A DNA stretch of 61,578 bases, filler included, from Choristocarpus tenellus KU-1152 (lineage: Eukaryota; Protista; Phaeophyceae), in assembly GCA_964200185.2 (NCBI GenBank). It is 9 parts of 9 records of this genome, joined end to end, with 100 filler letters (N's around TTAATTAATTAA, not from the genome) between each part and the next. Parts side by side here need not be neighbours in the genome. Positions count along the whole stretch, not along the records: positions 19,888 to 31,797 come from CAXNAD020002072.1; 8 more parts are not named here. One strand, 5' to 3'. Every line of letters starts with the position of its first letter. The first letter of the stretch is position 1. Shown piece after piece: positions 1-61,578 of the stretch. The notes under the pieces were generated by a model, which saw only the letters and a list, made by a program, of their open reading frames with translations, ran no database searches and was not told where the DNA came from. The translations under genes and the position numbers were made by a program.

Positions 1-10
1 CATATTAAGA

Positions 11-470
11 TGATGTCGAAAGTGAGGGATAGGTGAGGTGCAATACTGGAAAGAAATGATTACTTTTGAATGCAAAAATATACCGGGTATCGTGTATTTC
101 TTCGTGAACAACATGTCAACACGGGCAGCGAACTTGTTGAGGATGTGAACACAATTGGCTACTGTGGAGAATGCTTTATACTGTTGGTGAATCCAAGAAT
201 GATGTCCAAAAGTCTGAATGGGTGAGATGCAATACTTAAAAGAGATCTTACTTTTGACTGGACAAAAACACAGGGGGTCGTCCGTACTCCTTCAACAACA
301 AGTCACCACAGGCAGCGAACTGGTTCGGGGTGTGAACAGAATTGGGTACAGCGGAGAGTGGTATCTTCTGTTTGTGATTTCCAAAAATGATGTCGAAAAT
401 TCCGAATGGGTGAGGTGCAATAGAGGAGAAAAATTGTTACTCGTTGGAATGACAAAAATCGAATAGGGTT
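11..470. repeat. Degenerate tandem repeat, ~188-bp period, ~2.5 copies
   Basis: TGATGTC...GGTGAG(G/A)TGCAATA recurs at 11, 200 and 388; GCAGCGAACT recurs at 125 and 312. Confidence 0.7.
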
Positions 471-630
471 TTCTATTCCTTTCCACAAAAACAAAGGTGA
501 CTAGTGAAGTGCTGCAGGTAGTGATCAGAGTTGGCTACAGAGGAGAGTAACTTTTTATGTACATAAAGTGTGAGATGGAGTTAGGGCAACGATGCTAAGG
601 ACTGTGTTTGTGAGAGAGCATACGATCTGT

Positions 631-811
631 GACCCAAAGTATCTGAGTGGGGAGGGGCCGGGGTCTACACCAGGGTGTCCATTTGGACCGTAACCAGGAA
701 AAGTGCACTTACATTATACATCCAATGCATGCAACCAAATCACACAAAAATCGTGACATGAAAAAATTGGCCCGAAATGAACAGCTGCCACCCCCCCAGA
801 TACTTTGAGCC
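631..811 (+). mobile_element. MITE family A, full copy with 4-bp TSD CTGT
   Basis: Termini GACCCAAAGTATCTG...CAGATACTTTGAGCC; CTGT at 627-630 and 812-815; homologous to 10000-10182 and 17235-17410. Confidence 0.9.
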
Positions 812-3809
812 CTGTGTAGAAATTATTCGCTTTGTAGACTCTGTAGAGCTTGCGAGGATTTTCTAACAAGACTGTGCTGAGTCGGTCAAGGTGTATGCCA
901 GGGACACGGGGTCATGCAAATGAAGGAGAGATGCGCAATGCGATGATGGACGTTTACGAAGGGGTGTAGCAAACGCTGTTTTTTATAAACTTAGACAATA
1001 TTATTAACCATTTCAGAAATTGGGAGGAGAGGGGGGGAGAGTGGTGCATGTAGTGGCCAGCATTATCGACAAGAACAGAGATGTGTATAATCTTAAATGC
1101 CAAGCATCCAAAATAATGATGACATTATGATTTCGTTAACATGCGTGGTCCTCGTGCGAGTTTAGGTGTGGGTGGGGCTGCAATAGCATGTCTGTTTCTT
1201 TCACGAGTTGTATAAAGGAACATGATCTCAAAATGTGGGGAATAATGACGTGGACATTAGAGTCTTGCGGGGGGTTCCTTGGTGCGATTGGAGTGTTCCA
1301 TAGGAATAGGTTGCATCATGATGGATGGGTGTGTGCGTGTGTTCTGGCGAGGAATATGGCCATTTCATGTGCGGGTGTAATTGTGCTAAAAACAGGGCGC
1401 GTTGGTTGCGGGTAGAAACAGTAGAGGTAGTGTTGCATACAGTATGGTTGAGAGAAATAAGATGAGTGTGTACTTATGTTATAACACCGCGCACAGACCC
1501 TACCGTGTTCGGGGGACGGGTAAATTATTGTGTTGACTACACCTCTGAGATATTATGTCCACATTCCGATGATGAGGGTGGGAAAAAACGGTCAGAGCTA
1601 TTTCGGGAAGAATAATTTCCTAATCCTACAGAAGGGTGAACGAAGATTGGTACATATAGTGATCGGCGGGTTTGACATAACATGTTGTAAATGTTCCACT
1701 GAAATCGTTGGGGTAGAGATTGGGTGGTAAAATTTGATACGGTGCCGCGTCGAACGGGTGACGCCAACAGGACAATGACAGACATCCAACGATCATCCTT
1801 TCCCATCACATCTTCCAACGCCGATATGGGGTGCTTGCTTGAATACAAACGACTTCTGAAATAGCACACAACAAGTCATACATTCTTAGCCTCTAAACGT
1901 TTGTACGATGAGGAGGAATTGGCGCGGGTTGTAGCTGTGCGTAGAGGAATATAGGAGGAAAGGTATGCGGGTGAACACCAAGGATTGAGGCTGAATGATT
2001 TGGTTTATGCATGATGCGGCGAGTTGGTATTGGAGCTGCGATAGGGAGGTTGATCTGGCAAATCATTCATCATGCGCGGTGTGGTGTATGCTGAGAGTGG
2101 GGGAGGCAATTTTTCCTATGTGCGCTTGAGTTGAATGCTCTGGAATGATTGAGCAAGTGCATTCCGTCAAACTCACTTGTTGCCTGCTGCTTTTGACATC
2201 CTCAAGTCCAGCGATTGCGACGTCTTTCCCTGTTTGTCCTTTGCAGTGGGGCAATGTGGGCGTGTTGCAAAGCGGGCAGCGGAAACCTGTAGGGGAGGAG
2301 AATGCACGCTTGCGCTTAGCCACTGGTCCAGATGGAGGGCTCGCCACGGGTGGGTTGATTCCGGTCTCGATGTTCGTGCACCTCCTTCCCTCGTACAGAA
2401 CAGGGTCAGGTGCTTCTTCACCTCCCACTGATATAATGTCATCTTAACATACGAATATTAGGTAAATACATATACGGATGATGTATTTTGGTTTAGTACA
2501 AAATCTAAGATAAGATACGTATGAACAAAAACTCGGTCTGCATGCATTACGTATTGCACTCCTTCTCGTGTCCCCAGCAAATCAGGTTTCATTCCTTCAT
2601 ACCTTGCATGAAAATACCTGTCATTAAACGTCAAACCAATATTGATATGTTTTTTATATTTCCCAAACAACAATATGTACTTTCAAACATATCTAAACCC
2701 ATCGCAACCACGCTCTGTTAAAAAAAGATGAATATTTGGGTAGTTCTTTGTTGGGAATAAGTGAGGCATTCATTTTGTGGTATGATTGGGATGCCATACA
2801 GACATGCATGCGCCGACGACGTCATCAGAACCAATAGTTATCGACCAATAGAAGAAATAGGACACATATATACATACACCATATCCACATTTGAGAAATG
2901 AGTAAGAAGAACGACTGTCTCTCAGCTGGGACTTTGGCTCTTTCATCCCACTACTTCTTTGTCTACATTGACATTTATTTTCATTATTATGCCTTCTGCA
3001 AATATTTGGCATATATGATTCCCTGATGCGACAATCTACTTTGGAAGCATGCAGATGTAGTAGGACAGATGTCAGAATCCCATGTCGCATATATGGAATC
3101 ACATATCCATCTATTTATATTTTTCTGTTGTCGGATACTGAGGTATCCAACCAAATCACGTCCGTCATATCCACAATACACACTCGAACTTTACCTTCAA
3201 TCACTTTCTCGACTTGCCACAACTTCTTCCAAAATTGTCGTACCATAAAAAAACAATAAGTGTCCAAATGGCATCATTACAATATCATTACGTAACCGAA
3301 ACTGGCTGCATCCCCTCCCAAATAATCTGCCCCAAGGTAACAATTTTTTTCGGTAGATAGGAAGAAACAAATTATAAGCATGACAATAGGTCGGCCCACA
3401 TCCAGTCATTCACCCCTTTCGACCAGGCACAAGGAGCAGCAACACAAGCAAGTCAGGACATCTAACCAGCCTTTGCACCTCCGTACGCGGGAAGGACAGG
3501 AACCATCGCTTCTCACACGTGGGATGGACACTCCAAGGCCGTTACAAGACGTTACCAACACATGGGTTCCACTCGCGGACTCCCAAAGCACACACACCCC
3601 AATGCCCAAAAGGTATGGCTGACCTCCCATCACCACCTACCATACGCCCATTTACTTTGGGGCCCACCATATAATACGGGAAAAAGATCCGAATTCCCGC
3701 ACCGTATTATGCAACATCAAACAGAAATATTAAAAAATGAAATTTACGGATGTGCCGTATGACGTCATCATGAAAGCCTCGCATTGTATACCAAATCCGT
3801 AAGGTTAGC

Positions 3810-4630
3810 AAAAATATAGATTTCCATGCAAACAACCTCCGAATGGAAATTGAAGAAAAATACGGCCACAGTTTCTTCATAGAAGTAATGCCTAACCTTT
3901 TCATTTCTTACAAGGAATTGCGAGTATCAAAAGATGGAAAAGTGGAAATAGCTCTTGTGAAAAATATGGTTTTATGAAGTCAGGGTAAATCTATTGTCTT
4001 TTCCTCCTACACGCACCCGATGCGCATTTCTTCGCATATGACGTCGATCGGCGTCATGTCATGGGTGGATCGAGCAATACAAGTACAGGAAGAGTATTTC
4101 TCGAAAATGGAGATTTCTATGCAAACAACCTCCGAATGGAAATTGAAGAAAAATACGGCCTTCAGTTTCTTCATAGAAGTAATGCCTAACCTTTTCATTT
4201 CTCTTACAAGGAATTGCGAATATCGAAAGATGGAAAAGTGGGAATACCTCTTGTGAAAAATATGGTTTTATGAAGTCAGGATAAAGCTATTGTCTTTTCC
4301 TCCAACACGCACCCGATGCGCATTTCTTCGCATATGACGTCGATCGGTGTCATGTCGTGGGTGGATCGAGCAATACAAGTACAGGAAGAATATTTCTCAA
4401 AAATGGAGATTTCCATGCAAACAACCTCCGAACATTGGAAATTGAAGAAAAATACGGCCTCAGTTTCTTCAATAGAAGTAATGCCTAACCTTTTCATTTC
4501 TCTTATAAGGAATTGCGAATATCGAAAGATGGAAAAGTGGGAATACCTCTAGTGAAAAATGTGGTTTTATGAAGACAGGATAAATCAATTGTCTTTTCCC
4601 TTCAAACACGCACAGGATGCGCATTTTCTC
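3810..4630. repeat. Tandem array of ~295-bp units, ~3 copies at high identity
   Basis: GATTTC(C/T)ATGCAAACAACCTCCGAA starts at 3819, 4112 and 4408; near-identical ORF translations repeat in the ORF track. Confidence 0.95.
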
Positions 4631-4956
4631 CCAAAACTTGTCAGACGAAATTACGAAAGTAAGAATTAAACGGACCAGACTCCGTTTCCTTATCATCAAA
4701 AAACACTATTACACATACCTTTATCCAGAGGATCGAAGTAGGGGAAATTCTGTAACCATGCCCATAAAGACATCTACCTCAAACATGTCCATGCGTTTCA
4801 TCCATGATGAACAAGAGAAAATATATTCCCCATGGTTCGCGTGCATTTGGACGCAGTAAAAAGCACATGTTCCTCATCTCTTGTGAATTACATATCTCAT
4901 CCGGCATCCCTCCGTGACAGCTTACTTCTCTACACTTCCTCTTTCCCCCTTTTCAG

Positions 4957-6896
4957 GAAATGAGGGGTTGGGAGACCAACCAATAGCAGCACTCTCTGGT
5001 CATGGAAGAAGTCCAAGACGGATAAATCCTCGACCTATTCCACTCCATGTTTGTCGACCAATATGGCCAGAAGGAGGGAGAAGGAGACAGATACACTTGG
5101 AAGGACCTCGCCGCCTGGTTTTTGGACGAGGATAACAAGTTTGCACCATTGGCAAGGGCACTGCGAGAGTTAATGTCCGAGGAGATACCCGCACCTGCAA
5201 CCGACATGCAGGTCAGGACCTTCCTGGACTTCTTGAAGCAGGACCTGAGCACAAAACACACTCGACAGGTGTACAACTCTATCCTCGCGGCCATAGCTCC
5301 AGATGTTAAAGTGCTCAACAACGGGTGACGTCCACGGACGAATCCAGTCTGTCGGACACGGCCAAGAGATACAACATCAAGATGGACACACTCAGATCCT
5401 CGGCAGTTAAGTGCACGGAATTCATCTACGATAGGGACCACTTTTGTGCTACCTCCGTACATCATATCGGAGAGCCATGCCCCACTCCCGACACAGAAGA
5501 CGTTCAGGCCTCTGCACCACCCCCCACCAGGCAAGTAAGGGTGTCCACCCCAATGGGATATGTTTTCTGAAAGCCAAGGCTGGAACCCAGAAATCCAGCA
5601 AACCCCTGTAGAGAATAAATCTTCCACCAGGCCAATGGTATTTTTATGTAAAGGTCAGGCTTGAACCCAGATATCCAGCAAACCACGAACAAATAATATT
5701 TTCCACCAGGCCAATTGGGCGGAGTTTTTTTAAGGCCAACGTAGGTTCGAACCCATACATGTTGCAACCCCAAATACATCAATTCCTTCTACCAGGGTTC
5801 GAACACGGAACGCCGTATCCTAAAAGCATCTACAAGATTTTGAACACCCCCCCCAAAAAAATACAAGCAACTCCCAACACTTCATCCTAATTTCACTCCT
5901 TCTTATCGGTCGTGATTGTTAGGCTGAAGAAGGACAGGGAAAGGATATTCGACGCCACAAGAGACAGTTCCTCGCGACGGTTCGATGTGCAGCACCCTGA
6001 AACACACGTCCTTGGCCTAACCGTCTGGGAGAGCAACAGCACGGCCCTGCCCCACGACCCGATCACTTGGCACGATCCCGCTGAGAGAATGCACTCCTTG
6101 GACCCGAACACCAATAAAAGGGTGTGCCACCCACATGCACCGTGTCAGAAACACGCCCAGAGGTACTGCAATTCCAATTTTTTAGGAAAGAAAAAGCGCT
6201 TATATACTTCCTGCCTGCAATCTCCTCCTTCCCCCCGACAATTTATGTACACTCTCTCCTTGAAATACAATAACAACCATATACACGACGACATTAATAT
6301 TTTATATCCCCCCTGTGCACACATTTAAAACAGGGTGCAGATTGGAACCGACGACGATGTTTACGCAAACTTCAAAGAGAGGTTCGAGATGGAGGCAACA
6401 CATGGGTCAATACCATGCCTTTCCACGTTCGTCAAGTGAAGACCCTTCTACATCACCAAGGCAACTTAAAAAGTGCGTTGAGAAACACAACTGTTTGACA
6501 CATTATTCGTTCCAACAGATGCGCACAACATATAGAACCCTGCAAACGCTCAACACGTCCCATGTACTACCACCAACTCAACTGCGATACACATATCGAT
6601 CTTTGCCCCTTGCACAGTCGACAACAATGTATCGAGACCCTATCTAACCCTTATCTTTCTCCTTACGCGTAATACAGGACATGCTTGTTTGCGTTCACCA
6701 CATGGCCAGCGACCTATTGGTTCAATGCCTGAGGGAAAACTGGAACAAAGTACTCTCTCGGACGGTGGTTGGTGCCGATGGCCAACGCACTTGCGCCAGT
6801 ACCTGCGAGTTCTGTGACAAAGGCAAGGGGTGTGGCTCTCAAGATGTGAAGACTGCACTCGAGAGCGCTTTGAATATATTGGACTTCCTCCTGTAA
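4957..6896 (+). pseudogene. Decayed, intron-containing DNA transposase relic (Sola2-like N-terminal/Cys-His region)
   Basis: Exon 6334-6472 reads VQIGTDDDVYANFKERF...PCLSTFVK*RPFYITKAT. Exon from 6678 reads (T-C-x)-CVHHMASDLL...CASTCEFCD. This resembles the Y..FK...STF.KLRP....TC.C..H motif I associate with Sola2-type transposases. In-frame stops and frameshifts are present; an upstream coding-like segment 4957-5450 also has stops. Confidence 0.45.
5576..5812. repeat. Short degenerate tandem repeat (~80 bp) with GGTTCGAACC-like motif
   Basis: AGGCTGGAACCCAG, AGGCTTGAACCCAG, AGGTTCGAACCCAT and AGGGTTCGAACAC recur; TTCCACCAGGCCAAT occurs twice. Confidence 0.6.
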
Positions 6897-7582
6897 GAAC
6901 TAACCTTTTCCTGGTCCAAAGCTTCAACAACAACGTCCAACCAATGCTAAAACCTTCGACAATATCAATGCCATACGCAGATACCATCCTCCCACACACA
7001 CACCAACCTATAAACGAAATGACTTGTCTCAATTATACTAGTTGTCGTCCATGCCCAACGTTGGCCAACTTGCCAATATGCCCTTTAAACACACACAATA
7101 CAATTTCATGTATCCAACTCGGGACATTAACAGAATCCCCCCACAATGATGCCAAAACGACTGCCAAGGTGTGAGAGGACCACCCTCGAGACCCTCGGTG
7201 AGCAGTCCACGGGTGGTTCAGAAGGTGGTTGTAAAACATCTTGTGTGGATGAAACATGAAACATTTGTGACTAGACTAAGCACCCCATGTGGAAGTGCCC
7301 TTATAAGATCAACGCCCATAGTACCACGGCAACATGGAACGAGTTTGTCCACGCGTACACAACCCGATTGTGGAGGGGGACCTACCAGGAAAGACAACAA
7401 AGGATATCAAGGTGGGTGTGACATGTGCCTATACAAAGGGAAACCCTACAACACTGTGCATGTCGATTATTACAGTTATTAATCTCTCTATTGTTGTGGT
7501 ACAGGAGAGGTACTTGTTAAAGTATCCCCAAAATCATCAAAGAGGATAAAGGTGATAAACCCGGCGAGATTGCTTGGTGTCT

Positions 7583-7682
7583 NNNNNNNNNNNNNNNNNN
7601 NNNNNNNNNNNNNNNNNNNNNNNNNNTTAATTAATTAANNNNNNNNNNNNNNNNNNNNNNNNNNNNNNNNNNNNNNNNNNNN
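7583..7682. other. Artificial contig spacer N44-TTAATTAATTAA-N44 (also 16716-16815, 19788-19887, 31798-31897, 35550-35649, 39673-39772, 54193-54292, 58671-58770)
   Basis: Identical 100-bp structure eight times; the 12-mer gives stops in all six frames. Confidence 0.98.
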
Positions 7683-7710
7683 CATCCCCCCCCCCCAGAT
7701 ACTCTGAGCC
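7683..7710 (+). mobile_element. MITE family A, right end truncated by contig start
   Basis: CCCCCCAGATACTCTGAGCC matches the family A right terminus. Confidence 0.75.
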
Positions 7711-8008
7711 AGTAACCTGAGGTCAAATCAGCCTGATGCACCCATCAAGGTTGGCCTCTGTGTGGTTGGAGGATTATTTTGCTTGGCCATACCAACTGCA
7801 GGAAAAAATATGTTATAGGAGGCTATATATAGCATAGAACTCATGTATGGTGGAAAAAATCAAATAAGATGTAACCTGTGATACAGATTGCTCCAGTATC
7901 AATCAAGTTTAAAGCAATGTGGTTGGACTGACCACTCCATATTGATCTTTTCCCATCACTTACGTCTGAACTGGTCTTCTTTTAGCTCAAGCGCCAGGCT
8001 TTTCCTAG

Positions 8009-11000
8009 ATTCTACTTTCTTGCTGATGACGAACTGCTGGAACTCCTCAGCCAGTCACGCAACATATCAGCAGTTCAACCCCACCTGCGCAAGTGCTTTG
8101 ATGCCGTCTATGCACTTGACTTCGAAGACAGCCCAGCCTCCAATACTATTAATGCAATGGTATGTTGGTATCCTGCTTGCCTGACATTTTGCAACTTTCT
8201 GACAATGACTGTAGCAACATGTCTCTGTATATGGACTTGGAAATTATGATTCTGACATAGGTAGGCTATATGTAAACTCTAGTGACCTCAGTCCCCTATA
8301 ATTTCTTGCAGATCCCCTCTACCTACCAGGTTACGGATTTTTCTAGGGCGCTCTGAAGCAGTGCCATGATTGAGATGGGTGTCATGCAGAGTCTGAGAGG
8401 TGTAACAGAGCACAGAAACTATCGATTCAAATAAAGTGCATATATACTGGAACAGGTGAGCCGTGAGGGTGAGTCCGTGACCCTTGGTCCCAATCTCAAG
8501 GCCCGTGGTGTGCTAGAAGACTGGCTGATGGCTATGGAGGAAAATATGCGCAAAGTTCTCCACCGTCACATCAAGACAGCACTCCCAGAACTTGAGGCTG
8601 TTCATGTGGGTAAGCATATTTTACAGCACTGGCTTCTGTGAACACCATGATCCCTATAGCCTTCTTTGATCCATTAACTTGATCAAGCCGAGAGCAGAGC
8701 ATACCATCAATAGGCAATATTCCCCACCGAGGTGATGAGGGTCCCACAGATGGGAAAAGTGGAGATTCATACCAGAAAAGCCCAGTCTATGGTTTTAAGC
8801 TGCCCTCCAGCTAGACTTGTACCTTAGTAATGTTCTGTTGCAATGTGTGCATGGTTCCTAGGAAAAATAATACCAATAGTGTACAGAATCTATGGTAATT
8901 GATTGGTTGGAACTGGATCAGATCCAACCGCAGGAAACATCCTCAATGCCCCAAGTGAACAACATATTCTGTGTCATGTGACTTGCAACAGATGGGAATT
9001 CAAGGTCAATTGAAGGCTCTCATATTCTTACTATTGTCAAGGGAGCTGTGGCAAAGGCAAGAGCAGAATGGGTTCTCAATGGGCAGCCCTCTCAGGTTGT
9101 AACCACTGCAAACCAGATTTTTTGGACACGGTGAGATCTGCCTTCACCTCCTGCGTCCTGTGCTTTCATTGTGCCATATCAAGTTATCTTTGGTCCGTTG
9201 AGGTGATTCTTGGAATAGTTCATAAAGCTGCAATGGGATTGAGGGGGTAGGGGGCATGATGTACAGAGAGCAAGATTTGCACCAGTAGAACACTCTACAT
9301 GCCCTTCTTATATAAGAAATGCCTGATAGGATGCAATTGCCCTGCAACCTCCCCTATCATCTGAATATATGGTTTTTATGTTGGCATCACTCCTTACCTT
9401 TCAAATCAAAACTAACACTCAAGTCAACAGCAAGATACTTTGCTTACACCAGGGACACAGAGATCGCTCTCAAGAAGGAGGAAGAAGGGACAAAAGCTTT
9501 ATTGAAGTGGCTTCAGAGGGGAGCTTTGGCATTGAATGCTATCATTAGTCGAATCCAGGTAATCTAAGGGATAACCAATCGGAATTACTTTTATCTGGAA
9601 GTGCCCCACATGACTGCTTCAACCCTGTCTAGTGGCACACAGATTGCATTTGTATAAAATACTATGAAGAGTTGCTTTCCTCATGCTTTCTCTCAAGTTT
9701 TTCTCACCATCTCTCTCCCATGCTCTTGTGTTTTGCTCTTGTGTTTTGCTCTTGTGTTTTGCTTTTCCTTGGTGCGACATTACACAACTGTTACTCAACC
9801 ACCTAAAAAGGGACAATTGTCCCCTCTCCAGAGGATAATAGCTGTGGCTCTGGTTACAGCAGATGTCCATAACCGGGATGTTGTAGAGGTGCTACTCAAG
9901 GAAGGAGTGCATGATGTACATAATTTCCTTTGGCAAGCTCAGCTTCGGTGCGTTATTCCTTATATAACATTACATCTGTCTTGACAGAAGACATGAATAG
10001 GCTCAAAGTATCTGGGGGGGAGAGGGGTCTACACCAGGGTGTCCTTTCGAGCCCTGACTAGGAGAAGTGAACATACATTCATTATCCATCCGATGCATGC
10101 AACCAAATAACCTAAAAATCGTGACATGGAAAATTGGACCCTGAATGGACAGCCATCACCCCCCCCTCAGATACTTTGAGTCAATAGATTGATACACATG
10201 GCATTGAAGTATCAAAAATGCATTCCAAAGAATTCTGGAGTAGCATGGAACCAACTGCAAACTGGTCTGCAAAATGCAGACTCTACACGTAACCTGTCTT
10301 CCAGCTCAGGAAGGATTTCAAATTGTGGAGGATTCAGGGGATGCCTTCCACTGTATACAAGTACCAAGCACCTCCTAACCCTTACACAGCTCATGTGTTT
10401 GAAATTATGCACCAAATATTGACCCAGCATGTACTGGGATGCTGACACAGTCAAGGCTCGCCACAGCACAGTCGAAGTCAAATATGGCTTTGAGTACGAG
10501 GGGGCAACCACACGCCTAGTGATCACTCCACTAACAGAGCGATGCTGGATGACCATTACGGGTGCCCTTGAATTTAAACTTGGGGCAAATCCCCTTGGAC
10601 CTGCAGGGACCGGTAAAACTGAGTCTTCCAAGGACCTTGCCAAGGGACTTGGTACACAGGTAACACCTTTACAGTTTCAGAGCGTCTCAGAGTTTAAATC
10701 AACCATAAGAACACCAATTTCTTCCTCAGAATTATGAGTGTGTTCGTTGTACTACTACTTCTGTTGCAACCTTTCCTTGATTTACATGAGACTGCACCAG
10801 TGAACACTTTTGTAATATGGTACACTGTGTTGCTGTTTCGAAAAATGAACTATTTGTCTTGTTTTGGGTGTTATACTCCCACTCTACCATCCCAATTGAC
10901 TAAGGAACAACACACTTTGAAGAAAGGATGTAGTATTGGAGTTGATCCATATTGTATCACGCCCAAGAGGAAACAGATTTTCCATAATCATTCTTGCTGG

Positions 11001-14000
11001 TGCACGAGCAATGGGGAATGGTGCATGTGCGTTTGAGAGCCTTCTCCAACACTGTAATGCTAGCACCTTCCTGCTGCTGTACTGAAGGAAATCTACAAGT
11101 CTCTACTGTCCCCCGCCTCACTCAGTTCTTTTTGTTCTTGAAAGTTACTCTGAACATGCTCCTCTTCTCATCCATTTAGACATACTTGGATGTAGTGCTT
11201 TGATCACAAACAAATTGTCGTGAGTGAAAGTATCTTAGGGGTACGAGCTTTTCCCTGTTTGTCCATTTGGGGTTGGACTTCCTATGGGTTTTTAATGACA
11301 TTTTACCTACCCCAAAATGTTTCGGAGCAGGTAAAATTTATGCGTTATGAAAAGGTGTCCAGAACAAGGGTATTGACACTTCCTAACAAACACGATAGCC
11401 AAAATTGCATCAAAATCGCAACATTGGATTGAAGCCCCCAAATGGACGAGTCTCTACCCTCTAAGATACTTTGGATCCCATGCCCTTTGTCCCCTGCCGC
11501 ACACACAGTGCATTGTTTTCAATTGTTCTGACCAGATTGACCATGCTATGACAGCCAGGCTGTTTTCTGGACTTGCTCAAACAGGCGCATGGACTTGTCT
11601 GGATGAATTTAACCGCATTGACATTGAAGTACTCTCCGTTATTGCTCAGCAGGTGCAGTATTGTCAGATGCAGATATAGAAGCTATTGATACATTGCTGT
11701 GGTTCACAAGACAATACTTGATTACAATAGCTCCACCTCATCTCCAAAATAATCGAATGCTTTGCTGCCTTCTGTATTGCTGGAGATTGGTGCTGATCTC
11801 CTTCAAGTCAAGATTCATATAAATCGCTGGACAAAAGCAATACTACTGAATAGGTTTTTCGCACTATTTCCCACCTTGCAGCTCATAATGCTGCGGCAAG
11901 CTCGTTTGGCATCTTCACCAAGTTTGATTTTTGAAGGGCGATCAATTTGTCTGAAAGAGCATCATGTGATTGTTACTATGAACCCAGGATATGTGGGAAG
12001 GACAGAGCTCCCAAGCAATTTGCAGGTAAGTCACGCAAAGTATTGTATTGCTGAATCCATTAAAAAAAAACTTGGCCTCTGATCTGAATCTCCAATCTTG
12101 AATTATCATATGCAGCATTGTGGCCTAGTTCAAGAAGTAGATTGGTATACAGTCAAGTGAGACTGCATGCTATCTGCTTCTGTGTGGTTGTTTTGAGCAG
12201 AGCAATATTTCTGTGAATTCTAACTTGATCATCCTCACAATATGTTGGATGTGGGGTAAGTCAGGGATGGATTGAAAGTATCTTAGAGGGTATGAGTTTT
12301 GCCCTGTTTGTCCATTTGGGGCTTGGTTTCCCAAGGGTTTTTTAATGACATTTTCCTACTCCAAAATGTTTAGGAGTAGGTAAAATGTATACGTTATGAA
12401 AAGGTGTCTCTGGAACAAGGATATTGACACTTCCTAACTAACACGATAGTCAAAATTGCATCAAAATCGCAACATTGGAATTTGGTCCCCAAAAGAACAC
12501 GGCTCTACCCTCTAAGATACTTTGGCTCATGCTTTGGGATATGAATTCCAAATCATCAATGTGTTGAAAGTGTGTGTGTGTGTTACACCCAGGCATATGT
12601 GTGTATGGTCATACAAGCATCCAGGCATATATGTTAGAATCAGCACCTTGCTTCAAGCGACATGGAACTCCATTATCTGACATATAGGTGTGCTTCCGCC
12701 CTGTGGCTATGATGGTTCCAGATTACTCACTCATTGCAGAAATCATCCTCTTCAGTGAAGGTTTTGAGGGTGCGAAGGTGAGAGTATGCAATTTTTTCAC
12801 ATATAGCAAAGCAACATTGTGCTCCAAGGCTCTCTGACAAGTTACATGCAACGCATTTGGGTGTAAGTTGGAGCCTGTTAACAACTTGGAACCCGTCAGT
12901 ATGAAGTGTACCAAATAGCTGCTGGCAAATACAAACCGTTATGCTCCCCATCTTTATCTTTGTCACTGATGGTTTTTGCTGTGGAGGTTTAAACAACAGC
13001 CCAAGAAAAATAAAGGAGTTCTGTCTGTCACCCAAACTGTCCCTGCTATTAACCCTGTAGACCTTATCCATTTTCCCATCTCACCAGAACTTGAGTGAAA
13101 AGGTTGCTACACTGGCTCGCCTCTCCTCAGAGCAACTGACTCGACAGCCTCACTATGACTTTGGCATGCGTGCTGTAAAGTCTGTTCTTGTGGTTGCTGG
13201 TGAAATGAAGCGGACTGGGACTTGTGAAAATGCAGACAGTGAGGAGGATGTGCTCATAAAGGTAGAGAGTCAAGTAAATGTGATTCAAGTCTCAGCGTAT
13301 TGTTTTTGGGGAGTAAGTGAGAACAATATTTTTGGGGGGGTTTGTGCTACTGGGGAAAAACAGCTTTACTATTATTGCACAAGTGATGTGTGGATTCAAG
13401 GTACAAAGCAATTGCCACATGCTGAGAGGGGACTTGCACAGGGACTAATTGGAATACCCTACCTTGAACAATCTGGACTTCTTGGTACCCAAGTCATTTT
13501 TCCCTTCTTACAGGCACTGTGCAGCAGCAATCTCCCTAAACTGCTGGAAGGGGATGCCCCTCTTTTTTCTGCAATTTTGGGAGACATTTTCCCTGGAAAA
13601 TCTGTCACACTCCCAAGGCATGATGAGTTGCACCACGGCGTTGCAGCTGCAGCAAACTTGTTGGGACTCCAGCGGGCAAGTGAGCAAGAAATCAAGGTGG
13701 ATCAGCTCCATGAGACGCTTGAGGTGAGATAGACAAAAAATGAGGCCATGTCTACCTCTTCACATCTTTTCCATTGCTTTTTTGCAGTTGTCCAGTGGCA
13801 CTGAAAATGCTTTGTACTCGTACTTGTATTTGTACTTGTAACGCAATTACTTTGTACTACTAGTACTTGTATTTGTACTTGTAACGCAATTACTTTGTAC
13901 TACTAGTACTTGTATTTGTACTTGTAACGCAATTACTTTGTACTACTAGTACTTGTGATATATGCAAGGAAGGAGGGGGGATAATCTCCTACAAGGACCC

Positions 14001-16654
14001 TTAATAGTCAGTGTTCATCAACACTAGCCTATACCCTTCAAAGGGTTCATGAACAATACCATGAAAACAATTGGACTGCATCGCTTTTTCACAGGTTAGG
14101 TTTGGTGTGGCCCTAGTCGGCCATGCTGGCTCTGGAAAGAGTACTATCCACTGCCTCCTTGCTGAGGCATCCTCATGGCTTAGGAATGAAGAATTGAAAA
14201 AGGTGATGAATCCCTTCCCTTCGATCTTTCAGATAAATGTCAGAAAAAAGTATACTACTACAGTGGGTGAAGGAGTAGCATCAGTGTTTGGGTAAGACAA
14301 TTCAATTGACTTTGTGGTAGAGTTCCTGCCAATGAAAGTTGAAGATGTGTGAGAGGGAAAAGTTGTTCCCTCAGAGCAGATGTATGGGGATCTGACTTGG
14401 AGAATGTGTATAATACTGTTCAAAGGATGGAGTCACTGGAGAGGGTATTGAAGCACAAAATATGGATGAGGTTGCAGAAAAAGCCAATTGCAATACAAGC
14501 ACCAGCTCAGAAGGAGCCTGTCCTAGCGGCAATGATACAGACAGGGAGGAACAGAATGAGACCAGAAAGTCAGTGAAAACTACATGGCCACAGGTGTGAT
14601 GGATTTTGTTTCTCCATCTCTAGTGGTTGTTTTCATTCGAGGAGGCCCTCCACATGCAACTCAGAGCACAGAACACAAGTGTCTCAGGTGCAAAACATGT
14701 ATTTCATGGAAGAAGGGGAAGGTTCCAGTCAAAATCAGCCATTCTATCCACATCAGACTTCTCCTCATTCCCTACTGTGTCGTGTCTTGTTATTCCTTGC
14801 AGATAAGCTATATGCGCACTCCTCCCTGTGTTCCTCATTGGTTGTGTGCAGGTCAAGGTGGACAGGCTCAATCCTAAAGCCATTAGTGTGGATGAACTTT
14901 ATGGGAACTTCAATCCCTTTACAATGGAATGGAAAGATGGTATAGGTTCCAGTCTCATTAGGAGGGCTGTCACTGTGGACACAGAGGTATGTCCCTCTCC
15001 CAAGCTAGTTTTCCCCCTTTGCCTCATAGACACCTGAGTAACTTGTCTCGTATGTGGGTGGTCTGGAGTATTTGTGGTTTTGCACGACCACAACATGAGC
15101 TGTGGTGCCTGGGAGCAACACTTTATGCTACTATCACACCTGTGCAACAATACAAATCGAACTCTAAGCAGGTTTACGGCAAAACCTTCACCACACCATC
15201 AGATAAGTACGATGTGCTGGGTAGTCTTTGATGGTCCTATTGATGCTGTCTGGATCGAATCAATGAATACTGCACTGGATGACAACCTTATGTTGTGCCT
15301 AGCTTCAGGAGAGCGAGTGAAGTTGAGGCCAGACTGCTTGCGCCTACTGTTCGAGGTTGAAGATTTATTGCAGGCCTCCCCAGCCACCGTCAGGTGAGTT
15401 GAGTGTGACATCAACAACAGCTATTGAGCAATAAGTTGAAGAATCTGTACAATAGCGCTCAGATATTATGTCTGTTGGTTACATGAGACAGGGTGACAAT
15501 GAGTTGATTTCAAGGCTGTTCTACAATGTGGGCCAACCTTTGCAGCTTGTTGGTGTTGCAATCATACTCTGCTGATCCCTTCCAACATGAATCATCATCT
15601 AGCCCATAAAGATGGCGGGGCGAAAAGGATGAGCAGGCTATTTTCATTCTGGTCCTTACTGGCACTAGGCACTGACACTCTTGTGCACTATTGTATACCT
15701 GACCAATGCAACTCATACACTTATTTTGTATACCCTCTTCTTCCTATGATGCCATAACTCACCTTGACAATCGTGTTACTTCGTCCAACGGACATCCTCC
15801 CCAACAGTCGTTTGGGAGTGGTCTACGTGCCTCAGCACTGTGTGACTTGGGACATATTGTTCCAGAGATGGTTGAATGGTCCAGTCTTGGATAAAATCCT
15901 TTCTAAATGTAGAGTCCAATCTCTTCAAGGAATAAGAGGAAGACTCACAGAGCTTGCAGATATGCTAGTTAAGCCCACACTGGCATACATGAAAGAAAGA
16001 GGAGCAATTTTCCATGAGGATGTAGCCACTGTTCAGGTATGTCAGTGAACCAGTATAGCTTCGTTCTTCCTTTGACCAGTGCACCACGATTCAAACCTAG
16101 GGCATATCAAATGGACAGTCATGTATCAGCCACACCATAATTTCATTTTCCCCTCCTCTGACCGATCAACATTGATCTGCTCTGGTTAATGCTTTCTCAC
16201 GCTTCCACACCCTTGCATGCTATAAGCACTACAACAATGAAAATTTTCAACCAGTGCATACCCCCTTGAGCAGGTGCAGCGTGTCGAGTCCATGTGTATG
16301 CTCGTGGAGGCCCTGCTTGCCCGCCTGCTTGAAATGTACACACAAGCGTCACAAATTTTGGGTACCAACACATCACTGCAGACTCCTCTTTGTGGTGAGA
16401 ATACACCTCCCATTGGCTTTCAGACGGGAGAGGGAAAGACCGAGAACGGAATACATCACCACAATGATGGAAATGATGAGAGTAACACTGATAGCACCAG
16501 CAAGCTGCAAGAGGATGAGGAGTGGGGGGCATTCTGCCTACCTCATGGGGTGCTGGACCAAGCATTTTTATTTGCATTGGTGTGGGGACTGGGAGGGGGG
16601 CTCACTGGTGACCCTGCCTTTGCATTTGATGTGCATTTAAGAGATACGGTCCAG
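8009..16654 (+). CDS. DNAH: Axonemal dynein heavy chain, partial (linker, AAA1, AAA2); probably inner-arm single-headed type. Exons: 8009-8159, 8456-8609, 8992-9130, 9453-9558, 9811-9947, 10428-10659, 11509-11652, 11882-12025, 12688-12777, 13088-13261, 13514-13723, 14095-14202, 14426-14593, 14852-14986, 15203-15393, 15808-16036, 16274-16654
   Basis: Motifs: [24 protein letters not shown]; [16 protein letters not shown]; Walker [11 protein letters not shown]; VFNCSD; [19 protein letters not shown]; [13 protein letters not shown]; [11 protein letters not shown]; [13 protein letters not shown]; AAA2 GHAGSGKS; LNPKAI..ELYG; [17 protein letters not shown]; [16 protein letters not shown]. All introns are GT-AG with consistent phases. 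Confidence 0.95.
10000..10182 (+). mobile_element. MITE family A in dynein intron, 4-bp TSD AATA
   Basis: GGCTCAAAGTATCTG...CAGATACTTTGAGTC; AATA at 9996-9999 and 10183-10186. Confidence 0.92.
11222..11477 (+). mobile_element. MITE family B in dynein intron
   Basis: GAGTGAAAGTATCTTAGGGGTA...TACCCTCTAAGATACTTTGGATC; internally homologous to the 12270, 18239 and 20744 copies; TSD ambiguous in this copy. Confidence 0.9.
12270..12528 (+). mobile_element. MITE family B in dynein intron, 3-bp TSD ATG
   Basis: GATTGAAAGTATCTTAGAGGGTA...TACCCTCTAAGATACTTTGGCTC flanked by ATG on both sides. Confidence 0.92.
13820..13956. repeat. 43-bp minisatellite, ~3.2 copies, in dynein intron
   Basis: Unit GTACTTGTATTTGTACTTGTAACGCAATTACTTTGTACTACTA; ACGC at 13841, 13884 and 13927. 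Confidence 0.95.
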
Positions 16655-16693
16655 GTTCGTTTCTACGATATTCATTACTGTATAGAGCAGGAT

Positions 16694-16715
16694 GACCCAA
16701 AGTTTCTGGGGGGGG
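16694..16715 (+). mobile_element. MITE family A, left end truncated by contig end
   Basis: GACCCAAAGTTTCTGGGGGGG followed by the spacer. Confidence 0.7.
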
Positions 16716-16815
16716 NNNNNNNNNNNNNNNNNNNNNNNNNNNNNNNNNNNNNNNNNNNNTTAATTAATTAANNNNNNNNNNNNNNNNNNNNNNNNNNNNN
16801 NNNNNNNNNNNNNNN

Positions 16816-17445
16816 CCTGCATCCACCTCAGTACCTGATTCTTCAGTGGCTGGCTATATTGGTCACCCAAACCTCCAGTATCCCCATTGTTGTACACCAC
16901 CTGTGCAAATGCCGTGCAGTAATCTCGGCATTGCACGTCTCGGCCCGTTTTAGTCGTGTTAAACTGCTTAAGTCGCCCACCATGACCAGGATGTACTTGC
17001 AACCTCCACTCTCGTCCAGATCATCCTCCAATGGCCTGCTCTCACATACACGTAGATAGTGAAAGTGGGGCACCTGCAAAGCCACTGTGCCATGCATTGT
17101 CTCCCCATAGGGTCTGGGTACATGGCTTACCAGCCTTGAAAGCCGTGCATTTCAAGCAGTTCTGCACACACTCCGCCACGTCCGTCTCCATTGTAGACCA
17201 AACGCAAAACCTCTTCAGCCATTGCACCGTTGTTGGTTTAAAATACCTAAGGGGGGGTCGCGGCTGTCCGTTTGGGGTCAATTCTTCCATGTCGCTATTT
17301 TTTTGTGATTTGATTGCATACGTCAGATGGATAATGAAAATGCACTTTCCTGATTTTGGTCCAAATGGACACCCTGGTGTAGACCCCTCCCCCCCCAGAT
17401 ACTTAGGGTCTGCTGCCCTGCCATGATGCCCAGCTTCTCCCATAA
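16816..17445 (-). mobile_element. Ty3/Gypsy integrase remnant (HHCC zinc-binding region plus core), interrupted by a MITE
   Basis: MGEAGHHGRAA|TVQWLKRFCVWSTMETDVAECVQNCLKCTAFKAG; LHFHY, KYILVMVGDLS, WCTTMG..WVT. Confidence 0.85.
17235..17410 (-). mobile_element. MITE family A in reverse orientation, TSD TGTT/TGCT
   Basis: Reverse complement of the 631 and 10000 copies; removing it plus 4 bp restores the integrase frame GHHGRAATVQWL. Confidence 0.9.
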
Positions 17446-18238
17446 CCCTAACCCTAACATACATATATGTGTATGTTGAAACCTGAATTCGAATGAATTG
17501 TGCTTTCTTGTGCAGTAACTAGTTTGTGACAAAGAAGTATCATAGTGCAATAAAGCACCAGCGAATTTGTTCTGGTGAACCTGACGACATGTTTTGTTGA
17601 ATCAGGTCCTGATTGATGTGAAGTTGTAGTCATTCCTTGAGACACTCAAATGAAGAAATACATGTTCTGCGAAGAGGCTTGTCACCTCGTGAACATTTGT
17701 TTCTGAGGATGTTTTAACTCTGAATATATGACATCCAGTTGTATATCAGGTGCACTTAGTGCAGGGTGGGTGACCTTGATGCATTTAGGGGTAATACCAT
17801 CCAGAAAAAGAATAATCAATATATGAGACAAAATACATAATTATGATGTCAATATCAAAGGAAAAAAAGAAACGAACTTGAATCAATATGTGGGACAATT
17901 CATATGAGACATACTATGATTATATGTTTGGCAGATATGGACTGATCCATGATGATATTCTAACAGTAAGTGATGATCCTCTAATGACGTGGTAATGATG
18001 AAAATGTGACTAACGATCATTACAGATATGCGAATTAATAGTATGAACTGATAATATTGTTTAGAATCAACCGGACAAAAGATGAGTAACCTTTGTCCAC
18101 TGTTCCATACTTCTTATGGACCATGATATTCTAACATTAACTGATGAGGGCATGATGAGGTGCTAATGATGTAAATGTGACTAATGACCATTACAGGTGT
18201 GTGAATGAACAGTCCAGTCAGTATGAATGAGCAATACT

Positions 18239-18495
18239 AAGTAAAAGTATATTAGAGGGTACAAGTTTTGACCTATTTGTCCATTCGGGGCTTGGCTTCC
18301 CTCGGGTTTCTTGTGACATTTTCCTACTCCAAAATGTTTCAGAGTAGGTAAAATGTATACGTTATGGAAATGTGTATCCGGAACGAGGATATTGACGCTT
18401 CCTAACGAACACCATAGCCAATATTTCATCAAATCGCATCATTGGATATTGACCCCCAAATGGACGTGGCTCTACCCTCTTAGATGCTTTGGCCC
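18239..18495 (+). mobile_element. MITE family B, 3-bp TSD ACT
   Basis: AAGTAAAAGTATATTAGAGGGTA...TACCCTCTTAGATGCTTTGGCCC flanked by ACT. Confidence 0.9.
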
Positions 18496-18549
18496 ACTGT
18501 ATCGTATCAAGACAGAAAAGACGAGTAGCATATGTTTTAAGAATTCACA

Positions 18550-19620
18550 CACCATCAGGCTTGTCTGCAGATCCCTTGCCTCATCAGGTATCCACAATAG
18601 TGCCGTAACCTCAGCACCCACCCGCATCATGTCATCCTGGTCTTGATGTACACGGCCAGCAGAGGTCATAATCCTCTGCTTGCATGCACCGTCACACCCC
18701 CTAGGGCCTTACTACCCGCTAGTTGTACCTCAGCCACCACTGCTCTCGATGTCAGGGTGTCCTCCCCCTGCACCTCTGTTGACATTGCTGTGGCTCGCAC
18801 CACCATCGCAGGGACATCAGTCCACCCGGACAACAAGTCCCCCCAGCACTTCCGCTCTCCAGCGATGTGCGGGATGGTGTAGTCGTCCTGTCCCAAGAAC
18901 GTCGCTCAATGCAAGAGACGTCGAGCACTGGCCTTGGACAGATCTGTGATACACAGGGATGGATGAAAGATATATGCGAGATTACGATGGTCACAAAAGA
19001 TGTGAGTCACCTGCCAGATCACCCACTCCAGGCGCAGCTAAGTCCCCACAATGGCAAACGCCTCATCCACCATGGCCCAGCGTAGCTGTGACCCCTGGAA
19101 AGAACCACTCAGGAATCCCAGTGGCAAATGGCTCATAACTTCCACTGCCACATCTCTATTCAGCTCCACCTGAGGGACCTGTGAAACAAAACACCCCCAG
19201 TGCTTGTTAGAGGCGTCTGGAAACATCAGCACAGCACCCTCCTCCCTGGGGTGTGAGAGCTACACCACCTGTGAGACCATGTTCTCCGCACTGAAATCCG
19301 TCTCCAATCAGTAGCCCCACCCCTCAGGCTTGGGAAAAGGCAATGACGGACTGCGCATTGCAGCCTTTGGGGTCCGCCTCAGCATCCCCAGTACGACAAG
19401 CAGGTCGATAGATCCTGCCATCCATCTCCGTCGCTCCGGATGGTACACCCTGGGTCTGGCCTTCTCAGAAGTCACCCCTTCCTTCAGCACAAACCGCATA
19501 GGCTCCACACTGGCAGGTGGGTCACGCCCCAAGATTAACCGGAACAAATTGGTCCAGGTTGCTATCACTTGTTGTAGGTGCCCTCAGGCATCTGAGGGCA
19601 TCCCAGCCCTTTGACCCTCT
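18550..19620 (-). mobile_element. Ty3/Gypsy pol remnant (RT N-terminus and RNase H)
   Basis: FRLILGRDPPASVEPMRFVLKEG..KARPRVY; LMFPDASNKHWG..PLGFLSGSFQGSQLRWA; YTIPHIAGERKCWGDLLS; frameshifted. Confidence 0.85.
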
Positions 19621-19887
19621 TCTAAGGAGGTTTCTAAGGCCAAACCCGTTTTTTTTCCTCCTCTGCCAGGACTTGCAGAAAATTGTGGAGTGATGAGAAT
19701 CTTATGAGAGGGGTATTGTTCGATTAGACTCTTCCAACTCTATCGGACAGTTACGGTAAATTATTTATGGAGTAATGGAACAATCAANNNNNNNNNNNNN
19801 NNNNNNNNNNNNNNNNNNNNNNNNNNNNNNNTTAATTAATTAANNNNNNNNNNNNNNNNNNNNNNNNNNNNNNNNNNNNNNNNNNNN

Positions 19888-20012
19888 GTGTGTCCGGAAC
19901 AAGCATATTTACACTTCCTAACAAGCATGATACCCAAAATTATATCAAAATCGCAACATTGGGTTTTTGCCCCCAAATGGACGCGACTCTACCCTCTAAG
20001 ATACTTTGACTC
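19888..20012 (+). mobile_element. MITE family B, right half (contig start)
   Basis: ...CCCCAAATGGAC...TACCCTCTAAGATACTTTGACTC. Confidence 0.88.
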
Positions 20013-20329
20013 AATTCAGAAATCCTCTACACTCATTTGGACAAATGCTGGAATTTGGAAATATTTGTCAGGATCCTTAAAATGCAACCCTGGGTACCTC
20101 TCGCTTACTTTGACTTAGGACTAGTCAAGAAACACGTATAAGAGTTGAAGGGAGTGCGAATGTTGGTGATGTGATATCTCTCATTGCTAATCTGGACAGG
20201 AAACATGTTGCTTATGCCCTTGCTGTACAGCTCATACCCGAGTCTGTGTTGATGTGTACACCCCTTCATAGTCGTCTTGTTTCCTAATTGGAACCAACTC
20301 CACAATCTTATGTCGAGACTCATCTGAAC

Positions 20330-22972
20330 ACAGGCCAGTATGGGAAGAACCTATGCCTTCGGAGTTGGATGGCTTGTTAGGCACAGATACCTTCAGTGGT
20401 ACTGATGTACTCACACGGTGCAAGACTATTGGTCTCATGGGGCCAAGGCTAGGTTAGTTGCTCACGGTTTTGGCCAGGAAGTATGGCCTTGATTACTTCG
20501 AGACCTCTGCCCCTACGCCTCCCCCCTCATCGTCGGTTAGGCTGATGGCCAGTATGGTCTGGGAGTTGGATCTGATAATTTGGCCTAGATGAAGAGCAGG
20601 CCTTTGTTCAATCTAGCCTGGATTAGGAAATGTACGCGCGCCTCCGGCAGGGAAGTGGAGAGCTCTCCTATACAACCGTGCGCCTCCACAGGCCCCTGAG
20701 AGCTTTGATGCAAACATTTAGGACTCGGAATGTGAAGATGGTTAAGTGAAAGTATCTTAGATGGTAGAAGTTTTGCCCTGTTTGTCTGTTTGGGCTTGGC
20801 TTCCCATGGGTTTTTTAATTAAATTTTCCTACCCCAAATATTTTCGGAGTAGATAAAATGTATGCGTTATGAAAAGGTGTGACGGCAATAAGGATACTTA
20901 CACTTCCTATCAAATATGATAGCCAAAATTACGTCAAAACCGCAACATTGGATTTTGGGCCTCAAATGGAGCGGCTCTACCCTCTAAGATACTTTAGTTC
21001 GTTTTCACCCTCAATCGAAATGGTTTTGAGCAGTGTCTGATCAACGGTTGTATCTCTAACTCAGGAAGAATGATCTTGTCAAGATGATACTCACAGGTCA
21101 TGTAGATGAGGCCCATAGTATCCTAAAGAGTTTTTTTTGTTCAGTTTATCCATTAGGAGCTTGATGGAGTGTTGCAAGATACCCCAGTTTGATGGCTGTT
21201 GTGTGGGTATTTTTGTTCGGATGTGGTCCATGCTGGAGGGTAGAAAAGGAAGTTGCGTTTGGATTAAAGGAATTGACTCTTCTACAGGGTCACACAGGCC
21301 CCCAATGCAAACCTGACCCGCCCCCTTTTGGGATACTGTAGATCTGACATGATGGTTTGGGTTTCTGAAGCTGATTGGAATGATCTTGTGCCTCCTAAAT
21401 GCTGAATTCCCCCCAAAAAATCTTGATGTGTTGTCTCAGTTGTATGACTGCACTTACACAAGACAATGGAAGCTTGCACTCTCTCAATCACCCAGAACTA
21501 GCTACATTAACAATTTTTGTGAGCGTTTTTTCACCCAATCAAGGAGTCCCATCCCTGCTGCCCCTTCCAGAAAGCTGGGAATTGGTAAAGGAGTTGATCT
21601 GTTGAAGGATTGCCCCTTTTGAGAGGCGGTTGAAGGGGTTGGTGTGGGTGAGCAACATGACCAGGCCAGATGTGGCCAATGCAGTGAGAGCTGTAGTTTG
21701 TCATTCGCCTGCTTCGAGCCACATGCATTGGAGAGCTGTCGCTCAGATCCTCAAATACCTCAAAGGGACACGAGAGTTGAGCCTGACCTACCAGAAATGA
21801 GCAGGACTGAACCTAGTGGCCTATACCGATGCGGGCTTCGCCAACAAGACTTCTGACGAAAGTTCTACATCAAGGGGGGCAATGATGTTTGGCGCGGGAG
21901 CAGTAGCCTGGCTTTCTAGGACCCAGCATATATTTGCACAATCCATTGCAGAGGCAGGACACATAGTCATGGGGGATTGTGTGAAGGAATTGTTGTTTTT
22001 GAGGAGTGTCTTGGAGTTTGTAGAACCTGATATTTCTGGCTCTTGCTACATAGTGCATTAGGACAATGCAAGGCCATTTATTTGGGTAACAACTCCCTGA
22101 CTTCAGGTAGTGTTCCAGCACGCTCCAAAGCTTACCTCCACGGAATGTATAGCTCCAGTCCACAAGCCTGTAGATGGCGCTGATGCCTGTACAGGACTCC
22201 TGATGCACACAGACAACCTAAGGTCCAACGAGGATGGTGAATATCAGGTCAGCAAATGAAGGTATACTCTCATTCACTGTAACTCTACGACAAAGAAATA
22301 AGAGACGGAAAAGGGCTGTCTTGATCTATTACATCTATTCTTATCGACTTTACAGACGCTGTAACACATCTGAAAATCGTTACTTTGTTCTAAGTTACAG
22401 ATCTTACACTGTAACTATAGTAAATCGAACTTCCCCAATTGGGGGTTCCAGGTGCACATTTACTGCCCTCACTCACTGGTTAGAACGCGAGAAGAAATAC
22501 TTCGCTATTCGCTTGGAATAGTAAGACGAAGTACATAGACGTACGACACTGTGCAGAATGGGGAGTGTGCACAATAAGATGTTTTAGGTTTGAGAGTTCC
22601 AGCAACTCTTCATTGCCTGCACTCTCGTGGGGGAGTGTGCAAAATAGGACAATAGTAAGGTGTACCTTATTTTGTGTGTATGAGATTATTGTGTTGAATT
22701 GAGTCCATGAGATGTAACTAATGAGACAGTACATCCGGATTATATATGGGATTATGTATGGGTATTTATTCCGCATTCAACTACTTTGACATAACCGTTG
22801 ACTTAGGTAGGAAGCACAAATAATAATAAAGGAATGAGAAGACACCCCATAAAGGTCACGCTTCTAATTTCAACCATGTAATCAGGTTCAGCAATGGGGA
22901 ACTGTGTGAGACTTCACATCTTCTTGTCTTCACTACTGATAAATAGTATTACCTCCCAAGGTAAATAGCACA
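20330..22972 (+). mobile_element. Ty1/Copia remnant (RT, RNase H, PPT, 3' LTR at 22636-22972)
   Basis: KARLVAHGFGQ..DYFETSAPTP; AYTDAGFA..AVAWLSRTQ..AQSIAEA..CVKELLFLR; KTKYIDVRH near 22522; GGGGGAG PPT then LTR TGTGC...GCACA homologous to the 37112 and 38893 LTRs. The segment may be a mosaic of more than one element. Confidence 0.8.
20744..21000 (+). mobile_element. MITE family B nested in Copia RT, 3-bp TSD GTT
   Basis: AAGTGAAAGTATCTTAG...CTCTAAGATACTTTAGTTC flanked by GTT; removing it plus 3 bp gives KMVFTLNRNGFEQCL in frame. Confidence 0.92.
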
Positions 22973-23968
22973 GAAACCACCTTTTGACAGACTTAGTAAC
23001 AAGTGGCGAGATAAAAGATCATCCATTTACATTCAGATGAGTACCTCATGTGCTGATTAAGTCTTCGCAGAGGAACCTTTTTTGGAGGTATGCAGGGTTT
23101 TGATGAATGTAGAGGGTTGTATATAGTAGCAGTTGATTCTTGCTGGGTTTAGATTTTGTTGGCGTTGTTTTTGATTTCCTTTTCTTTAGTGAGCTTGGTA
23201 GCTGCTTGTATTCTCTTTCCATGTATGTGTTAACCCTGATGGATTTTCTAGAATGCAAAATTGTACCTTGAAATTTTACTCAGTTATTTCAGTTAGGGAG
23301 GGTTTTCAATTAGGCTCTATCCACTCTATTGGAGAACTCTGAATATATATAGGCAGAGTACTTCGTAGTGGGTGTGGTGAGAACCTTTCTCATACAATAT
23401 GTAAGGGAAAATTTATGGTTTATGGAATGCCCTACCCAACATTAAGCAACCACTCTACAACATTTGGCAACATCCCTGTGTTTATCAATCCTACCATATT
23501 ATTACTCTAGGGGGGGATACTTTAACACGAACCTGTTAGTTGATCAGGTGTGTGCGATTCAGGAACCTTTGGAAAGCAGTCGACTACACTGAGCACGTTT
23601 GAAATGGAAAATAAAACTAGAGATGGTTAACCGAATGGAATTGGTTGCAGTTGAAGTTGAAGAGTTCATTGGTTGTGGGCAATGTTTCATTCGACTTTTT
23701 TGGGTAGTGTATGGTACATTCTCTTTGACAACATCCTAAAGTTCCCTTCGGTCTTTCGACCTCTCTTTGAGGGTATTAAAGATGTAAGAGGAGTTTTGTG
23801 GTGTACTAACGACCACATTTTGCCATCGATGAGAATTGAAGAAACAAGTTGAATACCTTGCCGTTATATTAATCCTATTTTGTAAACCACAGACGACAAA
23901 TCAGTCTTTTACAAGGGTGCATTTAAAAAAAGTTATCATACCTCCCAACACGCACAAGAGTTACCAAA

Positions 23969-24659
23969 ATGGCTATTCGCGAGGAGATGGTCAAGCGAGC
24001 AGTGACCTTCCTGCGGCATGAAAAAGTCAGGGACGCAGCGAAGACGCAGAAAGTGGCTTTTCTGAAGGGCAAGAACCTTACCGAAGAGGTAGGTGGGCCT
24101 AGTACAACTACCAACTTTTTGACTTCGAACCTTTGCTGACTGGTAAGAGCCAGAAGAAATTGTAAACATTCACTTACCTCGCGATGCTCAACTGTGCACG
24201 TAGGAAATAGAAGAATCTCTCAAGCGTGCCCTCTCTATGGGTGGCAATGAGGCTGTCACTGGAGAACAACGCCGGATCATGCTCTCCAACAAGGTCAGCG
24301 CTTCTCAGAGTGACGCAGTGGTCACGGGTGGAATGGTCTACATTAGTGGACAAACTGCAAGTCAAATCTCCGGATCCGATGAGGAGGTAACCGATGATGC
24401 AATCAAGGCTAAGGATGCTGAGGCGCAGACGGTGGCGACGCTGGAGAAGATTGAGCAGTTACTCAAGGCAGCAGGATCGAGCAAGGAAAAGGTGGTGCTT
24501 GTAACTATCTTTGTACAAAACTTAGAGCAAGATTTAGAGGGCGTCGAACGGGCATGGAATGCATGGGTAGTGCCAGGTAAGCAACCCGCACGAACATGCT
24601 TACAAGGAATCTCAGGAGAGGGACTCAGAGTGCAGATTCAGGTGGTCGCCAGGGCGTGA
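23969..24659 (+). CDS. Pex14 N-terminal-like domain fused to a Rid (YjgF/YER057c/UK114) domain; exons 23969-24088 and 24204-24659; 191 aa
   Basis: Exon 1 MAIREEMVKRAVTFLRHEKVRDAAKTQKVAFLKGKNLTEE joins exon 2 EIEESLKRA across a phase-0 GTAGGT..TAG intron, matching the Pex14_N pattern. It continues SDAVVTGGMVYISGQT...QTVATLEKIEQLLKAAGSSKEKVVLVTIF...WNAWVVPGKQPARTC...LRVQIQVVA, a Rid-family signature. Confidence 0.88.
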
Positions 24660-25987
24660 CAATGGTGATACAGTTGTTCCAGTGATCGTAGTTTGCGGGA
24701 GGTACTAGTACGGGTTCTCAAACCCCATCCCGACTTGACAGTTCCGACGGATGGTTATGTATGACTAATAGTACGACATGATAATAGGAAAGCCCATGAC
24801 CACTGGAGAGGATGCCCAGGGTGATGTCCTGTATTGTGGTTGGGGTTCTTACCAATGTGGCAATTTGGAGGGTATGAGAGTAGATGTAGTGATTGGAGTC
24901 ATAAAACCTTACCATAGAATCCCCTTTAAAGCATTCACCGATGGCATAAGTGCTTTCGGCCTTGAAACCCCGTCTGTGGACTTTCAGACCAAGGCATATC
25001 ATCACCCTGAACAATTATTTGGCAACGAAGAATTGAGGGATGATCAGTTGCGAAGAAGAGTGAGTTTCGGTAGGGAAGGTCACATTAGTGAACCTTTAGG
25101 AATCCCCAGGCTGCAACTGGTGTCTCATACTTCCCCTGTTTACGTCCAGTTCTTCATGCGAACAATCAGAGCATTTCGAAGTGGATACAACCAAGTAGAC
25201 ACAGGACTCAAAACCCATACAGAGGAGGGGTGTAGGACAACTGAGAAAAGATGCAAAACAAAATTAAAAAATGTGGAAGTCCAGCACCAACATAGAAATA
25301 TTAGCGAGTAGCACTACACTATTCAGACTATATCAAATCCTGAAGACCCTGTGTGCCACCAGTACACCTCTGAATGGCCATCACTTCACTACCTCTCTGC
25401 CCAAGGTAGACTGGAAATTGGAGACAATCTCAGGCTCTATGTTTAAGGGTTCTTGGAACGAGTTGGAATGCCATGCAAGAATTGAGAGTTGTCAGTTTCT
25501 TGAGGAAAATGTCTTCTAACCACCATCCTAGTGCATACACACTTATCTGTATTGTATATTTACAATATTGTGGCAATACGTGAACAGGAAAGCACAATAC
25601 ACTCTTCATACAAAGCTCTGGAGTTCCCTCATTTTCCTACCTCCTAGTGACCCTGGTTATTCCCATCCATCCATATCACTTTGCACTATCTCGACACTTT
25701 AATGATAAAAACCCCAAAAAGAAGTACCTCAAAAAGGTAACCTATACCCTCCCCTGTAACTCCAACATGGCAAACTCACAGACTTGCATACTTCCTGGAA
25801 GAGTTGGGAAGTAGCAACATCCTCTCATTTGAAGGAGAGCTAGGTTTGACCAGTCATCATTCCACTGAAGAAAGGGATATTTCCTTAAACATTCAATCTA
25901 TTGCCGTCCGTTTCATTCTTCCCACCCTAAATTTTCCTTCAGAAGGCCTTTTAATCACTACAAAAACTGGCCCTGTGCAAAGGGTTC

Positions 25988-27905
25988 TTATCTGTGTTTT
26001 AGTTTTCCAGGAGCAAGTCGCTCCATAAACTGTTCTAACTTATGCTGAACACAGGAAGTACTAGGTTTTCTCCCAGGACCAGCCCCTGATTCCAACAAGC
26101 TCAGAGCTTTTCGGCTCTGGGTCATGAAAAAATCACCCACATCCTCCTCCTCAGGTGACCTTGGGCGGCACCTAATGCACTTTCTAAAGGAAGAACAAGC
26201 ATCTGCAATGTTTCCGGTCTCCAATGCTGCTAGCCCCTGGCAGTAATGATTTCGTCTTGACAATGGATCTATCTTAAGGGCCTCATCGAAGTGTGCCTTT
26301 GTGCCAGTGCAGATATGGGGGTTAGGTGGGGAAAGAGCTGGGGATGGTTGAATAGAGTGATAAGCCATGCGCTTAGAACTAAATTGTGCATTGTAAAATT
26401 AGAGTCACAAGATAACACTAGTAACTATGTACATTGAAAGGATAGGTCGGAGTGGATGAGATGGACTCCGAAATGTAATGTACCACATGGACCGGGTAAC
26501 CAGGACACACCTCCAGAGCTCTTGCAGAGTACTGTAAGGGCCCCAAGAAAGTGTTCACATAGAATACAGTAATGCTAGGCTACAGTAGTTGCTATTTGGT
26601 CCATAGTTACCTGCGCTTTGCTCAAGTTGTACACAGGCCAAGGGGCAGCCAGGTGGAATGCCCCCATGAAGATGTGGCCAACACCTCCCTGGTACTTGGG
26701 GTACTGGGTTGTAAGCGGCCCCACGTGTCGCTTAAAGGTAAGAGCGTCAGCTTGCACAGCAGCCCTTAGCACACCCTTGGCACTGGAGCAGTATGTGTTC
26801 GCCTCTGCAACAAGGAAGAAATACTGCATGACGGGGGAGGAGAGGTAGGGTTATTGATGCCATGGTATGAGGGCTGGGAAGGGTACCTGGGGGAAGATCG
26901 GAGGTATTTACGAGGAACCCAAAGGCACATAATTGCGCCATCGAGAACTTGGGTTGTTCATGTTAACAAACTGTATGGACTACCACCAAGGCGAGATCTC
27001 TGATTCTCTGCAGTTGGAAGGGGACCTGCATTCGTGAATAGGGCAACTCCTGTGGTCACACACTGCAGTAGTGACTTGTGTTCTTGGTATAGACTAGGGC
27101 ACAGGTATAAATTGTGCATTGTTATACTCGCTTGGTTCTGACGTATTTAGAGTTAGTGATTGTTGCCAAATTTGTATAATCCATTTGCCGATTCTCTGTC
27201 AAGGATATTGAAGGGGATGAGAAGGGAAGGGGGACACATCTGTGATGTGAAACGACGGCACACCTCCTTAAGCACAATAATAAGCCTATCCATAGTGACA
27301 TATGCCAAGAAGCAACGAGATTCTCCTTGAAAACCCAACGAGTAACGTTCTCTGAGAATACGTCCAAGTGACCTGCCACCAACGATATTGGCGATTCGCG
27401 CAGTAGCCTGTCACTAAAAACACATCGAACCTAGATATGTTTCCTCTCTACTTATCAGCAACCGCACCTTTGCATCATCAACAGAAGGGCATTCCAAAGC
27501 ATGCACCTCTGCCAGGCGGAGTAACCTGAGGGCCTCGGACGCGTGCCTTTTCCAGATCTTGCGGCTTGAGGGAGAGTCGCCAGTCTTAACCACCCCACTC
27601 TCAACCCGTAAGAAGTTGCCGTTGGTACTCTGCCTTATCCACTTCAGCAGCGCCTCGGCTGCCGCCAATTGAATCATTGCATCATCTGGCGATTCCTCGA
27701 GCATGAGGTTTTTCGCCTCGTATGCCAACCAAGCTCCACTCCTCCTTCTATGTTCAATATCCAAAGTTGGTAAGCGAAGACGGGACACACCAATCCAGTT
27801 GGTTGACCTCCCTAACCACCTTCTCATCTCATCTACATTGGCCAAAGCTACGACGAAGGACGAATAGAGACATACAACCCGAGTCGTACGCCGAAGACCA
27901 ACCAT
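25988..27905 (-). CDS. TPR-like alpha-helical protein, ~319 aa; exons 27905-27468, 26823-26611, 26296-25988
   Basis: Phase-0 GT-AG junctions give a continuous ORF; TPR-like AHFDEALKIDPLSRRNHYCQGLAALETGNIADACSSFRKCI; hydrophobic N-terminus. Confidence 0.7.
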
Positions 27906-29689
27906 CACTAGCAAGTTCTCTCTTCTATATGAACATGAATGATCCCATGAACACTAAACAACAGAAGGAGTCACCAAGAACTGGTACGAGGTCTTCACAC
28001 TAGATATAGAAGTAACTGGATGTCCAGACCAGGGTACAGGTCAGTCCACGTGGTGGTCCGATTTACAATATCCATAACACTTAGTCCAACCCAGGTGAAA
28101 GAACATATAGGGTACTAAGTAGAACTTCAAAGTTGCTTTGCTTGGTCCAGGTTACAATCTTCGTACCTACCTCAGGTCTGCCCATTTTAGGACATCATTT
28201 AATTAGCCCGGTTTAAATATAAACAAAACCGGAAATGGTTGGTCCACGTTCCACATGGAGTTGGGTACGTCATCTCTGAAGGGATCACAAAACCAGACGT
28301 AACACAAAAACATTCAACAGAGGAAAGTGGAGGAGTTGAAGGTTTGAGTTGAGAGAAAGATGTGCATTGGTCCGGATTTTCTCCCTTGTGACCTTGGGTC
28401 GGTCCTGTTAAATCATGCTAATACTATGTACTACTACGTAAGTATTAATTTTTAGAAGTATTTTGTATGTCATTATATGTATCAATATTAGTAGACTTAC
28501 AACAGTATTTTTCGAAATACGACCGTAGAATGTAGTAATCTACTGGTTATTACTGACTGGGTATTACTAATTGCTGGTTGGCAATGAGCAGCACCACCAG
28601 TAGTAGTATCGACTTGGCAGTGGTAGTAGTAGTAGTAGTAGGGGACAATTTATGATCAACGAAGCAACCAAACTGCAAGATCCCCAATAATACCTCTTGA
28701 AGAACTTAATGATCTTAGCTACAAAGAATCGAGATCACAATATAGGACTACTGAACTTCTCGACTAAAAAAAAAATGAAGTCTGTCAACAGAAATGTGTG
28801 TGCCAGGAAAAGATTCGCTATTGATCAGTCACGTTGATCACTGCCTGTGAAGTAACCACTTCCAGAGTGACAGTAGCGGTGTAATAGTAGTACAAAATGC
28901 AGCGACAATGACAGCACAAGTAGTGAGGTCAAGTTGAAAGCCACAAAACTACCCCCCTCGATACCCTGCCTTCAAGTACTCGCTGAGTTGATCCTCCAGC
29001 CTTTTGTCCATGCTATCCTTCACCTCTATATAACATATTGGCATAGGAGAACCTTGTTGAAGGTTATCACGTCATCGGAGATTATACATATATGTGCAAG
29101 TACCAAAAATGCAATAAATCTTATTTATGGTCCACTCCCATGTTTCTGCTTGTTGATTTTCGCCTAGTTCAGTAGAAATAATGCAACTGTCCAATACTAT
29201 TTCTCCGGGGTACTTGTCATTTTTCATTGTATCCTTGGAAGTATTGCATTATGCTAACTCACGTTGTCCAGTTCGTATATAACTATCTAAGTCAAACTCA
29301 CTAAACCTCACTACTACAGTATCTCCTAAACAGGACTAGGCCTCAGCCCAATCTGGTTATACTTTTCGATTGTCCCAGTCTGGTCCTGTTCAGGCCTTTC
29401 CCCCCCAAGGTTGGTCTATAACCGTCTCCAGTTTTATAGTCTCGGTCACACCGGTTCGGCCCCGTTAACACAAGTTTAGGCTGGGCCAGTTCGTGATCCG
29501 GTCCAGATATACTCTGTGATGGTGGTCTTGGACTGGCCCTGTTGAACCAAATTCCACCTGTATCGGTTCCCTGACCGGTCCTTTCACGCAATTCCGATCT
29601 GGTGCAATGCCCTGGACTTGGGGACTTATCTCTAAAGACTGGAAAATCTCTGTGTCCCGTAGACCAGACCTGAGTAACAGACTATAGGA

Positions 29690-30010
29690 AGTAGTGATTA
29701 CAGAATTCTTGTAGTACTACACGAGAAGATATCAAGGCCACTGTGCACAAACACAGACTCCTATGCCCAAGGTCAGTTAAATCCATGGGGAACGAGCAGC
29801 TTCCCATGGTGTTGATGTTTGGGGAGCTTAGAGATGAAAAACGGAAGCAAGGTGGACAGAAATACTGGTGGGATGTGCCTGCATATAAAAAAAATAACCT
29901 TGAGTTTGGCATCATAATTAAGGGGCCGAGTACAGGGACAACTAACCAACAGAGAGAGGTGGTATGAGTGTGTGGTTGGTGGCACAACAAGCTTCTTGGT
30001 GGGAAACTGG
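29690..30010 (+). mobile_element. RTE-like LINE 3' remnant
   Basis: IKATVHKHRLL...MGNEQLPMVLMFGELRDEKRKQGGQKYWWD...LEFGI resembles the RTE C-terminal RLPK..MFGEL..GKR..GG..K.W motif. Confidence 0.7.
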
Positions 30011-31897
30011 TATTCCTTGGAAGTTGCGATCGCTGATGCATGTCATACGAAAGCAGTAGCTAAGGCAGCCCAAGCAACCAAGACCTTCGCCACCACTGTC
30101 TACTCTGAACGGTGATTTCTCATTGTGTTTCTCCTTTTGTGTTAAATTTTCTTGCATGTCTCTTTCTTCCTCTTGTTTCCTTGGTGTGAAATATGATTGG
30201 TGATGTTTTCAACTTCAATGGACAGAATGCCACTCAAGTTTTTGTGGGTGTTAGTGCATTTCACCTGGCCTGGGTTCTCTTCAACACCCTCATAGATCAC
30301 TGGGTTCTTTCTCCCCTCTTTTTCTTCATTTTTTCATTTAGTCAACGATTTTTTTTCGACATTACTTGCTCTAGATTTCTCAACCTGTGTATAATGTGTG
30401 TTGCCTTCTGCCTTCTTACAAATTTTCGTTATTGGAAGTCTACAGTCACGGAATCTCACCCCCTCGCGTCTCCATCCACCACACGAGAGGTACATGCCCC
30501 CTCATGGAGTGCAAGGGCTAGCTTTCTATCACCTGTCATGAGAGTACAAGAGGTGGGTCAAGTGTGATGAAAAGCGTTATATTAGTATTATATCGGAATA
30601 TGTCCAAGTGCATGCTCAAGTTGTGTAATTCAGCTGGGGCCTAGAGTCTGTGCGGTGTCTGGGGTGACACAAGTAAGGTGAAATTAACCTAGCAAAGAGA
30701 AAACAACATGCCATGTGCCACTCTATCCTTAGTTCATGTAGATATAGGATCCCCAGCCGGAAGAGGTGGGGAAAACATTACCCAGGGTGCTGTGCTTGTC
30801 TAGGTCATCACCACTATTGTTTCCTGCTACCTACACCATCTACACCTGGGCACCAAAGTCATCCTCGCAAGAGCGCAGCAACACAGTGTCATGAATTGCA
30901 TCCCCAAAGAGAAGGTTGGACTTGGCGGCGACTGTGCTGCCAGAAGAGGAGAACGAGAGTTCAGATGCAGTTGAAGTGAGCTTCCACTCAACGCATAGAA
31001 ACACCTCACACGCACCCTGTAGCTGCAGGCTTATACCACCCATACAACTCTTCTTGTTACCCCTTCCACACATACTACTGGTACAGTACCATCACCAATA
31101 CCAACCAAGGCTCATACCGCCTCTCCATCCGGTCAGAAAAAGGAGCAAGAAAGAAAGAGAGGAAGAAAAAAAAGAGAGTATAACACATCCATACTATCAA
31201 GGCAAATCACAGACACCACCACCAGTGCCAAGGAAGTGTGTCCTTAACTTTCTCTGAGCGTCATGCAATTCCTTCTCCAATCCTGTTTTTCTTCAGTTTG
31301 CACTAAAATACTTGTAGTATCCGAGGAAAATTTTCTTCAGCTTCAAGTAGGTTGTGTTAAAACATGGGCTACTCATTCGTTTATTGTTGATATGATACAC
31401 AATACTACCAGCTTGTACTGACTTTTGNNNNNNNNNNTTATTTATTGCGCATTCCAACTCATCATCACATCGATGACAGTAAATAGAAGCATAGCATCAT
31501 CAGTTGATATTCAGTTGACCCACATCACACACAGGAACATCATAGCACACGTCATCTAAGTTACTTCGGAACTTACATCAAGTGCGTCCCACTGTTACCT
31601 TGTGTTCCTCTTTCTATTTTGTTGTTGTTCCCATCTCTGTTCTTTCTTTTTCTTTATGCATAAGACCCCAGATGCACAGTAATTGTTGTTTATTATTTTA
31701 TTGATTGTCATTGTCCCCTCACTGAGCACCTCTAGCTCACTCTGCAATAGTGCCCCTGACGCACACTTGGATGTATTACACCCAGAGTTAAAACCATNNN
31801 NNNNNNNNNNNNNNNNNNNNNNNNNNNNNNNNNNNNNNNNNTTAATTAATTAANNNNNNNNNNNNNNNNNNNNNNNNNNNNNNNNNNNNNNNNNNNN

Positions 31898-32307
31898 GGG
31901 GGGGGGGAAGGGAGAGATTGTGTAGGGGGGGGGGTTCTTTTCTAGGCACTTGAGATGACCTAAAAAGCAGTATAACCCTGGGTTTTGTAGTACAGTGGAA
32001 GGCGAGTTCCGTTGGGACAAAAGAAAATGATTATCAGTTGGCTCTCTTATGAATTAAAAAGACCAATCGGGATGAATGCCTTCAAGGTTATACAACCAGC
32101 CAATGAGTCACAACTATAACCACCCCACAAGGGCAGTGTCATACTCTGAAAAGAAAGAACAATATAACGAACAAAATACAAATATAAGAACAGTAACTGT
32201 AATGATAAAAATAGACAATACATAGAAAAAAAATAGTAACAATAAGAATAATTGACAGCATGTAGACAAAATAATAAACCAATAATAGAATAATTGATAT
32301 TATATGG

Positions 32308-32340
<33 letters not shown>

Positions 32341-33427
32341 ACATAATCGAGTAGGGCATCCACCATAATAATAACAATAATAATAATAATAATAACAATA
32401 ATAATAGTAATAATATTAACAATAATAATAACCAATGTAGAAGGGGGAAAAAAACAAATGACTCATGTTCTGAAAAGAGAGGGGCCGTGTCGCATGTAAG
32501 ACCAGAAGTAATATTCTCATAAATTTATTATTATTATTATTGTTACTATTGTTTTTATTAATATTATTATGTGCGTGTGTAAGTACTGTTCTGATGGACA
32601 GATTGGAAAGAAGAGACAATTTCTCTTCCACATGGGACCTTGGTTACAGTGAGTACAGGTACAGGTACAGGTACAAGTGCCTCAGTGGGTTGTTTGACTT
32701 TGACCAAATGATTGATTCCCTACAAGTTTTTTTTGGTCATTATCCCCATTTACTGCGTATTCTTTCTGTTTAATTTAATTTAATATAATATAAAAATATA
32801 ATATAATATAATTTTTCTTGACTCCGAGAGCCCTCACACCATTACATTGTGATCGTAATATTAATAATGATAGTAAATAAAAATAAAAATAATAATAATG
32901 GTCATCACACCGGAACACCGACTCGCAAGAAACATATTTATTCTTTTTTCAAATATGTATCACTATTTTTTTTTTTAAATCAGTTTAGAACATACACAGA
33001 TTTACACTTCCACTCTTGAAGTATATACATTAGCAGTACAGTAGCGTTGAACTCTTCAAGTACATCACAACTACACTGGCGGGGGGGGAGTACATGGCCC
33101 TTAGTGTGCCTACTACTACAGTCACAGACTGAAGCCATTTAAAGAGATGTATTGGGTATCGAGTGAAGTCTTCAAGAGTAAGACTCAAGAGTAAGACCCA
33201 AGAGTAAGACCCAATCATCACCACCTCGAGCATTAAGTGCGCTGATTGGCCTACGGTCTAGATCGTCATCTTTTCTTCACATTCTATGTTCTATGTATTT
33301 TAACACATGTATGTATGTATGTATGTGTGTGTGTGTGTGTGTGTGTTATACTTGTTGAGGTATTGAGAGCAGGAAGTATGTTCGTTTCACATTCTATATT
33401 CTATACATTTTAACACATGTATATATA

Positions 33428-33458
<31 letters not shown>

Positions 33459-35285
33459 GTTTCTATGAGGTAATGAAAGCAGAAAGAAACACACAGTAAG
33501 TACTATACTACTTCAAGTTTGTGCTTCAGACTGTATTACTTTTACTTTTATTATTATTATTATTATTATTATTGAAACAGAAATATGGTTACGCTTCGTA
33601 TCACTTCACTTTGGTGAAATCTTCTGCACTAAAAAAATATGTAACTGCCGGAAAGTGCAACAACTGAGGAGTAAAAAAATAAATATATATATATATATAT
33701 ATATTATAATATTTGACACAGCATCTATGCAGAGCAGAATAAAGTCAGTGCCGTCAAAACAAAACAAAAAATATAATCAAGGAAAATAAAAAATAGTAAA
33801 AAAAATGTCACCGTACAAAAACATGCACTTTAAAAATAATAAGTAGGTAGGTAGGGTTGAAAAGCACTTAAAATTTTAAAAAGTAAAAAAATGAACGAAT
33901 GAATTCATCGTTGTTCTCGAACACAAATTAATTTTCATACAAAAATAAATATGTTTTTTCGATTTTTTTTTTTTTGTGTTAAATCTCACGTACTCACTTC
34001 TAGGCAAAGAAAGCATCAAAGAGTCCAATGCTTTTTTTCATATTATAATATAATATAATATAATATAATATAATATAATATAATATAATATAATACACTA
34101 TTCATAAGTTTAAAAATCGTAATAGTTCATTTAGGAGAATTATTTATATATATATATATTGTGTTTTTACACACGCATTGATTTATATTCTTATTGGAAT
34201 GGTTTGCTGTCATTGGTGTAGGAACAAACCATATATATATATATATTGTGTCCACCAATTGTTTCTTTAATAAATATTATGAATTGCCTAATTTCTGACA
34301 AGGAACATAAAAACAAAAAAAAGTTGGACAAGACACCCCCCAAAGAAATCCTTCTCCTTCTAATTCATTTCATGGCAGGCACAATCAAAACTATTAACTA
34401 TTGACTACTAACTATTAACTACCAACTATTAACTCAAAACTATTAACCACTATTAACTACAAACCATCAACTACTAACTACTAACCACTAACAATTAACT
34501 ACAAACTACTATTAACTATACTACTAACTATTAATTACTAACTGCTAACAATTAACTATTAACTACTAACTACTATTAACGACCTACTACTAACAATTGA
34601 CTATAAACTACTGAATACATTTGGTTAAAAAAAAGACAACACTGTATGAGAAAATATAAAACATATAGACATATATATATGTGTCTATGTATATATGCAC
34701 ACACATATATATATATATATGTCTATATGTATATATGAATACATGTAGTATGTAATGTATGTGTATATATGTATGTATGAATGTATGGATTATGGCATTT
34801 ATGTACTGTATGTATATACATTCCTTTTACCAACCTACACAAACACAAACACTTGATGCCCTCCTCCCCAGGGTATGAAACACACAGCACCATCAATACA
34901 ACCCATCCCCACTTTCCTCAGGCACAGTACCTCACTCAGGCATGGCGATGCTCCTCCTCCTTCCACCCTCACAACCAATGCATCAGGCCAACTTGACACT
35001 GCTGCGTGCAGAGTTTCCACAAGACTCAACTGAGTAACCTCCTCTTCCCTAACCCTGCACCACTCCCACGCCCATTCACCCCGGGTGTCACTGTGGCGAT
35101 CGTCGATGGCCCCGTAGCCACCACCAGAGCAGCGACCTCGACAGTTACAGCACTTCCACAACCCCTGTCGAAACAAAAAAATATACAATATAAAAAATAT
35201 ATGAGTGAGGTGATGGATTGATTGATTTACACATAACAATATTCATGAAAGTATACGTACTCCAGTACTAAAATATATTTTAAAA

Positions 35286-35319
<34 letters not shown>

Positions 35320-35549
35320 GTTATTGTTGTTAAAATAGTAGTTTTGGTGGAGGCAGGAGGAGAATAGGTTGTTTCAAAGGTGTTAAAATGACCTTACTAA
35401 CTACTAACTGCAGTATGCAGAGTACCATGGATGGGGAATGGGACAAGAGGGGAGGGAGGGGGGGCGGGGTAGGGGGGGGGGGTGGGAAGATATCATTTTA
35501 CATTTTGCTCCAAACTAGGCAATGAAAAAAAAAGAACCATAAAAAATAA
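31898..35549. repeat. AT-rich, microsatellite-dense contig: (TAA)n, (TA)n, (TG)n, (TAATATAA)n at ~34043-34095, degenerate ACTATTA/ACTACTA satellite at ~34388-34612
   Basis: Directly visible simple repeats. Confidence 0.9.
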
Positions 35550-35989
35550 NNNNNNNNNNNNNNNNNNNNNNNNNNNNNNNNNNNNNNNNNNNNTTAATTA
35601 ATTAANNNNNNNNNNNNNNNNNNNNNNNNNNNNNNNNNNNNNNNNNNNNTAGGTAGAAAGTTGGAGTGAGAAACACCATCCAATGGGGGGGGGGGTTGTC
35701 CTTGTCACCAAATCATTCGTATTCTATGGATCAGTAATCACTAATGACAGATTACTATTAACAATGCGTCCTATTCCTGAAATTTTCCATATTCTAGTTC
35801 TTAAATCCAAACGCATCTACTATCCTTCAGAACAAAATTATTGTCTCGTCATCCTTTGTTTCTTCTTCAGAATCATCTTCTATACATGAATAAAAGGCAT
35901 GTTCTTGACACACTCCCCTGCTTTGAACTTCAAGTGAAAAACATCACCTCAAACATAAACATCACAACACATCATACAATACCCATAAT

Positions 35990-37111
35990 GATATCTGCAT
36001 GCGTACTGAAAATTCCATAGGTACATAACCAATCTTCGCTTTCTTTCCCTCTCTAGCTTTCGTACATGGTGGCACCTAATGTCTATGTGCTTAGTTCTAC
36101 CACCAGATATTGCCTTCCGTTAAATCTTTATTGCACCACCATTTCCTCAAACATTAATACCGAGTAATCTTTACATTGTGGTTGTATGAACATGTGTACT
36201 TGCTTGAGGGAACATCACCTCTTTTCCCAACTCACACAGTGCAACATAGTCATCCTCAGCGGTCATGGTGTACCCGTTTTCTGCTTCCTAGAACACCAGT
36301 CAACACATCCTCCCCCAAACATCACAACACCACCAGAAAGAGACAATCCACTTTCCTTGGAGTAGAAATAGTCAGCATCTGTATAGCCAAGTAACTGATT
36401 CCTTGGTCCATTCCATACAATCCTAAGTCACCAAAGTTAATTCCATGCTCTTTAGTACCTAACAGGTACCCACTCCCTTAGCATTACACCAATCAGACCA
36501 TCTTGGATTCTCCACACAAGATGCTAACTCTCCAACTGCAAATGATATATCAGGTCTGGTCATCATTGCAGCCCATTGTACACCAACAATCATATATCTG
36601 TAGTCGTCTGGAACAGGCCCCTCCTGCTCCACCCCCGTTGTCCTTTCAGTTGTCCTTGTCCCGCCTTGGACCTCTGCATTCTCCCTTTCCTGTCCATCTG
36701 CCTCAGTCAAAAACCTTGTCCCTACTTAACAGTTAAGCAAACTGGGTCTTTGACTGTCTGCTGTGTATGCCATTTTCTCATCCACAGCCCCTATTGACAT
36801 GCGGCACTCCTCCGACTCTATTTCCTCTCGCATTTTCTTGGGATCTGGTGGGAGAAGTCTATCTTTCAAACCAACAAGCAAACCTCCCAGTCTCTGCTTG
36901 CTCTGTCTCTGCACCACAATGCACGTGATTCGCCAGCTTAAGGTGGGTGGTTGTTGTTATGGTCCGCCAGTGGCAGTAACAACCTTTCATCATCATTCCA
37001 TCAGTACTTCCATCTTCAACAGTGTTCTCTATATCTATTCCACCTTCCCCACTTCTAAGTTCCCAATCCAAACCCGCATGTTCCGAATATGCTGGTTTCT
37101 GGAATCATTTC
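35990..37111 (-). mobile_element. Older Ty1/Copia RT/RNase H remnant (target of the nested element)
   Basis: DYRYMIVGVQWAAMMTRPDISFAVGELASCVENP...AKGV. Confidence 0.75.
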
Positions 37112-39209
37112 TGTGCAAAATAGGATAATGGTGAGGTATACCTTATTTTGTGTATAAAAGATGTAACTAGTGAGATAGTACATCCAGATTATGAATGGGA
37201 TTACGTATTGGTTATTATTCTGCATTCAACTACTTTGACATAACCGTTGACTTGGTAGGAAGCACAATTAATAATAAAACAAACAATGAGAAGACACCCC
37301 ACAAAGGTCACTCTTCTATTTTCAACCATATAATCACGTTCAGCAATGGGGAACCGTGTGAGGCTTCATACCTTCTTGTCTTCACTACTGATAAATAGCA
37401 TCACCTCCCAAGGTAAATTGCACAGGTTATGACATAGGTTATGAGCCTTAGTAGTATGGAGACTGACCTGAAGAAACTTGCTGTCTAGACGGGAGTCACA
37501 GGAAGGTCATTGGAGACCTGGTCGAATTGGCGAATGTCAATGATCGCCTATCCTGGTGGAAAGGATTTATACAGAGATTACGACGAGGGACTACGAGATC
37601 TCTGAAGCACCCACCACCATCTTGGGAGGGGTAGTGCGTACGGCACATGCCACACACATGAAGAATAACAAGGCGTTATGGTTCCTCCTTCTACAAATGA
37701 CAAAGGGGTCCGCATTGACAATTGTGACGAAATACGAAAATGGAGGTCAACCAGACAGAAGAGAGAGGGGCATGGTTAGAATTAGAGTCAACAAAGGATG
37801 CAGGAGGACGAGAGCTCCGTGCAGCTCAACAGAGGACGTGCAGAGGACTAGATCCCCGTGCAGCTCATCCCAAGACCCGATATAAGCTACAGGAAGCTGA
37901 AACGGGCAATAGTCTCATCATCGTCATACCAACAATGGGGGCCTGGTCGGGTATGGAGACTCAGACTGGGGCAATGACACTATTTATCAAGGCAAAGCGT
38001 GACGGGTTACCTAATCCTATTGAATGAGGCACCAATTGCATGGAAATCCAAGATGCAAGGAGCTGTAACCACATCTTCATCAGAAGCGAAATGGACAGCC
38101 ATGGTACATGGAATGAGGCATGCAATATATGAGCCAAAGTATCTTAAAGGGTACCCTCTAAGATTCTTTCACTTTATCAGAGGCACCCTGGCGAGGAAGG
38201 TTGTCAGCAAATGGCTGCCTGCACAAGACTTGTAAGTCTGGGGAGTAAGTAATATCTACTCCAGACCATCAAGAACCATCTTCTATATCAGAGGCACTCA
38301 CGGGGCCTGACACGTGAGAATTGCAAGTGGCAATGGAGGAGATGGGGAAACAATGGATGAAAGGAACATTCATAGACGGAGAGGTTTTGACATGGGGAAG
38401 AAATCCTGTCAAGACTAAGTCTGAATTTAAGACAAAGCCAATAGCTGAGGGGACCATTGGACAAGACCAGGTTGGTGGCACAGGACTTCACTCAACGAGA
38501 GGATGTACAAAACATTCAATTATGATAGGCTTCAAGCCTGGGTGAGTGAGTGCTACGTCTAACAAGAGAAACAGCAAAAGGGGGCTGGTTCAAAATTTAC
38601 CCATACACTAAGCGAGGGATCATCATGGGACACCATTGTACATCACTGTGTTGGCGCATCTAAAGAAGCAGGTACAAGACTTCGTAGACACTGTGTTGAC
38701 TAGATGAATGACGTATGTTCGAGTTCAAGCAATCAGTGTTCTTTTACTGCATTGACAAGATAAATGTGATGTGTGTGAGAGTTGAACCAATTTTTTTTCT
38801 TACTTCCACTCCCATAGGGGAGTGTGCAGAATAAGATGTTTTAGATTTGAGAGTTCCAGCAACCCTTCATTGCCTGCACTCTCATGGGAGAGTGAGCAAA
38901 ATAGGACAATAGTGAGGTTTACCTTATTTTGTATATAAGGTGCAACTAATGAGATAAAACATCCAGATTATGAATGGGATTACGTATTGGTTATTATTCT
39001 GCTTTCAACTACTACTACTTCGACATAACCGTTGACTTGGTAGGAAGCACAAATAATAATAAAATATGCAATGAGAAGACACCCCACAAAGGTCACTCTT
39101 CTATTTTCAACCATGTAATCACGTTCAGCAATGGGGAACCGTGTGAGGCTTCACACCTTCTTGTCTTCACTACTGATAAATAGCATTAACTCCCAAGGTA
39201 AATCGCACA
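37112..39209 (+). mobile_element. Complete but internally deleted Copia LTR retrotransposon; LTRs 37112-37424 and 38893-39209; TSD ATTTC
   Basis: LTRs TG...CA; ATTTC at 37107-37111 and 39210-39214; PBS GGTTATGAGCC after the 5' LTR; GGGAGAG PPT; gag-like ALWFLLLQMTKGSALTIV; RNase H PIAWKSKMQGAVTTSSSEA. Confidence 0.92.
38131..38174 (-). mobile_element. 44-bp TIR-only derivative of MITE family B, TSD TAT
   Basis: GAGCCAAAGTATCTTAAAGGGTACCCTCTAAGATTCTTTCACTT flanked by TAT. Confidence 0.85.
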
Positions 39210-39431
39210 ATTTCCTCTGCAACCTCTTCTTCTCATCCAAAAGAAATTTCCTCCAATACCAAATCCCCAATCTTCGGCCTAAAGTCTTCTTCCCTCTCTA
39301 AGATTTTATCCCCACTCTTGCTAATCTTAGCAACAGAATAAGGTTCCCGAACATAGTCACCCCTGCTGGCTATTTGTCTTGCATTTGTATGAACTGAAAA
39401 AGAATCAGAAGGGTGGCTTGAAGGACATCCT

Positions 39432-39672
39432 TGTGCAAAATAGAACAATAGTGAAGTGTATCTTATTTTGTGTATATGAGATTATTGTGTTGAATTGAAT
39501 CCATGTGATGTAACTAAAGAGATAGTACATCCGGATTACATATGGAATTTGATTATTATTCATTCCCTTTCGCTAATTTGAAAGAGATAGCGAAAACCCA
39601 ACAATAATAATAAACAAACAATGAGAAGACAGCCCACAAAGCTCACTCTTCTAATTTCAACCATCCATTCTT
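39432..39672 (+). mobile_element. Further LTR of the same Copia family, truncated by contig end
   Basis: TGTGCAAAATAGAACAATAGTGAAGTG... homologous to the 22636 and 37112 LTRs. Confidence 0.85.
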
Positions 39673-39909
39673 NNNNNNNNNNNNNNNNNNNNNNNNNNNN
39701 NNNNNNNNNNNNNNNNTTAATTAATTAANNNNNNNNNNNNNNNNNNNNNNNNNNNNNNNNNNNNNNNNNNNNCCTGTAACATGGAGGTCCTACCGCCTCT
39801 CTTCAAACTGGAGAGATTACTCCTTGTTCACCCTAACATATAGCGTCGTTTGAGGTCGTTGGATTTGAGTTGTACATCCTGGAAGGTGAGCATTGAGGGG
39901 CGCCTGTAA

Positions 39910-40370
39910 CATACCATCCTCCGTGGTGCAAGCGATGCCCATCCCCTTGCATAGTTGGTGAAGGCGTTTTACCATTGGAGTGTGCTGTCGTGCCTGTCCC
40001 CCTGCCCTGGGGCAGGTGCGGGCATGTCTGGTATCGATATTTTCCCTCCTGCACCCTGCCATTGGGCACCTGCTTGATAGGGCCTCCTCCCTCCCTAGGG
40101 ATCTGCTGACTGTGAGCTTGAATTCTAGAGAGGGGATCTGGTATGCTGGTTCCAGAGGTTGAGCCGAGGCTGAGGCGTTTGCCCCTTGTCGGCACTGGCT
40201 CCGGTGGCGCGCTAGGGCTAATGAAGAGCTTTCCCTCCCTTGGTGTACCTCATTTGGAAGGTCGGCCAGTTGTGTCCTGAAGGAGACAAAACGGATCTTG
40301 TTGAGGAGGCGTGTGATCTCGTGTTGAGCCCTCCTTGTGATCCTGGCGTCATGAGCTGCTAGGACCACAT
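39910..40370 (-). mobile_element. CRE/RLE-type non-LTR retrotransposon C-terminal remnant (CCHC knuckle)
   Basis: LARHRSQ..QGANA...EFKLTVSRSLG...CPMAGC..DTRHARTC..GGQARQH..MVKRL....GI. Confidence 0.7.
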
Positions 40371-43169
40371 ACCGTCAACCTTAGGCTAATGATATACTGA
40401 TCAAATATTCATTAATTCCTCGTTTGTATGTTACACTCCATTTAGTATTAACGGAGTCGTGTAATAAAATGTCGCAATAGTATACTAACAGTCATACATG
40501 TTTCCTATTTTGCTCCTAGAGCTCAGTTTTTGGTTGACCTTGAATCACGTTTAAATGGCTTCAAGACCGATCAGAAAGGGGGGTGACGTGGATAGCAGGT
40601 TTGTCTGTTGGTATACCGTTATTGATGTTTGTCATATACCGTTATACCGATTGAGGTTTCCTTGTCGGGAATGCCCGATTCCAGTGAAGGGTCTTACGAG
40701 TAATTGAGATGTGGAATCTTTCACGATATCAATCCTAGAAGTAGTGGAGATCTCTTCAACCAGAGATGTCACATATCACAGATTCTCTTTGTTGTCACGT
40801 CTTGACGTTTGTGATGATCCCCTTCTCATAAGATTCTCATTGGTCCACAATTTCCCGCACGTCCTTGCAGTGCACTTATCCAACCATAACCTCGTCCTCT
40901 CGGTTATGGTTCGTATTGGTCCGTCTTGGTCCGTCTTGCGCGGCATTGCCCAAACAATAATTGGGCAGCGTTCCAAACAAAAAATACCAGCAAAAAAGGA
41001 TAGATCGCTCCATCATGTGGAAATGAGCCACTGCCCTAAAAGCCTTCCTTGAATACATAACAGTTACAATAGCCCATTGTCCACCACAAAAAAGAAAACA
41101 TGAAAAGTCACAAACAACACGCAAGAAAGGATAATGTCATAATATGACCTCCTTCATCACAAAAAAAAACAGTCAGATACGTTCCTCTAAACCAGATGCT
41201 CTCCCAACAATACAGCTCTTGCAATGTTGACCCTCGTAAAACAAACTTCCTCCCTTCTTGCTATCCCGAGTATATGCTCTTGTTCGCTGCTTTTGGTATG
41301 ACTAGACATATCTCGTTGACTAACTTAGCTCTTCTCATTCTTTATCTTGAGGTGCTCCGTCTGAGTATCTAGTCTCCTCTCCTTTCTCACCCTGTCGTAC
41401 TTTCTTGGGAAGGAAACCTATGGGAAAAACAGACAAAACATGTCTACTCGGGGCAAAGTTTCCTTCTGGAAGAGTACTTACCTGGTGCTACTATTGTCAG
41501 ATCAGTACAGGTTTGTTTGTATAACCCTACACAAAATCACATCAATTGATCCTCTAAAGTATCCCATCCCATTGGAAAAGGAAAAGAGTAAGCTGGAAGA
41601 ACTTGTGTATAACACAAAGCAGATATTTGTTACCTGTTGCCGACTCATAGACCACATCTTGCTGATACATCTCCAACACATCCGGGCTTGCAGCATCATG
41701 ACCTGTCGATCTGTGCCTCCTTGTGTGTCTCTTTCTTGACCCCCCCTCCCCTTTGCGTTATCCTCCAGGCTCGATCTGTGTTTTGTTCGTGGACAGTGCT
41801 GCTGATACACTATAAACACCACCAGTGGAGTAGACTAGGAAAGGTAGAGTCAGATATGTGTTTCCGTATATTCCAGTTGAGCTCTACCTAATGTACATGT
41901 GATACGTTGATAGTATTATTTTCTGATTATCCATATGGACGTTGCAAATCCCACATTGCAGTCTACACCTGTCTCACCCCACAAATTCAGTCAGTGGAAT
42001 TGAGGCCACAAGCCCCTTGAAACATTAACATTATAGATTTACACCAAGCTACTTATTATCCTCTACCAAGGCACATGATTGGTTGTCTTAACCGCGGGTC
42101 CAATGTGGAATTATTTAACATATCTTCCTGTGCTGACCCGTTGCGGACCTGGAGGTAGTTGACCTCCTTCTTTCCTCTGGCATTGTCACTCCAAATGGCT
42201 CGCACACTGTGACGATGACGGCCATCATTTAGTCTTATCTCTTTCAATCTCAAACATTTGGTGATATCATTATCTGTTCCAACAGGAACAACGACGTTAT
42301 CTCCCCCCAGGTTGCCCTCTCCATCTTCCTCGGTCGTTTTCAGCTTCAATTTTACTTCTCCGAATACATTTGTCAAAGTCAACCTTGTCTTCTTCTGTCT
42401 GTGGGTGTTTGTCCTGACACTACTTTGGAGAGTCAGTGATCCGTATATTAATATCAATACTCCATCAATAATACTCCGCAGTATAATGTTGTAACATCCG
42501 AATATTCTCTTTATGGGCCTGAGACTTATCGTATCATGTACCGCATGTCTTGATTGATGTCCAGTAGCAACTAGGTCTAAATATGCCTAGCGTAGTGAAG
42601 GCAAGTACATCAGTTACTTGTAGGTAGTTATTGTGACGATTAAATCATCACACTGATGGAACATATTATTTGAGGGTACGAGTTGTAATGATGAAGCCAT
42701 CACAACCCATCGACGTTGAGTGCCGTATATTGGAAATTTCAGGATCCTTACCTTCTCCAAATATACTTATCGTCCACAGAGGAGAGTAGACTGACAAGTT
42801 TGGCTATCACAGAGATTCACTCAGCCACAACTCTACAACCACCTAGATACAACGTTCGTATCCAGAAGGCATGAGCCAAACCACCTGAGAAGTAAGCAGG
42901 TTTGAACTTTTTTGCATTTCAAGCCGTCTTTCTTACCCTGTGCAATATAGTTTATTTCACTGTTTTATGTTCACAAAATGTACGCAAAATTCATATTATT
43001 TTTTTCCACTCACAAAGTGACACCACAACTCAGCAAATAATCTTTCTGTAATGGTACAAAACTGCACCGTTTTGCCTTGACTTGGGCATCCTTTAAATAC
43101 AACTCTACCTACCTCTTAGTTGGTTTGACTCCATGGGGGTGCTTCAAGAGGTAGGGCAAATAGTTACGT

Positions 43170-43720
43170 GACTGAGCAGTAGGTGTTCCACTTTGAGCTC
43201 AGGAACAGGGTACTCAAAGTTGAAGTACTTGAGACCTTGCTGTTTAGACGCATGACGTGGACACTAAGAAAGAACTATTATGCTCAACTCCTTGTCCAAC
43301 ACTTCCAGATTCTTCCAGGGCTGGATCGGGTTCCACAAACGGAATCGTACAGACTACCCCATGTCGTGACAACTGGGTGTGAATGCATTGAGGACATCAC
43401 CTGTAAAAGGAAACGGTTATAGGTAGGTTTCACGTTGCAAATGGATGATGATCTTTTGCCCAAACCCTTATGCTTGAGAAACTCAACGCTCAGAAACCAG
43501 AGGGTGAGAAGGAAGGTCCAAAGAAAACTGGTGGTTGTGACTCTCCAAGACGACTTGAAAGCTTCTGACATCACAACTGATCAGTGGGTTTTTCCTGCAA
43601 AATATTAAAACGAGTGGCACAGATTTGTAGGGGTTGGAGCAAAAAATGAATGATTGCCTGGCATACCGTTGAGGTCAAAGCAGTCACAGCCTGTCGCGCA
43701 AAAGTGGTCTTGATCACCAA
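43170..43720 (+). mobile_element. RTE-like LINE 3' remnant
   Basis: LRNRVLKVEVLETLLF..MTWTLRK; TTGCECIEDITCKRKRL; MDDDLLPK; LQDDLKASDI. Confidence 0.7.
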
Positions 43721-45701
43721 CCACCTGTAATAATGCCTGCTGAGCTTTTTCTCCTTTCTTCTTTTTCTTCTCTTCGTCTTTGGAGGGGAAGGGTACTGGA
43801 TAATTATTTTGCCTAACCTACTAAGTACTATTCTTGCTTTTGATGATAACAGGTTGTATCTACCTGGTTGAAGGACTTGGCCTAGATGTCCTGAGATGCG
43901 TATAGATATGTGTACCTTCTTGAATCGATCATGGTCCTTGATACTGGAGTTGATCCTCGAATTGTGTTTTTCTTTGTCCTAATTGTTATTACGTCTGTGG
44001 ACTTGACTCACGGATCTCCCTTTTTTCACACATAGTCCTATCTCTCTGTTTCTTGCTCTTATTGCGTGCCTTTCTTGATCATGGGTTCTAGGATGGTATA
44101 TGTTCCTTATCCTAATACAACTCATCCATTACTTTCTTTCTTTTGAGCATATCTGTAACGTACTTGGAAGTATTGTGCGGAAATCACAAAAGGAATAAAT
44201 CAATCAATTAGAGATCGAGGAGGACAAAGAAAAGAATGACGAAAGAGTAGAAGGTTCTGGACTAAACGTGTGGTGAATCTAAAGAAAAAACGAAGTACTC
44301 TGTGAGGACAAAAAAAAACAATACTTGAATTCTTCAGTGTCCCAAAGACTTGGAAGGTGTCTGCCAGGAGAAAAATGCAAACATATATATATATACATAT
44401 GCTTCCTTTTCATGGCTTCTATACCACGTACTTCAAAATACCTCATGGCTATCTATCCTAACAGTAAATGCTGCATTCTCGAGTCTTGTATCACTTCCAA
44501 CGCCAGCACCTCCTATACCCACACAAGTGTTTTAACTGCCAATATACAGCTCCTTGTGAAAAACCTTCCAACATTATTGTTTATCGGCGGAGTGATGAGG
44601 GCCGGGATAACTGAGCCCAACACAACAGAAGCAAGAAGGCACAAACAGAGGCAGTACCACTAGATGAGGTGCAACTGTTAGTTAGTATGAGACCCAGTAC
44701 TGGTGCCCTTCGTTTCTATTACTGAAGGAACTAGATAGTAGGAATATGCCCAGTGTTTCCGTAATTCTTCCCGAAATTGGAAAAACATGTAGATGAGGTG
44801 GAACCTGAGGGTGAGGAAGGGAGATCTGGTGGTATGAGTGGAAAGTTGACTTTGTATAGTTAGCACATGATATGAAGGTATTGCAGGTGCTTTGAGACTA
44901 TAGGGATGGGGTGGAAATTTCACATTGCAAGGAAAAAAACTGGACACACGTTGGCGATCTTTAATGTCCCTTGGCATCCCTTGGCAATGAAGGCTCCTTG
45001 CCAAGTTTTTCTTACTGGTTCAGCGCTCTTGTGATACAGCGACAGATAAATGAGTGGAGGTGACCAATCCGTAGTATTTGCCATGTAGATTTCAGGTGTA
45101 ATGGATAAACCATGAAGCGAATTCCGGTAGTAAATGGTGGTTTGAGTCAAATAATCCGTGAGTGAAAGTAGAGTAAGAACAAAATCGACGCACTTCATAG
45201 TAGAAACGAACACACACCGCACGTAATTCCAATACAGCGGTGCACGAATCGCCAACATCGTGCACCAATAATGCGTGCAGCACACCTTCACTCCGAAAGC
45301 AACCACTTGAAATTCATCTCTACATTATTTTCTGTTTCAATCACGAATTAATCTATTTGGAAAATCGTAGAGATCCATTCACTACGATAAACACTTCACA
45401 ATCCTATGAAGTCTTGTCAGTGATGAAGGGAACAGCATTGAACACTGAACCGCAACTCTTAGACGTGTTTATTACTAAATAATAGTTAACACCAAAGGTT
45501 AGAGAGGCTATGTAATCCATTGTAAAATCAAATTTATCCAGTCTACATCAGTCACAAGTAAGTAATGATCAAGAAGTCAGTTTTGAAGTTTACTCATTGA
45601 TTCTCCACAATGTAGTAGTTGTTAACGAAGGTGAGAGGGTCCAAGTTATGATGTTGATACTTGATAATATTATTAAATCGGATATGATACTGAACATGTG
45701 T

Positions 45702-45750
45702 ATAGTTTTCATTGGTTTTCCCCCTGACACATCTGGAAAATGTGAGAGGG
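45702..45750 (-). repeat. Dispersed ~50-bp hairpin-containing repeat (also 57431-57480 and 61435-61482 on +)
   Basis: CCCTCT(G/C)ACATTTT..GATGTGTCAGGGGGAAAA(C)CAATGAAAACTAT on three different contigs. Confidence 0.8.
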
Positions 45751-46383
45751 CCCAATTATAAAGATAATACTGACTTGACTTTTCCATTGACATATCTGTA
45801 AATGTGAGAGGTCATAATAATATGTATGATAGTTAATAAAAATAGTTGATGTTTGGTACGATCGTTTAATATGAAAAATACTAAGTCGTAGCAGGATTGA
45901 TTAGTTACGAAGTAGTAAATAGATATAGAAAATGCCTTTGACATTTAGGACATACACTACTTTTTTGGGGATTCTTCCGATATTAAATTCGGTTGTCATT
46001 GTTTTTTCTATTTCACACATGTCCACAATCTTAGAGAACATAATAAGAAAATTTAATGTATGTATGTAGTATCATGTTTGGTATTTTTTTGAAAGGATAT
46101 TGCATTATCCTGATTTTTTTATTGTTTTCGTGAAGAACATGGTGTTTGGGACAACGGTAAGAGGTTATACTATTATACTGAATTTGACATCGACTGTGTC
46201 TGTGTGTGGTAGGGCTTGGGTAGTGCTGGGAGATATACCCACAAGGGAGAGACCAGTGCAGCCATCTTTCTTGTGCTCGTAGTACATCACAACTGATAGT
46301 GGTTTCACCTTGGATGGTAGTGGACTGTGATAGGGTGGGCCAACAACCCACTTCAGGAGTTGAGGTGTGAAAGCACAGACAGC

Positions 46384-48280
46384 ATGGGAAAGGATGGGAA
46401 GCGGAAGAGATGCGGGTGGCTGAGGCTCGGCATCCCGTATAAGTATACAGTGACAGCATGCATATTCTTTTGCACCCTGGTGGCGTACATGGAACGACAA
46501 GGATTTAGCATTGCATTCACTCAGTTGGCCTTGACGAAGGACTTGAACGAGAATGTCAAGGGGCAGGTTCTATCATCTTTCTTTTATGGCTATGCCTTTA
46601 TGCAGATACCAGGGGGCTACCTGTCTTCACGCTATGGAGGAAAAAACGTGTTGATGGTATGCTTTGGTGTGTGGGGGATCACCTCTCTTCTGATGCCAGG
46701 AAACCTTGACAACGGACGATTGGGATTCATTACCTTTTGTCGCGTGATAATTGGGGCAAGTCAGGGGCTCTTCATCCCTGCATCTCACACCGTTCTTGCA
46801 CGTTGGATTCCGCCGCAAGATAGAAGCCACCTGGTTTTGCTAGCAATGTCAGGAATGTACATGGGCCAGACCTTGTCATTGGTTTTCTTCCCACATCTTG
46901 TTGAAGACATGGGACCAGTTGCGGAGTGGCGAGCCTCCGGATGCATGGGACTGTCATGGCTCTTGGTTTGGTCCTTGCTAGCAAAGGACGATTTTCTGAA
47001 CGAAGCGGCCTACGGCTCGGATGAGGATGGTGATACAGATGTTGAGGGTGACTTGGAGATCCCTAGAAGGCGTGTAACCTTGCCAGGAGGTGCAGATGAG
47101 CAACCGTTGATGCCATCACCGTTTGACAGGGAAGGTTCTTCCTATCGCAGCCGACCTACCTCGCCTCCAATAACCCAATCGAAGGAACTAAACAGTTTAG
47201 GGCTGGTGCCAGTCGGTCATTTGTCGCTTGGCGATGCCTCTCAGCGTAAGATCCCATGGATGGTAATGTTAAGGAGTCTTCCAGTCTGGGCAATTGTAAT
47301 CAACAATTTCGGCTTCCATTATGCCACCTACGTCTTGATGAATTGGCTCCCAACATACTTTGAGAACCTACATGGTGTCAGCCTCTACGAGATGAGCTCC
47401 ATGTTCAAGGTATGCCATTTCCTGGTCCTCCAGTCTGCTGTCCATTGTACCTTTGGTGTAACGAGACAGGAAATCTGACACGTTTTCTTTTGAGGGGGTT
47501 TATGGACTGGCAGTCCTATTCATTTGCCTCACCATTTTATTGGCCAATAATCTTGGTCATGTCTTGTTGGACATGGCATCACCTGGTGCTATTTTTTATG
47601 GACTCAAAATGGCCATACCTTGGTGTAGCCTCCTCTCTTTCCGTGTGGAAATCATTCTCATCGCTGATCATCTTGAACAATGATGGAACTGCGATGGCCT
47701 TTGTGTTTCCTATGCCATTTCTTTACTCAGTGTGTCCATAATTGTCCCCAGAGTTATGTCCTTTCTTCTGGTAATCCTTTCCCCACCCCCCTATTGTTCT
47801 TGACAGGTGGTTCCATATGTGATGATGTTCATATCTTCAAATGTAGGAGGAAGTTTAGGGAAGTGGGTAGTAACCTCTAAGGGTTTATCTGTTCAACGAT
47901 CTCGAAAGTTGGTGAACACCTTGGGTTTCGCCACTGCGGGAATATCAATGCTTCTTATGCCTCTGGCCAGGGGGTGGCGTGAGGGGTTGATCTACACCAC
48001 AATCGCACTCACGGCATTAGGGCTCTGCCGTGGGGGTTGGTCTGTGAACCATATGGATATTGCCCCTAGACATGCGGGAGTGCTTATGGCCCTTGCTAAT
48101 GGTGCTGGAACATGTTCTGGGGTGGTTGGGACCGCTCTGACAGGCCATATTTTGCATGAGGCTGGGGGAGCAACAAGTGTTGCAGCGTGGTCACGTGCCA
48201 CTGGTGTTGTAGCATTTGTTTGCCTCATTTCTACATTATCATTTGCATTGCTGGCCAAAGGGGAGGTCTTGTTCCCGTAA
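46384..48280 (+). CDS. MFS SLC17/PHT4-family anion (phosphate) transporter, PHT4;6/ANTR5-like; exons 46384-47409 and 47807-48280; ~499 aa
   Basis: YMERQGFSIAFT, KGQVLSSFFYGYAFMQIPGG, IPW...SLPVWAIVINNF.FHYA.YVLMNWLPTYF, VNHMDIAPRHAG; phase-0 GT-AG intron. Start codon is uncertain. Confidence 0.92.
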
Positions 48281-51021
48281 TCCTAAATTGACCTTTTGAT
48301 GAGCAGGTGAGGTTAGGGTGGGATACGGTGGTTGCTTCCTGGAGTTGAAATTTCGCCATAACGCTGCTGGAAACACTTGAGTTTGGGTGAAACTCCCAAA
48401 CATCAGAAGAATTGCAGGTGGAAATGAGGAGATTCATCTCGATGGGTTGTATGCTGCTGCACTGTAAGCCCTGTGTACATCTCACTGTTTTTGCCGTGTT
48501 TTTCTTGCTGCAGTGTTCGGGTCAAGATATATCACAACTAGTCCTATTTGCCCTAGGAAGGGTAATTTTTGGTTGTTTTGTCTGGTGTTCCTCTCTGCAT
48601 TGTTTAGCAGTGGAATTTTTCTTTGTCCACTGTCTCCTATAGAGTCCAGGAGTCAGGTGAATTCCCTTTGCTTCTCCAGCATCGCCCCCCGATGGTGGGA
48701 CAGAGTTGGGCTTGTGTTGATTCTGTTGAGTGCAGGTGGTGTGAGTGGGTCGGTGCTGTGGTGATCTTGACGGGATTTTTTGCTGTATTTGTGATAGCCT
48801 TAGGTGCATGTTTGTGCAGTTTTTCCGCGTTTTCGCTCACTCATGGCTGACACAAGAGCCTTTCTTACCGGAGGTTGTCTGTTGGCGAGTGTTCTGCCTA
48901 TATTTTTGGCAGACCTTGGTCCAATTCCCTGCCATTCTCTGCCTTGGCTTTCATGGATTGTACGGATTGGACAATTGGTTTCATGCCTAGATTATGCGGT
49001 GGTCTCCTCCCACAGTAGGAGTCGGTCTTGGAACCCTGCAGTGTACATCCAAGGTGTGAATGTACAGCAAGATCTTTTTAGAAGCTTGAATGCGGATATT
49101 AGTACTAGTGCATCAAAAAGAATGCGGATATTAGTACTAGTGCATCAAAGAGATAAAATATCAAACATAAGGAAGGAGTGTCTGAAATAATGGCATTAGT
49201 CTTTTCAGAGAGTCACCACAGTATCCTCAATTTTGTTAAACAAATCAAGAAGCCAGATTGAGAAGTACAACCAGGCAGGTGATGTCATCACTGATAACAG
49301 GCACAACAGAGTAGTGTTTAGACAGTCAATAAAACACAAAGAAACAGTGAGCTTCAGCATGTTCGTCACTACTTACAGCTCATATTAATGAATCATTTAG
49401 ACTTGCCAACTCTTCATGAGCTTTGAGACTGGATAACGCTACACAAATGTCGGTTTTCCTGTGCAAAGGTGCGACCTCTGCCCACATCCTCATTTGTCCA
49501 AATGTGAAAAAGGGTCCAATGTCTTCATTTACAGTGACTGCTGATCACTACCGGCACTGCCTTCACTCAGTGGAAAGGTCTTGGTGTAGTTGCAAGGGAA
49601 ATAATGTCATTATCATAATTCAACAAGGATGGAGGGTGTCTGGATCCAGCAATAGCTTGCATTCAAGTTCACGTTCACTATGTTGCTCATTGAACAGTTC
49701 ACCACTGTGTGTATGTACGAAATTGAGCTCTGAGAGCGAATCACTTTTCTCATAATGTTCCCTTCATACACAAGGAGACTGAGAAAATTACTATCATCAT
49801 CAGTGGAGTTTCCGATGCCCAAACCTCAATAGCCATTTTTGCTCATTTTCCCAACATAATTTTCTTGTCTAGGCACAAATGTACCAAGTGTGATGTAACA
49901 GGGTCTTCCGGTTTACATTACATACTTCTCGGATGGGCGTATGGGTCGTACAGTCAAACATACCTCAAGTAATTTAGGTACACCAACCTGGGCGCACAAC
50001 ATCCCTTTGGTGGCCACACAAACATGGATGGTGGTGTAATTGTTTTAGACATGCAGTACTCAACTAGGTAATTTTATTTCATTCGTGATGACAAGCATTA
50101 TACTCACCTGTTTTTGAATCCCAGTTATGTGTATCAGTGATGAAAATTACAAAAATCAGATTACCTCTTCCCTGAACTTCTCGTCACAAGGTCAGCAAAA
50201 TATGTAATTCAATAAATTTATGTGTACTGTTCAATCACAAAATGCCAGACTTGTGAGACTCCACGACTAGAATCATACGATCACTTTCTTCTCACTTCTT
50301 TATTGCAGACATTGTATTTGTGTCAAGAAATAGAAAAAGAGGAAAAATGATCGTTTTTTAGTCTTCTCTTGGAGTTATCTCCAAACAGTCCGAAACACAA
50401 CATGTATCATACTCTTAACTTAAGTGTAACGATGTGATGAGATGCAGCATTTTTTTTCATTATTCAACTTTTTTTTTTCATTGCCCTCATACCTCACGTT
50501 TTGTGTCCACTCTTCTTCATAGGTAGAGAGACCTTTCGCACAACCAAGGAACCTCCCTTAAAACCATTGCCAGTACAGTGCTTCTATACGGTAGACACTA
50601 GATTTTGATATCGATCTTGCCGTCTGTTTTTTAGGCGGACTTGTTCGTACGAAAAAAGGCATTTGGGATCTCTTTTCCTCTAGTCGTTTTCTCTTCTCTT
50701 CCCGTTTCCCCCTCGTTCCAACAGCAAGAGCATCCCCGTAAACTGGTGGACACAATAGGGTTAATCAGGTAAGTTATTAAAGGATGTTCGATTTTTCTAG
50801 TAGATGGCTTCGCAGTAGTTCATTGAATGTGTGAATTTGAACGAAACCCGGGTAGATTGGAGTTTGGTTCGAGTACACCACCGAAAGGAAGAGATTGTTG
50901 ACAATTCTTCCCTCATCCCCTCCCTTGTCACCCCTTCCCGCGTAGGTGTCTTTATTCCAAGCTAGTAACGTAATTTTGTTCACGAGGTTTCATTTTGCTT
51001 TGAAACAGTTCTGTGTATAGA

Positions 51022-54000
51022 ATGAAGCGAGGCCGTCAGGAGTTTTCACCTGACGGGGGTGTGGTCACTATGCCAGCGGGAATGAAATCTTCCACCAATA
51101 GTTTTGCGCACAGTAAGACCTCAGCCAGTAAAGATACCATGAGAGGAGATGGGGGTGTTGGAGTCTCGGCGATACCTCCTGAGCCAAAGAGGTCTAAACC
51201 TGATGCGGAAGAATGGCGTGCCCTTGCGGAAGCAGTGATGGCTGGGACGCAGGAAAGCCAACGAAAAAAAGAAACTGTGTCACGACGCTGTTTTGCGGTT
51301 GTGTGCTCTAGCAACATCAACAGGAGTATAATGGCTCAGAAGGTGCTAGAGGAAAACGCCATTCGTGTGAGATCCTACGGCGCGGCCAGGTACGTCCCTC
51401 GTCCCCTCCCCTTCATCATTGATCTCCTTCCTTTTTTGCTGACTCGTTCCCTTCAAATATTCAAGTTAATCCTTCTTCAAGAAAATTTTCCTTTTAGAAA
51501 TTCTAACGTCGAGTGCAAGTTTGACGCGATTTCGAAGTGAAGTAGGTACGGTCTGTGCTAGTCGTTAACCCTTTGTATAATTCAAGCTCTTAGCTCACGG
51601 TTTTAAAAGACCCTGAGAATGAACCTTCCTTATTAGCTGTTCCTGACACTGCCACATGGAGTGTGGGATGATGCCTGGCGCTATTTTTTGGAATGGGCAC
51701 GCTAAGGATGCAAGCATCGTGCGATCTGTAAATAGTTCGTAACCTCTATTTTGCTTCAATTTTTTTGTGGTAGTTTTACACACTAAAGGATGTTGCTCTC
51801 ACCCAAAAGGAAAAAATTGAATATTCTCCAGTAGGTTTTAATTTGTGCACTATGCTGACCTCTGTGTTTTGGAAATATGCTCTTGCTGGATTTATGGGGT
51901 TGGTGTATGTTGAGGAGGTGCTGGGGCACAGCCTAATTCTAATTTTGAAGCAAAAAATTACTGAATTTTTTATATACTTGTATCCATAGCTCTGTCGTCG
52001 TTACATTTCCAACAGACCATAGTGTTATCTCTGGTTCATCTTGTTTCTGCAGATTGCTATCAGAGACAAAATATTTGTAACAAGACCACAATTCTACCAA
52101 ATCAATATTTGTTTTACACCAAGAAAACATTTGAGAGCATCAGAAAATCAAATCAGATCATTTTTGGATGTTGTTGCTGCTTGCTTGCTTTCCCCTTTAA
52201 TAAAGAGTTGAAAAGTGGCTTGGCATGCATCATCGTTTTTTGCATCGTTTGTGTTTGCTGGTGAACAATGAATGGCCTTTTTATGTAAGGCTAACTATTA
52301 AAGGATACTGCATGATCCAGTGATTAAAATATTTGTGTTGTGAATTGCGACAGTTGAGTTGTCTTCATTCATTAATTTGGTTGTCTCTTATCACCATACA
52401 AGAGAAAGTATGACTACTGAATATGGAAGGTCACTCCACCACATACTCGTCACAAGGTGTCACTACCCGCAACTCACCATACATTTCATCGTTCATAGCT
52501 TAAAATTTTTCTCCTCGCATTGCTTCATGTGCTGACAGTTCAATCAGATTTTTTTTTTTCCACCTGTATATATTGTCACCATAAATTATTTTAGTTAACA
52601 ACACTAGTTAAATCTTCGTGTATGTGGACTGAAAGGGGTACAAGAATAGGGCATACTTTTAAACCTGTTTTTAACAATATTCCTTGACTCCTGTCCCTTG
52701 GCAAGCAGATTTTGTTAACTAGGCTATATTCCTAGAATACAATGTATATGTAATATTAGTGTTGGTTTTAGAGTGAGTCTATTCAAAAGAAAGATGAAAA
52801 ACTGACATTGATTACGTTATTGTATGCAGTTTTTTTCTTTGTCTAAATTCTCTTGTAAATTCTCATTGACTTTCTGAAATTGATAATCGATGAAACCTAC
52901 TTAGAAAAAAGATGTGTTCTGCCAGCAGATATTGAAGAGTTTTTGGAAGGTTGGGAAAATAGGTCTGTAGTAGAGACAGGCATCCAAAAGTTCCTTAAGG
53001 ATGATGTCCTTTGGTTGTAGACATTGAAAGGGTAGTATTGTAGGCCGCCCAAAGGCAAATAAGAGTACCTACTCAGAAAAGTAGATGGTGTGAGGTATAC
53101 CCCTGACAGGCCAAAGGGGGTAAGATTTATGTATCACTCAATATGCAAGCACATTACTTGGTTCTATTACGTAGAGAGTGAGTCCATATCCTTTTTACCA
53201 GTTTTGGTACCACTTCTGAACCTAGAATGTGGGGTTACACTCCCTTTCAGTCCACTCCTCTCTCTTTTTTCCATTCCTGACATGTGTATGTGGGTGTAGG
53301 ATGACTATGTTGAGCCTGTGTATGCTATTTTTTAGAGTGAAAAATAGCATGTATGTGTAGTCAGGTATATAGATTTTCGGGATAGAGTTTCTACTCCAAC
53401 ATTTTAGTCGAATTGCATATTGACTCTTCTTGTAAATTGTCCTCTTCCCGTGGCCCGAAGTGGTAGATGAAGCATACAAAAACTGTTGCACATTTACTGA
53501 TCGATAGTGGCTGTTTTAGGACAGGAATCACCTAGACATTATTTTTGTAAAGATGAATGAGGTGGAGGGTACATAAGTTGTATACTGTATGAGATTCAGT
53601 GATATAAATTTATGAGGACTCCATTGTTTGTTGCCCTTGCTGTAGATACACGTAGAAGTAGTTTTTGTTAGTTGTGTCTCTGGGCAAAACATGAAACATT
53701 CCGTCGCTTGATATAATGGTTGTGGTTATTTGGCATGTTGTGTAAGCCATGATCACTCTTCTTACGCTGCTATACCATACTTTCCTTGGTGCCTGTACCA
53801 TCTTATTATTTTTAGAGAGGTGAGGTTACCTGGAAAGGATGCCAAGACACCAAAGTCTTTTGCCTTCGGTACTCCTTACCTGGAGATTCATGATGAGCTT
53901 AAGCGAGAAGATGCAGCCCTCTTCCAGCGCAACAGTGTGCTTTCTCTTCTGGCTAGGGATGCAGTTACAAAGAGGTCACCAGAGAGATGGCAGGATGCGA

Positions 54001-54072
54001 AGGGAAAGGAGGTGTCGAATTTCGACATTGTGGTGTGCTTCGAGACCCGTGTGTTCGACCTGGTTGTGGAAG
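51022..54072 (+). CDS. SSU72: RNA polymerase II CTD phosphatase Ssu72, partial; exons 51022-51389 and 53816-54072; 3' exons beyond contig end
   Basis: Catalytic FAVVCSSNINRS; VRSYG; VRLPG....P..FAFGTPY; KRSPERWQ; FDIVVCFETRVFDLVVE; phase-2 intron is consistent. Confidence 0.92.
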
Positions 54073-54292
54073 GTATTCCAAGCTGCCGCTGGATGTAGCT
54101 GTTGTGGGAAGGTCTAGAGTGAAAGGAGGGGGGGGGGGGGGGGGAACTGAACATGTCTATTGGGGGGGGAGGGGGTTAAGGGGGGGGGGTGGNNNNNNNN
54201 NNNNNNNNNNNNNNNNNNNNNNNNNNNNNNNNNNNNTTAATTAATTAANNNNNNNNNNNNNNNNNNNNNNNNNNNNNNNNNNNNNNNNNNNN

Positions 54293-54345
54293 TGTATATT
54301 GGCCCCCAAATGGACGCGGCTCTACCCTCTAAGATACTTTGGCTC
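54293..54345 (+). mobile_element. MITE family B, right end (contig start)
   Basis: GGCCCCCAAATGGACGCGGCTCTACCCTCTAAGATACTTTGGCTC. Confidence 0.88.
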
Positions 54346-54539
54346 CAATGGCCTTGAGAACACATAAAATACAGCTTGACGAAAGCACAGAGGGTGGGGA
54401 GAGAGCACGGAGAAGGCATCACACTGTTGATATCGCATCAAAATATGTAAACTTCAAATTAATATATATATATGCATATTCCCCTGGTGTTTCCAAAGGG
54501 TCTTGTTGGCAGCAGCAGTGTCTGATCTCTGAGTTTCAG

Positions 54540-55362
54540 GGATTAAAGTCAGGGAAATCACGCCAGAGGGGATCGTGAAAACATTTGCAGGGACAGGGAT
54601 TGAGGTATGTCCTTGAGGGCATATGCTAAGGCTCAATGAAAGCACAGAATACACTTTGTGGAGGATTACACAGAAATTATTGGCATGTAAACATAAGCAT
54701 CTAAGCATAGAGACTTCAACGTGTGTGTATTTGTCCAGCTTGTTTTAAGCATGCTTGTTTGCTGCGAGGTAGGTAAGTTTGCACCTTTACAACATCTGCA
54801 GAACGTATCGGGCAAGTTGATGTATTGTAAGCAATTGCTCAATTGATTGGCATATATTTCACTAATTTCTTTCTGTTCGTGATTTATTTGATCAATTTTA
54901 TCAGTAACATTTTCTAAAGTGTACGACCTGAGAGCAGTAATAAAAATAAATAAAAGCAGGTAATGTGTGAAGGAAATGAACCTACCTCGCCTTGAGATAA
55001 TCTCAGTTACGTTTGGTACAGGACAGGGAACAAGCGGAACCGTGCCACTGCCTTCTTCAATTAATGAAGTCAACAGTAGGGTTGTGACCTGTGAAGTTAG
55101 CAGTTGTTTCATTCAACTAGTACATCCATATCCTCCTCCCTCTCACAAGTGTCCTTACTTCCCATATGTGGCCCCCCAAATGTGTCTATCTTTCCCTAAT
55201 GTCCACACTCACAAGAGCTACAGTGGCGATGGTGGAAAAGCCTCAGAGGCAGCAATCAGCATGCCCAACTCCCTGTCCCTGCCCCCAGGGGGGTCTGGCC
55301 CGCTTGTTATCGCAGAGTTTGGCAACAGTGTTGTGCGGGAGGTCTCACCAGCTTGTCTCTGA
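54540..55362 (+). CDS. 3' end of an NHL-repeat (beta-propeller) protein gene; exons ~54540-54604 and 55216-55362
   Basis: KVREITPEGIVKTFAGTGIE|SYSGDGGKASEAAISMPNSLSL...LVIAEFGNSVVREV*; 5' boundary is uncertain. Confidence 0.65.
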
Positions 55363-58300
55363 GCTTGCAAGGTGGCATTCCAAAATGTATCTTTGCGTTT
55401 GCATGAAGTACCCTTTAGCTTACTACGTACTGGTAAGCACTAGCATAGTTGCTCCATTGCAGAGAAAATATATGTACTCAAGATAAGTCTGAGGGAAAAA
55501 GCAGGGGTAACAAACTTGACCATAGTTGCCTTTGTGCATTAGGCAAAGGTAAATCTTTTTACTGTTGTATATGTTGGTTGCCAAGAACAGGGTTTAACAG
55601 GTGTCAAAATGTACTGTGCGGACTTGCAGAGCGTTTGCTTGGACAAGACTTGGATACATGGATCCTGGGTAATCTACTTTTTCCCTGTAGGAATGATGAC
55701 TGTGAGTCATCTTGATTTCTGTTGTGATGTAAACAAACTCTTCAGTCATCATTTTTCTATTTTTTTAGAGGATTGTGTGGTAACACTCCATTCATGGCAC
55801 TCTTCTACCATATATTCAGTCACATCTCTCACGCAGTGCAAAGGTATGTTTTCAAGGTTGTGCATGTTCATCCACCCTATGCATAGCGTTGTGATTGAAC
55901 TGTCTTTCATAAATGTCAAGGCATCCACCGTTTTCATCCTTTCCTTATGAAAGAAACTCTTGAGCATATATTTTGAGCACATTGCATCAGCAGCACCAAT
56001 CCCTCTCTGCTAGTTGTGTGTATAGAGAAATATATGTGTGTCTGGGGAAAATCTGCTTGATCTAACATTTTGCGATACAAAAATAGGGCTCATTTACCTA
56101 TATTTTCAAAGATCATGCATGTGTTGATACATTATGATACAAGAAAATAGCAACCTCATTACTTACATAATGCCCTGGAATATAAAGCAGGATTGTCTGT
56201 ATGTCTTAAATCATGTTTACCTTGAGATAATCAGGACAAACAGAAATGGCACACTAGGTTGGGACAGCATTATGACAGCCTCTACAAATGGGTACGGCTC
56301 ATATTTCGTCATGTGCTGTAGGTAGGATTACTTTCACTTAAACACCCTCGTCAAAGTGATTCAAACATAACCATTGAACTTGGCTGTATCCCTCTTACAG
56401 ATGGCACATTGTTAAATCAAGTTGGTGAAATGTTGAACTAAAATTTGGACAACACAGTCGTACTGCAGATCATTTAAGAGCAGTAGAGCCCCAATCCAGG
56501 AGCAACTCAAGGGCAAGAAGCATAGTAGGAACTGCAGGAGTATTCCGCACTTTCCCTTCCACCACTGAGGAACTCTCGAGTTTGAGTATGAGGTTTACTG
56601 CATGTGGTTCATAGTTCGAAGTGCATGAAATGCCTTTTTGCGCTTCTTCTGTAAGTATTTCGAATTGTTAGTTCACTCCCCAGTGGCAGGGAAGTTAGGG
56701 TTAGGTGAACTCTGCCTGGAAAGGCACGCGGAATCGCCACAAGCACTTTTCGGTGGGTTGTGACATGAGATTCAGTGATGTTGTTGGCGGTTTTTACAAA
56801 GAAGATCCTTCAACAGGTACCTTACTAAAGTGGGGTCCGAGACAAGTGGTACACTAGTACCAGTTGCGGTTGTACTATTGGCTTCCATTAAGATTGTCGT
56901 TTATTACCCAAATTGATAGTTCATACTGACGATGAGGCCAAGAAAATATGGAAGTGCAACTTTATAATATTGACCATCGAACAAGTGATGTGCTATGTAT
57001 TCCTAAACGCTTGGAAGGTGCCCTTGATATTGTAGAAGAGAGAAAAAAAAAACGCTAGGAAGATCGCTTCGCTGTGAATTGTCCTGTACCAAAATAGACA
57101 CTAAAATACGATTGTGCCAAGTGTGCTTGAGTAGGGGATACATCAACGAAGATTGAGGTCTACTCCAAACATTATATAGAAGATGCTACCTACATAGAAT
57201 CTGTGTAGGTAGAAGCTAGATTTCGCACAACGTAGAGAGGGTGGCATCATATAATTCAAGCAAGCACGAGAGATCAAGAATGGTACTCACCACCAAATCA
57301 ACGCAAAAACGATAAAGAAACGTGGTGAGGTATTTACCGAACTCATTCATGTAGGTGTAGCAAAAACACCCATAAAGTGGTAACTGGCTCTAATCGTAAG
57401 GTGCGACATCGTTAGCACATACATATATATCCCCTCTGACATTTTGCTGATGTGTCAGGGGGAAAACAATGAAAACTATTAACATGTCAGAAAACCCCTA
57501 AAAAAAAGTAAGTTGTCGTAGAATGTGAGTCATTATTAATCTATTTACTATTTTACTACCAACTAGGCTGTACTCGTGCACGCACTTCAACTCTCAACCA
57601 CTATACAGTCTTGTGAGACTACAGGTTTAGACACTTGGAATCTACGTACATGCATATATACATAAATACAGTTGAGGATTATTATACTCAGTCATGATTG
57701 GAACAATTTTGCACCGACTCTTATTTAATAGGTGAGAGAAGAAGAGGTGGCGCTTGATTGGTGGATGAGGAGTCCAATCACTTGTTGGCGGAGTCCTTCA
57801 AGTTGGTCGCGCTTAACGCATGCTACCCACTTGGACACCTTTTGCATTTACCTGAGCACCTTTTGACTTTCGAGTGGCCTAACGTCAATTCGCTACTCTT
57901 GTCACTTGACCCCTGCCATCATTACTGGGAAGCGATATTCCTCCCTGAGCAGTTTTGGCACATACACAGCTGTTTGAGGTGTGCCTACCGCCTAGATTTT
58001 GTGCCAAAGGCTGCTTTGCCATTTACGAAGCATAAAACTACCCTGTTACCAACACAGGGTTAAGGGATTCCTCAATAATCCATAACATGAGCGACAGGTA
58101 CAAAATAGAAGCTGATACTCACAAGTTAAGATCAAATGTCAAAGACGTTCCTTACCTCGCTCAACGTAATCAATTTATAATAGGTTCAAGAAGGATGTCC
58201 TCATGGGACATGCGAGTATTTCAAGTCGTAATATATGCTACAGCTACCCTACTCGCTGTTGGACTCTTGTCCTCCCTTAAAGTCCTTGGGAAAGGAAGAT

Positions 58301-59415
58301 CCTTCCGGTGAGAATCCTAGTACAGTTCTAATCCAGCGTCGGCGTGACAGGACTCCAGCACCAGACTTCTCCACACTTTTCGAAGAACTCCCCACCCGAT
58401 GTAGTGGGAAGGCTGCTTCTATAACAAGTTGTCACCCAGCGACCAATACGAAAGTTTACGTTGTATAATTCTCGAGCTATATGTGGATCGACGGGATTTG
58501 GACATATCTATCCTTTCCTTCCCTAGAGCACTAGATTGTGTTGCCCGCTTCATTTCACTTTGTTCTCCGTCGTTCATACTTGCAATAGGGTCAAAGTATT
58601 GGGGGGGGGGAGTTCGGCGTCCTTTTTTCACCCTTTTTTCGATTTTCACTTTTTCTGTGTGGTTCGGTCGNNNNNNNNNNNNNNNNNNNNNNNNNNNNNN
58701 NNNNNNNNNNNNNNTTAATTAATTAANNNNNNNNNNNNNNNNNNNNNNNNNNNNNNNNNNNNNNNNNNNNGATGGGAAGCTATATATAGGTAGATGGATC
58801 AGGGGAGAAGGTTCACAACTGTGCTGAGTTACATTGGAATGTAGAGGTTAGGTACACGACTTTGCATAAATTGCTCAAGGTCTGCCAATTATCGTGGCAA
58901 ATATTGATGTTGAAATGTATTCTGTTGCACTTCACCTCTGGTTTCAAGTGGGTGAAAACTATGTAGAGCATTGTTTAATAGGACCAATCAATGCCCCCCA
59001 AACAGTTCTTTCTAAAGATTTAACAGGTCTATTTTTCTTGCTCCAAGTGCTACTAGTACCGCTGCTGCTACTGTGAATGGTGGTTGGATGGATAATATTT
59101 TCACTTTCAGAGTCATTATTGCCAAGGTTGGGTGAGAAATAATATGAACTACAAGTATCACCAACAGAGTGAAGAAAAATAGTAATAATGAGGTGTAGAC
59201 AAGTCAGGACAAAAAGAAGTACTATAGTTACGCACACAGAATGTTGTGGCCACAACTCACATCGACCAAGAACATGCCTTTTCCCTGCAACCTCTCCTGC
59301 CCTTTCAGTATTTCCACCACTCATGAATTCATCTTTTTTCAACGATCAAATTTTCCCTCCCTCAAACGTCCCCACAACACCCTCACACCCCCACAGCCAG
59401 TAAATATTATATCAC

Positions 59416-60768
59416 CTGGTGATGACTCTTCCACGCCTTCTACAGGGTATATTGGATTGGTATCATAGGCAAAATCGGTTATGAAATTCGATGTTGCGTT
59501 GAGGAAAAGGTTGGTCCCCTCTCTCAAGCCTGCAGCAAGTCGAATCTCTTCCAAGAGCCCCCAATCGTCCACATGGTCACCTCTACTTCTATTTTTTCCA
59601 CATGCCTGATCCAGGTGGATCACCAGCTCCCTATATATTCGTCTCTCCCGCCGTTCTCCATACTCCACCCTGGAACATTCCAGGGTCACGCTATTGCTGA
59701 CATTGGTGTTGGAGATGCTTGCAGTGCCGTTGTAGGCAAGGGTGAAGCTGGTCACATTGAGTGAGGAGAGATTGACTGCCTCTGAGAAGAACAGGAAAAG
59801 TGACATACGCTCGTGACTGAAGACAAATTTATCCAAGGAAGGGCTTGGTTGGCCATGACAGATAAGATATCACGATAGCAGCAGTTGCGGTCAACATTAT
59901 TGGGGGCGGGGGTGTCATTTGGTTAACTGCTGTGGGCTCTGACAAATTCAAGGCATGTGGAAGATGGGATGCACCTATATTATGTCGTTTTCTGAGTTGA
60001 ATATTGAATATCACTTGTTGGTCTCCAACCATATCCCACGGTGGCTACTTTAAAGATATACTCGTCTTCCGGAATCATATCAACAGTCCTGGCAGTGCCA
60101 AATCCCATGCTATAGCTCCATCTAGCATGGTAGGATACTCCGCCCAGAACTTGACTACCATTCGTAGGACTCTATGGATGGGATCTTCCACGACTACATG
60201 TTAGAGCTAATCTTGCCCATTTTTCAAGTGTTGGAATCAGACTGTAGAGTGAGGTGTGGACACTCACGAATATCTTTGGTCGTGACCATTGTCAGCATTT
60301 CATAGGCAGAGCTTCTCACCTTGTGGTGTCCACCTCTAGTGTTGAGACATGCATGCCCTCTGATCCTAATACCTCGGTGCCATAAATTGGATCGCTCACT
60401 TCCACACCTCCAGTCCCGAGGAAAACCCCCTCTCTCAGGGCCAACCATGTGAAGCTCTTGTTATGCCCAATGGCTGCAGCCCTGATCTCATCCATGTCGA
60501 TAGGGTGAATGATCACAGTGAGTGTGAGCCCAGAAGTGCTCGCAACAGGCGACCCCCAACCAGCCTCTCCTTCTGTATGCCAAAGTGTCACACCCACAGC
60601 CTCGAGCTTGTTCACGTGTGTACGAAGCGTGACGCCCGTCCAATCTGAATCGGATGGATTGTCTGACACTGCCCTGTCGAACGTGAGAGCCAGGCTTTCG
60701 GAGTGCATATTGAGATCGAAGCTGTCCAGCTCTAAACCTGGAGTGCGAGAGACATCACTATTCTCAAT
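59416..60768 (-). CDS. Internal exons (~60768-60320 and 59843-59416) of a large, probably extracellular, repeat protein
   Basis: Two homologous repeat starts: LELDSFDLNMHSESLALTFDRAV and DTTSPSLDKFVFSHERMSLFLFFSEAV; phase-2 GT-AG join; several N-x-S/T sites. Confidence 0.65.
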
Positions 60769-61578
60769 CTACTCTGCAAGGAGAGGAGAATATGAAGCTA
60801 AAGTTGATTGTGTTTCGCCTTGCAACACATAATACTTTCTAGGTTAAGGTCACCATCGTCATTTTTTCCCCTGATACTCCCTTTCTCAGTGGTCATTTTT
60901 CCATAACTCACATCCTGAAGGCTTGAGGAAGAGCGCGAGGAGAAGAGTGGGTAGAAAGACAAACATCTCTGGACTTTTGTTTGTTCAGTTGAGTACGAGC
61001 GCCTCACGCGACGGTTTCACGAGCGTTCCAAGTCGAACAACACGCACTGTTAACAGAAGACTCGAAATCGTCCATCTGGTATTTCACATATCGGAAGTCG
61101 TGCCGTCATTAGGAAAGACTCGAGTGCACGAGTGCACCCCCTGGAGTGTGGTTCTGAAGTTTTTAACGTATGTATAGAGTATCATGTGTACTAAGTCAGT
61201 CCTATAAACGGTATATCCCACATCTCTTTTAAAACTACAACATTTTGATTTTCAATACAGATTCTTGGTGTGCCTCCCTAACTCCTCGGCCACCTTCCTA
61301 TAGGTTGGAAACATAACAAATCGGTTAGTAGACACAATCGCCAAGATTACATCATTGTTGAATCGCTTGTTCTGTAATAGTACATATATTTTGGGAGGTA
61401 TCCCAGCATTGATGGCATTATTATTATTATTATGCCCTCTGACATTTTGCAGATGTGTCAGGGGGAAAACCAATGAAAACTATCAGGGGAAACCAATGAA
61501 CACTGTATACATATGTGTATATAAAATGTCCTAAACATAAGAATACTATGAGACATTGCGTGGAAATCACTAATCAGT

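Follow-up and report, generated by a model that had tools for sequence, protein, structure and literature searches.

A Pex14_N domain joined to a Rid2-like domain in Choristocarpus tenellus and other algae: gene structure, relatives and possible functions

The fusion gene, its transcript and its surroundings

The window referred to here is the whole stretch of Choristocarpus tenellus DNA that was analysed (61,578 nt), and all positions are those of the window. On its plus strand lies a gene whose spliced product joins an N-terminal Pex14_N domain, the Pex5-docking domain of the peroxin PEX14, to a domain of the Rid family. The reading frame extends from an ATG at 23969 to a stop in the codon ending at 24659 and, when joined, comprises 576 nt specifying 191 amino acids with a single terminal stop. 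The features of the transcript are as follows:

22937..23036, plus strand: untranslated first exon (positions 1 to 100 of X3 contig record 9; its start is the contig's own beginning and not a mapped transcription start site)
23037..23951, plus strand: leader intron of 915 nt with AT..AC ends (joint 23036/23952; one contig, depth 86.7, cut unambiguous)
23952..24088, plus strand: second exon, composed of 17 nt of leader and the first coding part, 23969 to 24088 (40 codons, amino acids 1 to 40), specifying helices 1 to 3 of Pex14_N
24089..24203, plus strand: intron of 115 nt, GT..AG, phase 0, within Pex14_N (skipped in the X3 contig)
24204..24659, plus strand: coding part of the third exon (amino acids 41 to 191), specifying the last Pex14_N helix, a short linker and the Rid2-like domain, with the stop
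24660..26298, plus strand: probable long 3′ untranslated region (X3 record 9 extends to 26298; the distal part overlaps a convergent gene and the end is not fixed)

Splicing was assessed in three public runs of one study, designated X1, X2 and X3, none of which is recorded as RNA; X3 is taken to be RNA solely because of the intron skipping described here, and X2 is possibly the source of the window sequence itself. The three-exon structure derives from a single X3 contig (2333 nt, depth 86.7), from which the 115-nt intron is precisely absent, as expected of the 24088/24204 junction put forward in the first-pass annotation, and whose extra 100 letters map to positions 22937 to 23036, across the 915-nt intron. 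Contigs skipping the 115-nt intron numbered zero in X1 and zero in X2, both of which read through it. The initial description of a 2-exon, 191-residue open reading frame with an intron-split first domain is borne out by the coordinates as regards the two coding exons, the length and the placement of the 24089-24203 intron inside Pex14_N, whereas the transcript possesses three exons, the first of which (22937-23036) is untranslated.

Residues 7 to 191 are identical to the C. tenellus protein CAM9343843.1 at NCBI, a model which begins at the second Met. We favor the first Met as the start on the basis of the sequences of its relatives and of the lack of an upstream ATG. A further upstream coding exon was considered and ruled out, the 117-nt spliced leader being devoid of an ATG and containing in-frame stops. 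The 5′ end of the leader intron (23037-23951, plus strand) resembles a major-spliceosome donor in which the first G is replaced by A, and a motif check of the 915-nt intron identified no U12 donor or branch consensus. It is probably a rare U2-type AT-AC intron, as judged from this one contig, U2-type AT-AC introns being a named category (PMC1557818, in excerpt).

Because the spliced form was observed in one contig of one run, and because the NCBI model may share those data, the fusion could in principle be a gene-model artefact in which annotation joined adjacent pieces. The X3 contig, however, skips an exact GT..AG intron, and this intron lies inside Pex14_N, the second coding exon completing the domain (the Pfam Pex14_N match of the spliced protein spans 5 to 46 of 46). 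The join between the two coding exons is independently supported by this arrangement, in which the last helix of the domain is supplied by the second of them, and by the intron position shared with other brown algae, where six of six genomic read-through open reading frames (P0276 to P0280 and P0283) exit Pex14_N at the same codon. Full-length copies, 13 overall, are furthermore available, those of Tribonema and Heterosigma being transcript derived. The exact splice, the domain completion and the full-length relatives are taken to refute the artefact, whose probability is considered negligible.

Downstream, a convergent three-exon gene occupies positions 25988 to 27967 on the minus strand (introns 26297-26610 and 26824-27467), its 3′ end overlapping the 3′ region of the fusion transcript. 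Two of its open reading frames were scanned with Pfam, which returned weak TPR matches and no peroxin match, and the X3 contig carries one extra base at 26047, inside the last exon of this gene. Upstream of the fusion gene, positions 19900 to 22971 consist of high-copy repeats, with a summed X2 depth of up to approximately 118,000 compared to approximately 19 over the gene. At 7583-7682, 16716-16815, 19788-19887 and five similar places, 12 bases are flanked on both sides by a run of 44 N, an arrangement which probably marks assembly gaps.

The Pex14_N and Rid2-like domains

Within the coding exons, the following features were assigned:

24059..24061, plus strand: Phe31, equivalent to F52 of human PEX14 in the Pex5-binding groove (alignment to 2w84/4bxu)
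24071..24073, plus strand: Lys35, equivalent to K56 of human PEX14, which forms a salt bridge to Pex5 (alignment to 2w84/4bxu)
24300..24650, plus strand: Rid (Ribonuc_L-PSP) domain by Pfam match (residues 33 to 149 of the second coding exon)
24372..24398, plus strand: acidic insert, varying in length among brown-algal copies (pLDDT below 50 at model residues 89 to 102)
24591..24593, plus strand: Arg170, at the position of the Rid catalytic Arg (matched by Arg in the alignment to PA5083, PSPTO_0102 and 3gtz)
24633..24635, plus strand: Gln184, at the position of the conserved Glu of Rid proteins (sequence alignment)

The assignment of the N-terminal part to Pex14_N, originally made from a residue pattern, is confirmed by profile search, as the first coding exon alone matches the Pfam family (PF04695) at an E value of 9.1e-13 and with 48.1 bits against a cut-off of 23.2 (51.2 bits against the same cut-off for P0001). 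In the predicted model (mean pLDDT 75, pTM 0.57), four helices are formed at residues 2 to 45, and residues 1 to 45 superpose on experimental structures of Pex14 N-domains (44 residues of 5aon at an rmsd of 1.0 Å and Z 7.5; 43 residues of 3ff5 at an rmsd of 0.8 Å and Z 7.3). A fold search with a family model returned Pex14 in all listed rows to rank 22, with TM scores of 0.75 to 0.88 and none at an E value of ≤0.001.

F52 and K56 of human PEX14 bind Pex5 (bioRxiv 10.1101/2020.07.23.218024, in excerpt), and their equivalents, Phe31 and Lys35, are unchanged in 13 of 13 full-length fusions. Pex14_N identity exceeds Rid identity in each of 28 pairs drawn from eight sequences (mean 64% versus 43%), pairs which are not independent of one another, and Pex14_N is slow-evolving in ordinary PEX14 too. 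Judged from the invariance of Phe31 and Lys35, together with a degree of conservation higher than that of the Rid half, the binding groove is under selection. A fusion-type signature is also apparent, consisting of Arg at core position 4 (10/10) and replacement of the Gly57 equivalent in the copies shown. A Pex14_N tree of 42 cores and 43 columns, constructed without stramenopile PEX14, neither supports nor excludes a single origin.

UniRef designates the fusions of Ectocarpus siliculosus and Tribonema minus as PEX14, which would accord with the protein being the organism's own PEX14, or a stand-in for it in which a Rid trimer substitutes for the coiled coil. This is very improbable, since E. 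siliculosus carries the fusion (CBN76867.1) besides a separate, much longer protein, CBJ27246.1, which is its PEX14 according to the supplement of PMC6203080 (in excerpt), and since in the model a low-confidence linker of approximately 11 residues connects the final Pex14_N helix to the opening strand of the Rid fold, and neither a membrane helix nor a coiled coil is seen. The hydropathy maximum of the fusion (1.12) is lower than those of two full PEX14 proteins (2.05 and 2.31) and exceeds that of a third (1.01), being a weak test when taken alone. In agreement with the first-pass annotation, we conclude that the fusion protein is not canonical PEX14, as it has no anchor or coiled coil, the rest of its chain adopts a Rid fold, and Ectocarpus possesses a full PEX14 in addition.

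The second coding exon matches Pfam Ribonuc_L-PSP (PF01042) at an E value of 7.8e-19, with 68.3 bits against a cut-off of 27.3, and the model agrees, adopting a Rid fold from residue 57 (Foldseek E 1.5e-9; Z up to 14.9). The PART, WNAWV.PG and VQIQ motifs and the acidic insert reported previously are all present. An assignment to Rid1/Rid2-type subfamilies had also been made, of which the Rid2 part stands and the Rid1 part does not: among the top four PDB sequence matches of the exon (E values of 2.6e-11 to 1.1e-10), PA5083 and PSPTO_0102 rank first and are joined by 3gtz, which we take to be YoaB. These structures are likewise the top matches by fold, and a further structure-only search does not separate the Rid subfamilies. 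PA5083 and PSPTO_0102 are Rid2 proteins, and Rid1 to Rid7 are described as prokaryote-only (PMC5619798, in excerpt).

The domain misses the RidA subfamily cut-off (NCBIfam TIGR00004, 46.3 bits versus 106.25), and its Glu is replaced by Gln; across the fusions, this conserved Glu is present in 2 of 13 and replaced in 11. Rid1 to Rid3 retain the Glu, and its replacement has little effect in Salmonella RidA (PMC4433059, in excerpt). The catalytic Arg, which is predictive of activity, is present in 11 of the 13 fusions and absent from both Tribonema copies, as well as from fragments P0024 and P0156. Given the replacement at Gln184, the Rid half is, on alignment, classed as Rid2-like and not as a full Rid2 member. 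A Rid tree of 95 domains (15 fusion or fragment rows, plus the 55 best-ranked and 25 randomly drawn from 354 others), generated by a quick method without labeled references, is poorly resolved, with long branches for Tribonema and Heterosigma, and leaves the origin of the fused Rid domains as one clade unsettled (7 changes, 2 of which are forced by strong branches). A WxxW motif was considered as an internal Pex14_N ligand and dropped, as bacterial Rid2 proteins carry WxxW too.

When three copies were folded together, a score of 0.88 was obtained, compared to 0.00 for the best of three controls, a result possibly owed to Rid trimer structures memorized by the predictor; at least 88% of contacts are shared between runs, and partner pLDDT is at least 78. 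Among microbial proteins, the mark for this score is attained by 20 of 30 solved pairs and by 1 of 23 single chains, the eukaryotic figures being 17 of 29 and 0 of 30, respectively. The predicted interface residues listed all fall at positions 56 to 184, with none in Pex14_N. The Rid half is predicted to trimerize and to leave three Pex14_N heads free, in line with the trimeric Pex14_N display envisaged at the outset.

Relatives of the fusion and their C-termini

Queries consisted of the protein and of two alignments, one built from five fusions and the other from six N-domains, and were complemented by cluster look-ups. Among the matches listed, 13 full-length Pex14_N-Rid fusions were recognized in seven named genera, namely, Choristocarpus, Ascophyllum, Pylaiella, Hapterophycus, Ectocarpus (five records), Tribonema (two species) and Heterosigma, together with one Logan record. 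Pfam scans covered nine of the 13, all of which score above both cut-offs; the other four were matched by local profiles. The Heterosigma label follows EukProt, the taxon number in the record header resolving to a flowering plant; it is accepted here because it fits the closeness of the Pex14_N of this copy to that of Chattonella. The fusion-bearing genera span the Phaeophyceae, Xanthophyceae and Raphidophyceae. At least 11 more fragments of the same family are gene calls containing the second coding exon alone. Identity of the Rid half between classes is 26 to 34%, from which the fusion is judged to be old and conserved across three algal classes.

No diatom, oomycete or eustigmatophyte copy occurred among the named matches listed (approximately 8000 candidates scored; best 120 of 129 and best 120 of 185), a coverage too limited to indicate absence. 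Scans of metagenome contigs confirmed 0 of 53 and 0 of 116 pattern matches, a weak test in view of introns and the narrow patterns, and a search of the ESM Atlas by features gave no match for the fusion (one RidA-family cluster was retrieved by structure). A widespread and already characterized fusion would have spoken against the first-pass annotation; the fusion does extend beyond one genome, to the seven named genera, but no description of a Pex14_N-Rid fusion was encountered in the literature searched, subscription journals lying largely outside that search, and the excerpted supplement of PMC6203080 contains no mention of L-PSP, CBN76867, Heterosigma, Chattonella or Tribonema. In our view, two known domains are combined here in an architecture that is both new and conserved, the Ectocarpus protein being already present in databases under automatic names.

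Pex14_N was also encountered in other settings. In P0003, P0009, P0010, P0013 and P0020, all of them large proteins, Pex14_N is repeated in tandem 7 to 12 times, and P0105 (320 residues) combines two copies of the domain with a KPWE-like motif close to its end. An unusual Rid fusion is represented by P0150 (594 residues), which combines a Rid domain with RanBP-type zinc fingers.

The best non-Rid match among the matches listed in the N-domain alignment search is P0275 (JGI, 531 residues), in which Pex14_N is followed by a complete citrate synthase domain (Pfam 1 to 357 of 357). Its citrate synthase is a mitochondrial-type enzyme, and because the alignment to mature enzymes starts at approximately residue 95, Pex14_N is considered, from this alignment, to occupy the presequence position. 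Between P0275 and the Heterosigma Rid fusion, 35 of 43 Pex14_N positions are identical, the next best of 172 cores sharing 26 of 43. P0275 terminates in SKL, located at the very end of the core, where the Arabidopsis mitochondrial enzyme also terminates in the alignment. P0389, from Chattonella subsalsa, is the cluster twin of P0275 and has the same architecture; it ends before the SKL position, and as the two are identical in their overlap, they may stem from one species or data set. Together they represent a candidate peroxisomal citrate synthase in a stramenopile. The N-terminal part of this fusion gave no match in the ESM Atlas.

The C-terminal tripeptide is AHL in eight of the 13 Rid fusions, and AHL is among the validated PTS1 signals of plants (PMC9328179 and PMC3427985, both in excerpt). 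The Choristocarpus copy ends in ARA, and those of Ascophyllum, Tribonema and Heterosigma end in AAL, AAM and IGC, respectively, none of which is on the validated plant PTS1 list. For comparison, 6 of 163 short single-domain Rid matches carry a PTS1-type tripeptide, three of these six being brown-algal fragments by tree. AHL is situated on the last beta strand and is one change away from the AAL end of PSPTO_0102; its presence in eight related copies may, therefore, reflect one event and a poorly exposed terminus. Among stand-alone relatives, P0018 and P0059 carry AKL ends on a short tail, and several have N-termini which, judged by eye, are presequence-like. These stand-alone Rid2-like proteins (P0018, P0059, P0039, P0081, P0163, P0397 and P0396, some with AKL ends and some with presequence-like N-termini) suggest a wider eukaryotic Rid2-like group.

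Possible functions and comparison with known systems

It is proposed, with a probability of roughly two in five, that Pex14_N serves as a portable Pex5-binding tag which brings enzymes to peroxisomes. The spliced 191-residue protein, having no membrane anchor, would assemble into a trimer with three Pex14_N heads, which would likely grip the WxxxF motifs of Pex5 with avidity, and Pex5 would then carry the fusion enzyme to or into peroxisomes. Once there, the Rid2-like site would likely hydrolyze imines arising from flavin oxidases, Rid2 proteins being known to hydrolyze imines made by amino-acid oxidase (PMC4433059 and PMC5619798, in excerpt). Pex14_N would have replaced an N-terminal targeting peptide, and may act alone, as in the copy ending in ARA, or together with a C-terminal PTS1, as in the AHL and SKL relatives. 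Ectocarpus encodes Pex5, Pex7 and a full PEX14, with two WxxxF motifs in the part of its Pex5 that is shown (PMC6203080, in excerpt). Nannochloropsis likewise has Pex14 and Pex7, both of which Phaeodactylum lacks. In favor of the proposal count the invariant Phe31 and Lys35, the fit to Pex14 N-domain structures, the greater conservation of Pex14_N, the citrate synthase fusion, the AHL, SKL and AKL ends of relatives, the predicted trimer and the finding of mammalian UK114, which may clear imines there, in the peroxisomal matrix. A more far-reaching form of the proposal, in which the docking domain has been turned into a folded, portable import signal and grafted onto at least two unrelated enzymes in place of presequences, binding Pex5 through WxxxF motifs and so letting cargo make use of the receptor end thought to be reserved for the translocon, is doubtful.

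The first-pass annotation had offered both a Pex5 decoy or regulator and a signal-independent route to peroxisomes; the occurrence of a similar Pex14_N on a citrate synthase ending in SKL tilts the evidence towards the latter. Certain findings speak against a tag. Where a PTS1 is present, a second tag has no obvious use; the C-termini of the Choristocarpus, Ascophyllum, Tribonema and Heterosigma copies are off the validated plant list; neither Tribonema copy, nor P0024 or P0156, retains the catalytic Arg, and 11 of 13 fusions have lost the Glu; and the Pex5-binding surface of human Pex14_N also accepts beta-tubulin. Docking is, moreover, subject to competition from free Pex14_N, so that a bound trimer might block import instead of riding on it.

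Alternatively, the protein may regulate Pex5, its Rid half functioning mainly as a three-fold scaffold that mimics the display of membrane PEX14 and buffers, holds or releases the receptor, with enzyme activity being optional. The better conservation of Pex14_N, the losses of Arg (two of 13 full copies and two fragments) and of Glu, and the long variable inserts in the Rid half are consistent with such a role, and the predicted Rid trimer would present the same number of heads as the Pex14 homotrimer (PMC12738837, in excerpt). The Arg nonetheless persists in 11 of the 13 copies, which here span two classes, the Glu is of little consequence in Salmonella RidA (PMC4433059, in excerpt), and the citrate synthase fusion is a complete enzyme, which fits a tag better than a scaffold. 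Regulation of Pex5, be it by a cytosolic decoy or by a matrix catcher, is considered unlikely overall.

Pex14_N may instead recognize another amphipathic helix, such as the C-terminal motifs of beta-tubulin or Pex19, and thereby place a cytosolic imine-repair enzyme on microtubules or at another nonperoxisomal site. The surface of human Pex14_N which binds Pex5 also binds beta-tubulin, and microtubules are bound via F52 and K56, more tightly by the dimer (bioRxiv 10.1101/2020.07.23.218024, in excerpt), so that a trimer would gain avidity. The tandem repeats seen in five of the best 20 matches indicate that the domain is used beyond ordinary PEX14, and both the fusion-type signature (Arg at core position 4, Gly57 equivalent replaced) and the lack of a PTS1 in the Choristocarpus copy are compatible with a different ligand. 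Against this, in the human system the affinity of tubulin peptides is lower than that of Pex5 peptides by a factor of at least 50 (same excerpt), and the SKL, AHL and AKL ends of relatives favor a peroxisomal location; a ligand other than Pex5 is judged quite unlikely.

Pex14_N has been treated as a signature of PEX14; it appears here as a mobile domain under strong constraint on soluble enzymes in three algal classes, and counts of PEX14 in algal genomes based on Pex14_N alone can be wrong. The Rid half places a Rid2-like protein in eukaryotes, the subfamily having been described as prokaryote-only. Should Pex5 be bound, the fusion would amount to an import signal of a new kind or, alternatively, to a naturally occurring regulator of the receptor. 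In both cases it would be informative on the timing and place of contact between WxxxF motifs and Pex14_N during import, an unsettled matter for which a small soluble trimer offers an easy test.

The fusion shares with PEX14 (PF04695) an N-terminal helical domain bearing the Pex5-binding residues, and its predicted three-fold display parallels the homotrimer formed by full-length Pex14, in which the three N-domains are believed to engage several WxxxF motifs with avidity (PMC12738837, in excerpt). Unlike PEX14, it has no membrane segment, coiled coil or KPWE domain, the Rid domain follows directly, and a full PEX14 coexists with it in Ectocarpus. With the Rid2 (YoaB-like) imine deaminases PA5083, PSPTO_0102 and Salmonella 3gtz it has in common sequence, fold, the catalytic Arg and a (predicted) trimer, and it differs from them in being eukaryotic, in the replaced Glu, in the acidic insert and in the N-terminal Pex14_N. 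Mammalian UK114/RIDA is similarly a member of the Rid family, and UK114 is an imine deaminase reported in the peroxisomal matrix (PMC5979572, in excerpt); in contrast to the fusion, it belongs to the RidA subfamily, consists of a single domain and keeps Tyr, Arg and Glu.

Among citrate synthases, P0275 and P0389 differ from yeast Cit2 in carrying Pex14_N in place of a presequence; to our knowledge, no Pex14_N-type domain is present on Cit2. Cit2 itself is a citrate synthase found in peroxisomes (PMC9549241, in excerpt), while P0275 is of the mitochondrial type with an SKL end. Finally, Pex5 is known to carry PTS1-less cargo, either by binding outside the PTS1 pocket, as with the "PTS3" patch of yeast acyl-CoA oxidase, or by piggyback, in which cargo rides on a partner; the excerpts of this literature (PMC9133605 and PMC9549241) contain no instance of Pex5 carrying cargo via a copy of the docking domain. 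The fusion would depart from both of these routes in that a copy of the docking domain would itself be the signal, occupying the very WxxxF motifs needed by PEX14.
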